In this document: positions 1 through 64,000 of the stretch, piece after piece
Position numbering within the stretch: the first letter of the stretch is position 1
How the letters are laid out: each line of letters opens with the position of its first letter
NCBI GenBank assembly: GCA_016906335.1
Contig: JADEYG010000007.1
Coordinates: forward strand, 372,001 to 436,000
Direction of reading: 5' to 3'
Origin: Novakomyces olei
Lineage: Eukaryota
DNA: 64,000 bases
Program-made: the position numbers and the translations under genes
Notes under the pieces: generated by a model
Databases searched by the model: none
What the model saw: the letters and a program-made list of their open reading frames with translations, nothing else
Told to the model about the DNA's origin: nothing

Positions 1-936
1 GCGGTCAGTCCTTCAGAGGTGGGCCCAACGCTTCGATTAGGGTCACGTTCAAGCTTGTTGGACACTACCGACTCAGGAGCCAGTGTTATCATGGCAACTT
101 TAACACAGCAGCAGCAACAACAGTCGCAACCACAATCGCAAGGCAATTCGGCCAGCCAAAGTTTGATCTATTTTATTGAAGAGCTATACGGTTCACTGAA
201 CGCAGTATTTGTAGATAATGCAGTGGCAGAGTTTACGTTTCTCACCACAATGTTTGACCTTCACCACCACGATGAAATGCTGTCCGTGTTTGACAGCATT
301 TTCCGGTCGAGTATTACTGGCGCACAGCAATTTGTACATGACCATTTAGCCAATGGAGCGATGGGCAGTGGCGGGCCTGGGCCCGGAACCGGGTCTGGGA
401 ATGGGCCCGGTAACACGCACGGCCCTGCTAATGGTGGTAATGGAGCAATGGTAGATTCAATCGGACTCCTTCTTTGTATACGTATGACACAAGAATTGGC
501 ACTGGAGTTGCAACGTAACCTTGTACCCGTACTCGAGTCCCATGTGAACGGGATGCTGATTACACTGTGGCCTCGGTTTCAAGCGAGTGTCGATGCCCAA
601 GCCGCGAGTTTGAGACGTGTGAAAAGTGGGTCTGAAGAAGCTCTGCAGGGGGTCGCACGTCGAATGGCCAGTTTTCTTTATGGCATTTCTAAACTGTGTG
701 CGGAAGCGCGCGAAGAAGAGCCCGTGGGAAAGAGTATGGCGAGACTGAGGAACGAGTTTGAGGCGTCCTTGACTCGAGCAAGTCAGACTATCAGTCAAAA
801 CACAGGGGCACGTGAACGTTTCTTGTATAACCAGTATGCCCTAGTGCTCGATGCTCTTGCCGATGTTCCCGGCCCGTTTGCGGAGGAGCAGCGTCATCAT
901 TTCAGATCGCTCTTGCGTGCTTACAGCTCGCTGTAA
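1..936 (+). CDS. VPS52: GARP complex subunit Vps52, C-terminal part (5' end outside window)
   Basis: Open frame from the window start. Motifs DNAVAEFTFL..F, DSIGLLLCIR, VPVLESHVNGMLITLWPRFQ and FLYNQYALVL are typical of Vps52/Sac2. Confidence 0.85.
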   Translation, partial: AVSPSEVGPTLRLGSRSSLLDTTDSGASVIMATLTQQQQQQSQPQSQGNSASQSLIYFIEELYGSLNAVFVDNAVAEFTFLTTMFDLHHHDEMLSVFDSIFRSSITGAQQFVHDHLANGAMGSGGPGPGTGSGNGPGNTHGPANGGNGAMVDSIGLLLCIRMTQELALELQRNLVPVLESHVNGMLITLWPRFQASVDAQAASLRRVKSGSEEALQGVARRMASFLYGISKLCAEAREEEPVGKSMARLRNEFEASLTRASQTISQNTGARERFLYNQYALVLDALADVPGPFAEEQRHHFRSLLRAYSSL

Positions 937-1591
937 GGTGAGAAAGAAAGATGGTTGTTTATATAATACGGAGGCAGTACAGCATCCTATAAAATCTTGG
1001 CGAAACGTGTCGCTTACACAGACATTTACGCTTGGGCAGACATTTGGATTGCGGGGACAAGTCTAACATTGCCGTCTTTGCACAATAACGAATTTTATGG
1101 ATTAAATATTAGAAAAGATACTTTAAGCATTCTTCAAAGAAGACGCCAAAAACTAGGAAGTTCAAAGTTCGGGCGGGAGAGGCAGGTGTATGGCTATACA
1201 AGGAAGGGAAAAAAAAAGAGCCAAAACAGATAAAGCAAGGCGAAAAAAGCTTCACAATAGACAGTCAACTGTAAGAAACAATTTAAGGCATCCATTGCGT
1301 CATAACCAATACTGCTCAATTGAAAGCCGTAGTTGTCAAAAATTAGGCAGAATAACAATTAGAGGGAAAATTAAAAAATATAGAATATAAATCAAAGTAT
1401 GGTGGAACCCCAATACTAGATAATATAAAGTGGAAGGGGCTAATGCCTTCTCCGCTAGGTACAACCCCTCTTGAGAAAACGTCCACGAGCAATAAAAATT
1501 AAAAAATAAATCCCTTCAAGCTGCCAAAACTGTTCAAGACCGATTCTGGCTGTTACAGCCATCCGGACAAATCTTGTCGTTGCCCTCCACA

Positions 1592-2582
1592 CTAGATAAG
1601 GCTATCGTAGAGGGCAAACACGAGCAGGATCAACGAATCCGCCTTGAGCAGAATGGTGCCAACAGTAGCTTCCAGAGTAACAAAAGTCTTTGCGCTGACA
1701 AAGCTGGAAAGAGCACCAAAGCTGAACACGGCCCATACGAGAGCAGTACGGGCGACTGCGAGAGTAACCGGGTCAAAAAGCGATCGAGCGTGCTTTTGCG
1801 ACGGGTTGAACAGCGTACCCGCAATCAGCGGAACAAGGAGCGTTAGAGTGATCCAAGTACCGAGCGGAGTCCAGAACGATTCCAGCTCGAGAAACTGGAC
1901 AAAGTCCGGCAGGTACATGCCGTGTGTGCTCCAGTACTTTGTGAGAAAGGCCGGCAGCTGAATGGCCTTTGTGAGCGGCACAAGGTTGGTAAGGAGAGTG
2001 TAAGCCTCTACAGCAAGCACAGCAGCCAGCAGCGAGTTAAAGTTAGACAGGGCAGCGCGTCTTGAGAGCGCAACACGCTTTGTCTTTTTCCAAGAGGGCA
2101 GTCCCTGGACGGCAAGGTTCAGTCCGGGACGCAGGGAGAGAGAGCGGGCGCCCGTCTGCTTCAGCGACGAGGACTTTGTCGCTACTGGCGAAGACAGCCG
2201 GGCCAGTCCTTTGCTGACAGACGGCAGATTGAAGCGGGGCGATACAGTCTTGATCTTATCCACTACCGATCCGGGGACCGATACGGCCGGAGTCCGAGGT
2301 GGCAATCCATCCGCAGAAGCCCGGCTGCGGCCTCGCGAAGCGGCCGGGCCGGGCGACGAGAGCATGTCGTCATAGTAAGAAGAGAACCGTTTATCGTCGC
2401 GCAGGGTGGAAGCGTTCAGCGACAAGTGCTCAGCGATACGCGCCTCGAGATCGGTTTTAAGGCCATCCTGATCAATACTCAATTGGCCCGCCAAATCTGT
2501 ATAGTCAGCATTATTAAAAGCGAAAAGGCTACGGGTCTAATGTACCTTGCAGCTGGTTCTTTTTCAGTTTTCCAAGCATCAT
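1592..2582 (-). CDS. GTT3: Gtt3-like fungal nuclear-envelope membrane protein
   Basis: ATG at 2582. Intron 2497-2545 (GTACAT...GCTGAC...CAG) gives MMLGKLKKNQLQDLAGQLSIDQDGLKTDLEARIAEHLSLNASTLRDDKRFSSYY, followed by an S/P-rich linker and about 4 C-terminal TM segments. Confidence 0.6.
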
Positions 2583-3339
2583 TGCTACGTTGGCACAATC
2601 GGGTTGCGTGCGTCGCACGCTCCTGAAATCAAATGTAGAGGTAATTATTGTGCGATCAATTTCGCGTTCTAAACGTAAATAAACAAATGGTGTGTGCGTA
2701 TGGACGATGTAAATAATGTAGTCGCCTCGTTGCTATGCGTAATACCAAGTAAACCGGACAAGTAAACAATACATTCTAATTGGGTAATGCGGGTTTTTCT
2801 TTACTACTGGGTTTATCTCTATATATTGTGTACTGCTATGCTCATAGTGGCCCGTTCGCTATAGAGTGCGGGCAGATGGGAGCGGTAAATTAGGGCCGAA
2901 TGTTTAATGCGCCGTTGCTCAATTGCCATCGGCGTTACCACCTTGTTGGGAGCGGGTTTGTTTTCGCGACTCCGAGTCGCAGAACGTCGTTTAGCCTGTT
3001 TTTATTACCAATATTTAGAAAATTAATAGCTTTACTTGTGTGCGTGCTCAAGTCGTATAGCTGCAGGCTAAAAACATAGATACTGCGTAATTATTGTATT
3101 ACCGCGTCTGTCTTTTGTAACGCGGCCCGTGACTTTATTGACCAGACAGCACTGCATAGACGGCAAGCATTTAGGTATTTGATTATTTAAACAAATCAAA
3201 ACTAGCAAACGGGCACAGAAATAAATTACAGTTGTATTTCGCACTATTAAAAGTATGAATATTGTATATGTCTGTCATGACTGTCATGACTGTCCATGAC
3301 TTGAGGGTTATCGTTGCGACGAGGGCAACTTTTTTGTAC

Positions 3340-3482
3340 ATTAATTAATATAACTAATATTTATATAATTAATATAACTAATATTTATATAATTAATATA
3401 ATTAATATTAATACAATTAATATTATATAATTAATATTATATAATTAATATTATATAATTAATATTATATAATTAATATTAT
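3340..3482. repeat. AT-only tandem repeats (TATATAATTAATAT-like units)
   Basis: Directly visible degenerate tandem array. Confidence 0.9.
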
Positions 3483-3706
3483 CGACAGAAATATTATCCA
3501 AAGTATTGCTTTATTATATGATCGTTCATTCAAGATATCTGGACGTGCGTGATTGAGATTTTCTGGTGACCAACTCGGCGTTGACTGTAGGAATTGCGCT
3601 CTCCTATAATCAAGTGTACCTCAGTCTGATTCTGGACGACCTTTGTACCCCTTTTTGCACGATGGCTGCGCTTTTAATAAGGCATCTATAACGGACAAAG
3701 CGTAAG

Positions 3707-5226
3707 ATGACAACGGCTGACGGTAGCACTGCTGCCGTCGCAGCTTACGCGGATACAGCTCCTTTATGGCAGGTGCGTTTGGCACTTTTAATTACCATTA
3801 TACTGACAATATTCAGCATATGATAGCGGGCGGATTAGGCGGCAGTGCCGGAGATTTTGCCATGCATTCAGTCGATACGGTAAAGACACGGCAGCAGGGC
3901 GCACCGGGTGTTCTTAAATACTCGGATACATGGCGGACGTATGCTACTATATTCCGGGAAGAAGGGCTGTTGCGTGGCCTTTACGGCGGAATCCAGCCGG
4001 CAATGCTGGGAAGCAGTACGGGTTTCTTTTCCTTTTTTTTAAGGCTTATAATCTAACTTTGCTAGTCCCGGGAACAATGCTGTTCTTTCTAACCTACGAG
4101 TCGACAAAGCGAGTCCTGTCTGAAAGCCATCGTGTGAATGAAACAATGGTACATCTCGCAGCTGGCTGCTTGGGCGATTTGAGTGCTTCTGTCATATATG
4201 TTCCCTCTGAAGTATTGAAAACGCGGTTGCAACTCCAGGGCCGTCACAACAATCATTTTTTCGTTTCCGGTTACAACTACAAAAATATGACTGACGCATT
4301 TTCCACGGTAAGTTTTTACAATAATTTTAAAATGGAAGCTTATCATAGATTGTGCGGACCGAGGGCTGGCGGGCCATGTTTCACGGGTACAAGGCTACGA
4401 TATTTCGGGACCTTCCATTTTCCGGCCTGCAGTTTGCTTTTTATGGTAAGATTGGAATATATAAATAAAAGTATACATCACAGATTTGGAACGCAAGTAA
4501 AGCGCTAGATTTTTGCTGAGCAGCTTCCATGTTGAACGGGCACTTTTTGCAAACCGATTTAAATATTTAAATCGGTTTAATATTAAAATCTAATTCAAAA
4601 TGTGCCTTTAATGTGTCATTTCAAGCGCCCAGTTTGCTAATGAGCCAGAAAAATTCAAGATTCTTGCGAACGAGTATTCGCACATTCTCCATTTGCATGA
4701 CGTGGAAAAAGAAGTGGCAACGGGATTTGCAGCAGGCTGGCTGGCCGGCGGGTTGACTACTCCGCTGGATGTTATTAAAACACGCGCTCAAACACAGCAA
4801 GACCATGCGGCCTCCCGGCTTGTTTCGCATTCATCTCGTACCTCGTTTTCAGGATACCCTATCCCCGACTCTTCTTCTCCGACTAAGCCTAGACCTCCGA
4901 TAGATGGTTTGCGCAGGCCACAAGAGGGCCAACGGAACTATGCTAACCACCAACAGAATCGGCACATTGGCGTAAACTCTTACCCACCGAACCCTGCGAC
5001 TCTGACCCGCTTGAAACCCGGTGCTGGTGGAGCCGCGGTGATAAACACGAGCTCAGTATGGAAAGCTCTTCGATTAATCCATGCCACTGAAGGCTATTCC
5101 GGCCTTTTTAGAGGAATACTTCCAAGGGCATCTTGGACTGGCGCTCAGAGCAGTCTCATGTTTCTGCTCTACGAGAGTATTATGCGCCTGTTTGCGTTGT
5201 ATGATCATTCTTTGCAGCATACGTGA
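3707..5226 (+). CDS. MME1: Mitochondrial carrier, Mme1 (YMR166C)-like
   Basis: Four GT-AG introns. Carrier signatures [47 protein letters not shown] and [14 protein letters not shown]. Confidence 0.8.
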
Positions 5227-5475
5227 GCAGAGGCTTTGTTGCTTTATAGACGCTTGGGTTAGACACTGTATAGACGGCATCTCTCGTATATCTTGCATGT
5301 TTATTCACAATATGATTGTTTTAAACTAAACCCCAGAATCCTATTCTACAAGGGCTGTGTAGAATTTTACCAGCATATACAGGCAATTTCGGCAAATTTG
5401 CCGTTTTCTCGTTTCTAATAGTAGTCGATTATAGTCAATTATTATTCGTTTTGTTTGAATATTACGATTTTATTC

Positions 5476-8112
5476 CTATACAGTCTGTACAAGACGCAGA
5501 AACCCTGCGACACGCGCCATATCAATCTCGCCCTGATTAGCATCGCTTTCTACTGCCTGTAATAATCCCTCCAGGAGCGAGTCCACACGGCTCTTGTCCA
5601 CGCCACAGCAAACAGCCACTACTTTTCGGCACTTGTCCTCCAGCTCGGAGCTCTTGTCCTCCAGCTCGGCAGCTAGCCGGTCTAGTACGGCTCCATTGCG
5701 CCTGTAAGCCTCCACCCTTGCTCTCAGAATCGGCACAGGCGGTAAAGCAGCAGAGTAGCTACCGTGGCCTCCATCATGGTCTCCATCGGCAGAGGTATGC
5801 TTTGCCGTATGTGCATCTGCCCCGGGCACACCATTATGCTGCTGCTGCTGCTTCAAAGACGGAGGCGACGATAATTCGTGCTCTTCCAATCCCTCTTGCT
5901 TCACTATAAAAGGAGCATCGGCGTCAATTTGGCCATCAAAGATACTGCCATTAACACCCGCATGCTCAGTGCCCACATGCTCAATAAATTGGGCTTCTTC
6001 TTCGTCGATAGCCCGCTCTATATTCTGGCAACGCTGCTGCATCTCAAGTAGCCTGTCCGTCCTCGATTTGTGCTGCTCCAAGGCTTGACGCAGCTCAGCC
6101 AGCCTTCGTGTTGCATCCCTCAGCTTCAAATGCCTGTGGCTTATCAGCTTTTGCTTTTCCTTCATTTCGTCCCGGAACGTTTCATCCAGGTGCGTAATTA
6201 TCTCCCTCATTGACTGTATTATTTCTTGACTCTTTAGCTTGGCCGACGAGGATTCTACGTGACTGGCACCGGGAGACGAACCGTGGTAGCCGGGTAACGC
6301 GGCTGCCGCAATTGTACTCCGCCCGGAAGCAAATGGTAGCCGCCCAGGGCCGCCATTGTTATTGCTGCTGTTATTAGCGTTATACGGAATAATCTCTGGA
6401 GCAATCCCGAAATCAAGAGCTCGAAGACCCGCTCGATTAGCAATTGCCGTGTCCGCCCCAATCTCAATCAGCTGCTGAACAAGCGACTTGTTGCCTATGC
6501 GAGCAGCAATGTTAAGGGCAGTGTCTCCATTACGATCCTGGTGATTCACAACTTCCGCAACAAACCGGGCCAGGCCAATACTGGCTGCGTGCTCACTGCC
6601 AGCATCACGCACAATCCATTCAAGTAGGGTTTCCAGGTAGTAACGGGCGGCAGAGCTACGACCTTTGATACCTGCCGTCAGCATTATATGGTGCAGTACA
6701 GTGCGGCCAAAACTGTCTACTGCCGGAATGGAAGGGTACAGGTCGTCCAGCAGTTCACTTAAAGTGCTCTGCTCTAGATGATTAGTTACAGTAACGGCAC
6801 GCATCAGTGAAGTCTCGCCACGGTTATTGCCACGTAGAGGGTTCGCTCCCTTGGAGATTAGCATTTTTACCAAAGGCATTCGTGCGAGTACGGAGGCCCA
6901 GTGCAGTGCAGTACAGCCCACATCATCAATAGGCACATCTACCTCAATATCCTCATCAAACTCGGGCGACTCAAATACTGACGGCACCGCTGTGGATATC
7001 GAGCTATCCAGCCAAATACTGGTCAGCACGTCTTTGGACCTGTGGTAGTTTTGCGCTGTTTCCACCGTGACGGGAGGCAAGACCTGTGGCCTTTTAAACT
7101 CGCTGTGTATAGACTTCGCTACCGCTGGAGCTGGCGGCGGTAATGTGGCGAGCTCGGTGACTTGAACAGGCTCTTCTTGTTCGTCGTGGTCGTCCAAAGG
7201 CTGCTCAATCGTGTCGGTTCGCTGCCTTTTATGTACTTGCTCCTTTTCATCGTTATGGCTTTCATGACTTTCGTTACCGGTGTTGTACCGGGGTAAAGGG
7301 GCAGGGATTGTAAACGATCCTCCTCCGCCGCTGTCTGCTGTCGCACCGGAATTGTTATGTCTGTAAAGATCTCCATTAGACAGAGGCAAATTTGCTGATT
7401 GCATATTAAGGCTCAGCGGTTCTGCAAAGTTACGTAACCGCATCTCCTTTGAAGGTGTGGACAAATCGTACTGATAATCCTCCATTTCCGCATCAAACAA
7501 TGGCTTTAGCACTTCATAGACTCCGTAATGCTGAGCAAAAAGAGCGGCTCTCTCAAAAGATATCCAGGTTCCTTGGTACTTGCCGTACCCGCCTTGCACT
7601 TTTTCATGATCACCGGGAAGGATTTCGCGTTCAAGTATTTTCGTACGCCGTCCCTTGTCGATCCCAGCAACTTTGAGTATTTGTGTCGCATTCAAGTAAG
7701 AGTCACGACGTCTCCGCATTACGGCCACGTTCCTCGTCACCATCTCCAGCACTTGTACTCCCGAGTAGGTGGCCTTGTGCCATTAGAAATGTTCCCATTG
7801 CAAAAGGTGGAAAAAAAAAAGAGCAATGATTAAGCCCATATTGAAGGAAGCAGAGTCTGGTAAGCAAAGGGTCCGTCAGACCAAAACCAGATCCAGATCA
7901 TCAATCAAATCAAACGAACTGAACGAAAACTAAAGAGGAAAAGAGGAAAAGAGGCAAAAAGGAAAAGATGCAAATAGGCAATTCGCTAAAGAAATTTCAC
8001 ATACAACATATATCTGTGAAGATACGATTCCCGAGAGGGGTACTTGCGATACGGGCGGAGGCGTAGCATTGCGACTTGGCGTACTTGTTCGCGAAGGCGA
8101 TTGTGCCGACAT
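5476..8112 (-). CDS. SWI6: MBF/SBF subunit Cdc10/Swi6 type (APSES domain + ankyrin repeats + coiled coil)
   Basis: Intron 7774-8004 (GTATGT...CTAAT...AAG) restores QIYVATYSGVQVLEM. APSES motif NATQILKVAG...KVQGGYGKYQGTW, ankyrin motifs TALHWA and GDTALNIAAR, C-terminal RVAGFLRLV. Confidence 0.8.
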
Positions 8113-8434
8113 TATAGAGTCAGCTCTGCAGATTTGGCTGCTAAATCAGAGTGATCGACACGCATTAACGTGTGAGACGGACGCGTAGAAGCTTTTGTTG
8201 CAATTTCGAACAATATAAAACTAAAATAAAACCGCGCCGATTAGTGCCACACGGCCAACGAATGAAATGCCGATCAGCGCCTCTTATATGAAAAGGCGAT
8301 TTTTTAATTGATCGGCTTCTTTCAATGTACAAATAGTAGGCTTTGATCCCGTCGCGTGTGCGCTCGCGGTCTACGCCCGCGGCATCCGCGTGCTGGATGT
8401 GGAAGTAAGCTTGCGTGCGAAAAGTCCATCTGCC

Positions 8435-8685
8435 ATATTATATTATATTATATTATATGATATTATATTATATTATATTATATTATATTATATTATATTA
8501 TATTATATTATATTATATTATATTATATTATATTATATTATATTATATTATATTATATTATATTATATTATATTATATTATATTATATTATATTATATTA
8601 TATTATATTATATTATATTATATTATATTATATTATATTATATTATATTATATTATATTATATTATATTATATTATATTATATTA
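8435..8685. repeat. (ATATT)n pentanucleotide microsatellite
   Basis: About 50 near-perfect copies, with one T>G substitution at 8459. Confidence 0.98.
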
Positions 8686-9049
8686 AAGAGGCAGTTTCAG
8701 TGGGCCATAGATTAAGGTTGAATGCAAAAGGTTGAGCTCGTGTCGTTGAACGGCCGAAGCGGCCGATGTTCTTAGCTTGCTTAAACCGAAATAAATGTTT
8801 GATTACGATCAACAACATAAAATGCTCAACCTTGCCAATTTTGTTATGTTTTTATTTGGGTCAATGTCACGTAATTACATCTAAAGAACACAATCCCAAA
8901 TGGAATAGTTTCTATACTACAATCAATACACACAAATAGAGTTCAAAACATTACAAATGAAGGCGGAAGAACGCAATGTAGAAAATGCGCATTTCACACC
9001 AGCATAATATTATTTAAAAGCTTAAGCATGCGAAGAGACGCCGAGAGAC

Positions 9050-9828
9050 TCATAGACCTTTATCGAAGCCGTTCTTCTTGTAGTAATCCTGCATGTGGGC
9101 CACGATTTCCTGCAGCGAGCCAAGCCAGCGCTGCAACTCTTCAACCACAACAGTCTGGTCCGATCCTAATTTAGCGTAGAAATCTTTACGGTAAGGACAG
9201 GCCTTCATTGCCAGCTGACTCTGTCAGAAATACATGATGTAGATAAGCACGAAAAAACTTACCGCAAATACTGGCCGTACGACAAAACTATGAAACTTAC
9301 GCAGAGTAGCTTCGTAAGCTTTAGTGAAGCTCACAGACAGTTCCTCCGCTGGATTCTGTAACGAGCGCTGCAGAGCTGCTGCTGTGAATTCAAGACCCCT
9401 GGACCCGTAAGCGAAGATATTTATTGCAACAAATACCTTAGTAACCACAGCAGACCTTCCGTTGCCGTCTTTTTCTTTTCTGCAATCTCATTTTTGACCA
9501 AATCTTCCAAAGTTCCGGAGGCTAGAGGAGCAGCCAGCTGCCGATCACGTACTTTCTGTACCTTTCAGTTTCAGGGGCGAATTGGCCACGACCATACCTT
9601 GATATTCCCACTCATATCCTTTTGGACTACGGTAAATGCAGAGGATCCCAAAAGATCTTGAAAGAATTAGACTTTGTGCAGACGATTGATCAATTTTGTG
9701 AGCTGCATACCAAACAAGTCGACCACTGTGGCAGTTGCCTCCAGAAACTCGGACGTGTTAACGCCAGGCTCACGGCTGACATCGGCGTAAGACCGTGTTG
9801 CCTGTTCGAGAAACGTGCCTGACGACAT
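9050..9828 (-). CDS. Glycolipid transfer protein (GLTP / HET-C2 family)
   Basis: Five exons give MSSGTFLEQ...EFLEATATVVDLFDLLGSSAFTVVQKDMSGNIKKVR...ATEGLLWLLRGLEF...AYEATLRKFHSFVVRPVFALAMKACPYRKDFY. Confidence 0.9.
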
Positions 9829-9950
9829 TTGCGGGAAATTGCTTTCTCAAATTTTGGTAGACTCAAATTCAGGTGAATGACAGAGGAGCCAATGGCCGTA
9901 CGTTGTCGCGATAATTATGGACAACGCGTTTACCCGTGCGTGAAATCACT

Positions 9951-10008
9951 GATTGAATTTACTATACATTATTGAATTTACTATACATTATTGAATTTAC
10001 TATACATA
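9951..10008. repeat. 19-bp tandem repeat x3 (ATTGAATTTACTATACATT)
   Basis: Directly visible in the GLTP/SPO71 divergent promoter. Confidence 0.9.
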
Positions 10009-10242
10009 AATCAATATAAGCCCGTACAAGATTGGGTAGCATCCTTGCGCGATATAGATATAACGCAAATGTTATAGGATACGTGATCTACCCACGCTCA
10101 GCCAACGCTTATCCCTGCTCTAGATTTCGATAGACCCACACTGCGATAACATAAGCTACCCTTTATTGAGCGCCTTCATGAGCTGTCGGCTGTGTACGCG
10201 AGTTAAACAGCGCCGTAGCGCAATAGCGCCTGCGCTATGATC

Positions 10243-10251
10243 ATTTGTGCC
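10243..10251 (-). promoter_or_regulatory. Candidate Ndt80 middle sporulation element (GGCACAAAT)
   Basis: Matches gNCRCAAAW about 230 bp upstream of the SPO71-like ATG. Confidence 0.4.
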
Positions 10252-10482
10252 TCTCGCATTTCGTTGATTTAACTGTACGGCAATTCTGTGCCCAAAACCT
10301 GCGGTTCGTTTCTCTTTTCTGCGTATCGGCAGTTCAACAAATCAGCACGTGCGCCCGACAAGGAAAGCGCCAGGTTTGTTGTTTCGTTACTCGTTTTTGA
10401 TTTCCACTCGGCCTTTTCACCCGTATTTTCTCAAGGCCATATAAGTGGCCGTAGCGGCCACTAACGAATTAAAGCGTCAATA

Positions 10483-13400
10483 ATGCCTCTTGACGCTGAT
10501 GACGAGCGGCTTGTTAATTGTCCTTATACTCGATGCAAACTCCGTGATGCTTTACCGGAACACATGCATCTTACAAGTCGGCGGCTATTTATCGGACCCA
10601 AACCGGCAAACTGGCAGACTCCGCTCAGCTCGGGTCATAATGCGTGGCTTCGGAAATGGCAGAGCAGGCGTAAAGGCGCTAATAAACAGTTTGAGTTCCA
10701 GGCAGTCGCTGATACCGGCAACGTATATATTGATTCTATGAATGGATCAAGTTCGTCACAGATCTCCAACGGCTCTACTCTGCGGACATTGAGTGGGCCT
10801 TCTTCGCCGCATTCAGACTCGGATAGCTTTTCATTTCACAGCCATGACGAAGGTCAGTCAAGCGACTATAGCAATCCGAGTCTTTCCGATCAGTCAGTAA
10901 TGTCGGAAGACTTACGGGAGCTCGATCCTGAGACAGGGCTGCCGGTAGACCCGCCGGCTCCGTCAGTGTCTTCCTCCTCGTATTTAAATAGGACGGCTGA
11001 GGTGATAGACGGTAGGGGGACACTAAACAGTGCTGGCGATAGTGTGGATGATTTGCAGGCAGATGACAAGAGCTTTACCCTGTCCGATGGGCTTAATAGC
11101 AGAATAATGGACACGGCGACCGATACTTCCACAACGTCTTTTGAGACTGCACGCAATACAATCGACGGGGAATCCTCTGCGTCGCTGGACGATACAGAAT
11201 CCCCTGACGGGTCTGCTAGCGGGTTTGATACAGTATCCCAAAATTCGCAGGCGACTGCTACTTTTGTGGACTTGGCATTGAATAAAAAAGATGGACTATC
11301 AAACGATGACATTCAGGGCCCACAGCTTTCAGAGACGGTTTCCTTACAAGGCAAGATGGCAGAGCCCTTGCCTGCCCCCAACGGCCCAATGCAGGTGCCA
11401 CAAAACAGTTTGCCTATGAATAACCTATGGGCAAAAACATCAACTGTGTCCGATCGCTCCAAAGCTAAAACGTTGAGCAAATCGGAATCGAAGCCCGGCA
11501 AGTATTCGCCTGCAAGCAAAGCTGAAGGAGGAACGATTTTGCGTCAGAGATCTCGAACTGTCAGGTTCCATGACGGATCCAAATCACGGAAATCCCTGAG
11601 GGATGAAGGTCTTCGGCGGGTCCACTTACCGCATCTTCGAGTACTCGCCAGACGTGCACAAAAGCACCCAGGCCGTATTGTGTATGCGCAACGTATGCTG
11701 GCCCGGTTTGAGGCCACAAAGTCGCCGGATATGCCTAAAAATTTTGATGAGACTAACGCTTACTGGGTAAAACGTAACGTTATGCAGGACTGGAGGGAGT
11801 ATGTTGTAGTGGCACGACTGGGCCATACGACTACGGAGCCGCTGGTGCTTTATTTTCATCGTAATAGGCGCATCGGACGAACAGACACGCACCCCAAGAG
11901 TCGGCATTATGCCTCCAAGTTTGTCTTGAGTGTTACAAACTGTGATGTAAACCTGTTCTCCACGCTTGACAAGACGATTGCTCTGTGGAAGCGGACTGCT
12001 AAAGGTCACAATATCATTATTCTGCGGCCCAAAGGTACGGCTAAATCCGTGAGATGGTTTGGCATGCTACAGAAAGCATTGGGACGCAAAGAGCCGAGGA
12101 ATCTAGTTATCACTGTACCGGATCTCGATGTTGTAGTGCAGCTTACATTTAACCACGGGCAGTCGTCGTCGACGGACGAGCACGACAACAAGGAAGAGGA
12201 CTTTGAGCTGACAGATTCCGGTGTTGTCAAGTTAAAAGGCCATGCAATCACGGAAAAGTATATAATAAACGCCTGCATGCTGGCACTTGGCGGAGTAGCC
12301 GAATGGAATGACGTCCTTTTACGCTGGCGGACAGGTCGTCTAGGGCTTTGCTGGCGTAAATTTGACCGGCTAGAATGGATCTACGATGACCAGAGCGAGC
12401 GGCTAGTTGCGCAATGGACTCTAGTGAAAACTCATTACCTTGAACTCAGGCCAAAAGTGCATTACCCGGACAAAATTAATAACCCTTTACCGGCAGCTGG
12501 AATTGCAACTGCCAATGCAGCTGGCCCAACTGGCCCAACTGGCCCAACTGGACCAGCAACGGGGTCCACTTTTCCGGGCCGGCAAAAAGAAGCTTTCTCG
12601 GAACCTCTACCAGTAGAAGGGTTCCTGCTCAAGCTAACGAATGGCCAGGGCGACATATACTCAATACTGGGAAAGGCGTATGTAAAACGATTGTACCTCT
12701 CAACGCACGACCACCTCCTCTTCTTCATCAAACCCAAACGCGCTCACGCTCCAGACCCGTCGAATGACGTAGTCGAGCTTTGCCATCGGATCTGGCAGCG
12801 TAACGAGCTGTCGCGTGCAGCGACAAGCGAGACACAGTCGACGGCAGCGCCGGCCACTGTGGATTTCGAGGCAATTGCTGACAGAATGTCTAATGAGCGC
12901 GTATTGCCCACAATTTTCCCTATTGAACCGTACAAACTAACGGCGGACGGACAAGAGTTTGAGTGGTTATCAGCGTCAGCGTTTACCTCGCAATCGTGTT
13001 CACAGTCCATAAGGTCCCTGCACGACAGTTTTGCCGAGGCTGAGAGCGAAAGGAAGCTGGCCCAGATATCTGGATCAGAAGGTTTCATCGATCTTACACA
13101 GGTCGTGTCTGTTCAGCCGCTGGACGCACGAGAGGAAAGGGCCGATAGCGAATCGGTAGCAATGTCGTTTAACTCGTCTACTGCTGCCAGCAATAATAAT
13201 GGCAGCAGCAATATCAATAGCGCTGGCCAGTGCCAAAGGCACTTGTTTGTCCTGCACCTTGACAATGGCCGAAGGGTTATTCTCGGAGCCCACAACTCGA
13301 GGACTCTGCGTGAGTGGGTGCAGCGGCTGTCCGACCTGGTCGAGTACTGGAAAGTTCGGCTCCGTCGGGACGTAGTGGAGTCTATGCAGGTCCGTGAGTA

Positions 13401-14142
13401 CAACCGGGAACGGCTGCATATTGAGAGCGACGACTGTGGTGGAGGTGGATTTGCACTTGAAGGAGGGGCGGCAGAACAGAAATGGGCCTGGAGACAGTGT
13501 ATGGCAGACACGGCACTTTACAACTGCTGCGTAATTTCACGCTGCCGGACAATAGCAATGAAGGGGTTCTTGTTTGAGAAGAAGCATCGACTGGGCACTT
13601 TTACCCTAAACTATGGAGTCCTCACGCACAAGCAGCTTGTGCTGTATGAGATTTACGATAGAAATGTGCTCGGTACTCCCCGACCAAGTCTCTACCGTCG
13701 CAGACGCCGTACCATCCAGCTGCGTGACAGCTACCTGCTCACTGGACCAGCTGTGGCTGATATGATCCATACAGGCAGGACGAATGCCTTTGACGTGGAT
13801 GCTCCAGGCCACCACTCGATTCCAAGGATCTATGCCGACGGGACTACGTCGTGGGAAGAAGATGAAACACTGGGGATCGTTATTTGGACAGGCAGACGAA
13901 AGGCAGTTCTGGCAGAGACTGATCGTGCTGCTCCTGATCCTGGTGCACACACTAGTGCGCACTCTGGCAGCGGCAAACGAGGCCGTCAGCATCTACAGTC
14001 GATGGCCAAGCTTGGTGTTGTGGGTAAAAGTACTATACTAATGGCCCGGTCTCGTCAGGAGCGGGATATGTGGGCGTTTTCTATGGGGATTTGCATTGAG
14101 CGGCTCTCTGACAACGATATGATTTCCTTCGTGGACGAGTAG
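10483..14142 (+). CDS. SPO71: Sporulation PH-domain protein Spo71/Mug56
   Basis: 1219 aa. N-terminal TSRRLFIGP, then WREYVVVAR, FSTLDKTIALW, LCWRKFDRLEWI, THYLELRPKVHYP and ARSRQERDMW. Confidence 0.85.
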   Translation: MPLDADDERLVNCPYTRCKLRDALPEHMHLTSRRLFIGPKPANWQTPLSSGHNAWLRKWQSRRKGANKQFEFQAVADTGNVYIDSMNGSSSSQISNGSTLRTLSGPSSPHSDSDSFSFHSHDEGQSSDYSNPSLSDQSVMSEDLRELDPETGLPVDPPAPSVSSSSYLNRTAEVIDGRGTLNSAGDSVDDLQADDKSFTLSDGLNSRIMDTATDTSTTSFETARNTIDGESSASLDDTESPDGSASGFDTVSQNSQATATFVDLALNKKDGLSNDDIQGPQLSETVSLQGKMAEPLPAPNGPMQVPQNSLPMNNLWAKTSTVSDRSKAKTLSKSESKPGKYSPASKAEGGTILRQRSRTVRFHDGSKSRKSLRDEGLRRVHLPHLRVLARRAQKHPGRIVYAQRMLARFEATKSPDMPKNFDETNAYWVKRNVMQDWREYVVVARLGHTTTEPLVLYFHRNRRIGRTDTHPKSRHYASKFVLSVTNCDVNLFSTLDKTIALWKRTAKGHNIIILRPKGTAKSVRWFGMLQKALGRKEPRNLVITVPDLDVVVQLTFNHGQSSSTDEHDNKEEDFELTDSGVVKLKGHAITEKYIINACMLALGGVAEWNDVLLRWRTGRLGLCWRKFDRLEWIYDDQSERLVAQWTLVKTHYLELRPKVHYPDKINNPLPAAGIATANAAGPTGPTGPTGPATGSTFPGRQKEAFSEPLPVEGFLLKLTNGQGDIYSILGKAYVKRLYLSTHDHLLFFIKPKRAHAPDPSNDVVELCHRIWQRNELSRAATSETQSTAAPATVDFEAIADRMSNERVLPTIFPIEPYKLTADGQEFEWLSASAFTSQSCSQSIRSLHDSFAEAESERKLAQISGSEGFIDLTQVVSVQPLDAREERADSESVAMSFNSSTAASNNNGSSNINSAGQCQRHLFVLHLDNGRRVILGAHNSRTLREWVQRLSDLVEYWKVRLRRDVVESMQVREYNRERLHIESDDCGGGGFALEGGAAEQKWAWRQCMADTALYNCCVISRCRTIAMKGFLFEKKHRLGTFTLNYGVLTHKQLVLYEIYDRNVLGTPRPSLYRRRRRTIQLRDSYLLTGPAVADMIHTGRTNAFDVDAPGHHSIPRIYADGTTSWEEDETLGIVIWTGRRKAVLAETDRAAPDPGAHTSAHSGSGKRGRQHLQSMAKLGVVGKSTILMARSRQERDMWAFSMGICIERLSDNDMISFVDE

Positions 14143-14275
14143 ATCACGAGTGTCGGAACGCGATTATTGTCATGATAGTGGGGGGATTAATGAATAGATG
14201 GATATTAATCATTAAACGCATAAAATATTGGGTTAACTAATTAATCGCTCGGATGAATAAATTATTTAATTAATT

Positions 14276-14308
<33 letters not shown>

Positions 14309-14467
14309 TCTGATTATTCATTCATTCATTCATCCATTCATTTAGCCTTTATTATACAGAGATAGATCATTTTCTCCAAAACGAATCGATGTTTGCCTGG
14401 ATAAAACATGGACGCCTTGGCACGGTTGTCTCCAAATGCTTTTTAAAAATATTGCAGGACAAAAGTA

Positions 14468-15120
14468 TCACCGGCCTTCGAGTGAATGCGATGAAACAGT
14501 AGAAAGGGCATTTCGACGAATAACCCGCGGAGGCAAAGTACCAAATCTAGAAAAAGGGTATAATATTCTCGAGACACGAGCTTCCACGAGACCAACGGAA
14601 ACAGGGCCATAGTTATTACTGTCGATCGAATGATACTGCTCGTCTCCTTCCACAAATATATGTCCGCGCGGCACAGCAACAAGCCGGTCGGGATTGGGTC
14701 GCCGTGTTCGCACTACGTCACCTTCCACGCCAATGACGCGCTTCACTACAATACTCGCCTCGTTTACCGGTGACCTGTGGTTTGGTGAGACAAAACTAAA
14801 GGCTAAATTGCTTACCGAAGCACGACAACGTCACCACGACATAAAGGCCTTGAGCGGACGCGGCGGTCTAGAAGCACTAGATCCAAACTCGCCATGTTAG
14901 TGTCCGGGTTGAGTGTTGGCTGCATAGAACGGCCTTTAATGACTCCGAGTGAAACGACTAGAATTAAACGCGGGCATTAGCTTTGAGCGGGGATGTTAAA
15001 AAAAAATAGTGAAATAAAAGCGTAGATTTTTGTACCATGAGTCTCTATAAATATGAGCGGCGGGACGAGTAGGGCAAAGCGTACCGCGCTCGCGCCAATA
15101 AAGGATAGGCGTGATCGCAT
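14468..15120 (-). CDS. IMP2: Mitochondrial inner membrane protease subunit 2 (peptidase S26)
   Basis: Three exons. Catalytic motifs GRSMQPTLNP and VKRVIGVEGD, plus VEGDEQYHSIDSNNYGPV. Confidence 0.85.
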
Positions 15121-15324
15121 AGTGGCCTTATTGCTCTGTGCTTTATTCCAATCGATCCGGTTATACGGAAAAAAACAACGAAAACCTGTCCGATATTTTT
15201 GTTCATTCAATACTGATTTTAAAGCTCTTTGGTGACTATACGTTCAGCCGTGGCAGCAATTCATGGTACATTGGCTGATTGCGATTGCAGAATGACGGCC
15301 CTGACGAGCTGATGATATGGACTT

Positions 15325-15341
15325 AACCCTAACTAACCCTA
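15325..15341 (+). promoter_or_regulatory. Tandem telobox/Tbf1-like element AACCCTAACTAACCCTA (CACGTG at 15368)
   Basis: Lies upstream of ACL4. An identical 17-mer occurs at 30297-30313. Confidence 0.5.
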
Positions 15342-15472
15342 TTTTGTGTCATACATTGTAATTATTGCACGTGCAAGACATGGATGGATTGGGTTAGCTT
15401 ATTCCAATAATGTGGCTCTCCAAAAAAATTATAAATTGATTTTCGCCATTTTTCGACCCGATAGTCTTGCAA

Positions 15473-16674
15473 ATGGCCACAGACAGGCGGCGCGTTGAGC
15501 TATTGCAAGAGGCGCAGCAGCTTTACGATCAGGATGAGTTCAGCGAGGCATTGTCTAAAGCTCAATCGGCCCTGGAAATATCGTCTGATACCGATACAGA
15601 GGCGCTTGAATTGATTGGGCAGATACTCGTCGAGCTGGGACAAACAGAGCAGGCCCAGCTTTGTTTGTCAGAGGCAATTGCTAGGCAAAGCACAAAGGAG
15701 GATAGCAATGACGACGGGTTTGAAAAGTACCTGGTAATGGCTCAGATCAATGACGCAGGCGGCATTGAGTCTGTACAGTACTACCAACAGGCGATAGAGA
15801 TTTTATCACGACTAGCGCTCGACACTAGTATTGAAGAGCACATACGAGCTGACCATTTGCGTAAGCTCTGCGCTGCTTTTTGTAGTATTGCAGAGATATA
15901 TATGACAGATTTGTGGTATGGTTCTTTGGGCTTTTTTGTCTGCTTTATTTGCTCGTCTCTGCCTCTTTAGTTGGCCTTCCTTATTTTTTTTTTATCTGCG
16001 CATCTTTTCCAGCTTTCTCTAACACAAACAGTATGGAAGAAGATGCAGAAGCCCAGTGTGAGGCAAATGTGCAAAAAGCGCTAGAAATCTGGCCGCATAG
16101 TGCCGATGCTCTTTCTACTCTTGCGTCGATGAGAATTTCTCAGCAAAGACCCGGCGAGGCACGTGAAGCTCTTGCTCTAGCAGTGGCACCGTGGATCTCA
16201 GAATCTGACAAGTCTGTTAGCGGCAAACCCGATGTGCCCGACACGTCAGTCAAATTTGTTATTGCCAGGCTTTTGATCGAACTTGAAGAGTACGAGACGG
16301 CGACACGAGTCCTGCACGCTTTGCAGTTGGAGACGGACCAAGTACCAGATTTGTGGTACTTATTTGGCTGGTGCTATTATCTGCAAGCACGGAGAAGGGA
16401 AGAGGCAGTTGATGAAGAGAGCAGGAACGAATTACTAAGTGATGCGCGGGATTGTCTAAATTCTTGTGCTTCGCTGATGGAGCGGTTACAATGGGAAGAC
16501 GAAGGTATTCGCGAGCACATTACAGAGCTGCTCGAGCACCTGAGTCATGAGCCAGGATTAAAATCCGCAGCAGACAGTAATGCCGCAGCTGCGGCTGGGG
16601 ATGAAGATGGAGACGAGGATGATCAAACCGGATGGTCTACAACCGACGACGAACGTATGGACCAGGAGAACTGA
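15473..16674 (+). CDS. ACL4: TPR protein, assembly chaperone of Rpl4
   Basis: One intron. GFEKYLVMAQI, EIYMTDL-C-MEEDAEAQCE across the splice, LASMRISQQR, DLWYLFGWCYYL, acidic tail. Confidence 0.85.
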
Positions 16675-16857
16675 GGATGCTTTTAAATACCCAATGGAAT
16701 ACCCGTACAAAGTGTAAGGTGACAATGCGCATGGGGTTCTTTTATGAAAATGTTTTGTACATGTTGGTTGCCATGCATCATGTATGGTTTTAGATCTATA
16801 GATATATAAAGTTGAAACAGCCTGAAATGATTATCGCAATAAACTGTAGTAGTCTAG

Positions 16858-17966
16858 CTATACAATGCTATCTATACCAGCAGAGCTGCCAGCAGCTCGA
16901 GTCGGTGTAGTCGGACACGATTTTAAAATGGTGTCATCGTGCATCTCTACAAGCTTGGCGACCATTATCTTTTCGATCTCGACGCCAGCATCTATCTGCT
17001 CGGGTGTGAGACGGATTTCCTCCGTCGTTGTTTCCGTAACAAAAAGGACGACGTGCTTGCGATTTGTAAGCAAGTTAGCGATAACGAGGTCATGGCCATA
17101 GCGGTGTAAGGCTTGGCGTGCCTTGAATTCAAGGATGTCTGAATCAGTTTCGAGCTTTCGTTAGTCAAATGCTTTATAGGACAATGGAAAAAAGATCTAA
17201 CCTTGAAGGAAACAATACGAGCAAAAGGCGCCCAAGTTTCTACGAGGGGTTTCAAAAACTTTGGTACTGGCTCTAGCTCTAGTTGTAACGTACGTCCGCC
17301 CCCGAGCGACTGGATTTTATGTTCCGGCATTGAAGTATTAGGCACGTAAAAGTCAGCCACAGCCGCGGCAAGGTAAAACATTATACGCGCCTCAAGGGCA
17401 CGCATTTCCAGGGCAACGGCACGTAAATAATGCACGTAATCATTAACTGTAACAAAAGGAATAAAAAGAATAATATTTCGTTTGTGGCTCTCGATGTAGT
17501 GTTCCAAGTGTGGACGCATTTTATCGCAATAAGCGGGATCAACGGCAATACTGCCGTCTGGTCGGGGAACCAAATAGTCCAACAGACAATTTTTGCTGTG
17601 TGAGTAAAAGCGAGAGTACGGTAGTAGAGAGAACTGTCTGTGCAGAAAAACGACAGCGTACCCATGGCTTATAAAGTACTCCGCGCTTGCTGCCGCTCGT
17701 GTACCGGCAGAGAAATTGTCGATAAACCGCACCATATGTTTTTCCAGCGGAACAGTAGTACCACCTGACTAGCATTGTTAAACAGGATCGTGATTATCAG
17801 ATTCGAAAGTACTTACAGTCACAATGGCAATCTTGCGCCCGCCCGGCTGATGGAACTTTACAAAGTCACGAAGCCGTTCAGTTACCGCATCAAGATCAGC
17901 TGGACGCGGAGCCGAATGAAGCCATTGGTCTGTTTTGGATGGGACATCGTCGCTGCTGTCGCCCAT
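16858..17966 (-). CDS. CAB2: Phosphopantothenate--cysteine ligase
   Basis: Three exons. [57 protein letters not shown]. Confidence 0.92.
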
Positions 17967-18324
17967 CCTCGACGTGCCCTAATGCCATACACAGTCTTTA
18001 TTATCGGCCTGTTGTGTACATCATAGTTGCGATTTGTTTCATATAATATGTGTAGTATCTCTTAGAAATCTAGTGTTTGTATTAAATGTATATTAAATAT
18101 ATATATATATATATATATATTTATTTATTTATATTTATTTTTTTTATTTTTTTTTTTTATTATATTTATGTTTTTAAATTTTTTTTTCTTTATCTTTATC
18201 TTTTTTCTTTTCTCCTTTTTGTTTTTTTCTTTTTATTTTTCTCTTTTTCTATCTATTTAATATTGCACCGGATAATATTGATAATCAAAACCCGTTCGTT
18301 ATCTAGCGTCTTCGAAACCCCACA

Positions 18325-19170
18325 ATGGGCAAAGGCAGGGACTACAAGCACAGAGGCAAGGAAACGGAGCGCGGTGGTCAGCGTCTTCCTGTGCCTCTTG
18401 CAATGTGGGACTTTGATCACTGTGACCCGAAACGGTGCTCAGGGAAAAAGCTGGCGCGTGCAGGTAAGCTTTGTCATAAAGTTGCCCGCACTTTATTAAG
18501 CAATCAGGCATGATCCGGTCGTTGCGTATTGGGCAAAAGTTCCCCGGTATTGTGGTTACGTAAGTGATAGGTCAGGTCGCACGTCACTGAACGGATAGAC
18601 CCAACGGGAAAAGTGTGGTATCGCCTGCGGACAGAGCAATTGTAGATCAGTATGGCGCCGCGGTAGTCGAGTGCTCATGGGCGCGATTAGAAGAAGTACC
18701 CTTTTCCCGTATTGGTGGTCGGCATGAACGACTACGTAAGTGCACCATGTCTTAAAAAGACAGAGACTAACTCAATGAAAATAGTGCCTTATTTAGTAGC
18801 AACGAACCCCGTAAATTATGGGCGTCCTTGGCGGTTGAATTGCGTAGAAGCGTTGGCCGCGTGCTTCTATATTGTGGGCCTGCCCGAGTATGGGGATGCT
18901 TTATTAGCACAGTTTGGATGGGGCCATGCTTTCCGGGACGTTAATGGAGACTTATTAGAGCGGTACGCTGCGTGTGCTGATGCTGAGGCTGTGCAGGCAA
19001 CGCAGGAAGCGTACTTGGCAGAAATTGAAGCCGAATACAAGGAGCGCAAACGCAATAATACTGAATACGGAGACGATTTGCTGCAGCCGAATCTGAACCA
19101 TGCACAGAAAGTTAGTTTGTCGGATGAAAGCGGGGGTGATGCGAGTGGCAATAGCAGTGATGAAGAGTAG
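18325..19170 (+). CDS. TSR3: 18S rRNA aminocarboxypropyltransferase
   Basis: Four exons. [58 protein letters not shown]. Confidence 0.95.
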
Positions 19171-20290
19171 TGATTGGGAAGCAGGTTTGATTGTGTATTT
19201 TATCATTGTTAGGCATAGATCAAATTTAAATCAAAGCGTCTCAAGTTTTGTCTAGTCGTCGTATTGCGGGGGAGGTCTTTAGAGTAGTAAGGCGCATTGT
19301 CTCTTGTATTTAAAAAAGGAGTAAAACGGTACAAATAAAGGCATCAAGAAGGACGTCAAATTCTAGTCAGATAGGTAATCGAGAGGTTTATATTTTGTCT
19401 AGAGATTTTTGGAACATTCCCGATATGCTTTGTTTGCAATTGTAATTTTATCGCATGTCCAATTGGTATCACGAATTATGTAGTTTAAGACGGTCGCAAA
19501 TGCTGAATGTGTCTCATGTCTAAACCGAGACGAGATCCGTTCGTTTCAACGACAGCTTTTCGCTGTATGGGAATGGTCGGCCATCAATGGTAGACTAGAT
19601 CGTTAGGGTTAACGATAAGGGTTAAATGTCGCAAATACAAGAATTTACTAGGGTTATGAATGGCTGAATTACTAGTAACGTTTTTATCGAGGACCCGGTT
19701 TTAGGGTTAAGTAGGCTTTGTAATTTTATGGATGAGCTTAGCTTGGAAAGTCAATGAAGCTAGCTGAAACAACTGGCCACGTGAAAATTTGTACAATGTT
19801 TTTCTTACCAAATTCTTGTACCTTTATCTGAATGTGTCTGCTTCACTCAAAATATGATTGACCTTTCAGATTAGCTAAGGTAAATATTGGCACAGTAATT
19901 TTCGACACAGACTAAATTAATACATCTTTGCTTTGCGCTATGCAGACAAATTTGATACAACTCAAGCCATTTTTACATTCAACATGATGTCGCCTATCTA
20001 CTTTGCATGAGAATTTTACTCTCCGTACCGACCGTCTTTGCCACAGTAAGCGATATAAATCAAACCCCATTATTCTGCCTGCCCCAATATTCTGTCAGGC
20101 AGAATAGGACACGCGAAGTCACAATTATACCAATTACTCTATTGGCCAAACAAGTAAGATTATTCACGCGCGCCTATCAAGATCAGCGTGTATCGCCACT
20201 GCCGATAAGTCGTGCCCATAATATTACATAGCCATCCACAAAAGTCGTCGTCGATAAGGTACAGGCCAAAGTGCTACAGACGATGAAGGC

Positions 20291-20346
20291 AAAATACCGA
20301 AAAGTCAAACAAAATACCGAAAAGTCAAAATACCGTAAAGGCAAAA
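20291..20346. repeat. AAATACCGAAAAGTCAAA-like repeat x3 in catalase promoter
   Basis: Directly visible. Confidence 0.8.
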
Positions 20347-20449
20347 ACCAAACTTGAGCATTGGATCTGCCGACAGGCAAAAGGTTAAATTTGGCTTAAA
20401 TAAAGCAATTTAACCAATTCGACCAACAAAACAGACGGGAAACCGCTTA

Positions 20450-21997
20450 ATGACACAGAATCGGTCTGCGCCAGAAGGCGGCGTCTATTCAACTTCTAAT
20501 GGAGTGCCGTACCCTGAGCCAATGCAGGCTCAGCGTATCGGCTCTGCCGGCCCACTGCTACTACAGGACTTCCATCTGATTGACGTGCTAAGTCATTTCG
20601 ACAGGGAGCGGATCCCTGAGCGGGTGGTACACGCTAAAGGCGCTGGAGCGTATGGAACATGGACAGCCACGGACGGACTGGAGGATATATGCAGCGCTGC
20701 CATGTTTAGACGCGGCTATTCCTGCGACCTGGTTACCCGCTTTTCTACGGTCGGCGGCGAACGGGGGACACCGGATATCGTGCGTGATGTCCGTGGCTTT
20801 TCCGTAAAATTCTACACTGAGGAGGGCAATGTAGACTGGGTTTTCAATAATACTCCCGTATTTTTCATCCGCGACCCGGCCAAGTTCCCCCTGTTTATCC
20901 ATACGCAAAAGCGGAGGGTGGACGGGTCCAATCTGTGGCACGTGCAGGACTCGACAATGTTCTGGGACTACTTGTCGCAGAACCCGGAGAGTGTCCACCA
21001 GGTTCTGTACCTGTTTGGTGACCGCGGCGTCCCCGACGGGTTCCGTAAAATGAACGGGTACTCGGGCCATACTTTTATCGTAAACCGACAGGACAATCCT
21101 GCAGAGTACCACTACATCCAGATCCACTGCATCTCAAGACAGGGCTTCCACTGGCTTCCGCAGTCAAAGTCTGTTGAACTTTCTGGAACCGAGCCAGACT
21201 ACTCCACCCGCGACCTGTACGAGGCCATTGAGCGGGGCGAATGTCCCACGTGGGACGTTTACGTGCAGGTCATGACACCCGAGCAGGCGGAAAAGTTTCG
21301 GTACAATATTCTCGATATTACTCACACATGGCCACACTCAGAGTTCCCTCTGCGTAAAGTAGGCGAGTTTACTCTCAACCGTAACGTGCTCAATTACTTT
21401 GCCGAGATTGAGCAGCTCGCCTTTGGCGTTGGCCATTTCGCACCTGGCACTTATCCCTCAGCCGACCCGGTTCTGCAGAGCCGACTGTTTTCCTACTCGG
21501 ACACACACCGGCACCGACTAGGAGTCAATTACCAGCAACTGCCAGTCAACAGGCCCAAGGGAGTGAAGCACGGAATCGCCAACTTTCAGCGCGATGGAGC
21601 TGGCACTATCGACAACCAGGGCGACAGGCCCAATTACCCTTCGTCTATACGCCCTCTGCCACGTGGACCAGCTCCTTTTACTGCTGCTGGGCAGCAAGAC
21701 GCTCTACCACACATTCAATACTTGGGCCGAGCACAGACTTTTCTGTCGCAGATTCGCGATGTTGATTTTGAGCAGCCTCGTGCGCTATGGATGCGTGTGT
21801 TTGACGACGCCGCTCGTGACCGTTTTATCGCAAATGTTTCTGGTCACATGTCTAATTGTAAGAGCCAAGAGATCAAGGCGCGTCAATGCCGTGTTTTTGC
21901 CAAAGTCCATCATAGTCTCGGCAAGCGTGTAGCCGATGCTCTTGGCCTTGACGACTGGGAAAATGCTTCTTCGTTGAACCATAGCAGCAAATTATAG
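20450..21997 (+). CDS. CTA1: Small-subunit heme catalase with PTS1 (peroxisomal)
   Basis: FDRERIPERVVHAKG, RFSTVGGE, RLFSYSDTHR (heme Tyr), C-terminal SKL. Confidence 0.93.
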   Translation: MTQNRSAPEGGVYSTSNGVPYPEPMQAQRIGSAGPLLLQDFHLIDVLSHFDRERIPERVVHAKGAGAYGTWTATDGLEDICSAAMFRRGYSCDLVTRFSTVGGERGTPDIVRDVRGFSVKFYTEEGNVDWVFNNTPVFFIRDPAKFPLFIHTQKRRVDGSNLWHVQDSTMFWDYLSQNPESVHQVLYLFGDRGVPDGFRKMNGYSGHTFIVNRQDNPAEYHYIQIHCISRQGFHWLPQSKSVELSGTEPDYSTRDLYEAIERGECPTWDVYVQVMTPEQAEKFRYNILDITHTWPHSEFPLRKVGEFTLNRNVLNYFAEIEQLAFGVGHFAPGTYPSADPVLQSRLFSYSDTHRHRLGVNYQQLPVNRPKGVKHGIANFQRDGAGTIDNQGDRPNYPSSIRPLPRGPAPFTAAGQQDALPHIQYLGRAQTFLSQIRDVDFEQPRALWMRVFDDAARDRFIANVSGHMSNCKSQEIKARQCRVFAKVHHSLGKRVADALGLDDWENASSLNHSSKL

Positions 21998-23759
21998 TTG
22001 AGTGGAATCGGCTCGTGCCATAATAACTAGTACTAGTATAATTGCACAGCGCGGTTTAGCGACTGTATTTGTCTTTGTAGCAGTCGGCTACCCATTATTA
22101 AGCAACACTAGTGGTAAATCTATTAGAACTGGTTACAAGTCTGTGCTCAGTGGATGGATCAATGAATAAACCAGAAAAGCACGACTTGGGATTAAAATTA
22201 TCAGGATCACTGGTAATTTTAAGTAAAGATGAATTAAACGGTGATCAAGGTTTAACCTCAACCTGAAGCAGACTTGAACTGTTGGCACTTTGTAGAGTTT
22301 TGTCGCCCATTTGGGGCCATCGGCCATCGGCCAACGGCCAAAGCCAGCAACAGCGCTATAACCCGGAACGATTTGCATCCAACAATCATAGACAGTCTGT
22401 TGGTAGCTTTACGCTCAGAGAGAAGATTACGCACTCATTCAAGGCAGACTAATCTCCGTGTCGTGATATTTGCATTAAACAATCTATCCTCATCATTGCG
22501 CGCCGAGTATGGCAATTAATTACAATTATTGAACATTTTTCCAGTGGTGGCCTAAACACTGATTGCTCGTGAACAAACGGATTTGCACAAGTAATGTATA
22601 GAAGAGTAAACCGTAATTTGTATAGGAAAATCAAACAAATGGACAAAGCAATGCAGTACTGCCATAATAATGCACATAATAATGCACTACTGACAAGTAA
22701 TCCATGAGAGCGAAGATTCAAAAGACAATTTAACGCAAACAACACAATCACTAAAAATACTGAAAAAATTAAAGTAATTGTAATTGTAATCGGCGTGCAG
22801 GTACGCGCACAACTTGAGTATACGGCAAAAGCGTTAAACGCGATCGGCAAGAGGGAGAAATGCCCAAGCCACTGTTTAACCTATAACCCACATTCTTTCA
22901 CGTGTCCCGTGGCCCTAATATAAAAATCGGGAATTTTTTTGCTCTTGATTATAGGCGCTGAATTAGCGCACTATCCGTGTAGGTGGCAGCCTGTCAGCCA
23001 TTTGCACACACTGATCACCCAGTGACGTGAATACATGTATACCCAGACTCTAATTTGTAAATATGAAATCCTTAATACTCTCACGCCGCGCCTTTGCAAG
23101 TCACGACCGTCAGTTCTTGACCGTTCGTTCCTTTTCTTTCCTTATATGGAGCTGGTTAAATAAGGAAGAAAGTACGATATTGGACCTACGAATCCCAAAC
23201 TTTGCACGCCATCCATCCATTGTATAGAATATGGTATTTTTAGCAGTGCGAATGTGCTTTAATCCTCTATTTCAGTGATATTTTAGGCCTTTTCACGCCA
23301 TACTGCCGCGATTAGTCCACAAAAAGGTGCCGCGAATAAGGCACAAGTAACCAACCCGCGAGCGGTCAATATTTCCGGTAAATAACTGTGTCTATTATAC
23401 TAAATCAATGTACGATATATTCCTACGCAGATCGGCATACCGGTAAGCAATCGTCGCTTGCCAGGGGCGAACAAGTAAATATGCCCACGCGTCAGCGCGT
23501 CCACGCTCGCCATTAAGCGACGCGCGTTTCGTATAAATAAGCAAAGGCATAAATAAACATGCACATCAACCCAAACACTCTCCCACGCTTCACACTCTTT
23601 ACCGTCGCTCTTTACTCACGAACAAGCTTCGTCCTTGTTCGTCCTTGTCAGTCGTTGTCTCGTGTCACAACTGCCGACTTTTATCTCTATATTGCCCAGA
23701 CTGACGCTTAAAACGATAAAGTGCAATACAATTTAAACAAACAAGCCGCACAGAAAAGA

Positions 23760-24647
23760 ATGCTTTCGTCTATTGCCCTCGTCGTAGCGGCAGCGGCCGT
23801 GGCTAATGCACAAAGCACAACGCCTACAAGAACAACAGAGACCGAACTGCCTTATGCGCCGATTAATACTCAGGCTGCCTCTGCTTCGGCCTATGCTACG
23901 CTCCCCTTTGCCGGCACAGACACAGACATCAATGCCCGCTTTGATTTCCAGTCGCTTGCAAACGGCACTGTGCGCATTGGCCTTACTCTCTCTGACCTGC
24001 CGAGCAATCTCTCCTCTATCGGCTACTCTATCAACCAGCACGGAGTCCCCTCTGACGGCGACTGCTACCTGACAGGTCCCCGTCTCGATCCCGTATGGCG
24101 CGGGCAGACACCCGACTGCGATATGAGCGACCCGGGCTCTTGCCAGGTCGGAGACCTTTCTGGCAAGCACGGTAACGTGTCCGAGAGCAGTCTTACGGGC
24201 CGTAATACCTTTAGCACCGGCTATCTCGACCGCTACCTTTCCCTGAGCCGTGAATCAGCCTCGTTTATTGGCAACAGATCTATTGTCCTGTGGGAGGGCA
24301 ACAATACACGCATTGCCTGTACCAATATCACAATTGTCAGCTACGGAGAGCCGTCTAACTTTACTCTGCCGGCTTCTTCTTCCCGGCCAGCAGCTACTCA
24401 CACTGCCTCCGTAGGCGGAACTAACGGCTCTTCTTCAGGACACAATGGCACTCGTGTAACCGGCACTGGCACCAGTACTGGAACCAGTACTGGCATCAGT
24501 GCAAGCAGTACTGGAGGCAGTAGCGGAACCTCACCAGCCTCTGCGCCAGCCTCGTCTAGCAGCAGCGAAAGCGCCGCCAGTGTACTGTCTTTGTCTCTCT
24601 CATCTCTGGTCCTCGCTGTCGTTGCAGCCACTTTAGCGTTTGCTTAG
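23760..24647 (+). CDS. GPI-anchored Sod5-like (Cu/Zn SOD fold) cell-surface protein, metal ligands lost
   Basis: Signal peptide, CQVGDLSGKHG, YLSL...FIGNRSIV...TRIACTNI, S/T-rich stalk and hydrophobic GPI signal. Confidence 0.85.
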   Translation: MLSSIALVVAAAAVANAQSTTPTRTTETELPYAPINTQAASASAYATLPFAGTDTDINARFDFQSLANGTVRIGLTLSDLPSNLSSIGYSINQHGVPSDGDCYLTGPRLDPVWRGQTPDCDMSDPGSCQVGDLSGKHGNVSESSLTGRNTFSTGYLDRYLSLSRESASFIGNRSIVLWEGNNTRIACTNITIVSYGEPSNFTLPASSSRPAATHTASVGGTNGSSSGHNGTRVTGTGTSTGTSTGISASSTGGSSGTSPASAPASSSSSESAASVLSLSLSSLVLAVVAATLAFA

Positions 24648-24978
24648 AATGATGGGCGGGCGTGCGTCTTGCGATACTGTGCCTTTTGTGTAATAAAGTA
24701 GTCTTTGGTTTTGAGCTGGTTGTAATTGCATTGCCGTCTATGACTGGCGAGTAGAGGGAATTGTATACTTGTTTATATATTTCTATAGTAGCAACTGTAG
24801 TACGGCATTCTGACGCGTAACCTCCGCAACCTCCGCAAACTGCAACTCCCATGTTCAATCGTTCAATCCCACTCTAAAACTTTCCACATCCCTGTTAGTC
24901 CTTTTACCAGTCAAAAGGCAATCGTAGAGTCAAACGCGACAGGGTTAAAGCCTTGTGCCATACTCTACGTCGGCGAGA

Positions 24979-27062
24979 TCATTTCTGCTCCAGTTCAAGC
25001 GACAAGACGAGCGGTGTATCTGTCTGCACGTCCACTTCCAAGTACCGCTGCGGTTGAGCAAACTGGTTGCACGAAGAAACGAGGCCAGTGAATGATAATT
25101 CGGAAACGTGCTCATTCAAATTCCACCGTGCTCCTCGTGTAACTGCCCTGGTCGGCCCGTAAATAGGTAACAGTCCAAAATGCCGTCCAACAGAAACGTG
25201 CTTGTTCTCAGCTGCCACAGGTAGCTGTGGCTGAGGCACATTCGCAGCGTCGACGACCGTCTTTGCTCGCCCAGGGCAGAGCAATAGAAGGTTATCCTTG
25301 TCACAGGCTATCAGCTTGTACCGCGGATGTGTCTTGTACCAGGCGTACATCTGCGCCAGGGCACCAGCAGTATGATCAAAACGGCCGCCTACTGCCCCAC
25401 AAACAAGAACTTGCCAGGGCGGCAGTTCTTTTTTATGGCCCTGCTCACGCTCACATACAATCGCGTCCAGCAAGTTTAATGCCTTTGTGAAATCAGTCGA
25501 GTACTGGTCAGTGTCGGGGACTATACGGGCGCCTTTGCCTTCGTAATACGAAACAATATTCAAACAGACAGAGTCCATGTCCCCCGTTACACCATCAGGG
25601 ATCAGTGCTGGATCCATTGCGTTCAGCCAGTTGGCTCCGCCATCTGCGCAAATGCGTATACTCGCATTCGCCCATAGATCACGTACGACATTATGAGGGA
25701 AAGGCAGCCGCTGGTTAAGGAATACAATAGCCATATTGTCTACTTTGGCCCTTGAAAATAGACGCATTGGCTCAATAAGTGGCTCCGGGGACAATGTCCG
25801 GTCTGCGCTTTGCTCCTGCCCATGTTTCTCTTGCCCATAGTTCTCTTTGACCGAAACTTTATCAGAGTCAGCTCGGCTAGTAACGGAACTGCCTATAGGA
25901 AATTCCATTTGCCGGTGGATGCGCCGACAAAGTTCAAGGTAATCGGGCTCGTTTTCCTGTGTCAAGATGCCATGACGGATGAAAAAGTCGAGTAAAACAA
26001 GTACAGTATTTGGTTTGAATTCACCGGCATGAATGTGCTCGATTACCTGTTGAACCGTCATCAACTTGAACTCGGCCACTTCTGTATCGTGCGGACGTGG
26101 CACAATACTCGTGTGAAGTGGGAGGTCATACACATATTGAATCTAAATTTAGAGGAAGAAGGAAAAAGGGAAGAAAGAAAAGAAGAGAAAAACCAAAACT
26201 AGGGAAGACGAAAAGAAATTGATCAAGACAAACCTTACGAATAAAAGTAAAGGAAAACTAATTGAACAAAAAGAATTGACTCAAAAAAAAGCCTGTGAAT
26301 GACAAATAGCAACCCAGAAGAAATTGGTGTAATTATGTGTAAAAATAAAAATGGTCCTAGTGATCATATGTAAAATAAAATAAGTAGTATAAAGACTTAC
26401 TTCCGGCTGAAGAAGACCAGACTCTCCACCACTAGCGGCTCCGCTCTCCGTATAGTAACCAACAGATCCAGTCTCTTGGACGTTTCGGGAAACGAACTCC
26501 TCTTCGAGACTCGCTTCTTCTCCGGCTTCCTTGATGATTGTGTCCCGTGGCGAAAACCCGTAGCCAATCCCGCCAGCTACGGAATTGTCGAGCATATTGG
26601 GAAACGTTTGTTTTGTTGATGATCTTCTAGGCACCCAGATTTGTAGAGGGCGGGCAGCAAAAGCCGGGACATAGGCTGTCATGTGAACTCCATAAGTCTG
26701 CACGCCAAATAACGGAGTTGCTGCCCGTTCCATATGGAAACAAATTGAAGTTTGCGAATCGTAAACGGGATACTCCTCGTCTCTCCAGCCTTTTAATATG
26801 TTAAACTGCTCATCCGCCCGCCATTTTTGCAAAACCGAAGCAATAGCTGTGCTTCGAGCCTCGCAATCGGCTGCTATTAGCTCAGGTGTGAAGGTTATTA
26901 TACGGAGCTTTGCATCAACCGACCAGACTTTGGGATGCTGCCCAATAACTTTAGAAACTTTTATAGGAATATGTCCCAATGTGCGGCCCTCAAATTGAAA
27001 ACGAAACATTTGTTTCATCATAATCCTGTAACCCCGAGTACCATGGTAGGGGACACAATCGC
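24979..27062 (-). CDS. tnr3: Nudix hydrolase (YJR142W-like) + thiamine pyrophosphokinase (Tnr3-type fusion); probably the C-terminal part of a Trm11 fusion
   Basis: Nudix: ERAATPLFGVQTYGVH, MLDNSVAGG...KEAGEEASL. Intron 26143-26400 gives LQPE-IQYVYDL, then GEFKPN. An open linker leads into TPK motifs ICADGGAN, GDMDSV, DQYSTDFTKAL, GGRFDH and SSCN. Confidence 0.9.
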
Positions 27063-27220
27063 CTATATACATATTAGATATTCACCATCTTTCATCTGAT
27101 TTATCATTTGTATTATTCTACTATTGATTATTTTAAACGAGCTTGTTTTTTGTTTTTTTTTGTTGCTTTCTTTTATTTCAATGTATCTCTTTTTAAAATT
27201 AAATCGAAACGTTATCATAC

Positions 27221-29067
27221 ACAAATTAACGCAGTCGAGAAAAGAAGCTCTTTTCGGCTGGGAAGAAGAAGGAGATCCGTAAGGCTGTGCTGTGAATACT
27301 TTTTCACGGAAACGTGAAAGCGTCAGCCCGTCTGCCTGTAGAGAATGCTCAACTTTGCCTTTGTTCTCTAATGGCTCTGTAGTCTTTTCGTAAACCAATA
27401 AAATTCGCGACCCTAAATTGGAATTAGTTAAGAACACATAGAATAATAGAGAGGAACAATCGAGTTGAGTAGAATTGCGTGAAAGCTTCAAAAATCCAAA
27501 GTAAATACATTTCCCAAACTGCTGGACTCCATGGGTGACATGACGCAAACATGAGTGAGATGGAATCTCGTCCAGCTTGAAATCCTCAGTTATAAATGGC
27601 ATCCAATATACAAGACGCCCGCCACGTTTAAGTCGTTGAGCAGCAAACTCCATAAGGTCGCCTATGACATCTGGGAGCTCGTAAAACTTTGTTGGCGGAT
27701 AGTAGTCAGGAGACCTTGAAAGCAATTAGATAATGAGAAAAGATACTTATCATACTCGTGAGCAAAAGTTCCAAAGCTTTCCATAAAAACGGGCCCTCTT
27801 TTTTGTTTGCTCGGATCACGACGTCCTAGAGTCTTGGCGCCTGCTCGTACGCCATAGGGAGCTATCATGTTAGACTGGCTATACTAGACTCCTTGATGAG
27901 AAACTTACGGTCTGTTACGATTGCATCCAAGCCAAGATCCTTGCGTAAAGGGCAGTGCTTTATATCCGCGGTAAAAAGACCCACAAGTCGGTCTTGTAAG
28001 CCATACTGATCCATGTTTGTTTGGACAGAGCCCCTTGACGGCTTTCCACGGAACTGGCGGCCATCAATATCAGAACCTATGGTATTAGCTTGCATGAATA
28101 ATCACCCAGGGAAACATGGCTCGACGAGCCAATTGCGACATAAAGTTCACGAAATTCCGGCCTAGCAAAAAAGTCTTCTACAAACAAAACCGAACATTGC
28201 AAAGACAATCAAGCATCTTCAATTTGTATAATGAAAAGATTGAATAGAAGAAGAGTACCAATAACAGACGCGCCAAAATAGGCACAAGTGTACAAAAAGC
28301 TGCCGGTGCCCGTAAACGGATCATACAAAAGTTTTCCAGGCGCACTCAATGCTAGTCGCGCAGTCACTAGCGAAAGCTCGGCCTCAAACGTGGTAGTCCC
28401 CCTGTATCCGCGTTTCTTTACATCAAAAAGGTCGGCCACATGCGTTGATCCGACGCACAACTATACATGAGAATCGAACAAGAAAATGTTCCACATACTC
28501 TTCTGCCTAGATAAGCCCTTTGAAGTACGTGGCTGTCATCGTGCTCCAACATGACCGCAAAACGCTGCTCCGGGTTTTGCATAACGATAGGTCCGCTAAA
28601 GCCCATAAACGCGAGCGATTCATATAATTCGCGGCGTTCCTCTGGCGATATACTGCGTTTGAACGATTGAACATCAAGGCGGAATGAGGCTTCCGAGTAT
28701 TGTCCCTTAACTTTTTTAGCATTTTAATGGTGGATCTTCATACAAACAAAGGTTTGGAATCGCGCAAGACGCTCTCACGCAATTCCGGCAAATCGTGAGC
28801 CTGCCCCCATAGTTCGTAAACGGCAAAAGTGCTCACAGACTGTGAGCACACTTTTACGGCAGCCTCGGCGTTGGAGAATCCGACAATCCAGAACGGCGAC
28901 TTTATTTTGTTAGCTCTTATCAGCAAATTGGACGCCTAGTTATGGTATACATCGTTCCGGTACTCGTGCACATCAATGCCAACTGAGATAGTATCAGCGA
29001 TTGCCTGTAATTCAAGTGCTCGAAACTCGGGATTCCGTAACGGTTGGTGGACGAGGAATCGTTCCAT
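27221..29067 (-). CDS. TRM11: tRNA m2G10 methyltransferase catalytic subunit; reading frame continues into Nudix-TPK
   Basis: Multi-exon. MERFLVH...EFRALEL, KRGYRGTTTFEAELSLV, YDPFTGTGSF, GSDIDGRQ, TDPPYGVRAG (across a splice), GGRLVYW, WSRIL, FREKVF. Confidence 0.92.
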
Positions 29068-29365
29068 GTCTACTGGCGCATGCTGCACAACGCTACGTTC
29101 AATGTATTCAGAGTCTTGTATACGATAAGAGCCTTTGCGCATAGGGTTTACATTGAGTTTAGGGTTTATTTCTGTAGTATTACGTGTGGACATTAAACCA
29201 ACACATATTGGCACGGTGCCCGTAACATTATCAGCCGTAATAACGGGACACTCTTGTCTATGTATGTCATGCTCAGGCAAATAAGTCTTCGAGTCCAGTC
29301 TATTTAGTGCAGATATCGGAGCCGACCTTTATGCGAGACCTTCTACCATCGTATAGAGCATTGCA

Positions 29366-29694
29366 ATGAAGCCGATTATTCCGCCAGGCCTGGGTGAGTC
29401 AGCTACCAGTACTTTGTACTAACAGTGGTAGCGTACTGCTGCACCGTGTTATCCGCAATTGGCATTGTATTCTTGTCTATAATGGCTCTCTTCTTCTTCA
29501 CAGGCGCAGAGTCAGTAGTGTCAGACCTTGACGGCACAGACGTCACACACGGCGAAGCGGGGTGGACTTGTATCAAGGCTGTTATCGTCTATGCTGTAAG
29601 TATATCTGCTAGACGTTGTCTCATTTTATAGGTATTCTTTGTCGTATGCGGCTTACAGAGTCTTGTGTACCGACGCGGACAAATATCCATATAG
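29366..29694 (+). CDS. V-ATPase V0 subunit f (RNASEK / YPR170W-B-like)
   Basis: Three exons give MKPIIPPGL(VV)AYCCTVLSAIGIVFLSIMALFF..GAES...AVIVYAVFFVVCGLQSLVYRRGQISI, with two TM helices. Confidence 0.85.
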
Positions 29695-30296
29695 GCCGAT
29701 GATTTGAAAAAAGCCTGGTATCGGCTTTTACTGTACCCGTGAACGAAGGTAATTAATACGAATCGCGGTTGGCGTGGAAAATTGGGGTTTTTTTTTGCGG
29801 ATATGAACATTGTGGCTTGATATTTCTAGAGCTGTGATTGATCTGGAAACAGGCATGATGCCGAGGACTGTCGTAAAGAATGGGTAGACAGTTGTTGGAT
29901 ATTTAAAAACGTAATTAATGAAGCATCTCTGATTGATATGGCCGTCGGATTTATAGTTATCGTGCCGCGGCTTGGTCTTATCATACAAGACCATGCTCCG
30001 TTCCTATGGGGGATATATGGCCTGCGAATGGTAAAAATGATTGAAGTGCCTTCTATACCTGTGATTAGCTTAGCCATTAGTTAAACCGTTCGCCACAAAA
30101 GTTGTCATGTAGGGATTGTATCAATCAATGTTACCTACTGCGTACTATTGTTATTGAATAAACTTGGATGGAAAGCACTCTTTCGCGCCCTCTTCAATCT
30201 AAATACAAATAAAAAAGTGCACTGGAGCTAAACAATAAAATGTGTATGATAATTTGCTAATTGCTGAACTTCATAAGCTTTTTCAATTTGATGTAA

Positions 30297-30313
30297 AACC
30301 CTAACTAACCCTA
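30297..30313 (+). promoter_or_regulatory. Tandem telobox/Tbf1-like element (CACGTG at 30368)
   Basis: Identical to 15325-15341. Confidence 0.45.
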
Positions 30314-30403
30314 ATATGCAGTAATTAAAGCTTTACATTATTTATTATGTATCAAAACACCGCGTTTCACGTGATTAATATATTCGCGTCAAGGCCCGAG
30401 GCG

Positions 30404-32543
30404 ATGCTACAAAAGGCACGACTGTGGGCCAATGTAACGGACCGAGTCCGGAAAGATTCCACCATATCTACGCCAAACCTTACCGCGTCAGATTTGGAAA
30501 GCTATCGTGCAATCGCCCTGCGCGTAAGTATTACTATTACATGTTTTAAACTAAACAACATTTAAGGTTGTTGATAGAGCGGGAAAGGATCAGAGAGGAA
30601 GGTCCCAGGTCGTTCTTAATGTTTGCTATTTTCCGGATCCACATGAATATGACTACAATGCTCTCCTTCCTCTCATTCTAGAAATTATCGATGCGAGCGT
30701 AGACGAACAGGAGTATATCGGCATAGGTAGGAATCAGCAATCTCCTTCCCAATTTACAAAGTTATAATTATATGACTCCTTTTTTTATTTTGATTGCCCT
30801 TAAAAAAAGGGCCTTTTAATCAACATTATACTTACAATAGTATTTTGTGGTGGCGGTGAATATAGGCCCAGCTGGTCATGGCTCATTCAAGCGTACAACT
30901 CTTTGGGCCGCAAGTACAGGAAGAACTTGAAAGCCCTGTACCTTGTTCATTCTACATGGTATGAAACCGATAAATATAAACTGTCTTGCTCCCGCAATTT
31001 AAGCTATTGGATGCTTATCTTTGTTTAATTCTACTTTGTTTCATTTATAATAGTTCAGCTTAGGTTGTGCGATCGTTAACAATACAGGTGGGTGCGCGTT
31101 TTATTCGAAATCATGTCAAACATAATCTCGCCAAAATTTGCGCGTAAGGTTAAACATATTGATACCCTTTCGGAGCTGGCAAAATATGTTTCTTTTCTAG
31201 ATGTCGAAGTGCCACCCAAAGTATACGAGCACAATTTACAGTACGAGCCAAGAATTGAGCTCCCCCCACAATACCTCCAGTGCCCGCTCTTTGGTGTACC
31301 CTTGCGCCAGGTTGTTCAAAAACAAGAGCAAAATTCTACAATCGCGCTTCCTCGCCGGCTAGAATCGGTTTTTTCTTACCTTCACTTTAAAGGCACAATG
31401 GAAAAAGGCTTATTTCGCCTTTCACCATCCGCAATGCTGCTTGAGCAAGCCAAGCAGGCTCTTGATCGTGGCAACAAGATAAATTTACAAGACTATGGTC
31501 CACATATTGCAGCAGGGCTTTTACGGCAGTTTCTACGCAATCTGCCGGAGCCTTTGTTCCCCGGTACTTTAGAGACGTATGAAACCTTCCGCACAAGTGC
31601 AACTGCCATGTTCAAGGCTCCACTGGAAACCAAAGAGTATGAAATTCAACACAAAATTTTGCCCATGTTGGGCCCGAATGAACGTTTGCTCTTTGGCAAA
31701 TTAGTTTTTCTACTGCACTCGATCTCACAAAGGGCAAAGTACAATCGTATGGACGCTGGTAATTTGGCTACTTGCATTGCCCCATCACTCATCTGCCACC
31801 CTACAGATCCAGTCAAGGATATTTCAACATCAAACACGATTACTGGCGGCCTTGGAGTTGCTCTGGTTGTGTGCATTGAGCATCCAGAAATTGTGGACAT
31901 AGATTTAGGAGGAAAAGATGATCAGACACCGATGACGAAACCATCTATTCTCGTATCGCCGCCAGCAGCGGAGCCAATGCTAAGAAACGCCTCTGAGCCG
32001 ATCATGGAGCAAGAAAAGGATCCGTCTAATGAAATGGAGACAGAAACGAGGACATCAAGTGATACCGACAGTTCACCAAGCGACTCGGGTCTACAAAAAG
32101 TTTCTAGTGCTAATACGATGCAGAAGACCAACCAGTCTGTGTCCGAAGACAATTTTAAAGACTTGAAACTCTCCGGACAGAAAGCGTACGCCAAACGATC
32201 AGCCTCAGTTTCTGGCGGAGAGAAAAATGTAAAGTCTTCGACATTCATGCAGAATGCTTTTAATAGCGATTTATTTACCAAACCTCCGCCCTTGCCTGCA
32301 ATAACTCCGGGTGAAATGCCGCGTCTAAGAAATGTTTCGCCAGAAAGAAAATTACAGACTCTCACACAGCCGGAGCCTTATGTACTACGACGGATAGCGC
32401 AAGAAAATGCTACAAATGACAATCGAAATGGTGTTGTAAAGGACTTACGGTCTATATTTGAAGAACGCAGCCGTGTAGCTCGAGCTGCTATTTCAAGAGA
32501 CCCTACGGCTGCTTCTTCTCGATGTTTTAGTAATGGGACTTGA
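30404..32543 (+). CDS. ECM25: CRAL-TRIO/BCH + RhoGAP protein (Ecm25/ARHGAP1-like)
   Basis: Four exons. RPSWSWLIQAYNSLGRKYRKNLKALYLVH, ISPKFARKV, GLFRLSP (arginine finger), FLRNLPEPL, NRMDAGNLATCIAPSL. Confidence 0.75.
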
Positions 32544-33078
32544 TTCGATTTTTGGGAATTTTTGATTGAAGTTTTACAGGAATGATAAATAACTAAAATA
32601 ATAATAATTTAAAATTATTGATGGCTAGTACTTTAGCATAGTTAGTTTAAAATGATTAAGATCAGTAAAATGATTGATATCAATTAGCAAAAAATTATAA
32701 TTACGATTAAAATAAGTTTATGCAAGTCTGTAATTATTTAATCATTATATTCCAAAGTATATCTAACGGAAAGTCCTAACGCTAAAATTTCAATGGATGA
32801 TGCTTTTAATGGTATAGCTTTTATAGTATTCATACATGACTAAATCCAACGGCATGTAACTCTATACAAGGATGATCGATACGTATGATTGTACGGTGAA
32901 GACCTGCCCCCCAGAAAGATGAGATTGAAAGCATAAAAAGGAAAAGAAAAAAGTGAAAAAAAAAAAAGCGAAGAGAATCAAACAAATACAATCAGGAACA
33001 ACTGGCAAACATTGAAATTACAAAAGCAACCTCCACGGTACGAGAAAGCACATGTGTATTCTTTTGCTCATCTCAACG

Positions 33079-34936
33079 TCACATAATCTGCCGGGGCGAC
33101 TCGAGCTTATCAATCTCATCTATGTCATCCTCTTCATCACTAACTTTGTCGCCGTTTCCGACCTTCCCATAATTTCCACGGTTCGTATGACCCGAATGCA
33201 CCTTTTGCGAACCCTGAAGTTTTCCACTGTTATCTATATCACGAAGGCCGATAGAGTTCTCCTCGTCATCTTCATTAAAAGCGGTCATTAGGCCCATCTG
33301 CTGCCTGAAATCACGGCTGCCAGTATGCCTGTGGCCTCCATGCCCGTCACCGATACTTGGGCCATACGCAGAAAAGTTATTATGATGATGAGGGTTTGTA
33401 GGCGACGAAATAGAGCTAGAGCGTCGGACTTGCATGCTTCGACGGGTCTGAAAGGATGTAATGCCATTGTCCATCGGCATTCCTTCCACACCTTTTTGCG
33501 GCAACACAGCAGATCCATCGGGGTCCATACGGGACACGTTTAAGAGGTAGACTCCACTGAAACCTGTTAGCAAATGTGCGAATTAAAAAGAAGCGTGGTG
33601 TTAATAAATAGAAGGAAAGGAAAGGAGAGGAAAAAAAAAAGGAAGCACTGTAATCGCTCTTTAAAAAAAGCCTATAGAAAGGACAAAAAAACCGAAATCA
33701 AAATCAAGTGCGAAATAGCTCTCAAGAAAGACCGATTTACCTAAAGATAATTAAGAACCCGCAGAGGAGAGAAATAATACTAACGGCGTCTGTAGTATTG
33801 AACCCTCTGAACAAGAGAAACGAGGCTAGCAGGGTCGCAGTTGTGAACGTGACGTAGTAGATAGGGTTGACCCTATAATAGTTAGCAGCAATCGGCAGTG
33901 AGCTCTTACAAGGACGTGTCAAACTGGTCCAGGGCCTTGTTGAAATAATTCATCTGGGTCAATATGCAAACAACCACCACAATTCCGAAAACATAGGTCG
34001 ACGGATGAGAGAGCTGGTTGTTTCCAGCCAGCGTCAGTTTGAGCGCAATACCGAAGCCCTTAATAGCCATAACGGAAATTGACCCAACCGTCGAGCAAAT
34101 TGAAATGTAAACAAGCGGATTTACTTTGCCATACCGCGGAGCGACCTTGTAAATCATTACAAACGCAAACACAGTGACGACGATGCAATAAAAAAGGAAC
34201 CCTGAGCAAAATGTTAGAGACACTGTACAGCCGGGCACGGGGAGGGTCATTCTGGGGTATACATCCCATGACAAACGTATAGATGATGATAAAAATTACA
34301 GATAGCCAAACAGTAGCGCGACCGCAGTCAAGCAAAAGGAAACAAAACCGCAATGAAAAAAAATTACCTGGCTGTACGGCATAGTGCAAAATTTCGTCGA
34401 CAGTCTGAACATCTTTGTCTGGTGGTGCATGCAGCACAATCACAATAGACCCGATCAAGCATAGAGCACAGCCAATTTTGCCAATACGGCCTAACCGTTC
34501 GCGTAAAAATATGGAGGCTAAAACGGATCCAATAAGGACGGAGAGCGCTCCAAGTGGGGTAACGAGAATTGCAGGGGCAAAAGTATAGGCAGCAAAATTC
34601 GCAACTTCCCCAATGATCACTATGCTATTAGAGGCTTTGTTGGCAAAAAAGAAATTCATACTTGTTCCCATTCCTGCCCACCAGATCGGATTTCGGAGGT
34701 AAGTGTAGTCCTCGCTTGAGTAAGCATTGCTCTCACCCGCGTCCATGAGGCCCTATATCATAATTAGCATATATCGTAACTTCGCGCGCTTTGATCTCAC
34801 CTTTTTCGTGATGATAAAGCTCGTGCCTACAAAAGTTATGTTTGATAAGCCAATGTCTCGATGCAACGCGTAATTTACCAATGGCCAGCGACGAGCTGAC
34901 GGCCAGTCCAAGGCCAATATACTTGTCCTCGATCAT
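33079..34936 (-). CDS. NIPA-family (DUF803) magnesium transporter
   Basis: Multi-exon. EDKYIGLGLAVSSS, YLRNPIWWAGM, GEVANFAAYTFAPAILVTPLGALSV, QMNYFNKAL, VNPIYYVTFT. Confidence 0.92.
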
Positions 34937-35227
34937 TGCTGTCGGAAAAGATCCAAACCTGGCCAAAAATGCTAACCGACAGCAATTACACTAAAGTAAA
35001 AATTGAACGCAATCAATCGAACAGAGCCGTAGTCTCTTCAGCCGCCTGCTGTCTCCTTTGCTTTCACACTAGACCTGTTGAGTATGCTAATCTTATTATC
35101 TCTTAAGAGCAGCGAGATTTTGAATAATATATGAGCAATTATCGCATACTAAAGTCGAGATACTTGCACATTTCTGTGAGTAAAAAGTAATGCGAGAGAA
35201 ATAAGGGATGTAATTCTAATTTTTATC

Positions 35228-35428
<201 letters not shown>

Positions 35429-36074
35429 CAAAAATCTCTTGTCCCTATTTAGTGTGTGTTTTTATGCTACTATGGAAAATTCAAGGCCTGTACAAGATTT
35501 GCATACATAACATCCAAATCAAACAGCTAAAAGATCTGACCCTATGAAAAGCTACAGTAATCAATTTGCTTTACCCAGCACAAGTCGCTATAGTGTTTAA
35601 GCACTTTCTCAGGAAAGGCCAGGCTCTTGATAATGGCGGCGATTCTAAATAGGCTGCCACACCTTCACACCTTTTGTACGCCCGATAGGCATGGGCATAG
35701 TTGCCCATGCTTGCTAAACAAGTACTGGATAAAATAACAAGGTAATGCTTACTCGAGCAACCTTCCGTCCCGCTATTGAAGCTGTTTCCTAAAAGCAAAC
35801 GTGAGAGTTACACTGCCGTTGTGGCCATGCAAGGATATAAGATTCTCCTTAAAAGACGATTCTTTGTAAACAAGATAAAGAGGGGAAACTCAAAATTAAA
35901 AGTAAAAGATCATACTTTAAGTACCGCTGAGTAGACAAAAGCTTTTGAACCAAACAATCTGTGGGACTTCAAACATAAAAGAAATAAAAAGGACATAAAA
36001 TTAATCATATCCTTCAGAGGCCCTTAATATGCTTTACAGCAATTTTGGTTTTTATCTTACCGATCTCACAAAAT

Positions 36075-38468
36075 TCATAATGTCTCACCCTTGGGTCTTT
36101 TAGGTTGTGGTGTCGGCAAACTTGAGTTTCCTTCTCCACTTACGTCGAGAGAGTCTGCGCTTCGCTTCCCTTCGACCACAAGCTCACTCTTATTTTCAAA
36201 ACCTTCCTCGAGAAAATCATTAAGTTCCTTTTCGTCTGCAGAATTCAATGATTCCGCATCAGACCCGTTTTCCTCTTCCTCATATTCGCCACCAAGCGCT
36301 TCGTCGTCGCTGTAATAAGCAGTGACTTGTTCAGCACCTTGAGCTTCTGTCAGATTTTCGGATGTGCTCGTAATCTTGTTGCTTTTGTCCCAATCCATTT
36401 GAAGCTTGTCTTCTGCAAACTCTTGTGTAGCCTTGGCATTTTCATCGGCATCAAGATTATGATCAGAGTGAAATTCTTGCTCTACAGTCTCATTTCTCTG
36501 TTCACCAATATCTTCGGGCGATGCGGGCTCCTCCACGGAAGCCTTCTCATGCTTTCCGCTATCATCTGCGGAATCTTTCGTCTCTGTGTTTTCAACTGTA
36601 GCTCGATCATCAGATTCCACATTATCATCAGTCTTCAAATTATCAGTTTCTAAATTTTCACCTCGCAAAGCTGGCTCCTCAGCTACATAATCTAATTCCA
36701 CACTTGCTCTGCTTTCCGGACCATTTTGTTCATCATGCCCAATAGATGGATGATTTGATTCATTGTTAATATCTTCAGCCGAAGAAGAAGCTTGCTGGAT
36801 CTGATCTTCTTTCAAGGTATCATTGTCAAGTCCAACATTTTGACTATTGTCAAGATCTGTTTCAAGAATACTTTCTTGGGCGGTCGACTTTGGTAGTCCA
36901 TCGTACACTGGCGGGGTACCAGTAGCATTCTTATCGTCTGTTTCAGGGAGAGCACTTGCTTCAGTACTGGATTGTAGAGCAGTACTCTCTGAGCCATCTC
37001 TACCAACGTCTTGCACAGCCGGTTCTGGAGCCTTTTCTTCAGAAAGAGACTCAGCCTTGCCCAGATTCTCAACGGTACTAGAATCCTTGCTCACAGACTC
37101 CGTGGTGGAGGATTTGAGACCATTGTGAGTGGCTAGACCTGAGGCAGAAGCCGCGCCCTGATCTACTGATATATTCCCATCATCATTTTCCAAATTCTGA
37201 GCCTCTGGCTCGTTAGTCTCAAACTCCTCTTCATTCCGTTTCCCAACAAGAGCGTTGTAAGCGGTAATAAAACGCTTTTTCTGCTCTAGCCGCACCTCAA
37301 TAGCATCATGCATTTGAGAATTGCAGAGATCCAAAATATCAGACAAAGCTATGTCTCGACAATAACAGTTGTCCTCCGAAATCTCAAGGTCAAGTTCAGG
37401 AACAAGCACAACAATTTCTTGCTCCAAGGGCACATCTGCAAGCACTGTCTCCCGAAGCTGAATGAACATACTATCCAGAGATGCCGAATAAAGAGTATGT
37501 CCATCTTCCATCAATAAAGGCAATTGCTTTATAGCATCGGATACTAACAATGCCTTTTCCGGCTCTTTGCCAAAAACATTTACCTTCACCCCACGAGACT
37601 GTGCGCTGCTTAAAGTAGTTTGAGCCTCAATCTGTTCTGATTCAGGCAATTCTGTACCTGCCCGATCATTTTTATGTCCCTTTGTATCGACGTGTTCTCT
37701 GTCATCATCAATTTGCGCGGTTTCAGTCTGTAATCTACTCGAATCGACGGCAGAAACAGTTGACGAAGAATCTTGAGCTAAATTTGATATATTGCTTGTT
37801 TCATCCTCCTTTGCTTTCTCCGAGGCCGACAGTGCCGGCACAGTTGCAGACTCAATATCTGCATGCCCGGATGTCGAAAGATCCTTGGGACTTTTGGCTT
37901 TGATAGTTTTTGGCGGTGCTTGAGCTTCGTTTGATTCATCAACAATGTTGTATTCCTCAACTCTGTCTGACTCCCCAACTCTGCTTGATTCATCAATGAC
38001 ATTTGCCTCGTCAGCGTTTTTAGGTTCATCAACGTTGCTAGATCCATCAACGTTATTGGGGTCATCAGCGTTACGAGATTCATCAATATTAGCAGACCCA
38101 TCATTGTTAAACTCGTCAATATAATCAGTATCGTCAGCATTATTAGAAGCTTCGATATGCCTATCGGTGACGGGTGTTTCATTCCCATTGAGCTTTTCAA
38201 ATCCTTGCTGTGTATTTACAGCTGCATTATCATAGACAGACTCCGACTGTAGAGTATCAGGATCTTCATGCCGCTCGTTCATAGTCGTGCTATGCGCATC
38301 GGCCTCGTGAGACTCGCCGTCAGAAAACTCGACGTCCACATCCTCCACAACCTGACCATCTCCCATATTATCATCGTCTTGTTCCGCGTATGCCTGTCTT
38401 TCATACTCAGACATCTCCTGGTCTCCTTCGTCCATTTCGACTGTATTTAATGCCACAATTGACGCCAT
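36075..38468 (-). CDS. Highly acidic protein with central DUF2420 (Rmr1-like) domain
   Basis: 797-aa D/E-rich ORF. Folded core LDSMFIQLRE...PELDLEISEDNCYCRDIALSDILDL...RFITAYNAL, and a C-terminal NLS-like PKRPK. Confidence 0.6.
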   Translation of the reverse strand: MASIVALNTVEMDEGDQEMSEYERQAYAEQDDDNMGDGQVVEDVDVEFSDGESHEADAHSTTMNERHEDPDTLQSESVYDNAAVNTQQGFEKLNGNETPVTDRHIEASNNADDTDYIDEFNNDGSANIDESRNADDPNNVDGSSNVDEPKNADEANVIDESSRVGESDRVEEYNIVDESNEAQAPPKTIKAKSPKDLSTSGHADIESATVPALSASEKAKEDETSNISNLAQDSSSTVSAVDSSRLQTETAQIDDDREHVDTKGHKNDRAGTELPESEQIEAQTTLSSAQSRGVKVNVFGKEPEKALLVSDAIKQLPLLMEDGHTLYSASLDSMFIQLRETVLADVPLEQEIVVLVPELDLEISEDNCYCRDIALSDILDLCNSQMHDAIEVRLEQKKRFITAYNALVGKRNEEEFETNEPEAQNLENDDGNISVDQGAASASGLATHNGLKSSTTESVSKDSSTVENLGKAESLSEEKAPEPAVQDVGRDGSESTALQSSTEASALPETDDKNATGTPPVYDGLPKSTAQESILETDLDNSQNVGLDNDTLKEDQIQQASSSAEDINNESNHPSIGHDEQNGPESRASVELDYVAEEPALRGENLETDNLKTDDNVESDDRATVENTETKDSADDSGKHEKASVEEPASPEDIGEQRNETVEQEFHSDHNLDADENAKATQEFAEDKLQMDWDKSNKITSTSENLTEAQGAEQVTAYYSDDEALGGEYEEEENGSDAESLNSADEKELNDFLEEGFENKSELVVEGKRSADSLDVSGEGNSSLPTPQPKRPKGETL

Positions 38469-38985
38469 ACCCTCGAGTTCCTAGTCTTTCTACTATCTTT
38501 TGCAAACCAGTAAAAAGCTACAAACACTACACACGGCGCCTGCCCATTAAAGTGAAATCTGCAAACGCCAAAAGCTCGATACAGAGATAATCAAGACCGG
38601 CCTGACTCTGTCACAGCAAACAGACGTTTCCAGCCTGTCGATTCATTTGCTTATATTTACTTTGGTTCTCATATAATCATGTGCTTATAAAAAATACGTT
38701 GTAGGAAATGTAAACAGGGTTTTCCATACCTTCAGGGGATGGAATTAGGGTTTTTGCAGCCCGACATTATAACGCAGCACTAAGGATAAGAAGGCATTAT
38801 GATAAACAGAATAAAAGTACAATAGAACAGTACAGCGTGAATAAATACAACTAAAATACGAATATATACAATAATCATAATCAGAGCCGACTCGTGTACT
38901 TTGGCGGCTTACGCATCGTGTCACGGCCAATTGCTCGGGACATTTAGTAGAAAAGTCCAATTAGCAGCTCACGCACATCTCGAGC

Positions 38986-40753
38986 ATGGCTGTTTTGGCC
39001 GCGTCAATATGCACGCGGGGCGGAAAAGGTAAATATTTGTGCAAAACATAGAACAAAACTAACGTTTCTTAGTGGTGCTTTCGCGTCAGTTTGTCGAGAT
39101 TCCAAAATCCCGTATCGAGACAATGCTGGCGTCTTTCCCGCAGATAAAGGAGAAAGGCACACAGCATACTACAGTAGAGACGGAGCACGTGCGGTACGTA
39201 TATCAGCCATTGGAAGAGCTTTATATGGTGCTCGTGACGAACCGTCAATCCAACATCTTGCAGGATATTGGAACATTGAACTTGTTTTCACAAGTCGTTG
39301 CTAATCTTTGCCGTACTGTCGATGAGAAGGAAGTTTTCCGTAACGCTTATGATGTAATTTGCGCGTTTGACGAGATCATCACTATGGGCCATAGGGATGG
39401 GGCGAGTCTTTCCCAGATCAAGATATTTCTCGAGATGGACAGCCACGAGGAGAAAATCCAAGACATTATTTCAAGGGTAAGAAGGACACAGCAAAAGACG
39501 TGCAAAGAAGTATACAAGCACGGGTTCTTGGCAGAGAGGTTTCAATTATTTCAATTATTTAATTATTCAATTATTCAGTTATTTAATTATTTTTTTTTAT
39601 TTCTGTATCATTTTATTCGCTCTCCGTCGTCCTTGTGGATTACTATCTCTAACAACACCAGAACAAAGAACTCGAGGCCAGTGAAGAGCGCAAACGCCGT
39701 GCTCGACAGCTTGAACTGCAGCGTCGTGAAATGTCTCGTCGTAATGTCTCCTCTGGCCGTCTGCCGGTAGGCGGCAGTTTCGAGCCTTCTCGCCCTGCCT
39801 ATACTCCGGCGGCAGCTCCAGTTACGACTTTTAAAGACACTGCTCAGCAGGACAGTCGTACCGCCTCGAGAACGAGTGCTCCTTCAATGCTGCGTGGCAA
39901 AGGCATGCAGCTGGGCAAGAAAAAGCCAGCTGCCTCTGCAGTCTTTGAAACCCAGGCACAAGAGACTCCACTGCTCTCATCTGACCCTGCGGATCAAGAA
40001 GCAGGGGACAATGAAGAGCCAGGCCATTCTGGTACTACGGGCGAAATCGAGCTTACATTTAACGAGGCCTCAGTGGAGAAAGTGAACCGTGATGGTCAGA
40101 CGGAAGGCTGGGAGAGTAAAGGCGATGTGTCAATATTCATCTCGGATCCGAGTATAGCGCGGGTTGCGCTGCAGTTTAAGATTGATGACAAGAACGAGGT
40201 GCAGTACAAAACCCATCCGAACGTTGACAAGGAGCGATTCAAGACCAATTGGGTCGGACTTCGGGACACTTCACGCTCTTTCCCCGTAAACCAGTCGCTC
40301 GGAATCGTTCGTTGGCGGTTCGATTCCAAGGATTACAGCTCCGGAATAGTACTGAACGCTTGGCCCTCTGCGGAATCTGGCCGCTCTGAACTGACGCTAG
40401 AGTTTGATGCTTCAAACATTACTCAGCATGAGATTACTGATTTTGCCATTCGGATTGCCACCGGAACAGCCACTGATGTAGACGTTTCCGCTATCGATTG
40501 TGGGGATTTTGAGATTGGCGATGGGTTTGTTGAGTGGACTATTCCTGATATCGGCACTGTTGCCACTACTGGGTCCCTCGCCCTGTCTGTGGACGGCGAG
40601 GACACTGAGCAATTCTTCCCTATCGCTGCTTCTTACCGCGTACAAAAGCCGTTTTGTGCTATTGAGGCATTGGATATCTCGCTCGTGGACCTGCAGGAGT
40701 CTCTGCCGTTTGCCACCAGGGTCAACGTGACGGGTACAATAAAAATGGAGTAG
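38986..40753 (+). CDS. RET2: Coatomer subunit delta
   Basis: Three exons. MAVLAASICTRGGK, LSRQF, VRYVYQPLEELY, SNILQDI, EMDSHEEKI, KTHPNVDK and a mu-homology domain. Confidence 0.95.
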
Positions 40754-41328
40754 TAAGCATAGTGAATAATTCTGCGCCAAATATGAAGCATTTATTCATA
40801 CTAAATAGCGAAATGGTGGAGGCCGAGAGTGTAGAGGCTGTAACCTGGAAAAGTAGTGCCGTATTTACGTTTATACTGTCCCGTAGTTGTATCCAACCCG
40901 CCTCGTGTTACGGCAGCTATATTTGCTCAAGCGTATAGTGGCCAACGTCATTATCTTACAAGCTCGCTCATAAAGTAATGGCTATGAAACTCCGGGCATC
41001 AAAGTGCACATTGCGACAAAATAAATGTTGAGAGAAGGCAGCATTAGCACTGGGAACAAAAAGGACAAAGAGTAAAACAGATGAACAAATGAATCGAAGC
41101 CACCTAAAAGAAAATAATAGAATTAAAAAAATTAAAGATAGATCCACACTTGTAAAAAGCCAAAAAAATCAATTTAATCGAGAGCGAGTTTACTAAAACA
41201 CAAAAAGAGAAAAAGCAAAACAGAATGTACAATACTGATATAAAATGTATGCGAACTAACGCCATCCATCCATCCTCCCTCCGCAAAAAAAAAAAAGAGC
41301 AAGCTTTCGAAATGGTTTTAAACAGGCA

Positions 41329-42505
41329 TTACATTACCTCCCGAGGAGGAGCAGATGCAACATTTGACGCATGGTCTGATGCAACACTGTCCTCTGAATC
41401 AGACGCGTAGGATGGAGGCGAAGCTCGTATAGTAGAGAGCGATATATCGGTGCGTGAACGGTGTTTAAAAGTAGGACTGCGGCCGGAAACGCCAGCAGCA
41501 GTGTGAGGCGGGGTGTACGGACCTGGAGGCCCCATATGAATAGCAGACTCGAGCAAGATCGAGCCCTGCTCAGAGCCATAAGCTGGCGGTGGGCCTAAAG
41601 TACCGATAGTAGGAGCGAGCCCCCATTTTTTCACATTGGCTTCGATGAAAACAAACCCAGACTGTCCAAAGTTAACATGGACCTGGGAAGAGCCCTTGGA
41701 GCCAATAGTGGGAAACAAATTGAAGCGCGAAGGTAAGTAAGCCTCGTCAAATTTTTTCCCATTGTGCGTGAAAAAAACATAGCCAGTGCGAGGTCGATAG
41801 CCGCAGCCTACAACGTCACCCTGCCGGTACTGGACACCGTATGGCCGTGATTTGAAAGGCGATGAGATTCGACGTGATCCGTCAGAGATAAAGGCAATAG
41901 AGTGCTTATCCCACCCCGGCATTCGGAAGAGAGGGTACGGTTTCGTAGCTAGTCCAACTGCGATTACAGTATTATCAGGCATATCGAATATTTTTGCTTC
42001 CCAATAGTATGTCTCATTCTGTTTGGGCACAGGCAAATTTGTCTGCACACAGCATTCGCTGTCGTAAAAAGAAATCTCCGTTCTTCCCTCTACAAAACAG
42101 TTTGTGGATTCTAAATCGGGCTCGAATTCCCACGCGGAAACGCCCTTTTCTTGGATTGACATAAACTGCGAAAGACTGATATCGGTATTTGTGCTCTCGG
42201 GCGGATAAGATGCTTGGAAAGCTGCCGTTAGTCACTCTGCCTGAAGCCTTTAAATTATTGTTCATACCTTGAGCTCGTAAATACGAGTTTCGGGAAACTT
42301 CATCCATTTCTTCAAGTAGCTGCTGCCTCTCTGAGGAGGGCAAGTCCTCGCCATACTCGCTCCAGGAACGATCGCCAAGGAGCATAATCCGGCCATTTTG
42401 AAAGAGCCGGAAGTAATATGCTATAAGGAAGAGCCCGACTAAAAGCGCAGCGGCTCCGACGGCCACCGTCACCAGGATGATGATCTGTGCCGCCTTGTCG
42501 GCCAT
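41329..42505 (-). CDS. SSH4: Rsp5 adaptor Ssh4/Ear1-like SPRY-domain membrane protein
   Basis: N-terminal TM segment, one intron, IQEKGVSAWEF, GLATKPYPLFRMPGW, FIEANVKKWGLAP, and PY motifs PPAY and PPSY. Confidence 0.88.
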
Positions 42506-42647
42506 TGCTGTAGAGATTCTATCGGTTCGTAAACCCGTCAGTATGTACTAGACGGCCGCCGTCGCCGCTCAAGAGCATGTACAGATTGCGATTTAAATTG
42601 CCAGTGCGTGCAACAGGTGACTTGTATTATAAAAATTAAAATATACA

Positions 42648-42706
42648 ATAAATTATAAATTATAAATTATAAATTATAAATTATAAATTATAAATTATAA
42701 ATTGTA

Positions 42707-42752
<46 letters not shown>
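42648..42752. repeat. (AAATTAT)n and (ATT)n microsatellites
   Basis: Directly visible in the divergent promoter. Confidence 0.95.
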
Positions 42753-42755
<3 letters not shown>

Positions 42756-42766
42756 CGGTCTGGTCA

Positions 42767-43102
42767 ATGGACGCTTGGGACGCATGGGAGCGCAGTAGCG
42801 TTACCGAGACAAAAGCCAAGGACGCCGGCTCGGAAGCCGAGCGCAATCGTGCAACATGGAACAGTGCAAATAACACTGGACCTGCACCAATTATCGCTCC
42901 AGCGACAACCGGAGAGACGACTACAATGTACCGACCGCAGCTTAAATTATTGCGGAGACCTAAAGGCGATGACGAGGCAGATAATCGTCAAAATGGAGCG
43001 GACTCTAGTGGTCCGGGACCGGCGGCTCAGTTAAGTCCTCAGGACGCTTTGAAATTAAAGCAAAAACAGTACAACGAAGCGCGGAAACGACTCTTTGGAT
43101 GA
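42767..43102 (+). CDS. Small SUZ-domain protein (SZRD1-like)
   Basis: MDAWDAWE, WNSAN, YRPQLKLLRRP, KQKQYNEARKRLFG. Confidence 0.7.
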   Translation: MDAWDAWERSSVTETKAKDAGSEAERNRATWNSANNTGPAPIIAPATTGETTTMYRPQLKLLRRPKGDDEADNRQNGADSSGPGPAAQLSPQDALKLKQKQYNEARKRLFG

Positions 43103-43355
43103 GATAAGGGGGTTTATCAGTCTAAATACATACAACTTGTGTTCAAAATGCTTACAGTTAAATGAGATGGTATTCATTTTATTATCCGCTGCTGAATATC
43201 ATTATAAAAGTACAAATTTTCCTTCAGACAAGGGCTTGATTTTGTTTACTACATACACAGTGGAAGCTTGCGCTAGCATTCTAGTACCAAAAGTAGAAGA
43301 AAAAAAATAAAACAAGCCGTACAGAAAACAAAGGACCACAGGAAACACAGGGCGT

Positions 43356-46082
43356 TCAGTCTTCCGTCTTGAGCCTCTTTGCCGGTGGCAACAAGGTACT
43401 TGGAGTCTTCTCATGAACAAGATCTTGGTCAGTATTGGCACTCGCCCCTTCCAAGCTTTGTTTAGTCGCCTCGCCCAAGTCTGTATGGTCACCAGATTTA
43501 GTCTCGTCCAACTTGGAATCGCTATTCGCCATATCTCGTGGACTAGGCAAATTTGGGGTATCATTTTGCTGAGAAGTTTCGCCGCTATTGGCAGCGTCTT
43601 CGTTATTTACAGACTCATCGCTGTCCAATGAAACGTCACTTTCGCTGTCCTCTATATCCGACATTGGAACATCGTCATCTTCTTTTCTAGGTGACTCGCT
43701 GCTCTCCAGAGTTTGCTCTCTACGTTGCTGTCCTGTTCCAACAGGCTTTGGTTTTGCCAAAGCTTTTTCCAATTTTTTCTGCCGATTTTTATAGACCTTG
43801 TCCATGTATACGACTGCCCAATTTTTGATTTTGGCCTTTGTATCGTCAGTAAGATCTGGAGTAGTACGCTTGTTTCGTGTCTTTTCCTTTTCAACAAGAA
43901 TTCCAACAATCTGTTTAGCACGTTTACGAAATTCCTCTTTTCCCAGTCTTTCTTGGTATTTTGCAGTAGCGTTCGGGACGAAGCGAACCAGATTCATCTT
44001 GAAGCCATCGTATACCTTCTTTTGACTAGATTCTGATAATTTTGAAGAGGAGGGTTTGCTATGCGAAGACTTTGACTCGCGATTCTTATCTACATGTTGT
44101 GATGCTTCATCTGATGTCCTAAGTTTCCGCTGCTCACGTCGTTTTTTGTGTTCTTCCCGCTCTCGCTGCCGCTTTTCTTTCGATTCTTTTGCAAGTTGCT
44201 TTTTTTCCTCTACTGCTTTCCTTTCCTCCTCTTCTTTTTCTCGTAATTTTTGATTTGCTTCCTCAATGATCTTGCTCAAATCAACATTATTTGCGGGTTT
44301 TGCATTTCCTTTTGCCTCTTGCGGTGGCGCGTCACCTTCATTGGGGACTTCGTATTGAGCGTAGCCAGTTAGTTTATGCACATAAATGGGCCTGCCCATC
44401 TGGTCTCGGCTGTGCATCCAATCGTCTGGGATTTTGGGACGTGGCTTATACGGTTTGAAATTCTGCCGCTGCACAAACCGGCCATTCTTTTCATTTACGC
44501 CATTCTTTTGTTCCGATAAAGGCTTATCTGCTCGTGGAGAGCCGTCTTGACCCATTGGAGAATCTGCGTTAAACTCAACGTATTCAATAGACTTGTAATC
44601 AGCGGAATCAGACTGTAAACTTGCTTGAGGGCGCCGCGGGATACGATAGGCCATTTCAAGGCTACTCCATTCTTCCAAAAGTCCCTTTGCCAGCGATTGT
44701 ACATATTCGTTCTCACTCATGGACAAATCTCTGACCGTCGGCTCAATCTTTGCGCTGGAAATCTTGTTTCGCGTAAGCTTAGGCCATTTTTGCAACACCT
44801 CCAGTATCATTGTAGTAATTTCATCATCATCCTTCAAATCAGTTATCACAGTCCCCAAAATCTGGTAACCGTGAAGCTTCATAATCCTACGTTGAACAGC
44901 AGCATCATCACTAGCAACTAATCTCTGCACCAATTTGCGAATGACCCATCGCTCCTTGTTTTGCAATAAAACACCCATAATTTTAGTCACGCCCGCTTCA
45001 TCAACAGGGAGAGCCGGAAGACCGTAGAACACTTCAGAGTAGTCTTTGTTTTTACGAGCCATCTTTTTCAAAGCTTTGAAGGAAACATCACGACGGGCCT
45101 CCAATTCCGGAATACCAAGAGCCTCGTAAACGTTGTCAGGCATTTTGATACTCTCATCAGTCTGCGTCTTTCCACCAATGACTCCAACACAGTTCGGCTC
45201 GCCGCAATAACAGGCTTGGGGATTCGCACCGTAGCGGTCGACATTATAATCAAATGTCAGCTCTTCGCCTTTACGTATAAGTCTTTTGGCAAAGATTCCC
45301 ATTTTCAGCTTTGTGCCCACAACCCACTTATCTACATAGCAATTCGGGTTACACGAATGGTTGCAAAACCGTGCCAGGCAGCCCCGTTTTGTTGCGTCAA
45401 TAAATTCCCCCCGTTGCAGCATCATGAAATAAAAATGCTTTATTCCCTGCTTGTCGTACAGATCGAGTCTTGACCTGAATTTCGATTCATCAATCACCTC
45501 GCCAATGTATTCGTATATAAAAAGATTTTTGGGAAAGTCCTCCATTGCCCGCAGACCGTAACCCTTCATTTCTGTTAGAATTACATCAACATTGGCATAC
45601 TGCCTACGCTGAAACCGCTGATTTTGACATTTCTCGCCACAAAAACATTCACCACGCACACACTCAATAGAAGTCATTCTATTGATACAGTCGTTATCGG
45701 GACCACAGGCATGGTTAACGCCATCAACGAAATTTGGTTTACAGTCGCACGTCATAATCTCGCCCTGTGCTGCGTCCCCCAACTGCTTGTTTTGGTAGAT
45801 ACTTTTTTCAATCTCGTCAAACGAATTTAATGCATCTGCTTTGGCAGAAGGGTAATCATTATACAAAGGCGGGGATCGTGGACCCGATTTAAGCGAGGGC
45901 TTTTTTTCTTCTGCCTCATATTCTTCATCGTCTAATGGGAAAGCATCTATTTCTTCCTTCACCGATACTTGCTCTGATTTAACTTGCAAGTCACCGTTAT
46001 CTCTCCGCTTGGGCGGAGTGAGATCGTTTCCATCGCTCTCGCGAGGATCGGGTTTCTTCTCTTCCCACGCAATCTTCTCCAT
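43356..46082 (-). CDS. SET2: Histone H3K36 methyltransferase
   Basis: AWS domain (CINRMTSIEC...CQNQRFQ), SET domain (RFCNHSCNPN, ELTFDYN), post-SET (CYCGEPNC), WW-like and SRI-like regions. Confidence 0.95.
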   Translation of the reverse strand: MEKIAWEEKKPDPRESDGNDLTPPKRRDNGDLQVKSEQVSVKEEIDAFPLDDEEYEAEEKKPSLKSGPRSPPLYNDYPSAKADALNSFDEIEKSIYQNKQLGDAAQGEIMTCDCKPNFVDGVNHACGPDNDCINRMTSIECVRGECFCGEKCQNQRFQRRQYANVDVILTEMKGYGLRAMEDFPKNLFIYEYIGEVIDESKFRSRLDLYDKQGIKHFYFMMLQRGEFIDATKRGCLARFCNHSCNPNCYVDKWVVGTKLKMGIFAKRLIRKGEELTFDYNVDRYGANPQACYCGEPNCVGVIGGKTQTDESIKMPDNVYEALGIPELEARRDVSFKALKKMARKNKDYSEVFYGLPALPVDEAGVTKIMGVLLQNKERWVIRKLVQRLVASDDAAVQRRIMKLHGYQILGTVITDLKDDDEITTMILEVLQKWPKLTRNKISSAKIEPTVRDLSMSENEYVQSLAKGLLEEWSSLEMAYRIPRRPQASLQSDSADYKSIEYVEFNADSPMGQDGSPRADKPLSEQKNGVNEKNGRFVQRQNFKPYKPRPKIPDDWMHSRDQMGRPIYVHKLTGYAQYEVPNEGDAPPQEAKGNAKPANNVDLSKIIEEANQKLREKEEEERKAVEEKKQLAKESKEKRQREREEHKKRREQRKLRTSDEASQHVDKNRESKSSHSKPSSSKLSESSQKKVYDGFKMNLVRFVPNATAKYQERLGKEEFRKRAKQIVGILVEKEKTRNKRTTPDLTDDTKAKIKNWAVVYMDKVYKNRQKKLEKALAKPKPVGTGQQRREQTLESSESPRKEDDDVPMSDIEDSESDVSLDSDESVNNEDAANSGETSQQNDTPNLPSPRDMANSDSKLDETKSGDHTDLGEATKQSLEGASANTDQDLVHEKTPSTLLPPAKRLKTED

Positions 46083-46766
46083 ACAATCTGCTCTGCAAGT
46101 TATGAAAACGGCAGACAGAATCGAACACTCCTCACTCTATGGATGTGTGATTAGTATGGCTGCTCTACTCGTACGCTTAATTGCCCATACACTCGAAGCT
46201 TTGCCAGAGGGAAGAAAAAAAACGAGTATTATATCAGCATAAATGCGTATTCAAAGATCGGTAGGGGAAGACCGGGGGCAAAAAAGTATTTGAGCAAGAC
46301 CGCGTCCTCCCTTGAGCGAGATCCGTGTACAGGACTTTAATTTATAGATTTTCAGTGCCGAACTCCGCGATTGTAATACGGTGAAATCAAGGCAAGACCG
46401 ACATTTGTTGCAGAGAGCGTTGGTTGTGTCGAAAAAGCGAGACTTTTGCGAGCGAGAATAAGGAATATATACACAAGCAGGATATAATATTAATTAATAT
46501 AATAAACCATGAAAATAAACTGGGATTATTGTCGGCAAAATTGAATAATCTAAGTAAACCAAAATTGTTAATATATATATGTTACTTACATACAAACACA
46601 TGTATATATAAATATAAATACAAGATGTACTCCTATTTTTGTTGTGCAAGTCAGCAGTAGAGCGAGAAATACAAATGAGAAAAGCGAGGACAGGTATAGT
46701 GAAATAAAAGAGTTAAAAGACGAATGCTTTCTTTGTCACTTTAAAATCTATCAACGTAATGGCTTT

Positions 46767-49702
46767 TTAAACATTGTACTGGGCTAAGCAATTCCGTGAT
46801 GGCTGGTCAAGGCACTGAACTAGCCTGTCCCAGTCAGAGTACATTGGCTTGAAGCCTTGCAAAATCTGGGAAAACATGTGCGCCAGTTCATTTGAGGGCT
46901 GTCGAAATAGAGTTACAGCTCTCACAAACCCGGGAAACAATGGCCCCAACGCCTGAGGGTTCTTTGATATCATGGCACAAAGGCCACGGAAAGCAGAGTC
47001 TTTCTCTTCATTATCACGGGTCTGCTGTAAATGCTGGAGAAATTGTGGGGCAAAAGCAGGCAGTTGAGGAGCAACAAGTTCCGGGCAGACCAAGCCCAGT
47101 CTGCCAATAGTAATAGCCGCATTCTCTAGCACAGAAGGTGGGCTTTTTTGGTTACGAATCAACGGAATAAGCCGCTCCAGCAAGGGAGGAACCCAGGTGG
47201 CCATGCCTCCACCTTCTTGCAAAGCTATTTCTCCAGTACACCAAACTGCATTGTTGCACACACTACTAGCATCGCGATCAAGAGTAAGCTCAGACACAAT
47301 AAAGGGCATAAACTGTGGGAGTAAAGGCTTCAACGTATGGAAAGTGTTCAATGAGATGTCTCCAACAAGAGCATAAGCCGACTGTCTTACATCTGCAACC
47401 TCGTCCTGAACACACATGGCAACTAGCTGCGTTAGAGGCGGATTCGTGCTTGCCACAAGTCTGTCAAGCTTCGAACCCAACCCTTGCAGTAAGCCGCTAA
47501 TCAAATCCAGCGCAGTCACCAGAAAATCTTTGTCTGGGAACTCCAGTTCAGGGTTTTGAGACGCTTCATGCGCCTGCTCGAGTGTAGATGCAATAATATG
47601 AACACACCGCTCGTATACAGGAGGAGCAAATTGCTCAAATCCGTTCCCAAGCGCTACAGTCACGGAAGAAAGGCACTTAATGCAAAATGGTTAGTATAAA
47701 GAAATGATAAATGATAATAACAGTAATAATAATTATGATAAATTCTTTTTCAATATAAAAGATAAACCAATTTGATAACGCGACTCAAACATACCTCCAG
47801 AAGGGGAAACAGCCCTCTATCATCATCAGCTAGAGTCTGCCATTTGGCGATAAGTGGTGGCAGTAAAATATCAATCAATGCTGGTTGATTGAGTGCCGGT
47901 CCGACACTGTCTGCTAAAGTCTGAACAGCGTCGTATAAAATCATGAGATTTTTCCTCTGGTATTTACCGAAAGCAGAAGACAATTGATGTGAAATTGGCT
48001 CTAGGAAGGGAATCAAAAGGCTGCCAGAAACCTCTTCAAAATTAGCAAAAGCACTGCAAGCAGCCTCTTGAACGCGCTTGTTATTATCCAATACTTCGCG
48101 CAGTAATCCCTGCATCATGGGAATGAAATATTTTTGATGACCCTCAGAGTTGATGGGGAACTCTACCGCCCATGGGGAATAACGGCCAATGCACCAACAT
48201 GTTATTTGCCGCACCAAAGGCTTGCGATCAGCAAGTAGACTAAGGAGATAGGGAATAAGGTCCGGTAAATACGGGCTAATTATGACCCTGCAGCCTTCAG
48301 CGAGTGCACCAAGAGCCAGCACAGCAGCCTCACGTATCTTCCAGTCTTGACTGACAAGATTGTCTCGCAGAAAGGGAATTGATATATTTATAATTTCATT
48401 GGAAAAATGATTAGACAGCACGTCAAACGTGGCAGCAGCACATTTACGAAAGTTCCACTCTGAATACAGATCATTGGCTTCGTCATCGTCATCATCGTCA
48501 TCATCTTCATCGTCATCGTCCTCATCAGGCTGTCCACCTTCACCATGGCTGTCACCACTGTTTTCCGTGGCCCCGCGAGTCTTTGCCTTTGCATGCTGAG
48601 GAGCAATATCCTCATCTCTATCTGCAACATTGCCATCATCATCGTCATCATCATCTCCGCCCAATACGATTGCATCCAAGTCGGAGTAAGGCATTCCCTC
48701 CAGTAATCGGGGTACTAGCTTGTCAAGATGCGGTTTTAATGTAGATCGTAGCTGCTTTTCATCCGCGACTGCTAAAAAGAATTCGCAGGCTTCAAGGGCG
48801 ACTTCTTCGTCCTGGTCGCGACTAGAGTATAGCATGTAATCCACCATTTGGTTCATTAGAGGTGCAACTTTATCGGGACGAATCTCTGCCAAGCTTACAA
48901 TTGCAGTACATACGTTTTTCCTTACTGCTGCATTCGTATCTGTTGCAAGCTGAGAAATAGTTGCAAAAAACTCGTCAATGTGGGCGAAAAAAGCGGGCGA
49001 ATTACACAAGATAAACTGTGTTGTACACGCAAGTGCATCTTGCCTTACCCGTGCGTGCGGATGTACAGCAAAAGTCAGCAATTTAGGCACCAAATACGCT
49101 GATGCCGGGCCTTGTAGCTGGTGACCAGTGCCAGGAATTGCTGCAGAAGCAGCTGGGTCTGGAGGTTGATCTAAATCTTTTGCTGCGTCTTCACAAATTT
49201 TGGCTAGTGCATTGAAGGCGCCTAGGACAGCTGCCTCGTCCGCGGAATCAATCATTTGCAACAGAGCGGGCAATAGACCGTGCCATGCAAATATTCCTGA
49301 AACGCTGACAATAGTGGTGACAATTGTTGCTGAAATGTTGCGTACATAAGACTCAGAGTCCCTTAAACCTTGCAGCGAGAGGTGTTGGACATAGTCCAGG
49401 TTGGCATTACCATTCCCGTTTATTTGATTAGCACGAATCGTATTCTTCAACAGCAATCCCGCTGCCTGTCGAATAGAAGCTTGGAAATTTGTGCCCAGCA
49501 CAAGCAGATAGATTAGAAAATTGTTTACATCTGGTACTTTTTTGGCCTCCTCCAGCGCCTAAAAAAGTGTTAGAAGGGTCAAACGCAGTGAAAAACTTAC
49601 GTGAAATGCTTGGATACGCAAGTCGTCCCGGTCCGACAGCGAGTGGCCAATAAGCTCAGCCAGCTGTGCCAGCGGTCCTGGCTCAGGTTGCCACGACGCC
49701 AT
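46767..49702 (-). CDS. KAP104: Transportin / importin beta-2
   Basis: Three exons. MASWQPEP, RQAAGLLLKN, VALEACEF, acidic H8 loop followed by WNFRKCAAATFD, NNKRVQEAACSA, ENAAITIGRLG. Confidence 0.95.
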
Positions 49703-50025
49703 AACTAGAATTTACCGGCCGGTCGAGTAAGTCGTTTACTAATCGCCGCCCGTAATGCAACTAATAACACATAAAATAAACCTGAACTGTGTGCTTGGCA
49801 CAGGATGCAGACGAATGACTTGTGGCTTTAGCTACGCAAAGTCGGCTCTTTGCGTGTCCAGATCCAAAGCACAACCTGCGTCCCCTGTGTCGACTCTCAG
49901 TAAATATCTGCAATATAGTTAATCGCGACTTTTTTCTAGTAGATTTTGATTATATGTGCACGTTTCATAGTACCATACACTCACTACCTTGCAGTATGCA
50001 TAAAAATATAGCAGATTGGGCCAGA

Positions 50026-50077
50026 ATATTTGCATACTTAATATTTGCATACTTAATATTTGCATACTTAATATTTG
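50026..50077. repeat. 15-bp tandem repeat (ATATTTGCATACTTA) x3.5
   Basis: Directly visible. Confidence 0.9.
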
Positions 50078-50502
50078 CTTTAACCTCTTTTTTTTTTTTA
50101 GCGGCGACCAAAATAATTTTTATTTTTAATTTTTATTTTTTTATCAAAGATTAAAATTTCATGGCTCTTAACCAACAAGTATTAGTCGTTTATCCATAAA
50201 TGTATGATAGATATTATGGGCAGCGCTGCATTGGCGTCGCCTCACATTGGTGCCGCCTTTAGCAATAACTGCCACCTATATATGCTGTATTGAAGGCACA
50301 AATGTATGTAGTTTTAAGCAGCAGCTCAAACCTCAATATTTGATTGTCCCTATTCTCTTGTACGCCGCGCTTGCACTGTTCATATCTCAGAACCATCCAC
50401 CCTGCTCAGCAAACAAAACTTCCATAAAAATTAGATAGATTCAAGCCTGGAAAATGCATGGCAATTTACTATACACAATACTCGAAAACACTAGACATCA
50501 AA

Positions 50503-51148
50503 CTATCTCATTGCATCCCGAGGCCGCAGCCAATCGGCATCATCCAACTCCATTGTCAAAAAAGGGTCAATCCCATGTGCGGGTTGAGAGTGTCTCGTCT
50601 TTGAAAGCTGGTGCAGCGCATGGCTCCTGTATCCCTCGGCTTGAACCGATTCTTGTGAGGAAGTAGGGTAAGCGTCCTCTCCATCGTCGCCATTGCCCAC
50701 AAGTATGTCAAAATTTGTTACCTGCTCCTCGGGAACATTCGCATCCTCTTGGTCCTCTTCATCCCTGTCGCGTGTTCGTTTTGAAGCAGTGCTTCTTTGT
50801 GCAAAAGGTGTCGGCTCCGGGGTAGGCGGTTTCTTGACCGGGAAGCCATCTTTGCCAATACCGTAGGTGGCGCCAAGAAGACTGGATCCACCGCCAGCTT
50901 TGCAATTTTGGTACCCCATTGTTACGGCTAGAGCAGTGTGTCAGTATTATAAATCTTTTAGGGGCTAGTACATTTACGGCTAAGGCTATATTAGTAGAGC
51001 TTCGATCAAACACTGTCACAACTTACATTCTCATTCCCAGGTGAAGCAGTGTCGCTTGCTCCTTGGCGTCGCCACTGCACGTTAACGCGCCAGACTCTAC
51101 GGGCCGAAATTGTAATCCTCCATAATTTCCGCGCTTCGATCCTGGCAT
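50503..51148 (-). CDS. Ribonucleotide reductase inhibitor Spd1/Dif1 family
   Basis: Exons 51148-51027, 50979-50972 and 50927-50503 give QATLLHLGMRIRKSVTMGYQ. C-terminal ELDDADWL. Confidence 0.8.
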
Positions 51149-51278
51149 GCTTTGCACTTTAACGGTCCACAGCAGACCGAGTTGCTGAGGTCCGTTTCCC
51201 GCGTCCTATACCGTCTTTTGCCGTGAGCTTGAGCAGACGCCTGTTGCCGCCCGTAGTGCCAGCCCCTTTAGGCGCACT

Positions 51279-51284
51279 ACGCGT
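51279..51284. promoter_or_regulatory. MCB element (ACGCGT) upstream of Spd1/Dif1-like gene
   Basis: Exact MluI box about 130 bp upstream of the ATG. Confidence 0.4.
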
Positions 51285-51721
51285 ACATCAATGTATGGCC
51301 AAGTTTTTGCTTAAACACAAAGATAATTAATATATTATACAAAAGATAACTTAAAATTTGGGTATATTATTATTATACTCACAAAACGTGGGAGCCTTCA
51401 CGCTTCTCAGCTGCTAATGTCGTACGTATAGTGTCGCATTATATGTAATAAATTTACGTATTATGTATTCAGTAGAGCTAATTTGATACATTGACTGTAC
51501 GTTTATTAAACGTGTCAACCTAAACATTTTATTTTTGTTAAACGTGTCAAAGCCAACGTGCAAAGGGCCACGACAAATCGCTAAGAAGGCCAATGTATCA
51601 GGTCTGATGAACATTAGCTGAAATCCGAGTGCAGTGTTTTGATTGTTCCTGATACATACTGTTTTTCATTCTGTGCTTTTAATTATACAGGCGACGGGTT
51701 CAAAGAGAGAGCTTTGGCATT

Positions 51722-54433
51722 ATGGTCATAAATGTATTTCGACATTTATTGACGTGTTTCGTAGTACTCCTTTTGGGCCAGGAGGTAGTATGCGCAGTGC
51801 TTGCTATTGATTATGGCACCGAATTTTACAAAGCGGCACTGGTTAAACCGGGAATTCCTTACGAGATTGTCCTGACAAAAGACTCTAAAAGAAAGGAAAC
51901 TTCTGCCGTTGGTTTCAAAGGCAGAGAGCGAGTCATTGGGAGCGATGCTTTAACGCTTTCAGCCAAAAATGCCCAGGATGCTTTTTTCGACTTGAAGCAG
52001 CTATTGGGTGTTGATTATGGGTCATCTGAAGCTCAAGAACAGTATAGTCTTACGTGGCCACGAACAGTGATGAGGCCAGATAGCAATTCAACGGCCATCG
52101 CCTTCCAGCTCTCAAATGGTGACACTTACTCTGTGCCAGAGCTGGTGGCTATGCAGCTGGAGGCGGCAAAAATTCAGGCGGAGCGTATGGCAGGCGAATC
52201 TGTTCGCGATACTGTTATAACTGTACCTTCTTACTTTCACGATACGCAGCGTCAAGCACTTGTAACAGCAGCAGAAATCGCGGGACTCAAGGTGCTTACT
52301 CTTGCTGATGATGGATTTAGCACCGCCATTAACTTTGCAATGTCACGGCAGTTTAGTGAAGACCCTGTTTACCATGTATTCTACGACATGGGAGCGGGCG
52401 GTACGTCAGCTACTCTTGTCCGATTTTGCACTAGTACAATCAAACAAAAATCCGTGAACTCTGTACGCGTTTTGGCATCCTCAGCCGACCCAGAATTAGG
52501 CGGAAATTTGTTAAACCGTCTTTTGCAGGCTCATATATTAGAGCAGTTCCGGGTCAAGCATAAAATTGATATTAAATCGGATGCTAGGGCACAGACAAAA
52601 GCGCTCAAGGAGGCCGCACGTATTAAACATATTCTCAGCGCTAATACGGAAGTGTTTGCGAGTATAGAAAGCTTCTATGATGACATTGATTTCAGATTGC
52701 GTGTTACCCGTCAAGAGTTTGATGCAATGATGGAGACAGTTCAAGTACAAGACAGGCTGCTCGAGCCGATTCGCGCAGTCACTGAGAAGATTACGCAAAT
52801 GGGAGGTGCTGCCGTAGAGTCTATTGTGCTGACAGGCGGCAGTATACGAGTACCTCTTGTTCAACGAATCTTGGAAGATTTTGCGGGCAGCGATAAGATC
52901 GCAAAAAGCATAAATGCGGATGAGTCTGCCGTTATGGGAGCAATCTTCCAGGGATCACGATTAAGCAATCAATTTCGAGTTCGGCCTATGGATGTGGAAG
53001 ACAGCGTTACTAATACGTACTCCGTAAATGATACTGTTGTATTTTTGCCGACCGATTCCAAAGGTTCCAGTCGAAATACTACAATTGCCGAATCAGCGGA
53101 AGCATCACTGGCTCATTTAGACTATGTAGTCTCCAAAAATGCTCTACCTATTCTGACACTGAGCTTACAGAATGTTTCAAACGTTTTGACTGATATGCGA
53201 ACAGCACACGACTGCCAGCCCTCAATAGTCGTGCAATCAAAGGTATCAGATGCTGGCCTTTTCTATATAGAAAAGGTCTTTGCCCGGTGCTATGTTGATG
53301 CGAAGCCGTCTTCGTTTGGAGATAAAGTGAAGAACCTTTTTGGCGGCGACAAAGCGGACAAAGCTGACAAAGCTGACAAAGCCGACAAAGCTGACAAAGC
53401 CGACAAAGCTGACAAAGCCGACAAAGCTGACAAAGCCGAAAAGGACGAGGCAAAGAGTCCGGCTGGTGAAGCAACTGAGACCAGTGTGTATCCCGAAACT
53501 CCTGTCACACAGTCGCCTGGCGAGCAGCCAACACCCGCGCCCAAAGCCGGCGTGAAGGAGGAGACGGTTGTCCCTATTGCCTTCAAAATTACGCGACACG
53601 ATCGCCAAGGCGAGACTAATACAGCTCTGAAAGCATCATTTAGGAAATTGCGGGAACTTCGTATTGAAGATAATAGCCGGATAGCGCGTGAGGAGGCACG
53701 AAACTCGTTAGAGTCGTACATTTACCGTGTATCGGGCTCAATTTCCGATAGCGATTTCACCACGTTTTGCACAAGAGCAGAATTAGAAAGGCTGAAACAG
53801 GCGGCCGACGACGCTAATGAATGGCTTTACGCTGAGGGCGTTACGGCTTCGTTGGCTGATATATCAAAGAAACGTGCGGAAATTTCTTTAGTGGAAAAAC
53901 CATTAAGAAGCCGTCAAATGGAACGTCGCGATGTCCCCTTTGAGGCTTTGGCACTACATACCTTTCTTGACTCTGTGCAGAATACTATTGAAGCCTACCA
54001 GTCTGGCTCACACGACCTACCTTTTGTCTACAACGTTTCAAAGTCTTTTGACCTGCAAAACATTGATCCAGACTTGCTATCTCTATTGAGCACACAGGCA
54101 AGGCAAGACCGTGAATGGTTTGAGGATATGGCGGAAAAGCATGATCGGCTCTCGTTGACCGAGGACCCAATTTTAAGGGTAAAGGATATACGGGCACGAA
54201 AGTCGGCGTTAGAAGCAATCTTTAAGAGGTTTGTTCTCTCCAAAAAGGCGCCGGCCAGCAAATCAGCATCAGCGTCAGATACTGCAAATAATGCAACGTC
54301 GACTGCTGCCACAGAGCAAACGAGAGAGTCCTCCAAGACAACAGAGCCGGTCCAATCTTCTGACCCAAGCGCGAGTGCCGAAGCCTCGGGATTACCAGAC
54401 ACGCAAGAACCATCAGGCCACGATGAGCTGTAG
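51722..54433 (+). CDS. LHS1: ER lumenal Hsp70/Grp170 nucleotide exchange factor
   Basis: Signal peptide, VLAIDYGTEFYK, LTKDSKRKE, YDMGAGGT, INADESAVMGA, ARNSLESYIY, C-terminal HDEL. Confidence 0.95.
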   Translation: MVINVFRHLLTCFVVLLLGQEVVCAVLAIDYGTEFYKAALVKPGIPYEIVLTKDSKRKETSAVGFKGRERVIGSDALTLSAKNAQDAFFDLKQLLGVDYGSSEAQEQYSLTWPRTVMRPDSNSTAIAFQLSNGDTYSVPELVAMQLEAAKIQAERMAGESVRDTVITVPSYFHDTQRQALVTAAEIAGLKVLTLADDGFSTAINFAMSRQFSEDPVYHVFYDMGAGGTSATLVRFCTSTIKQKSVNSVRVLASSADPELGGNLLNRLLQAHILEQFRVKHKIDIKSDARAQTKALKEAARIKHILSANTEVFASIESFYDDIDFRLRVTRQEFDAMMETVQVQDRLLEPIRAVTEKITQMGGAAVESIVLTGGSIRVPLVQRILEDFAGSDKIAKSINADESAVMGAIFQGSRLSNQFRVRPMDVEDSVTNTYSVNDTVVFLPTDSKGSSRNTTIAESAEASLAHLDYVVSKNALPILTLSLQNVSNVLTDMRTAHDCQPSIVVQSKVSDAGLFYIEKVFARCYVDAKPSSFGDKVKNLFGGDKADKADKADKADKADKADKADKADKADKAEKDEAKSPAGEATETSVYPETPVTQSPGEQPTPAPKAGVKEETVVPIAFKITRHDRQGETNTALKASFRKLRELRIEDNSRIAREEARNSLESYIYRVSGSISDSDFTTFCTRAELERLKQAADDANEWLYAEGVTASLADISKKRAEISLVEKPLRSRQMERRDVPFEALALHTFLDSVQNTIEAYQSGSHDLPFVYNVSKSFDLQNIDPDLLSLLSTQARQDREWFEDMAEKHDRLSLTEDPILRVKDIRARKSALEAIFKRFVLSKKAPASKSASASDTANNATSTAATEQTRESSKTTEPVQSSDPSASAEASGLPDTQEPSGHDEL
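53348..53438 (+). repeat. Coding 9-bp tandem repeat (GACAAAGCN)n = (DKA)x10 in LHS1
   Basis: Directly visible, with third-position variation. Confidence 0.95.
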
Positions 54434-55253
54434 CTGTTGGGGGAAGCTTGTTCAGCATTTGCCAGTGGCAGCATGTTTTCACCATAGTTTTATAATAGAT
54501 ACAAATTAGACAATTTTAAAAATTTGCTATTGACGAGAACCGCTGGTGTTTATACATTTTTTGTGTGGGTTATGGGGATTTGATTTTCTTTTCATTTGCT
54601 ATATAGTAAATTTGTTATAGACGTGAAGCTGTTGCTTTAAATCTTCACAAAGTTATTTGGAATACCTTGATATGGAGAAACTAAATTTCGTGAGTTTGCA
54701 ACGGCAAAAAGAGCTGGCAGCGGACATGCAATAAAACATTGGCAAGTATACCAATTTACCGTCTGGCCAACTGGATATGCATCAATTGAACAGCCAATGG
54801 CGACAAATACTAATACAAACCCTATTAGGATTAACTCTGTAATATTATGGTTAAGCCTTAATATGGTTAACCCTCTAATATCGCTCGAGCTCTCGTAATA
54901 ATTATAGGAAAAAAAATTCACTTTCGACTACAGCAAATATATTATTGAAGCATAATCGTTGGCGAATGCGCGCCGAGTCTTGATTTAGAAAATGACTAGG
55001 TCGCTGTTCACCTCAAAAGTAAAAGCGCAGTAAAGCCTCCGTCTTGCGTCAGTCTTGGCTAAAGCGAATTCTTATATTTTCATTACCAAATATGACGACG
55101 TACACCCGACAATACAAGCTTGACGTAATTTCATGAGCAAAATATATTGTAATACAATAAATTTATGTATCTTAATTCTGCCACCACAAGCGTTTATAGT
55201 CTTCCCCACAAGCTCCTTAAAGACCAATATCCTGATGCAAATATCCCGACGCA

Positions 55254-55520
55254 ATGGACTCTGAGAATCAGGAAGAGCTCCAGGAAGCCTTTTTCCTGTT
55301 CGACAAGGAACATAAAGGCCGGATAACGATGGACGATCTGAGAAGTGTCGCCTCGATGCTAAACGAGACAGTTGACGATCAGCTGCTTCAAGATATGATT
55401 GAAATTTCGGGAGCGTCGGCTAAAGATGGGCTGGATTTTGAGAGATTCTGTGAAATAATGAAGTAAGACGGCTTTATGCGTTGGCTGATTAGTTTAAGGA
55501 GCGCAAATATCGCCAAATAA
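55254..55520 (+). CDS. Small two-EF-hand protein resembling the centrin/calmodulin C-lobe
   Basis: ELQEAFFLFDKEHKGRITMDDLRSVASMLNE...LQDMI...LDFERFCEIMK. A short 3' intron gives ...KSANIAK*. Confidence 0.7.
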
Positions 55521-55735
55521 GGCATTCCAGCTACATTTGCAAATGTCTGGCGAGCTGGAAAGGATAAGAGCGTGGCTGTAAATATAAATGTGTGTGTATA
55601 CTATCATTTGTCATGGCAAGCCTGTATCATTAGTGCCACGATGTTTTCACTATTTTAAGTCAACGATCGCTAGCATAAAAGCGCTGTTTGATTCTTTACA
55701 ATGTCACTAATTTTACACACCAGTCTTTTCCAAAC

Positions 55736-55813
55736 ACCTAGTCTTTTCAATACCTAGTCTTTTCAATACCTAGTCTTTTCAATACCTAGTCTTTTCAATA
55801 TCTAGTCTTTTCA
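55736..55813. repeat. 16-bp tandem repeat (ACCTAGTCTTTTCAAT) x~5
   Basis: Directly visible between convergent genes. Confidence 0.9.
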
Positions 55814-55834
55814 ATTTCAAGTCATTCCAAAAAT

Positions 55835-56662
55835 TCAATCAAGGTTAGTGGCCCCTCGTACCCCCTTCAAGCAAGCGGCCTCGTTCCTCAAGGCCAGAAT
55901 ACACGCTTTATCCGTCTCGTGCATAGTCTCATGCACTTGAATCTTGGCCTTAAGCCGGGCAATTTCTTCATCGCGCTCCTGTAAAACAAGACGCAGTGAC
56001 TGTTTGCCTTTTGCATTTGCCGTTTGTGCCCGTTGAGCCGTAATTAACGCTCTATCCAGCTGGACTCGGACCTCCGCACCCAATCCAAACGTATCCAAAA
56101 CCCTTTTTATTTGCTGAAAATGATCACCCGTTACCCTTTGCCGAGTGGGCGACGTGGGTGGTGAGCGGTGGTGCCTTGACACGGGTGTTGGCAGCTGCAA
56201 ACCTGTGCCAGCAGAATAGGCATAGGCATCTAGTTTTTGTTTTTTTGGTGTCACTGGTTCAGACGCGTCTGAGCTCGACCATTCAAACTCCTCACCCTTT
56301 CCTTCCTCTCTATCGTTCCCCTTCCGCAGCGTATCATCACCGCTCGGATCGATGTTTTCTTGGCGCTTTACATCACTGTCGACTAGTGCATCGCTGCCCT
56401 TTGCCCTGTTTGCGTAGAGAGCACTCTCCCGGTTTTGTAGCGCTCGAGCCTCGCTCTCCCAGAGAAACAGGCGGCATCTGTCATGAGTGTCTAGGCGTTA
56501 GAGAGCAAACCCCAAAATCACTGTACCCCGCCCTCTCTGGCACGTATAGAAATATCGGCCCTTGTTCACACTATCGGCCTTTTTCACCATCAACAACACA
56601 GCCGGAAGCCGAGGTCGGCAGTCGCAGCGCCATTCTCCTTCCTCAAAGACGCCTTTGCTCAT
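55835..56662 (-). CDS. GRF-type zinc finger protein with C-terminal coiled coil
   Basis: ATG at 56662, then MSKGVFEEGEWRCDCRPRLPA...NKGRYFYTCQ, a 36-nt intron, ..CRLFLWE, and the frame continues into ORF 55835-56254. Confidence 0.8.
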
Positions 56663-56956
56663 GTACGTTACTCATGTACGTACGCGTGCCACATTAGTTG
56701 CTCATCCAAGGTTTAAGCGTTATTTGTTTATTCGTATAATAAAGCAGAAAGTAAGCAAAGTATAAGCGCAAAGTATAACCACAATTGGTCGTACATAATA
56801 TAATGTGTAGTAAGCTTACACATGAACACAGTCTTGAGTATACTGTGCGTGGAGGAGACATATATATAGAATTGCCCAATATAGAGGCTAATATACGTGC
56901 AAAAGTAGAGCAAAAAGCCTGCTGGACTGCGGGTTAGAGCTGGTTCGGACGTGCAA

Positions 56957-58176
56957 ATGGGCGCGTGTGAGCCCAAAAACGACGTTCCCGGTCAGTATAA
57001 CGTGGGAATACACGTCTTTGCCGTGTTTCTTATCCTTGGAGTATCTGTTTTTGGTAAGAAACGACGAGGCCGATATTGATGCTTTTGCCTGCCTGCCTTC
57101 TGACCCCGTGTAGCCGCATGTCTCCCGATTTTCGGGAAACGAGTACGCGCCGTTAGAGTATCGCACCACGGTATATTTTACGTGAAGCATTTCGGCACTG
57201 GAGTGCTTGTCGCGACCGCCTTTGTACATGTAAGAAGCCTGAACGAACGAACAAACAAACAAACAGACGAATGATCATTTGCTTATTTACCCTTTCTAGC
57301 TCTTACCGACGGCCTTTATAAACTTGACGAATCCGTGTTTACCACACTTTTGGACTACAACTTACCCGCCAATGCCGGGACTGATTGCCATGCTCGGTGT
57401 CTTCTCCATAGCTGTCGTGGAAATGGTTTGCAATCAAGGACAGCCTCATATCCACGGGCTCGTGGAAGACAAAACCGCGCACTCCAGCTATGAGTATAGC
57501 ATTCTGGGCAATGAGAGCGATACTGCTCTGCCCGCCAATATTGCGTCTACGAGCAGAAATGGCCGGGAAGAGGAAGATGAGGCTCGACTGCAAAAGGAAA
57601 TCATTAATGTTACTCTTCTTGAGGCTGGAATCCTGTTTCATAGCGTTTTTGTCGGCATGTCTCTCTCAGTGACAACTGGACCCGCGTTCGTAACACTCTT
57701 GATTGCTTTAACTCTACATCAGTTCTTTGAAGGGCTGGGGTTGGGATCTCGAATCGGTGAGATCAGCTTTCCTCACAAGTCTTTGCGTCCTTGGATAATG
57801 TGTATCGGCTACGGTATCAGCACTCCGTTTGGGCAGGTTGTAGGATTGTTGACGCGGAGATTGTACGATCCGGGTTCCGCGTCGAGTCTTATTCTTGTTG
57901 GTAAGTACAATCCAAGGCTTTTGTTTTCTCGTTCCATCCTTGATAAATTTATCGCCCACATTTGCACTTGTGTTTGAAACCGAGTCTAATACAGCAGGTG
58001 TTATGAACGCTATCAGTGCCGGTTTACTCCTATACTCCAGTCTGGTCGAACTGTTGGCCGAAGATTTCTTGTCGCCTCATAGCTACGAAGTCCTGCAGGG
58101 GAATCTTCGATGGAAAGCTTGTGGCATGGTGGCGTTTGGCGCTTTTTCTATGGCTCTTGTTGGTGCATTTGCATAA
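56957..58176 (+). CDS. ZIP-family zinc/iron transporter (Zrt-like)
   Basis: Four exons. KHFGTGVLVATAFVHLL, LEAGILFHSVFVG, HQFFEGLGLG, SAGLLLYSSLVELLAEDF. Confidence 0.92.
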
Positions 58177-58327
58177 GGTGGGATAAATATTAATACAGTT
58201 GTGGTAGAGTCTGAGCATGCTGCTTACGACGGCACAAGGTTTGAGAAAATAATTTAATACAAAAGTAATTGAGCGGTCAAAATTAAATCGCCGATATTAC
58301 CATAAAATTGTAGACGCGCTCTATCCT

Positions 58328-59901
58328 TTATTTCTTTCCTAACTTGAACCATTTGGGTATCTTGTTCGTACCTGTAGCATTCTTCGCAGAGCTCGGAGGA
58401 GCAGCTGGTGGAGGGTACCGAGCTTCTGCGGTCTTGCCCTTTTCATCTGCCGTCTCACTGCCCCTTTGTGATTTGGCCAACTCTTTCAGGATTTCGTCTT
58501 TTAAGACTGGAGACTTTTGCAAGTGGGCTGACACAGGATCCGTGGTCCATGAGAAATTTACTACCATTCGTTGCACAAAGTTCTCGTGCTGTATTAACAA
58601 AGAATCCATGTGCGTCAAGTCCCGTGGCGGTGGTCCCACCCCTAAAATGTCAGTACCGAGATTGCAATTATCGATATCACTTACAAAGCTTAAACGGCAC
58701 GTCCGCATGGCGCAGCAAGCTCCGTACAAAATCGTACAGGTGACCGACTAGTATGTTAGCAACCATCTCCACCAACAGCCTCATACCAGAATCAGCCCGT
58801 CCAAACTCGGCAACTGCTTGTGAACCATCGGTGAAACGGAACTTGACGTGGGACTTTTCAACAGCAGCGGGTTTTCGAGTCAGAGCTTCACGCTGCTGTC
58901 GCGTCATGAATTGGCCCATCGATGGGCCTCGTGCACGCTGTGCCAGGATGGACTGGTAGTACTGAGCCTGGGCTACCGTCATTTCTCCACTCTCCACCTC
59001 TGCTCTGTCAGCCTGTATAACGAAAAGCAGGCAAAGTTACCAGTCTGCGACCCGGTCTCTAAAGGCCGCAAGTTCCGCAGTCCGCTACCCGGCTTTTGTG
59101 TAAGCGTGTCCTCGACCACGCTTTCGCTGCTCGAGGGTCCGTGGTCAGCAGTGCCTGGCAGCACTGAGTCCTTGGACGCAACAGTGCTCCCTTGAGCCTC
59201 ATTGCTGCTGGCTTTAGCGGGGGGAAGGTTTTGCAGGCGCATGGACACGTTTCCGCTCCACACACCGAGGCTGCCAAAAGTTACAGCGTCCAACTCGGCG
59301 GAAGTGCGAAGCTGTTCAGTGCCAATTAGCACAATGTGTACCTATAATGCACCATTCAATCGAAATTTACCTCCTTGTTCAAAATAACGAGCGCAACTTT
59401 TCCCTCGCTGAGCGCATCGAGCACGTGTGTTCCAGACTCTGTTTCGTACTGCGCCAGAGCACTCTTTATCGAGTCGGTGGGCCACGCGTTAACGACGTAA
59501 CGCTTTCCGCCCGCACCTACTGCCACCTTGAGCCGGGACACTGCCAGGTTAATAAATAAAAATAAAAATAAAATAAAATAAAATAAAATAAAATAAAATA
59601 AAATAAAATAAAATAAAATAAAATAAAAATTAAATAAAAATAAAATAAAAAACGTAGAGTAAAAACGAAAAGTACCTTCATTCTTGGCCTCTACTAGCTC
59701 CAGCCCGATCCCCTGCAGCTGCAGCAGAGCCAGCGGAGTGCCACCATCGACCTGTTTGCCGAGATACGTCAGAGCATGAGTGCGCCAATCGACGTTTGCC
59801 TTTCCACAGGCTGCTCGAAGCACGTCCTGAACCAGCGCCTCAGACGGGACAGGAATTGTGTACTTTTGTATCCGTTTATACACTACTCGTACCGTTGCCA
59901 T
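58328..59901 (-). CDS. UBX4: UBX-domain Cdc48 adaptor Ubx4/TUG
   Basis: N-terminal TUG-UBL1 domain, FMTRQQRE, VKFRFTDG, LYDFVR, C-terminal KIPKWFKLGKK. Confidence 0.8.
59550..59650. repeat. (AAAAT)n intronic microsatellite in UBX4
   Basis: Directly visible. Confidence 0.95.
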
Positions 59902-60229
59902 AACACGCACAATGTGGTCAGTTTGCGTATGACAGCATTACACTCTATACAGGTCGTTGCGCCGCGTAATAGGCCATAATTTATAATATTAGAGCTGCTG
60001 ACTGCTATTAAATTGGTATTAAAACTGTAAAACTGCTATTATAACGGCTAAAACTGATATTATAATGCTAAACCTGTAACCTGCTATTATAAGTATTAGC
60101 AGTATGTAACATGATTTTCTTTTGTAACCCGATTTTCTGTAGCAACATGATTTTCTTTTATTTTGTAATAGACGACACTTTAGACTACAAACCTGCCTTT
60201 GCTACGGCGCATCTCGCACAGCACCAGGC

Positions 60230-61593
60230 ATGTCTTTACGGTGCGCAAGACGCGCATTTGCGTGTCCCGCTGGGCGCGACTCGGCTGCGCATCAAGTGCG
60301 AACTTTCCTCGACTTATTCCGGTGGAGCAAACGGCCGTCGAGGCGGGACACGGTACAACCTCCGCGAGATTTTGTGGAAGAGGAGGAGCCGACTGGCGAC
60401 AGCGAGTCGCTCTTCCACCCACTGAGCAAATCGCCGGACAAAGCGATGCGCTCCAAGGGAGAGCTTATTCGCCGTATTGGCCAATGCCCAATCTCTGGCA
60501 GCAGTATCAACTACGAGTGTCCCATATCAGGATTCCCTACGCACTACAGCAAACACGAGTGGGACGTTGACGTGGAACACCAACGCGAATTCGCGTGGCG
60601 ATTACGGCAGTCGAACGAAGACGAGCACGATTTACGCAGTGGCCGAGCGCTGCCTGAACTGACAATGATGCCGATGTTTCAAGATACAGAATTTGCTCTA
60701 AATTTTGCGTCATGGGACACGTTCTTCTACACCCGTGGATTTCAGTCAATTGATTCTCCACGTTCTGTAAGGCACTTGTCCAAACTGCTGTCGTACCCTA
60801 TTACCATCGCCTCTGTACTGCATCCATTGTCACCGTACCAATTGGGTACTCGGCTAACTCACGAGGGACTCGTGTCCATGACAGGTATGTGCTTTTGCTT
60901 TTGCTTTTGCTCTCTAACTCTTTTTAACATCAAGCTCTCCGCTACTCGCTCGATATCTCTCGACAAATCGAGACGGTGGAAGAAAGCGAGATGCTGTCCA
61001 AGCCGATACGTATTATCCTACTGGGCGCACGTGCGGAAAGTATGATCCCACGTGCAATTTGGCTTCAAGGTGGGCCCTATATATTCCCAAACTCGAGGTT
61101 TGAAGTTCATTTTATTGGCCCAGAGGCGATTCGGCCGTCAACGTCAACCGTTCCCTTGACTGAACCTCTTCGTGAATCTTCCGATCGCCGTATGACGTTT
61201 ACGACTTACAACGACTATTACCACAAAATTCATGATGCTGGAGACCTGTCACCTTTTGATCCTTATCAGGATATCTTTTACATCCCCTGCCCGGGTTTTG
61301 GCCATCCTGCTTCCCGCAAGGAATGGACGCCTACACTCCAACGACTGCTAGAGACGAAATGCCCTATTGTTGTAACAGGGTTTTCTCCCGAGGACTTGAA
61401 GACTGATTTTGCGGCCATGAGCGATATTTGCAAGGACGAGTACGATATTCTTATCGAGCCTGGTGAAAACAATTTCGGCAGTCGCAGGTGGGATTACTCA
61501 GAGTACTGCCCGTCGCGTACGACGATGCAATCCAATTGGGGCCTTTTTGCATTCCGTGGTAAAAGGTACGAAGTCAATGTTACGGACGCTTAG
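60230..61593 (+). CDS. MSS51: Mitochondrial COX1 translation/assembly factor
   Basis: LFHPLSKSP, ECPISGFPTH, LRQSNEDEHDLRSGR, WDTFFYTRGF, LSYPITIASVLH, LGARAES, LLETK, NWGLFAFRGKRY. Confidence 0.93.
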
Positions 61594-61661
61594 GTAGATT
61601 TTTTGCTTCCGATTTGGGCGCAATGATTATATCGTCACTGCAAAATAAACAAGTCAATAAG

Positions 61662-61662
<1 letters not shown>

Positions 61663-61756
<94 letters not shown>

Positions 61757-61759
61757 ATA
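61663..61759. repeat. (AAAT)n microsatellite
   Basis: Directly visible. Confidence 0.97.
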
Positions 61760-61954
61760 GCCTAGATTTACTAAATAAAATACTCGTGAATAATTTGACT
61801 TGCTATAATAATATACAAAAGCACATTCAAATATAGAATTTGTTTACTAATTTTTGTCTCAAGAAATAGCCGAGCGAGCACACTGGCTTTAGTGGCTAAA
61901 GTCTTTTTTATTGATACAAGCTTGCCGGGCAAATATGCTTTCCTCCTTCACAAG

Positions 61955-63707
61955 CTAATGACCATTCACTGCCCCAAAGGCCTGCCCCACTTGAACACGG
62001 TCGCCTGCCCTAACAAAAAATCGAAAATCTTCCGGTGCCTCAAACACCAGGACAATCGTAGAACCGAGGTTAAACCCTCCAATTTCTTCGCCCTTTGCAA
62101 CTGGATGCCCGCGTAGAATGAATGAAGAGTCAGAATAAGTCGCCTCAGAGAATCCGCGAGAGTTTAATTTTTCCTTTTTGTTTATAGTATTTGTGCGCAA
62201 GAATTTATCGAATTTGATCCGAATGGACCCTACATTAGTAGCACCAACGGGTGTCATACTCATAAACCCCCAGCGATATTTCCCGAGCAAAGCAACACGC
62301 TCATTAAGCACAAAAAGATTGCTTATCTTTCTAGCTACATAGGGGGACACGCTGTACAAATCACCCGGAAAGTGACGTCGGGTCTCGACTACCCAACTAG
62401 CAGGCGAATGAAATCGATGATAGTCACCTGGTGCGAGGTAAATAACGGCGAAGAAAAGTTTACGCGGACCATCTTGACCTAGGATTCCAGCCCCGGCTTC
62501 TTGAACGACTTTTAATATTGACGAAGTGCTACTCTTTGCATCGTAAACGGAAGCATCTGTACCGGCCCGGCTTCCAGAGCCGATGAGATCGCCGAGAGAG
62601 TAAGCGATACCATTGACCTCCGCAAATTCTTTATCGGTTACGTGCTGCATATCGTCACGTTCAAATTTTACGGTCTCCGCATCGGTTCCAGAATCAGACG
62701 AACTTGACCCGAGCAAAGCATCCAACGAGTACGTCAGCCCTTTGACTTGTTCAATGCGATCCTCGTCCACTATTCCCAAGTGTAATACCCGCCCATCTGC
62801 TGGGGACACCTAACGAGTGTTAGATGATTTATTTGATAAAACACTGAAAATAAAATAAAATCAATAAAATGAAGGCAAGAGACTCCATACTATTGGTGCA
62901 TCTGCTATTGGCCGTTTTGACATATCAATTTCGCGATAAAAGAATTCAGCCAAGTTTCGGTATTTTTGTAGATCCTTTTCTTTGAGCTCATCAAAGTTGC
63001 AACCAAACAGCCATCCGTATAATCGATAACCAGGGCCCCTCATCCAAATCGGGAGATCAATCTCATTAAATTTGCCCCAAAGCCGTGAAATACTGTTCAG
63101 AGGTAGAGTACTCAGAACGCGTACCTAGCACAATTAGAATTGCAATGGTCAAGAACAATTGCTGATACACAGCGATCAAAAGTTTACAAATACAAAAATT
63201 AAACAGAAATGTATATAAAAAAGAACAAAATAAAAGAATGAACGTTAAAAAAAAACAGACAACAAAGAGCAGAAATAAAAATATAGGACTAAACAACGCA
63301 AATGCCATGCAAACAATGTGCCAAAAAATTCATACCTGCCATGGTCCAGTAGGTCTGACTTTCTCTTCATCCTGTGTCTGATTGTCTCCGCGAAACCGCT
63401 TGTATGCATGCAACGCAATGACTACGGCAATTCCCACGCCCACAGGCAAATTGTACCATTCAACCTTGGTCTTACTCAAAGCCGCCCGCAGCCTATGCCG
63501 AAAAGAAACAGAAGGATCTTTCCCCGAACCCTTTTTATTGTATTTAAATTGAGAATTCTCCGTCTGTTGCTGGCGCTGCAGAAAAGGCCGTCCGGTGGAG
63601 AATCGCACACGCAAACGTCCATCCCGTCGTGCGCCAGAGAATCGTGGCAGCGGCACGAATTGCAGCCCAGCTCGGCCTGTACGTAGCCCTCGCTGCCACG
63701 CTTTCAT
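61955..63707 (-). CDS. PSD1: Mitochondrial phosphatidylserine decarboxylase proenzyme
   Basis: Three exons. SPADGRVL, IEQVKGLTYSL, IYLAPGDYHRFHSP, PVGATNVGSI, and the autocleavage motif FNLGSTIVL. Confidence 0.95.
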
Positions 63708-64000
63708 TCTTTTCTTGTGATATTTACGTTTCACTAAACCCTCTGTGAGGTAACCGCGTGCTCTAAAGCTCTATAAACGCGTTGCCGATAGGATCCAAGC
63801 AGCTACAATCACATGAAGAATAATGAATATTGCCAGTATAGAATATTATCAAGAATATTATCAAGAATATTATATAAATAATGTATTTAAATAATGTATT
63901 TAAATAGTAAATAGTAAACATCGAATGCTGAATTAACTGGATTAATACTGAATTAATACTGAATTAAATTAATATTAATTGTAGCAAAACAATAATATTT

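Follow-up and report, generated by a model that had tools for sequence, protein, structure and literature searches.

A continuous reading frame joining a Trm11-like methyltransferase to a Nudix-thiamine pyrophosphokinase module in Novakomyces olei

Gene model of the locus

The locus lies in a 64,000-nucleotide stretch of the Novakomyces olei genome (contig JADEYG010000007.1, positions 372,001 to 436,000), referred to here as the window; all coordinates are those of the window. Spliced translation of the minus strand from 29067 to 24979 yielded ten exons separated by nine GT-AG introns and joined in one frame, with the following features.

Exon 1, 28951-29067, minus strand: start codon ATG (29067-29065), 39 codons, Trm11-like N-terminal part
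Intron 1, between exons 1 and 2, minus strand: 51 nt, GTATAC...CTAAC...AAG
Exon 2, 28744-28899, minus strand: 52 codons, Trm11-like N-terminal domain
Intron 2, between exons 2 and 3, minus strand: 38 nt, GTATGA donor
Exon 3, 28499-28705, minus strand: 69 codons, Trm11-like N-terminal domain
Exon 4, 28259-28460, minus strand: beginning of the class I methyltransferase domain, SAM motif I DPFTGTGS (residues 207-214)
Intron 4, between exons 4 and 5, minus strand: 182 nt, unusual donor GTACTC
Exon 5, 27909-28076, minus strand: SDIDG (229-233) and the first residue of DPPY
Exon 6, 27756-27861, minus strand: remainder of DPPY (283-286), the amino-methyltransferase motif IV
Intron 6, between exons 6 and 7, minus strand: donor GTATGATA, the identical 8-mer being found in intron 8
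Exon 7, 27509-27714, minus strand: late methyltransferase domain; M340 and M357 are the last in-frame Met residues before the Nudix part
Exon 8 (fusion exon), 27221-27412, minus strand: methyltransferase end (FREKVF, to residue 427), linker (428-443), SFLDCVNL (444-451)
Intron 8, 27063-27220, minus strand: 158 nt, donor GTATGATA, CTAAT branch site, TAG acceptor, 22% G+C
Exon 9, 26401-27062, minus strand: CDCVPY..., DUF4743 domain and first part of the Nudix domain, Nudix box 615-637
Intron 9, 26143-26400, minus strand: 258 nt, GTAAGT...TAG, 29% G+C
Exon 10, 24979-26142, minus strand: end of the Nudix domain, spacer, catalytic and B1-binding domains of thiamine pyrophosphokinase (TPK), stop codon

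The spliced model comprises 3180 nt and 1059 codons, the only stop being the terminal TGA (24979-24981), so that the fused Trm11-Nudix-TPK frame is real in the DNA. Exons (45-53% G+C) are clearly distinguished from introns (22-38%), among which intron 8 has the minimum. A CTAAY-type branch-site match is located 10-19 nt before the acceptor in eight of the nine introns, and the GTATGA donor is used by three of them. An earlier sequence-only reading of this stretch had proposed a triple-enzyme fusion of more than 1000 aa; the 1059-codon frame agrees with this length, and every sequence feature described in that reading was located.

Domains of the encoded protein

The downstream part of the protein was assigned with high scores. 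Exon 9, whose translation matched 155 homologues, was hit by PF15916 (DUF4743; E 4.3e-21, 75.6 bits, cut-off 25). The NUDIX model remained below its cut-off on exon 9 alone (18.8 bits, cut-off 21.1) because the domain is split by intron 9. In PDB, 3dup was matched collinearly by both exons, by exon 9 at chain positions 19-202 (E 2.8e-21) and by residues 3-74 of exon 10 at positions 209-281 (E 1.7e-9), and a Nudix fold thus follows the DUF4743 domain. The join over intron 9 (26400-26143), LLQPE|IQYVYDL, agrees with the homologues (LLQPEVQYVYDL and similar) and bears out the intron given in the earlier reading.

Exon 10 consists of one 387-codon ORF; its residues 1-85 match Nudix C-termini and its residues 135-385 match TPK. 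Since the Nudix-TPK junction lies within one exon, this fusion needs no splice. Both TPK domains were found above their cut-offs (PF04263, E 5.5e-26, 91.2 bits, cut-off 30.7; PF04265, E 5e-9, 36.1 bits, cut-off 22), as was the NCBIfam equivalog TIGR01378 (92.7 bits, cut-off 76.4), and the TPK structures 1ig3, 3s4y and 1ig0 were matched at E 1.6e-22 to 4.7e-21 (1ig3 at E 1.6e-22). The active-site motifs of TPKs are ADGG, GDxDS, TDF and GGRxDH; they are present as CADGG (837-841), GDMDS (859-863), STDF (887-890) and GGRFDH (924-929).

The Nudix box (GGIGYGF...KEAGEE) is less regular. At its Gx5E position, occupied by E or D in 119 of 121 homologues and by L and M in one each, the protein carries F621, a non-conservative replacement at a near-invariant acidic position, and the Nudix domain may therefore be weakened. 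K629 stands where 117 of the 121 homologues have R, although Tnr3 of Schizosaccharomyces pombe also has K. The view that the catalytic motifs of all three enzymes look intact holds for the methyltransferase (DPFTGTGS, DPPY) and for TPK, and is questionable at F621 of the Nudix box. The Nudix part is presumed to be a hydrolase of damaged thiamine diphosphates.

For the upstream part, family matches were obtained with exon 4 only, each exon being scanned singly. PF01170 reached E 2.5e-4 and 21.3 bits, below its cut-off of 22.3, with 51 of 197 profile positions covered, and TIGR01177 reached E 0.002; in the PDB search, the archaeal Trm11 chains 6zxw and 6zxv matched at E 0.86-0.92. The top Atlas match of exon 4 (0.92, 176 shared features) is a eukaryotic PF01170 cluster; a cluster from Ascomycota that combines PF01170 with PF25904 reached just 0.80 and serves as a lead only. 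Seven exons other than exon 4 gave no relevant family match when scanned singly, among them exons 1-3 against Pfam and NCBIfam at E values up to 10, and exon 5 alone had neither a family nor a PDB match. PEFR..EL, SPFWI and ELWG in exons 1 and 2 presumably correspond to similar stretches in TRMT11. Up to FREKVF the protein counts 427 residues, against a total of about 433 in yeast Trm11 and about 463 in human TRMT11, in which a FREK-type motif presumably lies near the C-terminus. The layout is also shared: a non-catalytic N-terminal part precedes the class I methyltransferase, which contains motif I and DPPY. PMC5389515 ascribes motifs of the class (D/N/S)PP(F/Y/W/H) to Trm11 and gives D238 and D291 for the yeast enzyme; SDIDG (229-233) and DPPY (from 283, split by intron 5) are spaced similarly, so that both motif IV and, some 50 residues ahead of it, the acidic residue for SAM binding described there are present. 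The upstream part is probably a PF01170-type methyltransferase, and the motifs and the published spacing suggest Trm11.

The junction of exon 8 and intron 8

Downstream of ...SRFREKVF the frame runs through TAQPYGSPSSSQPKRA, with a Ser/Pro-rich linker of 16 codons (428-443), into SFLDCVNL. The absence of a stop and of a Met in this region, noted in the earlier reading, was confirmed: the 192 nt of exon 8 (27412-27221) are uninterrupted, contain no ATG in any of the three frames and are stop-free in frame 0. A separate Nudix-TPK protein would have no ATG in exon 8 from which to start. Upstream of the exon, the closest ATGs (27439 and 27510) are both out of frame; the former is followed by a stop after three codons, the latter overlaps the intron 7 donor and by inspection runs for about 28 codons to a stop.

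Intron 8 extends from the GTATGATA donor at 27220 to the acceptor TAG (27065-27063), with CTAAT 15 nt before its 3' end. Its removal joins T|GC to a Cys codon and gives SFLDCVNL-CDCVPYHG, the N-terminal signature of fungal DUF4743-Nudix proteins; a regular expression for S-x-L-D-L-[IV]-N-E-C-D-x-F-P-Y matched 81 of 120 homologues. The eight residues upstream of the CDxFPY anchor, which was present in 90 of the 120 homologues and provided 42 unique 8-mers, were used to construct a position matrix. SFLDCVNL scored 8.8 bits; when every stop-free 8-mer of the window was scored in all six frames (n = 91,429), only six reached this value, SFLDCVNL itself counted. When all GT-AG pairs 30-400 nt apart within 27412-26980 were scanned (n = 176), the 14-residue motif was restored by 27220/27063 alone (19.2 bits, runner-up -3.8). 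The splice predicted from the letters thereby rebuilds a homologue signature, and, as proposed, the exon and frame that hold the methyltransferase end also encode the Nudix-family N-terminus. In the 60 homologues listed, 43-122 residues stand ahead of the signature, and an N-terminal extension at this place is tolerated in the DUF4743-Nudix family.

Comparison with known systems and interpretation

The closest known system is Tnr3 of S. pombe (UniProt P41888), annotated as a thiamine diphosphokinase Tnr3/Nudix hydrolase fusion protein. Its order of domains (DUF4743, Nudix, TPK catalytic, TPK B1-binding) is the one found here, and the spliced protein aligned to it over 534 residues with 37.5% identity (E 2e-97). 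With the exon 10 ORF as query, Tnr3 was the best match among 1.84 billion representative proteins and, in the best 150 of 2438 matches, the only one aligned from query residue 1 across both parts. Both proteins have the K-E-x-x-E-E form of the Nudix box, and the TPK motifs of Tnr3 (CADGG, GDFDS, TTDF, GGRVDH) and its N-terminal motif LLDECDSF, about 16 residues from Met, have counterparts in the window protein. Tnr3 differs in having D instead of F at the Gx5E position and in being a protein of 569 aa with its own start codon, whereas the module studied here lacks a start codon of its own and follows, in frame, the roughly 427-residue methyltransferase.

Stand-alone DUF4743-Nudix proteins (yeast YJR142W, Arabidopsis NUDT20/24; PDB 3dup) likewise combine PF15916 with Nudix but are fused neither to TPK nor to a methyltransferase; the fungal homologues listed are 35-51% identical to the window protein. 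Oxy- and oxo-thiamine diphosphatase activity is credited to this family in work by Goyer et al. (2013), as cited in Table 4 of PMC4921024 and in PMC5389931. Known Trm11 proteins stand alone, in contrast to the Trm11-like frame of the window, which lacks a stop codon. In the nearest loci (39-46% identity), neither Trm11 nor TPK adjoins the Nudix gene. The same arrangement was not found in any relative, and the junction is therefore without evolutionary replication. No Trm11-Nudix-TPK protein was detected among about 5.8 billion clustered proteins and 1.84 billion representatives, nor was one encountered in the literature searched, in line with the earlier impression that this architecture is undescribed, within the limited reach of these searches.

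The locus is probably one minus-strand transcription unit, its ten exons encoding a Trm11-type enzyme and a Tnr3-type module in a single 1059-codon frame. The tRNA guanine-N2 methyltransferase would occupy residues 1 to about 427 and include SAM motif I, DPPY and, at its N-terminus, a THUMP-like part; residues 428-443 would serve as the Ser/Pro-rich linker, and residue 444 to the end would provide DUF4743-Nudix followed by thiamine pyrophosphokinase. Intron 8 is presumably spliced in vivo and a full-length protein of about 1060 aa would accumulate. We infer that the three activities merely share one chain without functional coupling, the TPK part dimerising like stand-alone TPKs. The methyltransferase presumably still works with Trm112; C-terminally His-tagged yeast Trm11 is active with Trm112 according to PMC5389515. 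A merger of two tandem genes is the most likely origin: the neighbours would have lost everything between the last TRM11 codons and the first Nudix-TPK codons, while the Nudix gene would have kept its first exon and its first intron, the present intron 8.

A less probable reading, though one to be taken seriously, is that the frame is fused in the DNA yet the cells mainly make separate proteins. A Trm11 isoform could arise by retention of intron 8, which is stop-free in frame and adds a Lys-rich tail of 52 residues ending at 27065-27063, the read-through stop falling exactly on the 3' splice site; it could also come from an alternative acceptor inside the intron. A Nudix-TPK isoform could start internally at M340 or M357 in exon 7 or at a near-cognate codon in exon 8, or could receive an upstream exon spliced to the linker CAG; that CAG, preceded by a pyrimidine run, lies at a codon boundary just before PKRASFLD, and exons 1, 2 and 3 end in phase 0. 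Shorter Nudix-TPK proteins could also begin at the in-frame ATG 27072 or at Met 466-467. AATAAA and long A runs are present in intron 8, which could act as a polyadenylation or retention site. The lack of ATG in exon 8 resembles an mRNA leader, a weak point with about three expected by chance in 192 nt. All this leaves Trm11 without a clean stop, however: the Trm11-only product would bear SFLDCVNL and a junk tail which, coming from the intron with the lowest G+C content (22%), does not look coding. By inspection, no CTAAY-like branch site precedes the internal CAG or the AGs of intron 8, and a promoter within a coding exon would have to be assumed in addition.

An artefact or a dead locus is very unlikely. 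An assembly collapse or error might have removed the TRM11 stop, the spacer and the Nudix start, or the locus might be a decaying duplicate with functional copies elsewhere; F621 would fit such a history, as would an exact look-up among about 15 billion proteins, in which none of 13 ORF proteins of the window was found. Against this, all ten exons are open, the splice signals and the TPK and methyltransferase motifs are intact, and no paralogue of any part occurs in the 64-kb window. A collapse would have had to preserve the frame yet cleanly delete both stop and ATG. Nor can a single indel restore two normal genes, as in exon 8 it would create a stop for Trm11 (frame-1/frame-2 stops 27217/27214 and 27228) but leave the Nudix first exon without a start.

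Marginally less credible still are two ordinary genes with a coincidental motif match, Trm11 ending at TAG 27065-27063, Nudix-TPK starting at ATG 27072-27070 (MYIGDCVPY...) or M466 (MMKQM...) and the 158 nt being tail and overlap instead of intron: an ATG in the Nudix frame does lie 7 nt before the TAG (ATGTATATAG), and the Pfam DUF4743 model begins approximately at the CD of the motif (residue 23 of the ORF protein P0002 corresponding to profile position 17), but S-F-L-D-x-V-N stands directly before a consensus-like donor in the right phase for the conserved Cys, the G+C content of the 158 nt (22%) is under that of every other intron and far under that of exons, and the head-to-tail overlap leaves no room for a terminator and a promoter, where the other spacers, judged by eye from the ORF list and not by a scored survey, measure about 300 nt or more.

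If the single fused protein is expressed, Trm11 tolerates a C-terminal load of 630 residues while still needing Trm112, the Nudix-TPK fusion reaches beyond fission yeast, and the locus offers a natural test of a link between tRNA methylation and thiamine cofactor supply. If the merger is neutral, it would be a clean example of fusion origin in which the first exon and intron of the downstream gene were kept and its start codon was lost. Gene fusions serve as "Rosetta stone" hints of functional links, and according to Table 4 of PMC4921024 the thiamine damage-control Nudix enzyme was discovered through the Nudix-TPK fusion of Tnr3. That the fusion is a working trifunctional enzyme with co-regulated or coupled parts, and not a neutral accident, appears improbable. 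In such a coupled version, splicing or retention of intron 8 might decide whether the cell makes Trm11 alone or the complete Trm11-Nudix-TPK chain, which would tie the capacity for tRNA m2G10 methylation to thiamine diphosphate supply, and dimerisation of TPK would produce a two-headed Trm11.

The bacterial ThiI (tRNA s4U8 formation and thiazole synthesis) has a role in thiamine metabolism and is a conceptual parallel only, as a THUMP protein serving both tRNA modification and thiamine. Its THUMP role is described in PMC5389515. Catalytic domains and chemistry are unrelated and homology does not extend beyond THUMP; in ThiI a single sulfur-transfer activity feeds both pathways, whereas three independent enzymes are merely concatenated here. 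Were coupling true, ThiI would be followed by a second, independent example of a tRNA-modifying THUMP protein with a physical link to thiamine metabolism.

The locus is also a trap for gene finders, by which two overlapping ORFs could be called owing to the Nudix-frame ATG in ATGTATATAG.

Exon structure and the junction of the two coding parts

Chaining ten exons of the minus strand (29067-24979) gives a single frame of 3180 nt or 1059 codons, the sole stop of which is located at 24979-24981. The nine introns are, from 1 to 9, 51, 38, 38, 182, 47, 41, 96, 158 and 258 nt long. All nine donors start with GTA, three of them with GTATGA. For eight of the nine introns, a scripted pattern found a CTAAY-type branch-site match at a distance of 10-19 nt from the acceptor. 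The G+C content is 45-53% in the exons of the gene and 22-38% in its introns. Three elements of this gene model need closer description:

28077-28258, minus strand: intron 4, 182 nt, with an unusual GTACTC donor; the other introns of the Trm11 part are 38-96 nt long
27413-27508, minus strand: intron 7, 96 nt (32 codons), without in-frame stop and with the atypical donor GTATTT
27412-27221, minus strand: exon 8, 192 nt unbroken, without in-frame stop and without ATG in any frame

Since the length of intron 7 is divisible by three and its frame is open, a single 220-codon ORF (27063-27725) runs from exon 7 through intron 7, exon 8 and intron 8; a retained intron 7 would add 32 residues, not truncate the protein. 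Rfam gave no match, either for the locus at E values up to 1 or for the whole window at the gathering cut-off, and a tRNA scan returned nothing, so that the long introns 4, 8 and 9 are not explained by a snoRNA or another RNA gene.

Exon 8 encodes, in this order, ...WSRILLVYEK...LSRFREKVF, TAQPYGSPSSSQPKRA, SFLDCVNL and the GTATGATA donor. The adjoining intron 8 (27220-27063, 158 nt) has the lowest G+C content of all introns (22%), a CTAAT 15 nt upstream of its TAG acceptor and a donor 8-mer identical to that of intron 6. Its excision creates a T|GC join and the sequence SFLDCVNL-CDCVPYHG. The sequence-only reading, in which the methyltransferase frame runs into the Nudix N-terminus via the 27220/27063 splice, is borne out at this point.

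A signature S/T-x-L-D-L-[IV]-N-E-C-D-x-F-P-Y is present shortly upstream of DUF4743 in 81 of the 120 Nudix homologues listed. With a matrix built from 42 unique upstream 8-mers, anchored on the downstream half CDxFPY (90 of 120 homologues), SFLDCVNL has a score of 8.8 bits; across all six frames of the window, 6 of 91,429 8-mers without a stop score this high, the motif itself included. Among 176 neighbouring GT-AG pairs, 27220/27063 is the only one to rebuild the motif (19.2 bits; next pair, -3.8). MAFFT aligned KRAS-FLDCVNLCDCV-PYHG with APKS-FLDLVNDCDSF-PH and PPYS-FFDIVDKCDTY-PY of two database homologues (P0068 and P0112, respectively) and placed the same stretch also with ELLDECDSF at the N-terminus of S. 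pombe Tnr3, where the residue registers agree less exactly. Judged by the Nudix homologues, the motif at the junction is no lucky reading. In all probability, intron 8 was once the first intron of a Nudix-TPK (thiamine pyrophosphokinase) gene, of whose first exon the last part of exon 8 is the remnant.

Other products of the locus are possible. With intron 8 retained, translation would continue for 52 further codons up to a TAG at 27065-27063, which is the acceptor itself, and regulated retention could yield a product with Trm11 alone, extended by a Lys-rich tail. The read-through stop overlaps an ATG in the Nudix frame, and an AATAAA and A runs lie inside the intron. The same ATG (27072-27070), giving ATGTATATAG, could serve internal initiation of a shorter Nudix-TPK protein. 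A gene finder might predict two overlapping ORFs at 27063-27072. A sequence error is less convincing: one indel in exon 8 would bring the methyltransferase frame to a stop at 27228 or 27217/27214 and still leave the first Nudix exon without a start. A Nudix-TPK start in intron 7 or exon 8 was rejected, as the only ATGs within 27520-27221 (27510 and 27439) are both out of frame and run into early stops. Upstream of SFLDCVNL, the closest in-frame Met codons lie in exon 7 (M357 and M340), with M310 and others before them. As read from the frames, AUG-initiated translation of SFLDCVNL would be possible only for ribosomes arriving in the methyltransferase frame. Because SFLDCVNL has no AUG of its own and a single indel provides no remedy, a genuine fused ORF is ranked first.

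Domain content of the predicted protein

The downstream module is encoded by exons 9 (27062-26401) and 10 (26142-24979). DUF4743 (75.6 bits with a cut-off of 25) and the first portion of the Nudix domain lie in exon 9. Exon 10, one 387-codon ORF, completes the Nudix domain and carries both TPK domains (PF04263, 91.2 bits; PF04265, 36.1 bits; TIGR01378, 92.7 bits with a cut-off of 76.4). The join between Nudix and TPK lies within a single exon, and this fusion is therefore free of any splicing assumption. In the PDB, exon 10 matched mouse, human and yeast TPK (E 1.6e-22 to 4.7e-21), and the DUF4743-Nudix structure 3dup gave collinear matches with exon 9 (E 2.8e-21) and exon 10 (E 1.7e-9). An exhaustive HMMER search of 1.84 billion representatives returned 2438 matches; among the best 150, Tnr3 (source name 'thiamine diphosphokinase Tnr3/ Nudix hydrolase fusion protein') was alone in matching both parts from the first query residue on. 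Tnr3 has the same DUF4743-NUDIX-TPK architecture as the downstream module and is 37.5% identical to the spliced window protein over 534 residues (E 2e-97). The Tnr3 fusion is already known and has served to assign the function of the Nudix part (Goyer et al. 2013, as cited in PMC4921024, Table 4, and in PMC5389931).

The description of all catalytic motifs as intact has to be restricted in part for the Nudix domain. In its Nudix box (GGIGYGF...KEAGEE), F621 (window positions about 26530-26532) occupies the Gx5E position, which is E or D in 119 of 121 homologues. The R of the Nudix box is replaced by K629, as is also the case in Tnr3. A Nudix hydrolase bearing F621 may be weakened or altered.

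For the upstream part, each exon was scanned singly, since the family scans accept contiguous translations only. Exon 4, which encodes DPFTGTGS, reached 21.3 bits with PF01170 (E 2.5e-4), below the cut-off of 22.3, and E 0.002 with TIGR01177; its first match in Atlas, a collection of protein clusters, was a eukaryotic PF01170 cluster (0.92), and the archaeal Trm11 chains 6zxw and 6zxv were matched at E about 0.9. Exons 1-3 and 5-8, scanned singly, had no relevant family match. PDB searches with single exons 5, 7 and 8 gave nothing useful, and eukaryotic Trm11 chains were absent from the matches. The top Atlas score for exons 7-8 was 0.88, which we treat as a lead only. The N-terminal PEFR..EL, SPFWI and ELWG as well as the C-terminal SR.L...EK and FREK.F are motifs that we take to be typical of TRMT11. 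The C-terminus of TRMT11 lies ~20 residues beyond the FREK-type motif, so that the 427-residue upstream part would be essentially complete.

DPPY (residues 283-286, interrupted by intron 5) is a member of the motif class (D/N/S)PP(F/Y/W/H) named for Trm11 in the text of PMC5389515. An SDIDG lies ~52 residues upstream of it, with D238 and D291 as the yeast Trm11 counterpart, and the layout, in which a THUMP part reaches to about residue 185 and the methyltransferase begins at about 190, fits Trm11 as described in that source (PMC5389515). Support for Trm11 identity is weaker than had been assumed from the sequence, as only exon 4 scores and does so below threshold, with motifs and layout in agreement. 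The case for a Trm11-like upstream part is good, though not tool-proven.

Distribution and proposed function of the fusion

No protein combining Trm11, Nudix and TPK was found, as far as candidates selected by a word index and the best 150 of the 2438 HMMER matches (6 of these 150 Pfam-scanned) are concerned. The Nudix exon gave 155 matches to proteins of 386-2000 aa, with neither PF01170 nor TPK among the 120 listed. None of 3147 candidates scored with the TPK exon (679-2000 aa), and none of 387 with the last two Trm11 exons (386-2000 aa). The only long match among the best 150, P0178 of Coemansia sp. (1155 aa), was rejected for its different architecture, Spo71-PH plus TPK. In a metagenome scan, four Nudix loci were found (39-46% identity), in all of which the Nudix gene is without an adjacent Trm11 or TPK. 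When 13 ORF proteins of the window were looked up as exact matches in a collection of about 15 billion proteins, none was present, and a second, independent copy of the junction was thus not obtained. Identity to the best homologues of the Nudix and TPK parts is no higher than 37-46%; a sequenced close relative of the source organism seems to be missing from the searched collections.

Among the matches seen, the Nudix-TPK fusion is common only to fission yeast and the window. This half is already known, and the addition of Trm11 is the new element. In the main text of open-access papers, no description of the three-enzyme fusion was found: Trm11 and thiamine pyrophosphokinase did not occur together, the listed papers with Trm11 and Nudix do not concern a fusion by title or abstract, and those listed for thiamine pyrophosphokinase, thiamine diphosphokinase, THI80 and Tnr3 do not contain Trm11. 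This agrees with the earlier impression of an undescribed architecture. The predicted fusion is clean and unusual, confined to one unannotated genome and without evident functional logic.

A search of RNA sequencing runs with the 4.6-kb locus listed no run carrying it. A single mRNA would give a single chain of ~118 kDa. Its N-terminal Trm11 module would pair with Trm112 to methylate G10 of tRNA. Its C-terminal module would act like Tnr3: the Nudix part would hydrolyse damaged thiamine diphosphates, and the TPK part, probably dimeric like the solved TPKs, would make thiamine diphosphate. Yeast Trm11 stays active with a His tag at its C-terminus (PMC5389515), and other family members have 43-122 residues ahead of the signature (60 homologues listed), so neither junction is obviously harmful. 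No evidence for a chemical coupling of the activities was seen, and a neutral merger of neighbours is the default reading.

Neighbouring genes and other domain combinations

The window looks fungal. It encodes Spo71-like, APSES/ankyrin, Set2, catalase, importin-like HEAT and Hsp70 proteins, and its GT-AG introns are short, with CTAAY branch sites near the acceptor. Two genes on the opposite strand are of interest:

10465-14139, plus strand: Spo71-like gene (PH_SPO71, PH_4, Spo7_2_N), separated from the TPK exon by about 11 kb
23712-24647, plus strand: 311-codon ORF converging on the TPK 3' end, without Pfam family at E 1e-5

The Spo71-PH plus TPK protein of Coemansia sp. may result from the merging of two gene models, or it may hint at an old Spo71-TPK linkage. 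In P0112 (Funneliformis, 573 aa), PIH1 precedes DUF4743-Nudix, and in P0071 (labelled Persea americana, 1062 aa) proteasome Rpn-type repeats do so; both may be merged neighbours or further N-terminal fusions to DUF4743-Nudix. Hydrophobic stretches at both ends and a C-terminal third rich in Ser, Thr and Gly make the product of the 311-codon ORF look secreted or GPI-anchored. The middle part of this product presumably resembles Cu-only superoxide dismutases.
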